Origin: Gammaproteobacteria bacterium
Lineage (GTDB): Bacteria; Pseudomonadota; Gammaproteobacteria; GCA-002705445; GCA-002716945
Direction: 5' to 3'
Length of the DNA: 42,092 nucleotides
Assembly: GCA_038142325.1 (NCBI GenBank)
Contig: JAYQJW010000008.1
Location: 1 to 42,092, forward strand
The notes under the pieces are model-generated. The model ran no database searches, was not told the DNA's origin, and worked only from the letters and a program-made list of their open reading frames with translations. Made by a program: the position numbers and the translations under genes. Shown here one piece after another: positions 1 through 42,092 of this stretch. Position 1 is the stretch's first letter, and each line of letters opens with the position of its first letter.

Positions 1-1340
1 GAACCATTACGAATTTAAATAATACAGGAACTATTACAGGCACAAGTGGGTATAGTATTTACAACACCGGCACTATTACTAATTTGGCCAATTCTCAAAA
101 TAATCTTACTTTCATTAACAATCTTCCAACAAATTATTCTGTCATTATAAATAGTGCCTCGGACTACGGGAAAGTTACGTTCTCATCACCATCGGGTTCT
201 CTAAATTTTGCCATTGATAGCTCTTCATCACTTACAACAGGAACGTACTCAGCTGTCATGTCAGGAATTACTGCATCAAATATTGCTTCTGTTACTTCTG
301 GATCGTTTGAATTAGATGGCGCAATACATCGCTACAGTTTAAATAACAGCACAGGTACACAATGGGATTTAGTTATTAATTCTCTTGCCTCTGCAACAGA
401 TTGCTCGCTGAATTCATCTTTACCAGGATGTCAAAATACCGATGATATTTGTAAAACATTAGAGGTCACAATGAATCGAATGACACAAGATCAGGGTTAT
501 TTTGCACACATGAATACTTATGATTGTGATATTTTTGGAGATGATGGATATTGCATGTCATATGGTGCTAGACGAACTAAAATTACCAATCCATCAACAA
601 CAAGCTATAGCAGTGTAATTACTTTTGGCAAAAAAGAGACATCAAATTTTAGATGGTCTATTTTTTCACATTTCAATCACACATTAGATACACCATCTAA
701 CTTCACACTTAAGGATAAAATTCCATTAGTTGGTGGATTAGTTGTTTGGAATGAAAATGCTGATAAGTCAGGACTTCAAATAAAAGTTGGTAACACATAT
801 TCAAAAAAAACTTCTAGAATTACTCGAGTTCAATCAGGAGCATCTGAAGAAGCAACAGGCGATACAGTTGTAAGTGCTGAGTCATATCTTATTGAAGCCA
901 GATACAACAAAAAGATGGTTGATGGAGGTATCTATTCTCCTTTCGCTGCATATAGAAATTCTACAAAAAAACAAAACGGCTATACTGAAAAGTCTGCTGA
1001 ATATCCCGTCACCTATAATGAGATCGAAGATGAATCAAACACTATTATTTTAGGATTAAAATATGAAAAGTCACAAGATGATATAATTTATAAAGGTAGT
1101 CTAGGGTTAGAACATGATCTTTATCATTCAGTTGATCGTCTCATACCAACAGCTGCAGTAAGTATCTCGACTGTAAATCTTGATGAAAGTTTTGATAAGA
1201 CTCGTCCTGTCTTATCGTTCGGAATTGATAAATTCTTTACTCCAACAAAAAAAATTAGTGCTAGTTACCAGTATCAAAAATTACCTTATAGAAACATGTC
1301 GGAGAAAAACTTATATCTAAATTATAGCTTAGGATTTTAA
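1..1340 (+). CDS. Autotransporter-like outer-membrane protein, 5'-partial (passenger repeats plus C-terminal beta-barrel)
   Basis: Frame is open from base 3 (TITNLNNTGTITGTSGYSIYNTGTITNL), so the TTG at 84 is not the true start. N/T/G/S-rich GTI repeats resemble a beta-helical passenger. The last ~280 aa have alternating aromatic strands and end in LYLNYSLGF (terminal-Phe OMP signature). Confidence 0.8.
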   Translation, partial: TITNLNNTGTITGTSGYSIYNTGTITNLANSQNNLTFINNLPTNYSVIINSASDYGKVTFSSPSGSLNFAIDSSSSLTTGTYSAVMSGITASNIASVTSGSFELDGAIHRYSLNNSTGTQWDLVINSLASATDCSLNSSLPGCQNTDDICKTLEVTMNRMTQDQGYFAHMNTYDCDIFGDDGYCMSYGARRTKITNPSTTSYSSVITFGKKETSNFRWSIFSHFNHTLDTPSNFTLKDKIPLVGGLVVWNENADKSGLQIKVGNTYSKKTSRITRVQSGASEEATGDTVVSAESYLIEARYNKKMVDGGIYSPFAAYRNSTKKQNGYTEKSAEYPVTYNEIEDESNTIILGLKYEKSQDDIIYKGSLGLEHDLYHSVDRLIPTAAVSISTVNLDESFDKTRPVLSFGIDKFFTPTKKISASYQYQKLPYRNMSEKNLYLNYSLGF

Positions 1341-1369
1341 TCTTTTTTTCACATTATATATCTTTAGTA

Positions 1370-1378
1370 TGCTATAAT
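1370..1378 (+). promoter_or_regulatory. Extended -10 sigma70 promoter (TGcTATAAT) for the riboswitch/small-ORF unit
   Basis: TG-n-TATAAT consensus; predicted start site ~1385 falls at the first base of riboswitch copy 1 (1386). Confidence 0.65.
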
Positions 1379-1385
1379 TAAAGTT

Positions 1386-1440
1386 GTCTTGATTTAGAAA
1401 TTACTCTACTTGCTGGGACATTAAACAAACGCTAAAGGAG
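1386..1440 (+). ncRNA. SAM-II (SAM_alpha-type) riboswitch, copy 1
   Basis: GUCU-UGAUUU...CUCU-AC-UUGC-U-GGGAC-AUUAAACAAAC-GCUAAA-GGAG. Shows P1 (GUCU/GGAC), the UGAUUU loop, P2b (UUGC pairing with GC(U)AA), an A-rich L3 and P2a (CUCU pairing with the GGAG Shine-Dalgarno). Matches the SAM-II H-type pseudoknot pattern. Confidence 0.85.
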
Positions 1441-1445
1441 GTACT

Positions 1446-1625
1446 ATCAACAATAATATTGAAATACTCAATGCTCTCGAGGAAAAAGTTAAAACACTAG
1501 AATGTAACTCATCTTATATGTCTTCATCTGTTAAAAATAGAAGAAGATTTTATGAAATTGAATATGCATTTATCAGTGTGATGCTTGAAGTAGAATCAGA
1601 GTACAAAAAAGAAGAATATAACTAG
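1446..1625 (+). CDS. Small hypothetical protein (59 codons) with ATC at the expected start position; not in the ORF track
   Basis: AAGGAGGT SD, then an open frame (I/M)NNNIEILNALEEKVKTLECNSSYMSSSVKNRRRFYEIEYAFISVMLEVESEYKKEEYN* that fills the space between the two riboswitches exactly. Confidence 0.6.
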   Translation: MNNNIEILNALEEKVKTLECNSSYMSSSVKNRRRFYEIEYAFISVMLEVESEYKKEEYN

Positions 1626-1679
1626 TCCTGATTTAGAAATTACTCTACTTGCTGGGACATTAAACAAACGCTAAAGGAG
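1625..1679 (+). ncRNA. SAM-II (SAM_alpha-type) riboswitch, copy 2
   Basis: 54/55 identical to 1386-1440. The single difference (T1389 vs C1628) changes a U-G pair to C-G in P1, preserving the structure. Ends in the SD 6 nt before ATG 1686. Confidence 0.87.
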
Positions 1680-1685
1680 AAGAAA

Positions 1686-1937
1686 ATGACATATGAAGAA
1701 AAACAAACACTTACATCAATGATAAACAAATCTATTAAATCTCTTAAGAAGCTAAGGCTTACCTATGGTGGTAACCCTACAAGCTTTGCATCAGCAATGT
1801 ATGCGCATCACTTGAGAGATGCTATTGACCATGAGTTGCATGAATTTCTGGATGTAAGGGTTGAGCTGATGTTAGATAAAATTAACGAAAAGATAAATCA
1901 TCTAGAGTCTATTGAAGAAAAAGTAGCCAATCTATAA
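1686..1937 (+). CDS. Small hypothetical helical protein (83 aa), riboswitch-preceded
   Basis: Strong SD (AAGGAG) plus ATG, followed by a hairpin; no recognisable family; heptad-like C-terminus (KINEKINHLESIEEKVANL). Confidence 0.8.
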   Translation: MTYEEKQTLTSMINKSIKSLKKLRLTYGGNPTSFASAMYAHHLRDAIDHELHEFLDVRVELMLDKINEKINHLESIEEKVANL

Positions 1938-1947
1938 TTTCATAAAG

Positions 1948-1977
1948 AGGTCATGGGGAAGAGGTTACTCATGACCT
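1948..1977. terminator. Hairpin between convergent genes, probable terminator
   Basis: AGGTCATGGG...CTCATGACCT inverted repeat between the 83-aa ORF and the nth stop codon; U-tract is weak. Confidence 0.5.
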
Positions 1978-2615
1978 TAGTTATTCAAGCTCTTTGGTTT
2001 ATATGGACAATACTGAGATATTTTGCAGTCATGGCATTTTGGTTTTCTAGCTATGCAAGTATACCTGCCTAATATTATTAACCAGTGATGGGCATGTTTT
2101 TTGAACTCATCAGGAATATTTTTAATTAATTTTTTCTCAACAATTTCAACGGTTTTACCTGGAGCTAAACCAAGTCGATTAGATACTCTGAAAACATGTG
2201 TATCAACACCTATGGTGTGTTGTCCAAAAGCATTGTTTAAAACAACATTTGCAGTTTTTCTGCCAACACCAGGAAGCTTCATTAATTCTTCTCTTGTTTG
2301 GGGTATTTTATTTTTGTACTGTTTCCAAATAATTTCGGATGTTGCAATGACATTAACGGCCTTTGCATTATAAAGCCCGATAGTTTTGATATATGTTTTT
2401 AGTTTATTAACTCCTAGTTTAAATAATTTCTCAGGCGAAGGAGCATCTTTGAAAAGTTTTTTGGTAGCAGCATTAACACTTTTATCTGTAGCTTGAGCGG
2501 AGAGAACAACAGCTATGAGTAATTGGAAATGACTTTTAAATGTTAATTCAGTTACCGGTTCAGGATCTTGATTTCTGAGTATCTCAAAGACTTTTACAAT
2601 TTTATCTTTATTCAT
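1977..2615 (-). CDS. nth: Endonuclease III
   Basis: LLIAVVLSAQATD, HhH motif LPGVGRKTANVVL, VDTHV, and 4Fe-4S motif CIARKPKCHDCKISQYC. Confidence 0.97.
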   Translation of the reverse strand: MNKDKIVKVFEILRNQDPEPVTELTFKSHFQLLIAVVLSAQATDKSVNAATKKLFKDAPSPEKLFKLGVNKLKTYIKTIGLYNAKAVNVIATSEIIWKQYKNKIPQTREELMKLPGVGRKTANVVLNNAFGQHTIGVDTHVFRVSNRLGLAPGKTVEIVEKKLIKNIPDEFKKHAHHWLIILGRYTCIARKPKCHDCKISQYCPYKPKSLNN

Positions 2616-3214
2616 ACTTTTTGATATTTTTATTTTTTTTAGATTCAGTTTCTAAGGCGTATTTAATATATTCCTGCATTTCACTATCTTCTAAAACTTT
2701 TTTTCTATTTTCTTCCTTATCCTTTTTGATACGGTCTAATCTATCTAATCTTTGGTAGTAGTTATTTTTAGAATCTTCTGATTGTTTTGATGGCCATACC
2801 CAATTTTTTTGATCAGCTTTTATCATCGACATGCAATTTACCGGACACTCGTCTATACAGAGTTCACAACCATTACATTGATCTTCTAATACTTTATGTA
2901 TCATATGCCTTGCACCAACAATTGCATCAACAGGACATACCTTAATACAAATTGTACAGCCGATACATTCTTCACGTACGATATCAGCAATTTCATGCAT
3001 CTTTCGTTTGTTCGTTTGGTTGATAATTATGATTAAGTAGTAAGGCTTTGATGTGATTTTGTGTTTGTGGACCACCTGGTTCACATTTATCGGTTTTTTC
3101 TTTCTTATTAATTATCGACTGTGCGTAACTTTTGCAATCAGGGTATTCACATTTTTTGCATTGTAACTGAGGCAATACCTCAATGATTTGATTAACTAAT
3201 TCTTTGTCATTCAT
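2608..3214 (-). CDS. rsxB: RnfB/RsxB-like ferredoxin, split by one frameshift near 3000
   Basis: N-part LPQLQCKKCEYPDC...CEPGG (FeS domain, ORF 2993-3214) and C-part CIGCTICIKVCPVDAI / CNGCELCIDECPVNC (ORF 2608-3084); usual position between metG and nth. Confidence 0.85.
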
Positions 3215-5195
3215 CTATGAAATTTTAGAACCTGGAGCAACATCTTTTTCGGGCTGTAGGATTATAATATCACCGTCATGTTGTGTTGCTAGCACCATTC
3301 CATTTGATACACCAAATTTCATTTTTCTAGGTTTAAGATTAGCAATAACCACAACTAATTTCCCAATAAGCTGTTCTGGAGTATAAGATTTTTTAATACC
3401 TGCAAAAATAGTTCTAGTTTCATCACCTAGATCAACTTCAAGCTCAAGAAGCTTTCTAGAGTCTTCAAGTTCTTTTGCATTGATGACCTTTGCAACACGC
3501 AAATCAACTTTAATAAAATCATCAATGGTAATTTTATCATCTTCTTTTTCTATTACGTCTTCAGTTTTATTTTCATCTTTCATCTTTTCAATACTCTCTT
3601 TATTAATTCTAGTGATTAATGGTTCAAATGCATTAATTTTATGTTCCTCTAAGCAATTGCCTATATTATTCCAATTGATTGGTTTGCTGTCTAAAATAGC
3701 TTCAACTTTAGCTGCTATTTCAGGTAATACAGGTTTCAAATATCCTATAATAATTTTAAAGACATTCACTCCATCAGAACAAATTTTTTGGACTTGTTCT
3801 TTGGTTGATTCGTCTTTGATTTTAATCCACGGTTTTTCTTCATCTAAATATTTATTTACTTCATCACTAATAGAAGAAATAATTCGCATGTTAGCTGCAT
3901 AGTTTCTTGCCTCATAGTTATCTTATAATTTCAGTTTTTTTAGATAAGGCAGACTCTATTAGATTTTTATTATCTACAGTTTTAGAAAGTTCATTTCCAA
4001 AGTCTTTATTAATAAACTTTGCACATCGACTACCAATATTAATAATTTTCCCTACAAGATCAGAATTAACACGCGCCATAAAGTCATCAAAATTCAAATC
4101 AATATCTTCAATTTTATTCGTAAGACGACTTGAGAAATAATATCTTAAATAATCTGGCTGTAAGTGATTGAGGTAAGTGCGGGCATTAAAAAAGGTACCA
4201 CGTGATTTAGACATTTTCTCACCGTCGATAGTTAAAAACCCGTGACAGAAAACTCCATCAGGTTTTCTAAAACCAGCACCTTCCAACATTGCTGGCCAAA
4301 ATAAACCATGGAAATATGCAATATCTTTTCCAATGAAATGATAAAGTTCAGTTTTAGAACCTTCAGACCAATCATCTAAATAGTTTTGATTATTTTTATC
4401 ACAGTAATTTTTATGTGATGCAATATACCCAATTGGCGCATCAAGCCATACATAAAAGAATTTATCTTTAAGTCCTGGTATCTCAAATCCAAAATATGGT
4501 TTGTCTCTGGTTATATCCCAATCAACTAATTCTCCTGATAACCATTCACTAAGTTTATTTTTTATTTCTTTTTGAATATTGTTTTCGCCCATCCATTTTT
4601 TAAGGAAATCTTGATATGAACTGAGCTTAAAAAATACATGCTCAGTAGTTTTAGTAATAGGTTTGGTATTACTTACTGTAGAGATCGGATTCTTAATTTC
4701 AGATGATGAATATGTTGCTCCACATTCTTCACAAGAATCACCATATTGGTCTTTTGCTCCACACTTAGGGCATTCGCCTTTAATAAATCTATCCGGAAGA
4801 AACATTTTAGCTTCATCATCGTAATACTGTTCAATTTCTTTACTGGCTATGTCTCCTTTATCTTTCAATGCAAGATAAATCTTTTCTGAAATCTCTCTAT
4901 TTTCATCAGAGTGAGTTGTATGAAAATTATCAAATTCAATTTGAAAATCTTTAAAATCTTTTACATGTTCCTCGTAAGTATTTTTGATTAATGCCTCTGG
5001 AGTAATTCCTAGTTCCTTAGCTTTAAGCATAATAGGCGTCCCATGAGAATCATCAGCACAGATATAGACACAATCATTTCCAGCCATCTTCTGACTTCTC
5101 ACCCAAATATCTGTTTGCAAGTACTCAACAAGGTGGCCTAAATGGATAGAACCATTCGCATAGGGCAGTGCACTTGTTACTATTATTCTTCTCAT
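3215..5195 (-). CDS. metG: Methionine--tRNA ligase, split by one frameshift near 3925 (likely sequence error)
   Basis: [15 protein letters not shown], Zn-knuckle [23 protein letters not shown]. The second ORF has the anticodon-binding domain and C-terminal tRNA-binding OB fold ([27 protein letters not shown]). Confidence 0.96.
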
Positions 5196-5298
5196 TGAAA
5201 TTTGATAATTTGCCTATAAATTAATTGTTATGAGGTTATAATAAGACCTCAACACATAGTGTGTATTGTATATTAAAACCACAAAAAGGACTAAGGGA

Positions 5299-6381
5299 AT
5301 GAATAAAGAGAACATAGAAGCCTTACTAAAAGACTATCAGTGTCCATACATGGGTACCGATCTTGTGAGCGGAAACACTGTCAAAGAGATTAAGGTTGAG
5401 GGAAACAATGTCTATGTGAAGTGTGTCTTGGGCTGGCCTGCAGAAGGTATCATGCAAGCATTTCATGAAAATATGGATAAAAAGATTAAAGAAGCTTATC
5501 CAGATGCTCAAACAAATTTAGATTTAAGCTATGAGATTTCTGCTCATGGCGTACAACAATCAGTTGAAAGAATAAAAGGCATTAAAAATATTATTGCAGT
5601 TGCATCAGGTAAAGGCGGCGTTGGTAAATCAACAACTGCTGTGAATCTTGCTTTAGCTTTAAAAGAAGAAGGTGCAACAGCTGCTATTCTAGATGCAGAT
5701 ATTTATGGGCCAAGCATTCCAAGAATGTTGGGTGTGAGCGGACAACCTGATTCTGAAGATGGTAAGACATTAGAGCCTAAAATCGGACATGGTTTGCAAT
5801 CTATGTCGATAGGTCTTTTAGTTGAAGAAGATACACCAATGATTTGGAGAGGACCAATGGTTACTCAAGCATTGGAGCAATTACTTTCAGATACTAATTG
5901 GAAAGATGTCGACTATTTAATTATCGATCTACCACCTGGTACAGGTGATGTCCAATTAACACTGTGTCAAAAAATCCCTGTTAGTGGAGCGGTTATTGTA
6001 ACTACACCACAAGACATCTCACTTATTGATGCTCGTAAAGGACTTAAAATGTTTGAAAAAGTTGAAGTGCCTGTTCTAGGTATCGTTGAAAACATGAGTA
6101 CACATGTATGTAAAAAATGTGGACACATTGAAAGTATCTTTGGTGAAGGTGGAGGGGAGCAATTAGCTTCTGAAGCTGGTGTCAAACTATTAGGCGAGCT
6201 TCCACTTGAAAAACAAATCAGAGAAGAGATGGATAAGGGCACACCAACAGTGTCATCTAATCCAATGGATCCTGCATCTTTAGCCTATCGTGAGATTGCA
6301 CGTAAAATGACAGCAACATTATCGATGCGTAAAAAAGATTACAGTTCAGCTTTTCCAAAGATTGTTATTCAAAACGACTAA
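5299..6381 (+). CDS. apbC: Fe-S cluster carrier ATPase Mrp/ApbC
   Basis: VASGKGGVGKSTT, DADIYGPS, WRGPM, DLPPGTGD, ENMS-CxxC; ATG at 5299 after a purine-rich SD is the likelier start; divergent from metG. Confidence 0.95.
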   Translation: MNKENIEALLKDYQCPYMGTDLVSGNTVKEIKVEGNNVYVKCVLGWPAEGIMQAFHENMDKKIKEAYPDAQTNLDLSYEISAHGVQQSVERIKGIKNIIAVASGKGGVGKSTTAVNLALALKEEGATAAILDADIYGPSIPRMLGVSGQPDSEDGKTLEPKIGHGLQSMSIGLLVEEDTPMIWRGPMVTQALEQLLSDTNWKDVDYLIIDLPPGTGDVQLTLCQKIPVSGAVIVTTPQDISLIDARKGLKMFEKVEVPVLGIVENMSTHVCKKCGHIESIFGEGGGEQLASEAGVKLLGELPLEKQIREEMDKGTPTVSSNPMDPASLAYREIARKMTATLSMRKKDYSSAFPKIVIQND

Positions 6382-6948
6382 ATGGCAATTAAGTCGGATA
6401 GATGGATCAAAGAAATGGCAGAAAGCCATGGAATGATTGAACCGTTCCAATATGACCAAGTAAAGAAAAATGAAACAGGTTCGATAGTATCTTATGGCAC
6501 CTCAAGCTATGGATATGATGTTCGTTGCTCAGATGAATTTAAAATCTTTACCAATATTAATTCAGCTTTTGTAGATCCTAAAGCTTTTGATGAGCAAAGT
6601 TTTGTCGATGTGAAATCTGATGTCTGCATCATCCCACCTAATTCATTTGCTTTGGCTAGGACAGTTGAATATTTTAGAATTCCAAGACAAGTCCTTACTT
6701 TATGTTTAGGTAAATCTACCTATGCTCGATGTGGAATTATTGTAAACGTCACTCCACTTGAGCCTGAATGGGAAGGGCATGTCACGTTAGAGTTTTCAAA
6801 TACAACACCATTACCTGCAAAAATTTATGCCAATGAAGGGGTCGCACAATTTATCTTTTTAGAATCAGATGATGTTTGTGAAACATCTTATAAAGACCGC
6901 AAAGGTAAATATCAAGGTCAAAAAGGTGTTACATTACCGAAAACATAA
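6382..6948 (+). CDS. dcd: dCTP deaminase
   Basis: [33 protein letters not shown]. Confidence 0.97.
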
Positions 6949-6975
6949 TATAATAAGAATTAAAGGAGCATTAAT

Positions 6976-7272
6976 ATGGATTTAAATAGAGACGGTGACG
7001 GATTTTTAATCAATACCAATGATTGGTCAGAAGAGGTCATGCAACAGATGGCTGAAGCTGATGGATTTGTTATTACAGAGGAAATTAAAACCTATATTGA
7101 TAAAGCTCGTGAAATGTATAACGAAACAGGCACTGTTCCTGCTGTTCGTAATTTTGCAAAAGAATTTGGCATGGATAGAAAGGCAAGTAAATTATATGAA
7201 GTCTTTGAATCTGGGCCAATGAAAAAGATTGCTAAGTATGGTGGTCTTCCGAAGCCTACAGGCTGCGTCTAA
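6976..7272 (+). CDS. TusE/DsrC-family sulfur relay protein (single C-terminal Cys)
   Basis: DGDGFL...DWSEEV, GP...GGLPKPTGCV C-terminal arm; good SD (AAGGAG). Confidence 0.88.
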   Translation: MDLNRDGDGFLINTNDWSEEVMQQMAEADGFVITEEIKTYIDKAREMYNETGTVPAVRNFAKEFGMDRKASKLYEVFESGPMKKIAKYGGLPKPTGCV

Positions 7273-7318
7273 ATTTTTCATCACAAGTAAATTAATCTAA
7301 CTCACTCAGGAGATTATT

Positions 7319-7540
7319 ATGAGTCTTTCGACTTTGAAGTGGGCTAGTACATTTTTTGTATTAGTCGGCATAACTGTTGCACAATTTAACATATACCCTT
7401 TATACATATTTATACATTCTATAGGCGCAGTAGGTTGGATGACTTCAGGATACTTGATGAAAGATAAAGCTGTTATGACAAACTTCGGTCTTCAAATACC
7501 AATATTTGTTGTGGGTTATCTAAATTATTTTATGAGTTAA
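7319..7540 (+). CDS. Small membrane protein (about 3 TM segments)
   Basis: SD AGGAG; hydrophobic LKW...YP...GW pattern. Confidence 0.7.
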   Translation: MSLSTLKWASTFFVLVGITVAQFNIYPLYIFIHSIGAVGWMTSGYLMKDKAVMTNFGLQIPIFVVGYLNYFMS

Positions 7541-8127
7541 TAAAGTTCAATAGAAGCTAAATCAATCTTTGCAGAGAACTTTTTACCAATAGCGACAATA
7601 CCGATAGTTTTAATATCTTGTGATACAACATTGGTTGGCTGATAGAAGTTTGATTTTTTAAAAGACGTGAATGGAAGTTCGACTGTTGTCCATTGATCAG
7701 TTGCTTGAAAAGCAGATTCATAATACTGCCAGGGAAGCAGTAAGTATTTTGTTCTAAGATGAACGACGTATTCATGATTGTTGCCTCTTACTCGTAAACG
7801 GACACCTTTAAAACTTTTATCACTAGGATGATTTTTAATTTTTGTACGAAATTGTATGAAACCACCATTATTTTCAAGGGACAGTTCTCCTGTCATGCGG
7901 TAAAAATAATCATTACCTTCTTTTTTTACTTCTAATGAACCCTCTGATAATCCACCCATAACTTTGTCAGTTACGAAACACCACTTTGCATTTCCAGCCT
8001 CACAAAATTCTTCATCCGGCTGTCCTGATTGAGCGGACATGTCATCAATTATCATCTTATCTGCCAAAGAAGTATTTCCTGTAAAAAATATTAAAATTAA
8101 AAAGATTGGTAAAAATTTTATATTCAT
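7537..8127 (-). CDS. CIA30-family protein with N-terminal signal peptide
   Basis: DKVMGGLS, GELSLENNGGF, W...ELPFTSF motifs typical of CIA30/NDUFAF1-like domains. Confidence 0.85.
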   Translation of the reverse strand: MNIKFLPIFLILIFFTGNTSLADKMIIDDMSAQSGQPDEEFCEAGNAKWCFVTDKVMGGLSEGSLEVKKEGNDYFYRMTGELSLENNGGFIQFRTKIKNHPSDKSFKGVRLRVRGNNHEYVVHLRTKYLLLPWQYYESAFQATDQWTTVELPFTSFKKSNFYQPTNVVSQDIKTIGIVAIGKKFSAKIDLASIELY

Positions 8128-8777
8128 CTAAAACTAATACATTCCCAATTATTATTCTTACCGATTTCAATCAGCTTGTCATCACCATCTACTACTATCG
8201 GTGTTTTTACTTTCTCCAACAAAGGAAGATCATTAAACGAGTCAGAGTAAAATGATGCTTTTGATAAATCATAGCCATTATCAGCTACCCAACCCTTTAC
8301 TTTATTAAGTTTTCCTTCACGAAAGCAAGGAGCGCCTATTACTTTACCGGTAAAATGATTATTCTTTACTTCAAACTCTGTAGCTATCAGAGTCGATACA
8401 TTAAATAGTTCTGCAATTGGACGTGTGACAAAGTCATTAGTGGCTGTTGCAATAATCACAGTACTTCCATCATCTATTGCTTGTCCAATTATGTTTCTTC
8501 CAGCCTCTGTCATAATTGGTTTTATTTTTTCTTCTAAGAATTGTTCACGAAGTTTTAATAAATAATCCATATCATTTTCAATAAGCGGTTTAAGGCAAAA
8601 TGATAAAAAACCATCTATATCCAAACTTCCATCATAATAGTTACTATAAAATTTTTCACTTTCATCTAAATAACTTGGTCCAACTACATTTTGCTCAGCT
8701 AGAAATATTCCCCAATTTCTATCACTGTCACCTGCAAGTAAGGTGTTGTCTAGATCAAATATTAAAAGTTCATTCAT
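8124..8777 (-). CDS. HAD-IB hydrolase, probable histidinol-phosphatase
   Basis: FDLDNTLLAGDSD, TAT, YSDSFNDLPLL; divergent from rppH, as for the Pseudomonas HAD histidinol-phosphatase. Confidence 0.85.
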   Translation of the reverse strand: MNELLIFDLDNTLLAGDSDRNWGIFLAEQNVVGPSYLDESEKFYSNYYDGSLDIDGFLSFCLKPLIENDMDYLLKLREQFLEEKIKPIMTEAGRNIIGQAIDDGSTVIIATATNDFVTRPIAELFNVSTLIATEFEVKNNHFTGKVIGAPCFREGKLNKVKGWVADNGYDLSKASFYSDSFNDLPLLEKVKTPIVVDGDDKLIEIGKNNNWECISFR

Positions 8778-8889
8778 TATTTTAATTAATAAGGGATAAT
8801 TAGTCGTATATACTGGTAGTAGTATATCGGTTCAAGGGGGATGATAAAAGCCGTGTATCTCAAAGTCACACATATATCCGAGCATATTT

Positions 8890-9366
8890 ATGGATAAGAA
8901 AAATTATCGAAGAGGCGTTGGCATGATTATCATGAATCATGAAGGACGCTTTTGGCTCGGCAAAAGAATAGGAACTGATGCTTGGCAATTTCCTCAAGGC
9001 GGAATTGATAAGGGAGAATCTGTTAGGGAAGCTATGTATCGAGAACTTCATGAAGAGACAGGATTAAAAAAAGAAGTAATTGAGATTGTGAGCATTAGTA
9101 AGAAATGGCTGGTTTATCACATACCCCACCTTTTCCAGAGACAAAATAAGAAATATGATGGAGCTATGCAGAAGTGGTACCTCCTAAAACTTGTAGGAAA
9201 AGATACAGAGATTGATTTAAACGCAACGGGTCATGCAGAATTTGATGATTGGAAATGGGGCGATAAAGCAACAGCAATTACCAGCGTAATTAAATTTAAA
9301 CGTGATGTCTATAAAAGTATCTTTAGAGAATTTAAAGATGTTTTAGATGGGTTTGTAGATAACTAA
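8890..9366 (+). CDS. rppH: RNA pyrophosphohydrolase
   Basis: WQFPQGGID, Nudix box GESVREAMYRELHEETGL, QKWYLL, EFDDW, FKRDVY. Confidence 0.95.
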   Translation: MDKKNYRRGVGMIIMNHEGRFWLGKRIGTDAWQFPQGGIDKGESVREAMYRELHEETGLKKEVIEIVSISKKWLVYHIPHLFQRQNKKYDGAMQKWYLLKLVGKDTEIDLNATGHAEFDDWKWGDKATAITSVIKFKRDVYKSIFREFKDVLDGFVDN

Positions 9367-21691: not shown

Positions 21692-22939
21692 CTATACTTT
21701 TATAATTTCGGGTGTAGGCAAGGGAAAGATAAACGTCTTTCCTATAAATTTTTATTATCTAAGAAAAACTTTTTGAAATGCCATGGGAGAATCACAAAAT
21801 AATCATACTGACTGAGAACATTAATTTCATTGTCTATAGGAATCCAAGTACCAGGAGTAAATTTTCCCCATTTATCTGGATTTACGTCCCCAATAACATC
21901 AATATCTTTATTAGTTAATTCCCAAGACTGAAGCGTCACATTCCCTTTTGTACTTGCACCCAAAGCAGCAATTTTATTTCCATTTTTTTTGATATTAGCT
22001 AGAATTTCATAGAAATCTTTTTTTATTATTTTCAATCTTCTTATCAAATGCCCTCCAAGTAGATAGATCATCAATTCTAAGTTTTGATTCATAGTCTATC
22101 CAATGATTTATTTTATCTATACACTCTACATACTTACTTTTCTTATTTGCTACGGTTAGAGAACAACTTCCGCCATTTATATCATTCATTTCAATATCAA
22201 TGATTTTAAAGTTCGAATTATCCATAATGTACTTAAGTTGTTTTATACAATAGTAAGACAAATGCTCATGACAAATGGTATCAAATGAGTTCATCTTATA
22301 CATTTGCGGTGCATATGATTGCTCTAATATCCAAACACCATCATTAGGATCAAGGACATCATTAACTTCTCTTGAGAATTCGCATGGATTCTCAAGATCA
22401 TAAAACATAGAAAAAGAGGTGATTATTTTTGCTTTTTTGTTTTTGAATTTATTTTTAAATAATGAGCTACTAAAGAAATCAGAAATGTAAGAAACATGTT
22501 CTGAGTAGAATTCTGCAAACTTATCAGCAGATGGATCTATACTAATTAAATTATCTTTTTGATCAAAAAAACTCAAGAACGTACCATCGTTACCAGCAAT
22601 ATCTAAGATAATATTTGAATCTTTATCATTATATAATTCATTTATTTTTCTAGCTTTATTATTCAGGTGTTCAATCATATGGCTGTTGAGTCCTGACCGA
22701 TATCCATAATTTGACCCATACATAGTATCAAGGTCATAGGTACCGTTTAACTGAATAAGTCCACACCCAGAATTAGATGTACTACATTTCACTAATTCCA
22801 ATGGCGCATTAGGCATTGATTTATCAACCGAACTTGGAAATATTCCTGAGAGGAATTGTTCTCCTAAGTCTATACAAGTATCAAGTTTTGTATTTTTACA
22901 GACCCTACAACAAGATATTTTTTTAAAACTATTAATCAT
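21692..22939 (-). CDS. NDP-hexose C-methyltransferase family protein; two A-run frameshifts (~22020, ~21750)
   Basis: N-terminal CRVC...C zinc site, YGYRSG, DIAGNDGT, FDTICHEH, NGGS, GASTKGN, PWHFK; frame-corrected end FIFPLP..EIIKV*. Confidence 0.88.
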
Positions 22940-22987
22940 TATAAATATTATCTACTCGGAACTTAAAGAAAAGATGTGAATATTTTA

Positions 22988-23882
22988 TCATACCATTCTG
23001 ATACTAAAAGCATTCCATGCATCTAAAATTGCTGATTCAACAGTGAGATTTGACTTTGTGTCTATTAGTTGCTCAATCTCTGATACATCAAGAATATTAT
23101 TTTCTATAACCCTATCTTTTGATGAAATATATTTCTTCTCAGTACGAAATGAGCATATGTGATCTACAATATCTACGAATTCATTAACGCTCAAACCAAT
23201 ACCACTACCTATATTGTATATTTTATTTTTAGTTAAATGATTCCTCTGTGTTACTAGTTTAAACATCACATCTACTAGAATATTAACATGAAAAAAGTCT
23301 CTTATTGATCTTCCACTATTTATTATATTCAAATGTGAGTGATTCACATTATTTTTTAAATATACTTAATAAAAGCGAACTACTCTGGTTAGCACCTATG
23401 GGATTTGCCGGTCTCAATAAGTTATATTGAAGGTGATATTTTTTGAAGCTTGAATCACTTTTTTCTTCATCAAGCTTACTTTTACCATAAGTATCAATTG
23501 GATTGGTGTCGCAGTCTTCCTTTATCGGCATATTAGAGTGATTACCATACACTGACCCTCCAGATGATATATAAATCAATTTAGCATTTGTTTTAGGCCA
23601 AACATCATGAAGAATTATTTCTAATAGGTCTGTTTCTATTCCGTTTAAAGAATAAACTGACTTGGGCGGGATAGCTAAAACAATATGATCAATTTTATTT
23701 TTGATGCTATCAAAAGCTTTAAAAAATTTGTTTAAATGTACTTTTTTGAAGTTCATATTTTCGGATAGATCTTCTAGAAATTCATCTCTTGTACCAAGCG
23801 CTATAGCTGGTATATTTTTCATGTGTATTTTTTTGCAAAAATTACTACCAATGAATCCTGAACCACCAAATATTAGTATCAT
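22988..23882 (-). CDS. NAD-dependent epimerase/dehydratase (extended SDR), frameshifted
   Basis: GGSGFIGS, SSGGSVYG, YGKSK, R.ANP.G; second fragment has RDFFHV and YNIGSG.G.S. Confidence 0.85.
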
Positions 23883-25075
23883 TCAATTTTTCCGTTTAAA
23901 AAAATTATAGCCATTAAGGAAATATAAAAAACATATTGTAAAAACAATCGGTTGATTGTGAGTATAATGTGATTGAGTTAGTTGTGATAGTATAAAATAT
24001 AACAAGATTAGATAACCAATCCTATTTCTAGTTATTATGAACTTCCTCATAAGTGAATAATATATCAATAATATCAACAGCAGAGCTGGAAGCCCAAACT
24101 TTACTGGAATATCAATTAAGTCATTATGTAAATGATCAAATGTTATTGTTGTTTTGATATCGTATTCTTTGAACTTTGAAAATAAATCTTCCTCAAGTTT
24201 GTTTGCCCCTATACCTGCAATAGGATTTATTTTGACTGTATCAATTCCATATTCTAACATTTTGAGTCTTGTATAAGTTGATTCGTCGTTTCTATATATA
24301 ACTTTTGTAGAGATATTTGGATTATTATTTAAATATAAATCAAGAAACTTGTACATCTTAGAAAATCGATCAATAAGAGTTGTATTAAAAAAGGTAACCA
24401 AAATAATTCCAACAAAAAGTATTAGCTTCCCTTTGCTATAGTCTCTATCAAAAAAAACCATTATCAATAAACATATAGTTAGTGATAAAAAACTCCTTTC
24501 GATTCTAGTAAAAAACATATATAAAATATAATTATTGTTGATATAGCTAAAAAATAATCATAAGTATTCTTTTTATGATCTTCTAGTAATATATAAAAAC
24601 TTATTAAGGCTATCATGCCGACGATATACGCATAAGATATAGGTGTGCTAGAAGTCCCCATGTACCTATTAAACTCTAGAAAATTATGAGAGTATAAATA
24701 GTGGCCTACAACGCACAATGCACATATTTTTAATACGAATTTTAATATGGCTATATTATTATTACTCTTTACAAAAACTAAATATAGGGGGAGCAGAAAT
24801 AGGTAACGTATATAATCGTCAATATGTCTGGTAGGTGCACTATGATAATAATTTATTATTATAATCCATAGAGAAAACAACACCACATAGGAAATAATTC
24901 TTTTATCATATTTATCCAAGACAATTTTATTTTTTAATAGTGTGTAAAAACATAATACTAGTAGGACTACTAATAAAATGTTTGATATTTCTCTATTTAT
25001 AAAATTAAAAATTAAAAATAAATAAAAAGTATAGTTCAAATATAATATATCTACTCTTGGACTTGACAGAGACAT
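23883..25075 (-). CDS. O-antigen ligase (WaaL/Wzy_C family), frameshifted ~24500
   Basis: Multi-TM; S...R..M, NPIAGIG, HLHND...FGL motif. Confidence 0.8.
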
Positions 25076-25083
25076 TGAAAAAC

Positions 25084-25737
25084 TTATCTTTTTGAAAGTG
25101 CGTATTTTGTGAGTAATATAAAAATAATCAATGCAATGGACAAGAAAATAAACAATGCAATAGTAATGTTTTTTCTACTCTTGATCTTAGTGATACCTAT
25201 ATTAGAACTCATAGAAGCAACTGTCATTGGATTTATTGCTTCAAACATTACAAGCCTATTATTTTCATATAAAAAAATAAAGTCTTCAATATTATGCAGC
25301 ATGTTAGAAACTCCGTTTGATGCCTGTACATGCTTGGGATAGTTAGAATATATATTTTTTCTTTGTTCAAGAAATGTAGTTTATTGTTTCTCGGCAAGTT
25401 TATTTTATAGTGTTGAAAGTTCATTCAAATATAAATTCATCTCCCCTGGATTAGTTGTCATATGGATGAAGTACCCCTTTATTCCAGAGTCTTTGAGAGG
25501 CTTATTCCTTACACCAGAAACTCTCCATTTCCCATCTGTAAATTTAATTACATCATATGTAATCCAAGAATATTCGCTTGTGTAAGGTATCTTTACTTCA
25601 TACAACGTCGTGATATTTTTCGTATTATAAAGCCCAAGTAACAACCCGGCTAAAGCGAACAAAAATATAACTAACTTTCTATTCCATAGATACTGAATTG
25701 CATCATTCCAGTTAATGTAAATTTCATTATTTTGCAT
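25084..25737 (-). CDS. Short Wzz-like chain-length regulator, frameshifted
   Basis: N-terminal LWNRKLVI plus TM and a C-terminal TM flanking a soluble region; position within the cluster. Confidence 0.55.
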
Positions 25738-25760
25738 AGATTAATTATACCATATTATTA

Positions 25761-27245
25761 CTATGACATTTCTGAGTGTACCGAGTATGTATCAATTTCG
25801 TAGTCTGTTTTCATTAATGAGACAAGTGTACCGCACTTTTTTTGAGTAAATTGAATTCATTTTTGTGATTCATTTGTCAAAAATTCATTTACATCGCCAG
25901 TGAACCCATGAATAAAAATTGTCTGAAATTTCTTTTTATCAAGATCATTTACAATAAATTCAAGAGGATTATTTAAGGTTCTATTTGACTTGAATGTATT
26001 ATATTTTTACATCAGATAATGGATGAAGCTGATAAAATAATAAATCATTATTCTTTGGACTTAGCTCTTCAATTTCTTTACCTGGAGCAATACAGACTTT
26101 TTCGATTTCAAGCTTGCAATATAATTTAATTGCATTTGCTCCACATAAATATACCTTTTTAAGGTTATATTCACTTTTTAGAAAATCTATAATATCCTGT
26201 GTAAGTACATTATCCTCATATCCAGCTACAATTAAAACACTTTCTTCTTTTTTGAAATTTCAATCAATTTTTTATGGTCAGCTGTTTGATCTATCTTTTG
26301 AGTATGCTTAATAATTGAACTATCTATAACTTCTAGATAGGATAGCCTTCTAAGACTCATTAATTCCATGATAATACCCTGTGGAATATTTTTGCTGCCT
26401 GCAATCGCATAAGGTATTTCTGGGCCCCAAGTATATTTTTCTTTGAAGCTCTTAATCATTTCATGTCCGTCACAAAGCCCTGAGATAATCCTAGAATCTT
26501 TATCCTTATCTATGCCCCTTAAAACTATAATCGAATCCTCTGTCCTTAAGTTACCAGCACCTCTTCCTAGACCGCTTAATGTACTATCAATAACTTCAAC
26601 TCCAGACTCTAAAGCTGCAAGGGAATTAGTTAAAGCAAGATTAAGATTATTATGTCCATGATAGCCGAGTTGTTGTTTTGGAAAATACTTTTTCGTTAAA
26701 GCAATTAACTTTTTAACATCACCAGGAAATAATGAACCATAAGAATCAACAATACTGAGAGTCTGAATATGTTCTTTATTTATAATATTTTCTATCTCTT
26801 TAAAATTATAATCTCCTGTTTTGTATAGATGGCCATACATTAAATTAATATTAACCTGTAATCCTAAATCGTAAATCGCATCAGTAAACTCATCGAGCCC
26901 ATTAGTTTTTTTTATATCAAGGGCAATTCTTATTCCATGGATATATTTTTTAACTTCTCTTATTCTATTAATATTGAGATCAATATCATCGACATTTTTG
27001 AAATCAATCATCAAATACTTTTCTATATCTTTTGAGAGCTCAGAATCAAATGTTTTTAAAACAATAGACGGACAATAGTATAAACTTCCTTTATAGTTAC
27101 TCGCAGGCGGATTTCTATAGCCTATTTCAACTTTATCAATATTTAACTTATTAACTATGGAACAGTATTGCTTGACTATCTTATCTGAATATATCCAATC
27201 ATTGTAAAATCCAGCATCCCTTAATGTGCAATCTAGTAGTTTCAT
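25761..27245 (-). CDS. HMGL-like/DRE-TIM pyruvate aldolase with C-terminal extension (frameshifted after ~26250)
   Basis: LLDCTLRDAG, VDSYGS, HGHNN..LA..N, GLGRGAGN; coding-like sequence continues in other frames to a stop at 25761. Confidence 0.82.
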
Positions 27246-27853
27246 TTTTCATTTGATATATCTAATATATCTTCGATTTTATTAATGACATGATGACATT
27301 TTATTTTATCCGTTACAAATCCGTACCTACAATGAGCGAATGAGATGCCAGCACTTTTACATGCTCCAGCATCACTCCTAGAATCTCCAAAGAATAAGAC
27401 TTGGTCTTCTCTGATTTGGTATTTAGAGATAATGTATTCGATAGCTTCAGGACTTGGTTTGACAGCGTAGCCAGAATCTCGTCCGATTATTTCGCAGAAA
27501 TATTGGTAAATATTTGCTTTACTAAAAATGCCATCAATGCACCTTTTAGGTTTATTGCTTAAAATAATAAGTTTGAATTTTAAACTAAGTTCACGAACTA
27601 TTCCAATAATTCCAGGATAAAGATGTTCTTGACTAGAAAACATCTCTATCTGCATGTCTCTAAACCATGATACTTCTTTATCCGTATATCTTTTATTAAA
27701 AATAGATTTGAATAATTCATCTCCTCCAATAGATATAGCTTTTTTGAGATCATTTCTTCTTACTGTTTTATTAGTCTTTAATGCAATTTGATAATACAAG
27801 TCGTCAGACTTAACTATTACTCCATCAACATCAAAAATTAATATTTTATACAT
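27242..27853 (-). CDS. HAD-IA phosphatase
   Basis: FDVDGV, LSNK, KPSPE, GDSRSD. Confidence 0.9.
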   Translation of the reverse strand: MYKILIFDVDGVIVKSDDLYYQIALKTNKTVRRNDLKKAISIGGDELFKSIFNKRYTDKEVSWFRDMQIEMFSSQEHLYPGIIGIVRELSLKFKLIILSNKPKRCIDGIFSKANIYQYFCEIIGRDSGYAVKPSPEAIEYIISKYQIREDQVLFFGDSRSDAGACKSAGISFAHCRYGFVTDKIKCHHVINKIEDILDISNEK

Positions 27854-29026
27854 TATTCATAAGATTTTTATTTACACACTTACCATAATTTCCCCATCCA
27901 TCTAGAACTTTCATTGTATATCTCGCATGTTCTGCTATTTTTTTTTCTTTTTAAGGCTGGTAGACATATTATTTTCTCAATTATTTCAGATGATGCTTCT
28001 GGGTCAGTTATATCTGGTATTATGAAACCATTTTTTTCATCGATTATTAATTCAGAACTTCCTGCAGTTTGACTGACAGCAGTTATGGTACCTGAAGCGA
28101 GAGCTTGAGTCGTAACCATTCCAAAACCATCACATAGTGAAGGAAGAATAAATAAATCAGCTGCTTGGTAATAAGTTTTCAACTGGGATTGTGGTACTTT
28201 GCCAATTAAATCAATATTAATATTTTTTTCTTTTCTTATTTAATATATTTTTAAAATTAGTATCCACAGGTAATGCCCCAGCACATTTAATTCGAAAATT
28301 ATATTGGTCCAATAGCTCTAAAGCTTCTACCAATCTATGCATCCCTTTTTTTGGAGTCACAGCTCCAACTACAATTATCTTGACATCATTTTTGTTTATC
28401 TCATATGATCTATTGCCTGAACTAAATTCATCTATTCTAACCCCTAGCTTATTAACAAAAACTTTATTTTTTTCTACTCCTTGATCGATGAAGGTTTTCT
28501 TAGCAAGATTGGAACATACAAAAATTTTATCAGCATATCTACACTCTTTCTCTATCCAATCGCCTATCCAGTGATTATATTCAATGCCCATATTAGAAAA
28601 TCCATATTCCTTATTTTCTTTATCCATTATTTTTTTTCAAACATCGGATGCAGGCTTCCATGATCTATTATTATCTCAGCTTTATATTTCTTAAGAGTTT
28701 TTATAATTGGATAATAATGAGTTGTACATAATATTATCTTGTCTGCGTTTACCGGAATCTGACGAACACTATATTTTGAAAATATATAATTTATCATCTT
28801 AAGTATACTAGATTTAATCTGTCTATGAATAAAATTCTGATTAATATAAATCATTCCTCCAAAAAACCAGTGGCCATTAATTTTTATTTTCTCAAACATG
28901 AATCGTTTGCGAGCATCTTCTGATCTCCATGCGGTATGTAAAAGATATCTCGTTATCAAACTTTGATAGTTCTTCAACAAGATTGAATAAATGAAATCTC
29001 AACATTGTGATTACTGATATTTTCAT
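27846..29026 (-). CDS. GT4-family glycosyltransferase, fragmented by several frameshifts
   Basis: Start MKISVIT..RFH at 29026; fragments with KIFVCS, LGV, VGAVTPKKG, ADLFILPSLCDGFGMV..QALASG. Confidence 0.82.
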
Positions 29027-29028
29027 GA

Positions 29029-29780
29029 TTATAAGAAAAATTGATTAATTTTTAATAACTTCTTTTTGAATAAGTCACTGTATGGTTTATTTGAATAAGT
29101 CTTCAATATTTCTAAATCTTCTTTAAGTTTTAAAATAAAATATCTCTTTGACGTGCTTATTCCTCCAATCTCTTGATGAACTAATGTTTCATCAACATGA
29201 ATAAATTTATTGACTAAACTTCTTGGCAATCGGCAGAAAAAACTCAAAATCACCGGATATTTTAAAGGTTTCGTTATACTTACCATAGTTATCATATACA
29301 TTCTTCTTTATAAAAGTCGCAGTATGTGGTGGTTGCCAATAGTAATTTGATCTTTTTGCTATATCTTTATTATTCCATTTTCTAATAATTCTATTTTTTG
29401 TATCAACAATATTTATGTTTCCAAAAAATACAATCTACACCATCGTCAATGTATGAATTTATGAGAGCTAGTGTTTCGGTACTACTAAAACAGTCATCAG
29501 AGTGAGCAATTCCTATATAGTTACCCGAACTCTTATCAATACCATAATTGAGCGCATTAAATATTCCCAAGGGCTTTAATTGATAAACCTTAACCTCATA
29601 CTCTACACTTTTAATATATTTATTAATTATATCTTGTGTTAGATCAGTAGACATTCCATCAATTATAATATGCTCAATATGGAGATAACTTTGACTTTTG
29701 ATTGAGTCTAGTGTTCGTTGTAAGTTTTTCTGCGAATTATAAGTAAGCGTGATAATCGAAATCTTATTATTTATTGGCAT
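29029..29780 (-). CDS. GT2-family glycosyltransferase (WcaE-like), frameshifted
   Basis: ISIIT.TYN, IIIDG.STD, GIFNALN.G, HSDD, PPHTATF, GGIST. Confidence 0.85.
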
Positions 29781-30575
29781 AGCTTATTATTTCATATATC
29801 TTTGAAAAGTACTTAAATTTAATCAATGAATACTTATAACCAGCACGTCCATCTAGAAAACCAAGAAGTAAAAAGTAATTTAAAAAAAATATAAATATGC
29901 GAAAACTCTTTTTTTTATGAAATTGTACTTAATTATTTCTCTAAATGTTGTCTTACTATTTTTAACAAAACTCATTGACCTTTTACTTTCCCATTTCGCA
30001 TATTCATAATGCTATGATAAAATATCATCATAAGATGAAGCTTGTAAATGTTTTTGCTTTTCATGTATCGTAAAACACTTCCCCCTTATTAGGAGATGTT
30101 CGTGAATTTCCATATCAAAGTCAGTCCATTCATGTTCCCCAAAATTCTCAAACACTCCGAACTTATTTCTCATCAAGGATAGTTTCTTTTGAGGTACACC
30201 AAATTTCAAATTTTTCCCCATAAAAAAATTTTCAAATTTTATCCATGCGCCATTGTAGCTTGAATCTGCTATTTTATCTTTAAAAGCACTATAAAAGGAT
30301 TCGTTGATAATTTCATCTGAATCAAGGAATAATATCCATTCTGTTGAAATTTTAATATTATCAAGAGCCCATTGTCTTTTTTTTGGGTATCTCTTATTCC
30401 AATTAAAATTAACTATTTCTGCCCCAAATTCTTTGCCTATTGTGATAGTTTCATCAGTACTTTTTGAATCAATTATAATTATTCTTCTACAAGGCTTCAC
30501 TGAATCTAGACAATTAGTTAAATGAGCTTGAGAGTTTTTTGTAGGGATAATAACTGTAATATCAAAAGTATTCAT
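29771..30575 (-). CDS. GT2-family glycosyltransferase, C-terminus frameshifted
   Basis: IIPTKN, IDSKSTDET, WILFLDSDE, EIHEH; tail with GFLDGRAG in another frame. Confidence 0.85.
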
Positions 30576-31608
30576 GAATTTTATTATAATCTATTTGTGT
30601 AAGTTCTAGAGCCATCACTGCTTTTTGTTTATTAATTATTCGATATGAATATCTATCTTTGAAATCATTAATGTCATACAAATACGAGGATAAATGTACT
30701 CCCACATCGGTAGGTCTGTTGCTGAAAACTAGATTTGAATATAGTATAATCTTCTGCAACTTAGTTTGAACGCCAGGGGTATTGATTCTGTTGTAAATAA
30801 TCACTTTCGTGTTATTTGAAAAGAAAACATCAAAATCATCAAGATATTCATAAGAAGTGCCGGAATATGATGAGAGTCTCTTTGCACGATCAGAGCCTTT
30901 TCCAAAAAAACTTATAGATTTTATTTCTTTCTTATATTTTGCTAATTCTTTAAGATTTGATCGAAGGTCAGAGAAGTCAGCATTAGTAATAAATGGCCCA
31001 ACTATAATTAGATCATCGTGAGAAATCTTTTTATCAGGTAATATAAGATTACTATCTATTTCGGGTATTATAGGGAATTTATAATATGGACCATTTTTAT
31101 TGATATTTTTTTTTGAGAAGTCTATGCAACTATCGGAAACCAAAAAAACCTTATCACTAGCTTTGCTAGCAATATATTCAACGAGCAACATTACTGATGA
31201 TTTTATAAAATATGGAACTCTATGAAGGAAATAATTCTCTTTATTTAATTTAGTTTTATATTCTCTGTGAAAGCTATCATAACCTATTGTAATTAATCTA
31301 ATGTCTACTGCTTTAAATATTTTTAGGATCATCAAAATGATTGGTGAGGAATAATAACTAAAAATAACAATTTTTTTATATCTAAAAATTGTATTCATGT
31401 TAGCAATCAAAAAATACATTTCTCTTAAAAAATTTAAAAAAAGTATTTTCTTTGCCTTTGGATGATGTTTATTTATATCAAATATTTTAAAATTTATACA
31501 GACATCATAAGTAGAATTCCGGCCATCTTTGAGAATTGAATCCAGAATAATTGAAGGTCCATCTTTGTCTGAAACATTCCTATTAAGTATCAATAGATTA
31601 TCTTTCAT
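30562..31608 (-). CDS. Hypothetical protein, possibly a divergent GT-B glycosyltransferase
   Basis: 348-aa intact ORF inside the glycan operon; weak GT-B-like features (DKVFLVS, GVQTK). Confidence 0.5.
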   Translation of the reverse strand: MKDNLLILNRNVSDKDGPSIILDSILKDGRNSTYDVCINFKIFDINKHHPKAKKILFLNFLREMYFLIANMNTIFRYKKIVIFSYYSSPIILMILKIFKAVDIRLITIGYDSFHREYKTKLNKENYFLHRVPYFIKSSVMLLVEYIASKASDKVFLVSDSCIDFSKKNINKNGPYYKFPIIPEIDSNLILPDKKISHDDLIIVGPFITNADFSDLRSNLKELAKYKKEIKSISFFGKGSDRAKRLSSYSGTSYEYLDDFDVFFSNNTKVIIYNRINTPGVQTKLQKIILYSNLVFSNRPTDVGVHLSSYLYDINDFKDRYSYRIINKQKAVMALELTQIDYNKIHEYF

Positions 31609-32379
31609 TATACATAGCAGTCATTTTAGATGAAGTATAATTTTTTACTTTAATGTTATTATATTTTAGACATTTACTTAACCAATAATTTCTGTCAACA
31701 AAATAAGATAAAAATCTTAGTTCACGTGAGATAAATCTTGGATCACTCCAGTCCTTAGTTGAATCTGATCCATAAAAATGTGTATCTTTTCCTGCAAGTG
31801 CCAATAAAACATTATTCCCATCAAAACCGTATGTGTTTATTTTTTGTATCCCAATGAACCCATGAGAGATAATGCTTGCTCAGCAACTCCAACACCAAAA
31901 TTAAATTTCCCCACTTCAAGCTTCCTCTTCCAATTAAATCTGGTTGGTATTCTTGAATTATTAATATATCCAAGGCAATTGACTTTTTTTACATAACTTA
32001 AAAACTTTTTTGAGGTTAGATACTTATAGTTGAAAATGAACTTTACATTTTGATTTACCTTTAGCGCTTCCATTAGAATAGAAAGATCCCATTCACCGCG
32101 CATAAGCTTAGTATCTATAATTATTAATATGGGGTTTTTTACTTGTTTGAAATATTGATGATTAAAGCCATAATTCACAAAAAAACAAGGCAGACTAGTA
32201 TCTATAGTTATATCTTTACTAGATGGCCCATTTAGTATTAGATTACACTGATTATGATTAAGCTCTAATTCTATGTTTTTTATTTTATTCTTATATCGAA
32301 TCGAATGTATAAAGTTGTATAAATTGTATGATTCAAACACAATCTCATCAAAATATTCTTTTATATCCCACCCATTCAC
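31598..32379 (-). CDS. DUF115/sialyltransferase-like (GT42/Maf-like) protein, frameshift at the A-run ~31840
   Basis: LILNGPS, FFVN, ALSL..SLGYKK then (corrected frame) INTYGFD...THFY, an order of motifs seen in CMP-ulosonate-using transferases. Confidence 0.6.
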
Positions 32380-33510
32380 GACCTATCCATTTTAATATAA
32401 TAAAACTAAATAAACTAAATAAAAATAAAATTATCATTTGACCGAAGCCATCAGACATGAAAGTGATGTAAAAAGGGAAAAAGATTACAATAGGTGTCTT
32501 AATGTTGGCAAAGCTTATAATGTAATGTAATACATGAAAGAATGCCAATGTAATAAAAGACAAAATTATAGTACCACTTAAACCAAACTCAGCATAAAAT
32601 GTATTACTCAGACCGACTGCGTAACCAAAAGTAGCTAGATCATATCCGTGAACATCAGAGAGAAACTGATTCACTTCGGTACTAAATCCTCTTGGAGTGG
32701 AGAGGAAGTCTGAGTTATTAAAAAATTCTTGAATGTTTGGGTAACTCGCAGCAAATATTGTGGTTTCAAATTGAGTTACTCTAGTAATTATTTTAGTGAT
32801 GATTGAGAAAAATAAATTTGATGCTGATTGTAATTCATCTACACTAGCTAGGTTGCCTCCTGCTCTAATGATATTTACAAATGTATAACTTATCACAAGG
32901 ATTAAGAATATAATTATGGAGTAAAAAATTAGATTCCTTAAATTATTTTTATTGTTAACAAGTATGTAATAGCCAATATTAACTAAAAAAAATAAAAGAT
33001 ATAATTTTGTTGGCTCAAGAAATGTCACTATCATTACAACAAAGAAGTACAATACCCATGTATCAAATCTAATTTTAGTACTTTTGCAAACGGCATATGC
33101 AATCATAATATTTGATATATATACATTCGCAGCATAGACTAGCCCTCTAATTTTAAAATAATTTATATGCATGTGATCAATAATTAATATGAGAAGTGCG
33201 GAGCTGAGTAAGAGAATTAGACCTCCAAAAACATTTTTGATGGATCTATGTTATCAAATTTAGTTTTTACCGGAATATCGGGAGAGTATGATGCTATTCT
33301 TGAATAGAGTATAATATAAATAGTCGCCCCAAATAGCATTGATACCCATAAATAGTAGCTTTCTCTAATAGTGGTGGGCGAGCATCTTCCATAAGCTTCG
33401 AGCTTACTGTTTATCTGAGTCAAACAATAGGGATCATAATAATATAAAAATAAAAAACCTATCACATGGATAGATATGTACAGGGTATGCAGAATAAATA
33501 TAGCTTTCAT
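32348..33510 (-). CDS. Probable O-antigen polymerase Wzy, frameshifted
   Basis: About 10 hydrophobic segments, a periplasmic loop after IIRAGG, FYAEFGL.G near the C-terminus. Confidence 0.65.
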
Positions 33511-34742
33511 TTTTTTGAAAACATGTAGATATAACTAAAATAACTCAAATGGGGTATGATAAAAGAAATAAAGATCAGCCAGTAAATGTCTAGAGATAAT
33601 GATAGGGAGACAGCTATTCCAATTAAGGTAAATACAATAATGAATGTCTCCATAAAATAAATGATGTCAGTCTCTCCAGTTGCAAATTTATAGTTCTGTA
33701 TAGAATTTGTAAGGATCATAAGTACCATTCTTATTATTAGTAATAACATTATATTAAGATCGTACTGTACTTTACCATTCAACCATACGTCAAATAGTAA
33801 GTTTCCTAGAAAATAGAGAAAAATAGTATAAAGAGAAGCTATAAGTATATTCATTAAAATATATAAATTTTTAAATTTATTAATTTTGATCTCACTTTCT
33901 CCATTAGAGTCTAAATAAGTTACGCGAGAAGTAATGCTTTAGAGACAGCTTCAGAAAAGGTTATACCAAGATTTGTCATTGTCCTAATAGCTCCAATAGT
34001 CGCTAGTTGAATAGGAGCCACTATCAGACCCATAGATAGAATAATGATATTTTGATTCACAATTTGCATGATATGAACTTTCCAGAACCTTATTGAACCC
34101 TTGGGTGCTAGACTAGTAAATGACGTTTTCTTATTCATGTAACTATCATTGAATTCATTTTTCAAAAGACGACTTTTATGTATTTCACTTAGAGAAAAGA
34201 TTATGGACTGAGCAATAAAATATGCCCCACTTATGAGAATAAGATTTTCAATTTTATTGCTTAAATAAAATATAAATACAATTATTAGAATATTCAGGAG
34301 AATAATATATGAAAAATAATATTCGACTTTTTCCATGGATCTTAAAACTACAATGTTGTACCTTGTGATGTTATTTAATAGAATGCCGAGTCCTAAAAAA
34401 CCAAGTATGAAATCTTGATTTACATATGCGAAAATACAAGTGATTAAAATAAACAAATAGGTGATTGATTTAAGGAATATTTGTGACTTATTTTGCGCCT
34501 GCATGAACTTCTTTTTTATCAGCCACATGTAATTTTAGTAGATTGTATTGAGACCATTGTATTGTCCCTAAATCAATGAGATTTAGAAACGCTAGGTATG
34601 AAAAATAAAAAATCCATGAACTATACGCCTCTGCATTAATGGATGCAGTTATTACGTATGGAATTGAAATTTGTACAATTAGACCAGAAAATAAAGCAGC
34701 AATAGATAAGAGAACATATTGCTTGTATTTATTAAATGCCAT
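33507..34742 (-). CDS. Probable flippase Wzx, two frameshifts
   Basis: IP...SINAEAYSSW...FLNLIDLG N-terminal pattern; multi-TM; LLFDVWLNG. Confidence 0.7.
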
Positions 34743-35420
34743 TTACTTTTTTCTTAAATATAAATAATTGTCCAGAAAAAAATCTAGGCAAAAACTTATG
34801 AATACAACATAAAAGATACCTCAAAAGTCTTGATTTAACAAAGTAAGCTGGTTCAGGAGTATATATGTAGCTTTTATCTTTAAAATCAACAAAAAGATTC
34901 TCTAAACATGTGAGGGTGTTTAGTCTGTAATAAGCCTTAAATACATCTATATGATTCCTATTTGGCTGGGCTTTTTTAAGATTGCTTTATGAAATATTGT
35001 TGGTGTGAGCATGCTAAGGATTGCAATGTATGAATATTTATGGGGAGTTCTTGCGCAGAAAAAACCACCTTTCTTCAATAATTTATTTATAGTTATAAAA
35101 AATGATTTTTTGTCAGCAATATGCTCAAGGACAAAATCCGCTGTTATAAGATCGAAAGTATTTTTATTTTCTTCTACCCATGAACTAGTCAAGATATAAT
35201 TTTCGTCATTTTTTGAGTTGGAAAGTACCGCATCATCTATATCAACCCCGATCACTTTTGATTTTTTATAGTGAAGATCTCTCAGTTGTCTTCGCTCAAT
35301 ATTATCATCATTATGTATCCAGCTTCCGCGACCTGACCCAAAATCCAGCACCTTTGATTTCTCTGGCATAAGCTCTCTTATTTTTTTATAGTACTCAATT
35401 GTGCCATCAGGAAAGGTCAT
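34743..35420 (-). CDS. Class I SAM-dependent methyltransferase, C-terminus frameshifted
   Basis: VLDFGSGRG, GVDID, FDLI...VLEHI, LKKGG...TP; tail continues in another frame to a stop at 34743. Confidence 0.85.
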
Positions 35421-35581
35421 TATTTACTCATAGTCTAATTTAATTAGAACTATTTCGAAAAATCATTTCATAAGTTTTAATTAATTTTTTTATAACTTTG
35501 TCAGAGTTGTAGAAATTGTCAACATGATCAAGCAAAGTATTTAATTCTAAGTGCCCAAAAGAATTTACTTTATTGACTGTA

Positions 35582-36538
35582 TCACATAACTCTTTTTTTC
35601 TGATCTCCACCATTTTCAATTAAATAAGCTAATCCTTTTTCAATTTCATAATCGAGTCCACAATGGTCTCTGCATATCACCGGGAGACCATATGACATTG
35701 CCTCAATCGCTATCATAGGAAGACCTTCAGATTCAGAATATAGAACTAATGCTTTTGCTTCTCCAAATACTTGTTCTTTTTTATGTCCATATATAGCTCT
35801 ATGAAACTCAACACCAGGGCTATGATGTACTAAGTTACAAAAATCTGCAAAGTATTTACCATTTCCCGTACCATAGATATCAAGTTTATTTTTAATAAGA
35901 TTTTCTGTGTATGCTGATGACCAAAGTTTAGTTAGTTTTATTAATCCTTTCTGCTCTACAATTCTTCCTATAAATATATAACGATTTCTTTTTGTGAGAT
36001 CATTTTGAATACTGTTCTTTTTTTCTACAGGATTTTGAACTACGTATATATTTTCATTTGTTTTAAAAAATCTTTGTATATTAACTCTATCAACATCAGT
36101 TTCTGAAATTAATCCATTAAAGTATCTTTTATATTTATTATAAATTAACATTTTATAAATATATTTTTTCATCTTAGATGTTTTTAACGCCCAGGGATGG
36201 GCCATGCCATAGCTAGATAGAACAATTTTTGTTTTCTGTTTTTTAGCAAATTTGAGACACTGTAACGTGCTTTTATTCCAAAGACCATGTATGTGTATTA
36301 AATTTGGTTTAAAGTTGTTAAACACTGAAATAAGGTCACGATTATTTTTTGTAAATTCATATTTATTATTCGTTAATAGAAGGTCCCTCCAAGATTTACT
36401 TTTTGGGTCATTGCGGCAAACAACAAGAGAGTCAATTAAATTAGATTCAGCAAGATTTTTGTGTATAAGGTGAACAACCTCACCCACACCTCCAGAATCT
36501 TTTGTGATAGAGTCTGTGACATGTAGGACTTTTATCAT
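35582..36538 (-). CDS. GT4-family glycosyltransferase (true end probably ~35465 after a frameshift)
   Basis: VLHV...SGGV, IHIHGLW, FIGRI..QKG, SEGLPMIAIEAMSYGLPVI. Confidence 0.88.
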   Translation of the reverse strand: MIKVLHVTDSITKDSGGVGEVVHLIHKNLAESNLIDSLVVCRNDPKSKSWRDLLLTNNKYEFTKNNRDLISVFNNFKPNLIHIHGLWNKSTLQCLKFAKKQKTKIVLSSYGMAHPWALKTSKMKKYIYKMLIYNKYKRYFNGLISETDVDRVNIQRFFKTNENIYVVQNPVEKKNSIQNDLTKRNRYIFIGRIVEQKGLIKLTKLWSSAYTENLIKNKLDIYGTGNGKYFADFCNLVHHSPGVEFHRAIYGHKKEQVFGEAKALVLYSESEGLPMIAIEAMSYGLPVICRDHCGLDYEIEKGLAYLIENGGDQKKRVM

Positions 36539-36542
36539 TTTT

Positions 36543-37223
36543 TTAAATAAGATCGGGAGAACTTTTTAATACTTTCTCCGCTAAAAGAAATTGATCCATT
36601 GTATCTATATCAATGGATCTAATTTGATCCATTATGAAAAACTTTGGAGAATTACCAATTCTATCTTTATTCTCTTTATATACTTCTTTATTGCATACGA
36701 ATGCTGCGTTATTAATTTCGTAAAGCACTTCCAAATCCTGTGTAAAAGGCCACTTATTTACATTTCTATTGTAGTTGTATGCACCATTTTGATTCCAAAT
36801 AAAATTTTTTAGTTGGCTTACTGTTATAAGTGAATCAAATTTATTGTTATCAATATTTCTATATTCTTCTATGATTTTACTGTAATGATATGCAGTTACG
36901 AAAGGGGATGTCACATGTGTCCACAGAATATCACCATCAGGTAAGATCGTTGTTGCATACAATATAAGATCATCAGTGCGAGTAGTATCTTGGCAATATT
37001 CAGCAGGTCGTTTGTCTATGATAACATTTGATATATCTAAATCATGGACAATCTTTATTATCAATTTATCATCAGTTGAGATAAATATGTTCTCAACTTC
37101 TTTAACTCTTGATAACTGTTTAATCTTTATCTCAATAAGTCCGTTTTTGAAATTATAGAATGATCTGGTATTTTTATTAGGTATTCTTTTACTACCTGAT
37201 CGACATGGAATAAAGACATTCAT
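36543..37223 (-). CDS. Acylneuraminate/ulosonate cytidylyltransferase family protein
   Basis: IPCRSGSKRIPNKN, ISTDD, TSPF, TQDL..LYEIN, IDIDT..QF. Confidence 0.9.
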   Translation of the reverse strand: MNVFIPCRSGSKRIPNKNTRSFYNFKNGLIEIKIKQLSRVKEVENIFISTDDKLIIKIVHDLDISNVIIDKRPAEYCQDTTRTDDLILYATTILPDGDILWTHVTSPFVTAYHYSKIIEEYRNIDNNKFDSLITVSQLKNFIWNQNGAYNYNRNVNKWPFTQDLEVLYEINNAAFVCNKEVYKENKDRIGNSPKFFIMDQIRSIDIDTMDQFLLAEKVLKSSPDLI

Positions 37224-37239
37224 AATAGATATATGTGTG

Positions 37240-38313
37240 CTACAAATTCAAATTAGATCTACTACATGCTAAATCATGCTCAATCATTTCTTTGCACATT
37301 TCTTCAATTGATATTCTTGGTTGCCAATTAAGTTTTTTCATTGCTTTGGATGAATCGCCACACAATTGGTTAACTTCAGTAGGTCTGAAATATTGTTTAT
37401 CAACTCTGATGATTTCTTGACCCTCTTTTAGATGAGCGCTTTTTTTATTTATTTTGGCAATAACACCAACTTCTTCTAATCCAGACCCATGAAAATCAAT
37501 TTCAATATCGAGATATCTTGCAGCTAATTTAATGAAATCTCTTATGACCACCTCTCTTCCAGTCGAAATGACAAAATCTTCTGGCTTGTCTTGTTGCAAC
37601 ATGAGCCACATCGCATTTACATAGTCTTTTGCATGCCCCCAATCCCTAGAAGCATTAAGATTACCTAAGAATAAAACCTTTTCACGTCCGTTGTAAATAT
37701 TTGCTAATCCTCGCGTAATCTTTCTCGTTACGAAGGTTTCACCTCTCCTTGGACTTTCATGATTAAATAGTATCCCATTACATGCGAACAAATCGTATGC
37801 ATCTCTGTAATTTACTGTAATCCAATAAGAATATAATTTAGCTGCAGCGTAAGGAGATCTGGGATGGAATAAGGACTCCTCGTTTAAGGATTTTTTATCT
37901 AGTCCTCCAAATAGCTCTGAAGTTGATGCTTGATAAAATCTGGTATTATTAAGATTGTTAGACTTTATTGATTCTAGTATTCTTAATGTTCCAAGAGCAT
38001 CGACATTAGCGGTATATTCTGGTGTCTCAAAACTCACTGCTACGTGGCTTTGTGCAGCTAGATTGTATATTTCATCTGGCTGCGTGTCATTGATTATCCT
38101 ATTAATATTTAGAGAATCAGACATGTCTCCATATAACAAGAAGAGGTTATTGGTATTAAAATGTTTATCTTGATAAATGTGATCAATTCGTCCGGTGTTA
38201 AAAGATGATGATCGCCTTTTAACTCCATAAACTATATAACCTTTTGAAAGTAATAATTCTGCTAAATATGAACCATCTTGTCCTGTAATTCCAGTAATCA
38301 GAGCTTTTTTCAT
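37240..38313 (-). CDS. gmd: GDP-mannose 4,6-dehydratase
   Basis: [64 protein letters not shown]. Confidence 0.98.
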
Positions 38314-38401
38314 ATTGGGATTGTACCATGATTTTTTTTGGCTTGATTTAAATGCATTGACAATTTTAATTAAAAATAGGAAACCTTAATAGTTGAAAAA
38401 G

Positions 38402-39808
38402 TTATTTACGACTGTAGTCATCATCTATACGAATAATATCATCCTCTTCAAGGTAAGCCCCTTTCTGAATTTCTATAATCTGAAGAGCTTTTGTATCTTT
38501 ATTTTCCAGACGATGTACCGCATTAAGCGGAATATCAATGGACTCACCAGCTACAAGCTTAAAAGATTTTCCATTCAGAGTAACATGCGCAGTCCCTTTT
38601 AAAATAGTCCAATGCTCTGTCCTCCTTTTGTGATATTGTAAACTTATACGGTTTTTTGGGTTTATGTTAAGTATCTTTACCTTGAAACCCTCTCCTTTTC
38701 TGATTGTGTTAAAACTTCCCCATGGCCTGCGTTCAAACTCAGAATACTTCTCAATATCTTGATGGTTTTTTAGCTCAGGTATTTGATCTAGATAATTCTT
38801 ATTTACAACAAGAGTTATTTCTTTAGTCTGAATCACGAGCGTATTATTTAATCCAATAGTCACAAGGGGCTTATTAGAATCATTTATCATAACATTACTA
38901 GAACAATCAATTTCTTTACACTTTGTTTGACTAATTTTCTGGCTAAGCAATGATGACCATACAGATTTCCATGTTCCTAAATCTGACCATCCACACTCTA
39001 TTGGTATCATGCATAAATCTGAATATTTCTCAATAATTTCGTAATCAATAGAGTTTGATTTCAATTTCTTCCATTCATTTTTATTTAATTGATAAATATT
39101 TTCTCTTTTATGAGCAAGACTTAACGCTTCTTTAGCATCAATGAATAGTTCATTCGAAAATTTTTCAAATGCTTTTTTCAAACACATAATATCACTGAGA
39201 AAAATTCCACAGTTCCACATATATTCGCCTGATTTATAGAATTTATCTGCAACACTCTGATCCGGCTTTTCTATAAAGCTCTCAACAGCATGTATATCCT
39301 GTTGTGTATTTTTATTAATTTTAATATATCCATAGGATGTTTCTCCTCTATCAGGAACAGCGCCAAATAATATTATTTTATTTTGAATATTTTTATACTT
39401 GTTAGCTGTAAGTTTGTTTTCAAAATATGCTTCATCCTCAAAAAAATGATCACAAGGTGAAATCAATACATCTTTATTTTGATTGGTTTCCAGTAAATAT
39501 TGTAAGGCAACCGCTATAGAAGCTGCAGTATTTCTAGGTTCTGATTCCAATATGATGGCTTCATAATTATAATCAATCTCTGTTATTTGATTTAGGACTT
39601 GATAATAAAAATTAGCGTTGCTGACAATAACTGGTTTGCAGAAGTTATTTGTTTTTTTTGGTTTAAACCTTTGAAGTGTTTTTTGAAAAAGCGTTAAATT
39701 ATCATCTGAAAATTTAGAAAATTGTTTCGGCCTCTCAGTTGTGGATAGTGGCCACAATCTAGTGCCTGATCCTCCAGCTAGAATTATAGGTGTGATTTTT
39801 TTATACAT
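38402..39808 (-). CDS. manC: Mannose-1-phosphate guanylyltransferase / mannose-6-phosphate isomerase
   Basis: ILAGGSGTRLWPLS...PKQF, RNTA, FIEKPD, WNCGIF, SIDY, WSDLGTW, cupin RPWG...SLQYH..R.EHW. Confidence 0.95.
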   Translation of the reverse strand: MYKKITPIILAGGSGTRLWPLSTTERPKQFSKFSDDNLTLFQKTLQRFKPKKTNNFCKPVIVSNANFYYQVLNQITEIDYNYEAIILESEPRNTAASIAVALQYLLETNQNKDVLISPCDHFFEDEAYFENKLTANKYKNIQNKIILFGAVPDRGETSYGYIKINKNTQQDIHAVESFIEKPDQSVADKFYKSGEYMWNCGIFLSDIMCLKKAFEKFSNELFIDAKEALSLAHKRENIYQLNKNEWKKLKSNSIDYEIIEKYSDLCMIPIECGWSDLGTWKSVWSSLLSQKISQTKCKEIDCSSNVMINDSNKPLVTIGLNNTLVIQTKEITLVVNKNYLDQIPELKNHQDIEKYSEFERRPWGSFNTIRKGEGFKVKILNINPKNRISLQYHKRRTEHWTILKGTAHVTLNGKSFKLVAGESIDIPLNAVHRLENKDTKALQIIEIQKGAYLEEDDIIRIDDDYSRK

Positions 39809-39891
39809 AAATATTAAGAAAGAATATCATCTTAAGAAGTGCTTGTCCTTGATATAAATGTAGCGTAATTGGAATAATTTAAGACGAAGTA

Positions 39892-39919
39892 TTGAATAAA
39901 ATCTCGATAGATGTAAAAT
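39892..39919 (+). promoter_or_regulatory. Sigma70-like promoter for tRNA-Ala
   Basis: TTGAAT-16 nt-TAAAAT, ending 14 nt before the tRNA. Confidence 0.6.
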
Positions 39920-39933
39920 CGATTTATTCTAAA

Positions 39934-40006
39934 GGGGCTATAGCTCAGCTGGGAGAGCATCTGCTTTGCAAGCAGGAGGTCGTCGGTTCGATCCCGACTA
40001 GCTCCA
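39934..40006 (+). tRNA. tRNA-Ala(TGC)
   Basis: GGGGCTATAGCTCAGCTGGGAGAGC...TTTGCAA...GGTTCGATCCC..TAGCTCCA; G3-U70 identity pair; CCA not encoded. Confidence 0.98.
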
Positions 40007-40020
40007 CTCTATATTTTAAG

Positions 40021-40043
40021 AACCCAGTTTTTACTGGGTTTTT
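40021..40043 (+). terminator. Intrinsic terminator after tRNA-Ala
   Basis: AACCCAGT-TTTT-ACTGGGTT followed by TTTGTTT. Confidence 0.8.
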
Positions 40044-40320
40044 GTTTGAAAAGGTCTAAATCCTAACGTCCACTGTATTTATTAAAAAAGCCTAGCTACG
40101 TTAAAATAATTAGACATAATATACTCATAGCATTATAAAATTTAATCGTGCAGTTATTATTAAATTTTTTACTAAGAATTGAACAAAAACTACAACCCAA
40201 ATTTTCGAGTCAATGACAATGAAGGAATAGATTAATTGTGGCATTCTGCTAACTCTCAAAAAAAGCATAAAAAAAGCACATAAAACCTTAAATATTTCTA
40301 CTATTTATGGAACTTTGCTA

Positions 40321-40387
40321 TATAATACTTTTCGGTGAACATTAAAAGGGATGTTCGCTTTTTTTTGCTCTAATGAAAATTTGGAAT
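40321..40387 (+). promoter_or_regulatory. Putative 23S leader: -10 box, hairpin, boxA-like element
   Basis: TATAAT 40321-40326; hairpin 40334-40359; TGCTCTAATGAAAATTTGGAAT (from 40366) parallels TGATCTGTAAAAATTTGGAAT in the 16S leader. Confidence 0.55.
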
Positions 40388-40523
40388 TAATGTACATGCA
40401 TTTTTAAATCTAGTGATTTAAAAACGAGAACTCATATATCTGAAAAGATATAATGAATGTTACTTTTATTTGAGAACCAAATAGACACTTTAATAAACGA
40501 TTTTGAGTTTATTTAAGTTATAA

Positions 40524-42092
<1,569 letters not shown>

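What the first reader, a model, noticed from the sequence alone, without database searches (positions are those of the whole stretch)
1370..1977. Tandem SAM-II riboswitch + small unknown ORF cassettes forming a standalone operon
Seen: extended -10 promoter, then [55-nt element, 59-codon ORF], [55-nt element, 83-aa ORF], then a hairpin. The two elements are 54/55 identical and the one difference keeps P1 pairing. Each has UGAUUU, UUGC/GC(U)AA and CUCU/GGAG pairing that hides the SD. Known: this is the SAM-II pseudoknot layout, a translational OFF switch that typically precedes methionine/SAM metabolism or transport genes. Inference: here each switch controls a tiny protein with no recognisable enzyme or transporter motif, implying an uncharacterised SAM-starvation response carried out by small proteins (e.g. 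regulators of SAM-consuming enzymes or of translation). The near-identical leaders suggest duplication or gene conversion of a portable regulatory module.
Basis: partly seen in the sequence, partly recalled or inferred. Interest (0 to 1): 0.87.

Follow-up and report, generated by a model that had tools for sequence, protein, structure and literature searches.

The report
Twin SAM-II riboswitches gating tiny genes
Two nearly identical copies of a probable S-adenosylmethionine-sensing RNA switch each sit in front of a tiny gene of unknown function, and the same switch-plus-tiny-gene module is shared with the abundant ocean bacteria SAR11, pointing to an unstudied small-protein response to methyl/sulfur shortage.

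Summary
Two elements (1385-1441 and 1624-1680) share a 51-nt core that is 100% identical. Each ends in a Shine-Dalgarno sequence and is followed by a small conserved ORF (59 and 83 codons).

Rfam gives only sub-threshold SAM-II hits (18.9 and 18.1 bits; cut-off 36). However, every conserved SAM-II core motif aligns, P1 covaries in relatives (6 of 6 pairs), and a SAR11 SAM-II-like element before a homocysteine methyltransferase gene also scores only 28-29 bits.

The same element occurs in 73 Pelagibacteraceae-titled loci and in 6 of 37 genomes of the window's marine gammaproteobacterial family. There it always precedes ORFs of 46-99 aa, from at least six families with no Pfam match.

The two-cassette operon is kept in all 12 metagenome relatives. 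ORF1 always starts at AUC, AUU or AUA, never AUG. Its stop codon lies in P1 of the second switch.

Best reading: SAM-II-class translational OFF switches, one per cistron. The proteins' function is unknown. I rate this a new variant of a known kind, of moderately high interest.

The parts
1370..1378 (+). Extended -10 promoter element TGCTATAAT. A transcript started here would begin about at P1.
   Evidence: Read. TGnTAnnnT lies within 22 nt upstream of P1 in 24 of 84 elements, against 3.5 in shuffles. It is present before first or single cassettes of the gamma family and absent before second cassettes. The consensus scan tool did not call it.
1385..1441 (+). Riboswitch 1, a SAM-II-class aptamer. 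P1 is 1385-1390 with 1415-1420. The third strand GAUUU is 1391-1395. P2 is 1405-1413 with 1431-1441. The Shine-Dalgarno AAGGAGG (1435-1441) lies inside the P2 3' strand.
   Evidence: RF00521 scores 18.9 bits, E 0.088. Custom model R1 scores 96.3 bits. P1 covaries in relatives. Pairings were read.
1446..1625 (+). ORF1 (family F1), 59 codons plus a TAG stop. The start codon is ATC, 4 nt after GGAGG. The stop codon 1623-1625 overlaps P1 of riboswitch 2.
   Evidence: The protein family is conserved. The start is ATC (4 loci), ATT (6 loci) or ATA (G029), never ATG. Third-position changes are enriched.
1624..1680 (+). Riboswitch 2, the intercistronic copy of the same aptamer. P1 is 1624-1629 with 1654-1659. 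P2 is 1644-1652 with 1670-1680. The Shine-Dalgarno AAGGAG is 1674-1679.
   Evidence: RF00521 scores 18.1 bits, E 0.15. R1 scores 88.4 bits. The core is identical to copy 1.
1686..1937 (+). ORF2 (family F2), 83 aa, ATG start. The predicted structure is a three-helix protein with a conserved GG.PTSFA.AMY loop.
   Evidence: AlphaFold2 gives pLDDT 80.6. Only 8 cluster representatives were found in 1.84 billion.
1947..1978 (.). An 11-bp hairpin between the convergent ORF2 and nth genes, probably marking the end of the operon.
   Evidence: -16.7 kcal/mol, z -3.46. It has no U-tract, and the terminator scan found 0 sites.

Best explanation
The stretch 1370-1978 is a small two-gene operon. Each gene is controlled at the level of translation by its own copy of a SAM-II-class riboswitch.

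When S-adenosylmethionine (SAM) is plentiful, it should bind in the major-groove triplex formed by three parts: the U-rich strand GAUUU, the CUUGC strand, and the GCUAAAG strand. This would lock the H-type pseudoknot. Its 3' strand and short P2a helix contain the Shine-Dalgarno sequence AAGGAG(G), so ribosomes could not load (OFF). When SAM falls, the pseudoknot would open and the two small proteins would be made.

A translational switch acts only on the cistron next to it. A two-cistron operon therefore needs one switch per cistron, which explains the duplication.

ORF1 begins at a weak AUH codon (AUC here), so it is probably made at a low level. Its stop codon sits in P1 of the second switch. 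A ribosome finishing ORF1 should therefore unfold switch 2 and couple ORF2 translation to ORF1.

Shown here:
- the sequence anatomy;
- conservation of the RNA, of both ORFs and of the two-cassette order;
- P1 covariation;
- kinship of the RNA to SAM-II elements;
- presence of the stretch in RNA libraries.

Inferred:
- SAM as the ligand;
- the OFF logic;
- weak initiation at AUH;
- the coupling between ORF1 and ORF2;
- any role of the proteins.

My guess for the proteins is that they are effectors or regulators of a methyl/sulfur-shortage response. I hold this guess at low confidence.
For: 1. Both copies are the two best RF00521 hits in the whole genome. They align to the consensus at UGAUUU, CUUGC, UUAAAcAA and CGCUAAAG-AGG.

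2. Homologous copies in relatives score higher: 31.8 bits in G029 and 25.1 in G020.

3. The class-A model R1 also hits (35-37 bits) a SAR11 element that ends 30 nt before a homocysteine S-methyltransferase ORF (PF02574, 1e-36). RF00521 scores that element only 28-29 bits, so the Rfam model under-scores SAM-II-like elements in these A+T-rich genomes.

4. P1 shows changes on both sides in 6 of 6 pairs, with 95.3% of cells paired, and 0 of 500 shuffles reach the covariation score. On the larger set, 2 of 6 pairs show such changes.

5. The positions that Huang and Lilley 2018 describe have counterparts here. These are the U that pairs with the SAM adenine, the A of the U:A.U triple around the sulfonium, the A that holds the aminoacyl end, and a 2-bp P2a carrying the Shine-Dalgarno sequence. 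I read passages of PMC6061858; the mapping onto this sequence is my own reading.

6. The RNA is nearly invariant across genera, while ORF2 proteins are only 25-32% identical between subgroups.

7. All 12 metagenome loci found with F1 carry a second switch followed by an F2-family ORF. The first switch is seen in the 10 loci whose contig reaches it.

8. In 4 of 4 F1 subgroups the codon at Shine-Dalgarno spacing is AUC, AUU or AUA. In L153 and L154 the first Met is at codon 46, although the N-terminus is conserved as protein.

9. Contigs from four metatranscriptome runs (four studies) cover 1400-2007. They bridge ORF1 to switch 2 (1411-1679) and switch 2 to ORF2 (1650-1967).

10. The same genome has a tandem SAM-II plus terminator plus SAM-V leader (SAM-V 34.9 bits), so this lineage does use SAM switches of this type.
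Against: 1. No Rfam family reaches its gathering score. RF00521 gives 18.9 and 18.1 bits against 36, SAM-II long-loop gives 14.6 against 44, and SAM-V gives no hit at E<=10.

2. Weak RF00521 hits are common. The tool's control found hits in 14 of 14 unrelated genomes at E<=10 and in 4 of 14 at E<=0.5.

3. In a 40-kb search only 1 of 5 SAR11 loci with the element gave an RF00521 hit at E<=0.1. Of 3 divergent copies, 0 did.

4. The pseudoknot helix P2 never shows compensatory change, because it is invariant. In A4 its 3' strand was fixed by my search pattern. A10 is fitted to the model's P1.

5. Nested folding gives no significant stability (z +1.03 and -0.32), as expected for a ligand-dependent pseudoknot.

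6. None of the genes downstream of these elements in this genome is a recognisable Met/SAM gene, whereas such genes are the usual SAM-II association.

7. RNA-library contigs do not prove transcription, since DNA can be present in such libraries.

8. No experiment on ligand binding exists for this subtype, as far as my four literature searches reach.
Confidence: 0.75

Rival explanations
1. The element descends from SAM-II but has shifted its ligand. It might sense SAH, a SAM analogue or another adenosyl or sulfonium compound. It would then report a different signal to the small-protein genes.
For: It forms a distinct subgroup that Rfam does not capture at its threshold. It is never found before a Met/SAM gene: all 78 classed downstream ORFs are 46-79 aa with no family. 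Its loop between the third strand and P2 is longer than in the SAR11 element before the methyltransferase gene.
Against: All core positions that contact SAM in SAM-II and SAM-V are unchanged (GAUUU, CUUGC, GCUAAAG) (passages of PMC6061858). A specificity change would be expected to alter at least one of them.
Confidence: 0.08
2. The element is not a metabolite sensor. It would be a conserved leader bound by a protein or small RNA, or a mobile repeat that merely carries a promoter and Shine-Dalgarno sequence for cassette genes.
For: The scores are sub-threshold, and weak hits occur in control genomes. The element travels with unrelated ORFs and lies next to tRNA genes in several loci. There is no thermodynamic signal.
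Against: A 50-nt stretch is nearly invariant across two bacterial classes while the flanks and the ORFs diverge. P1 covaries. The sequence is alignable to SAM-II elements, including one before a homocysteine methyltransferase gene. There are only 2 copies per genome, not a dispersed repeat. It was not found in the viral, phage or plasmid collections.
Confidence: 0.07
3. ORF1 is not a gene. The first element would then be a distant 5' switch, or a decaying duplicate, ahead of a long leader to ORF2.
For: There is no canonical start codon at the Shine-Dalgarno sequence. Gene callers in public data start the ORF elsewhere, or read it through the riboswitch (P0017 and P0021).
Against: The frame is open and the protein is conserved in 4 divergent subgroups, down to 28% identity. 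Between G000 and L153, differences by codon position are 6/3/10 in codons 1-25 and 4/1/12 in the rest. The AUH codon sits exactly where the ATG sits in second cassettes.
Confidence: 0.1

Closest known systems
SAM-II riboswitch (Rfam RF00521 SAM_alpha), especially the rare translational metX type
   Same: It has an H-type pseudoknot layout. The U-rich third strand, the CUUGC strand and the GCUAAAG strand are conserved. A short P2a helix includes the Shine-Dalgarno sequence (passages of PMC6061858).
   Different: It scores 18-19 bits against a gathering score of 36. P1 is weaker and A+U-rich, and the loop is longer. It controls small ORFs with no Pfam match instead of Met/SAM genes. One copy is intercistronic.
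[quoted passage not shown] Pelagibacter ubique' bhmT
   Same: The hosts are marine streamlined bacteria. Both are translational OFF switches that occlude the Shine-Dalgarno sequence. The window's own genome and its relatives carry such a tandem leader.
   Different: There is no SAM-V hit on the finding. In the known tandem, two aptamers precede one gene, acting on transcription and then translation (passages of PMC5069961). Here each aptamer has its own cistron.
Small genes SAR11_1163 and SAR11_1164 of 'Ca. P. ubique' HTCC1062 (Smith et al. 2016)
   Same: They are two adjacent small genes of unknown function in a hypervariable region. They are induced under sulfur limitation, and the authors supposed a riboswitch controls them (passages of PMC5069961).
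   Different: I could not obtain their sequences, so any identity with families F1-F6 or with this element is untested. The leader there is 445 nt with no RNA assigned (Table 1 of PMC2704228).
AUU start codon of infC (IF3 autoregulation) - recalled, not from a call
   Same: A near-cognate AUH start codon is conserved behind a good Shine-Dalgarno sequence.
   Different: Here AUC, AUU and AUA are all used among orthologues. No link to IF3 is shown.

Membership tests
SAM-II riboswitch (Rfam RF00521 SAM_alpha) | The covariance-model score reaches Rfam's gathering score (36 bits). | tested here: not met
   The scores are 18.9 and 18.1 bits, and there is no hit at the gathering threshold. For calibration, a SAR11 SAM-II-like element before a PF02574 gene scores only 28-29 bits.
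SAM-II riboswitch (Rfam RF00521 SAM_alpha) | An H-type pseudoknot: a P1 hairpin whose loop 3' half pairs with sequence downstream of P1 (P2a/P2b). | tested here: met
   P1 shows changes on both sides in 6 of 6 pairs, with 95.3% of cells paired. P2 complementarity is present in 95-99% of cells, but the helix is invariant, so covariation does not support it.
SAM-II riboswitch (Rfam RF00521 SAM_alpha) | Conserved ligand-pocket nucleotides: the U-rich third strand (GAUUU), UUGC, and GCUAAAG, which holds the adenine-pairing U and the A's of the triplex. | tested here: met
   All of them align to upper-case consensus positions in the cmscan alignment. They are invariant in 86 and 25 homologues.
SAM-II riboswitch (Rfam RF00521 SAM_alpha) | Selective binding of SAM over SAH. 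| not testable with these tools
   This needs in-line probing or ITC.
SAM-II riboswitch (Rfam RF00521 SAM_alpha) | Association with methionine/SAM metabolism or transport genes. | tested here: not met
   ORF1 and ORF2 match no Pfam, NCBIfam, PHROG or PADLOC family. metK and a Cys_Met_Meta_PP gene lie elsewhere in the genome, with no such element called near them.
SAM-V riboswitch (RF01826) | A covariance-model match. | tested here: not met
   No SAM-V row appears at E<=10 on 1300-2000. The only SAM-V-like hit in the genome is on contig C7 (34.9 bits).
SAM-II long-loop (RF01726) | A covariance-model match at the gathering score (44 bits). | tested here: not met
   14.6 bits, E 7.7, on copy 1 only.

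The most novel reading that the evidence does not exclude
One conserved subtype of SAM-II riboswitch defines a SAM-responsive 'small-protein regulon' in streamlined ocean bacteria. At least six unrelated families of 46-99-aa proteins are each hooked to the same roughly 57-nt switch. The switch-plus-ORF units are exchanged between SAR11 (alphaproteobacteria) and a 1-Mb marine gammaproteobacterial family, and in the latter they are stacked into multi-cassette operons. These proteins would be the effectors of a methyl/sulfur-starvation programme that nobody has studied. This is possibly the same programme glimpsed in the sulfur-limitation induction of two small SAR11 genes.
Probability: 0.45. Interest if true: 0.75.

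Novelty: new variant of a known kind. Interest (0 to 1): 0.62.

Why it matters
SAM riboswitches are textbook regulators of methionine and SAM genes. Here a SAM-II-type switch is attached only to tiny proteins that no database recognises, in SAR11 (among the most abundant bacteria in the sea) and in a second streamlined lineage.

If the ligand is SAM, these ORFs are a ready-made list of candidate effectors of methyl or sulfur limitation. Sulfur limitation is a known ecological constraint for SAR11.

The architecture is also instructive in two ways. It uses one translational switch per cistron, with an intercistronic copy overlapped by the upstream stop codon. And it conserves a non-AUG (AUH) start.

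Practically, the result shows that Rfam's SAM-II threshold misses a whole A+T-rich subgroup.

Tried and rejected
Protein function searches:
- Foldseek of the ORF2 model against the PDB gave no match at E<=0.001, only generic helical hairpins.
- Foldseek of the F4 model gave no match either.
- The ESM Atlas gave no usable hit for ORF2 and one at 0.76 for ORF1.
- hhalign of F2 against the SAR11 'GGPxGP' family F5 gave probability 0.1, so no relation was detected.
- Complex prediction of ORF2 with ORF1 gave no verdict (score 0.01). This is not evidence either way.

RNA and signal scans:
- Nested RNA folding was not significant.
- The promoter and terminator scan called nothing on the + strand.

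Weak R1 hits:
- The hits in G006, G011, G013 and G025 (24-25 bits) lie in what reads as coding or unrelated sequence and lack the motifs. I rejected them.
- The third weak hits in L155 and L156 (21-22 bits) lack the GGAG. I left them open.

Mobile-element origin:
- The pattern gave 0 hits in viral contigs.
- blastn found no match in the phage or plasmid collections.
- No PHROG or PADLOC family matched 7 proteins.

RNA libraries:
- The upstream autotransporter gene (1000-1356) had no cover in the four RNA runs.
- Shares of 0.2-0.41 in the 20 runs I did not lay were not used.

Literature:
- Four searches found no paper that describes SAM-II control of small ORFs in SAR11 or gammaproteobacteria.
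- Poiata et al. 2009 is not held.
- Supplementary files were not consulted. Those of Meyer 2009, Stav 2019 and Huang and Lilley 2018 (alignments and IGR lists) could already contain this element.
Full report
**1. What is in the sequence**

The window is contig C8 of a 1.1-Mb, 9-contig genome. Record titles of matching relatives call them marine 'Gammaproteobacteria bacterium'.

Between a partial autotransporter gene (3-1340; Pfam Autotransporter, 30.3 bits) and the convergent nth gene (1977-2615; HhH-GPD) lies the stretch in question. In order, it holds:
- TGCTATAAT at 1370-1378;
- a 57-nt element;
- an open frame 1446-1625;
- the same element again;
- ORF 1686-1937;
- a strong hairpin at 1947-1978.

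The two elements form a 65-nt direct repeat (92% identity, spacing 239). Its 51-nt core is identical in both copies, and none is expected by chance. They are the only two copies in the genome.

**2. Which RNA it is**

At Rfam's gathering thresholds the window yields only rRNAs and tRNAs. With permissive thresholds on 1300-2000, both copies hit RF00521 (SAM_alpha, i.e. SAM-II) at 18.9 and 18.1 bits, against a cut-off of 36. Copy 1 hits the SAM-II long-loop model at 14.6 bits (cut-off 44). SAM-V does not appear.

Weak hits alone mean little. The tool's controls found hits in 14 of 14 unrelated genomes at E<=10 and in 4 of 14 at E<=0.5. Four further points carry the weight.

- The alignment matches the consensus at essentially all strongly conserved positions: uGAUUU, CUUGC, UUAAAcAA and CGCUAAAG-AGG.
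- Orthologous copies in related genera score higher: 31.8, 25.1 and 22.5 bits.
- My model R1, built from six class-A copies, also finds a SAR11 element at 35-37 bits. That element ends 30 nt before an ORF with a homocysteine S-methyltransferase domain (PF02574, 1e-36). RF00521 scores it only 28-29 bits. So the Rfam model under-scores SAM-II-like elements with a Met-cycle context in these A+T-rich genomes, and class A is alignable to them.
- P1 covaries. In 25 elements, including divergent SAR11 copies (GUCC/GGAC, AUCCG/CGGAU, GUCCG/CGGAC, GUCUG/CAGAC), 6 of 6 P1 pairs change on both sides and 95.3% of cells pair. No shuffle out of 500 reaches the score, and slid registers fall to 31-66% paired. 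That alignment is fitted to the model's P1, which favours this result.

The pseudoknot helix P2 (UCU.CUUGC with GC..AAG.AGG) is complementary but invariant. It is therefore neither supported nor contradicted by covariation. In the 86-sequence set its 3' strand was fixed by my search pattern.

Huang and Lilley (PMC6061858; passages read) describe the features shared by SAM-II and SAM-V:
- an H-type pseudoknot;
- a major-groove triplex;
- SAM adenine paired to a U of the 3' strand;
- the sulfonium flanked by a U:A.U triple;
- the aminoacyl end held by an A two positions on;
- in translational switches, a 2-bp P2a that contains the Shine-Dalgarno sequence.

The string GCUAAAGGAG(G), together with GAUUU and CUUGC, offers a counterpart for each of these. 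This mapping is my own reading.

I therefore read the elements as a divergent, translational subgroup of the SAM-II class. They are not members by Rfam's operational threshold, and the ligand is untested.

**3. The ORFs are genes**

ORF2 (83 aa) has relatives of 79-83 aa at 25-32% identity between subgroups, with invariant G28, G29, T32, S33, F34, M38 and Y39. A profile search of 1.84 billion cluster representatives found just 8. AlphaFold2 predicts three helices (pLDDT 80.6), and no solved structure matches.

ORF1 (59 codons) is also a conserved family: 10 clusters, with identity as low as 26-28%.

ORF1 has no ATG, GTG or TTG at the Shine-Dalgarno sequence. The codon 4 nt after GGAGG is ATC here. 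It is also ATC in L151-L154, ATT in L156-L161 and in G015 and G020, and ATA in G029. In second cassettes, the ATG sits at the same alignment columns.

In L153 and L154 the first Met is at codon 46, yet the N-terminal LLNxLED...L(E/D)C block is conserved. Between G000 and L153, differences by codon position are 6/3/10 in codons 1-25 and 4/1/12 in the rest. Immediately upstream the frame is closed by the TAA inside the switch's UUAAAC. A non-AUG (AUH) start is therefore the simplest reading.

No Pfam, NCBIfam, PHROG or PADLOC family matches either protein.

**4. The architecture is conserved**

Within the window's order (37 genomes, one family), strong R1 hits occur in 6 genomes:
- G000: 2 copies;
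- G007: 1 copy;
- G015: 2 copies;
- G016: at least 1 copy, cut by the contig end;
- G020: 2 copies;
- G029: 2 copies.

The scan of metagenome contigs with F1 returned 12 loci. All 12 have a switch plus an F2-family ORF directly after F1. The 10 loci whose contig reaches far enough also have a switch before F1. In G029 the second cassette carries a different, membrane-like ORF of at least 98 aa.

The F1 stop codon TAG is always part of P1 of switch 2.

First cassettes carry TGnTAnnnT upstream and second cassettes do not. The -10-like TATAAC before switch 2 ends 2 nt from P1, which is too close for a transcript to include the aptamer. ORF2 is therefore most likely co-transcribed with ORF1.

Contigs of four metatranscriptome runs from four studies cover 1400-2007. 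They bridge 1411-1679 and 1650-1967. This is compatible with one transcript, but it is not proof, because DNA can be present in such libraries.

Genomic context is not conserved beyond close relatives. Only L151 and L152 share the autotransporter and nth neighbours. In G015, G029, L159 and L160 the cassette follows tRNA-Ser(GGA).

Within a genome the two copies share lineage-specific states: G000 has A/C/gap in both copies and G029 has G/C/C in both, at three variable columns. This fits gene conversion or recent duplication.

**5. The module is shared with SAR11**

An IUPAC pattern for the 3' half found 99 stretches in one-genome-per-species contigs, of which 80 were returned as loci. By record title, 73 are Pelagibacter or Pelagibacteraceae, 2 are other Alphaproteobacteria and 5 are Gammaproteobacteria. 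The 80 loci hold 83 elements.

Of these 83 elements, 78 have a classifiable downstream ORF, all of 46-79 aa:
- 64 belong to one 55-61-aa family (F4), which is also the ORF behind G007's single switch;
- 4 belong to a 46-51-aa family (F6);
- 4 belong to a 61-65-aa family (F5);
- 1 is a variant resembling the F4 C-terminus;
- 3 are F1 and 2 are F2.

The other 5 either run off a contig or have a very short frame.

SAR11 loci carry one element each in the 8 kb held. Whole genomes can hold two, 7-9 kb apart. In a sample of 151 genomes of that family (at least 80% complete), 24 had a hit at E<=1e-5. Some of these hits are the methyltransferase-linked type. RF00521 sees the SAR11 copies poorly: 26.7 bits in 1 of 5 loci and 0 of 3 divergent copies.

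The pattern was absent from viral contigs. The cassette has no match in the phage or plasmid collections.

The patchy distribution in two classes, together with the shared F4 ORF (45-61% identity between G007 and SAR11), suggests horizontal exchange. I did not test this with a tree.

**6. The genome's SAM regulon**

The genome encodes metK and one Cys_Met_Meta_PP enzyme. No PF02574 domain was found (genome 98% complete).

Its only other SAM-II- or SAM-V-type element is on contig C7. It is a SAM-II-like aptamer, then a terminator hairpin, then a SAM-V-like aptamer (34.9 bits; cut-off 41), placed before a 120-aa ORF with no Pfam family. So all three genes behind such switches in this genome are of unknown function.

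**7. How it most likely works**

At high SAM, each pseudoknot is locked and each Shine-Dalgarno sequence is hidden. At low SAM, both open.

Translational switches act locally. One switch per cistron is therefore the economical way to put a two-gene operon under purely translational control.

The AUH start should keep ORF1 output low. This rests on the general knowledge that near-cognate starts are discriminated against at initiation, which I recall rather than draw from a call.

A ribosome terminating at 1623-1625 would cover P1 and the third strand of switch 2. ORF1 translation should then open switch 2. These last two points are inferences.

**8. What is known, and what is new**

The literature I could search describes the following in 'Ca. 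P. ubique':
- SAM-II at bhmT and metX;
- SAM-V at bhmT, mmuM and metY;
- two small sulfur-limitation-induced genes (SAR11_1163 and SAR11_1164), supposed by the authors to be under an unidentified riboswitch (passages of PMC5069961; passages and Table 1 of PMC2704228).

An unannotated SAM-II was noted in strain HIMB5, without gene context in the passages I read (PMC6429828). None of the four searches turned up SAM-II control of small ORFs, the two-cassette operon or the AUH start.

The RNA class is known. The regulon, the architecture and the cross-class distribution appear to be undescribed.

**9. Verdict**

I rate it a new variant of a known kind, with interest 0.62.

Noticed in passing
window 15486-42092: The rRNA operon is split. 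16S (15486-17013) and tRNA-Ile (17086-17159) are separated from tRNA-Ala (39934-40006) and 23S (from 40524) by about 22.7 kb of lower-GC DNA (27-31% versus 32-35%). This DNA encodes cell-surface polysaccharide genes: GDP-mannose 4,6-dehydratase, mannose-1-P guanylyltransferase, glycosyltransferases, an AT3-SGNH acyltransferase, methyltransferases and a redoxin. It resembles the hypervariable island next to the rRNA genes in SAR11 (recalled).
   Followed up: partly
G000 contig C7, about 53850-54010 (- strand) = L163:1500-1660: This is a tandem leader: a SAM-II-like aptamer, a terminator hairpin, then a SAM-V-like aptamer (34.9 bits; cut-off 41), placed before a 120-aa ORF with no Pfam family. 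Similar leaders were printed for 18 other genomes of the 37-genome family. Of 3 such loci scanned with Rfam, 2 gave SAM-V hits (29.1 and 36.4 bits). Smith et al. 2016 called this pairing unique to Pelagibacter (passage).
   Followed up: partly
window 2608-5195 (- strand): Two housekeeping genes each read as two ORFs. metG is split into 3918-5195 (425 aa) and 3215-3889 (224 aa). The RnfB-like ferredoxin gene is split into 2993-3214 (73 aa) and 2608-3084 (158 aa), which overlap. The cause could be frameshifts, assembly errors or truly split genes. I did not examine this.
   Followed up: no
L155:639-715 and L156:1071-1147: About 190-560 nt after the F2 ORF there is a weak R1 hit (21-22 bits) with the motifs CUGGGA..UUUAAAA...AGCUAAAU but no GGAG. 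It may be a decayed third cassette leader.
   Followed up: no
L159:3534-4959, L012:924-1349, L154:1588-2469: In several relatives the cassette lies beside a conserved 141-156-aa ORF with no Pfam family and/or a class I SAM-dependent methyltransferase (Methyltransf_23 and Methyltransf_11). This neighbourhood is not seen in the window itself.
   Followed up: partly
P0021 (public metagenome protein, 71 aa): A gene caller read a relative of ORF1 from a TTG inside the riboswitch. A single change removes the in-frame TAA of UUAAAC in that copy. This shows how the non-AUG start leads to mis-annotation.
   Followed up: partly
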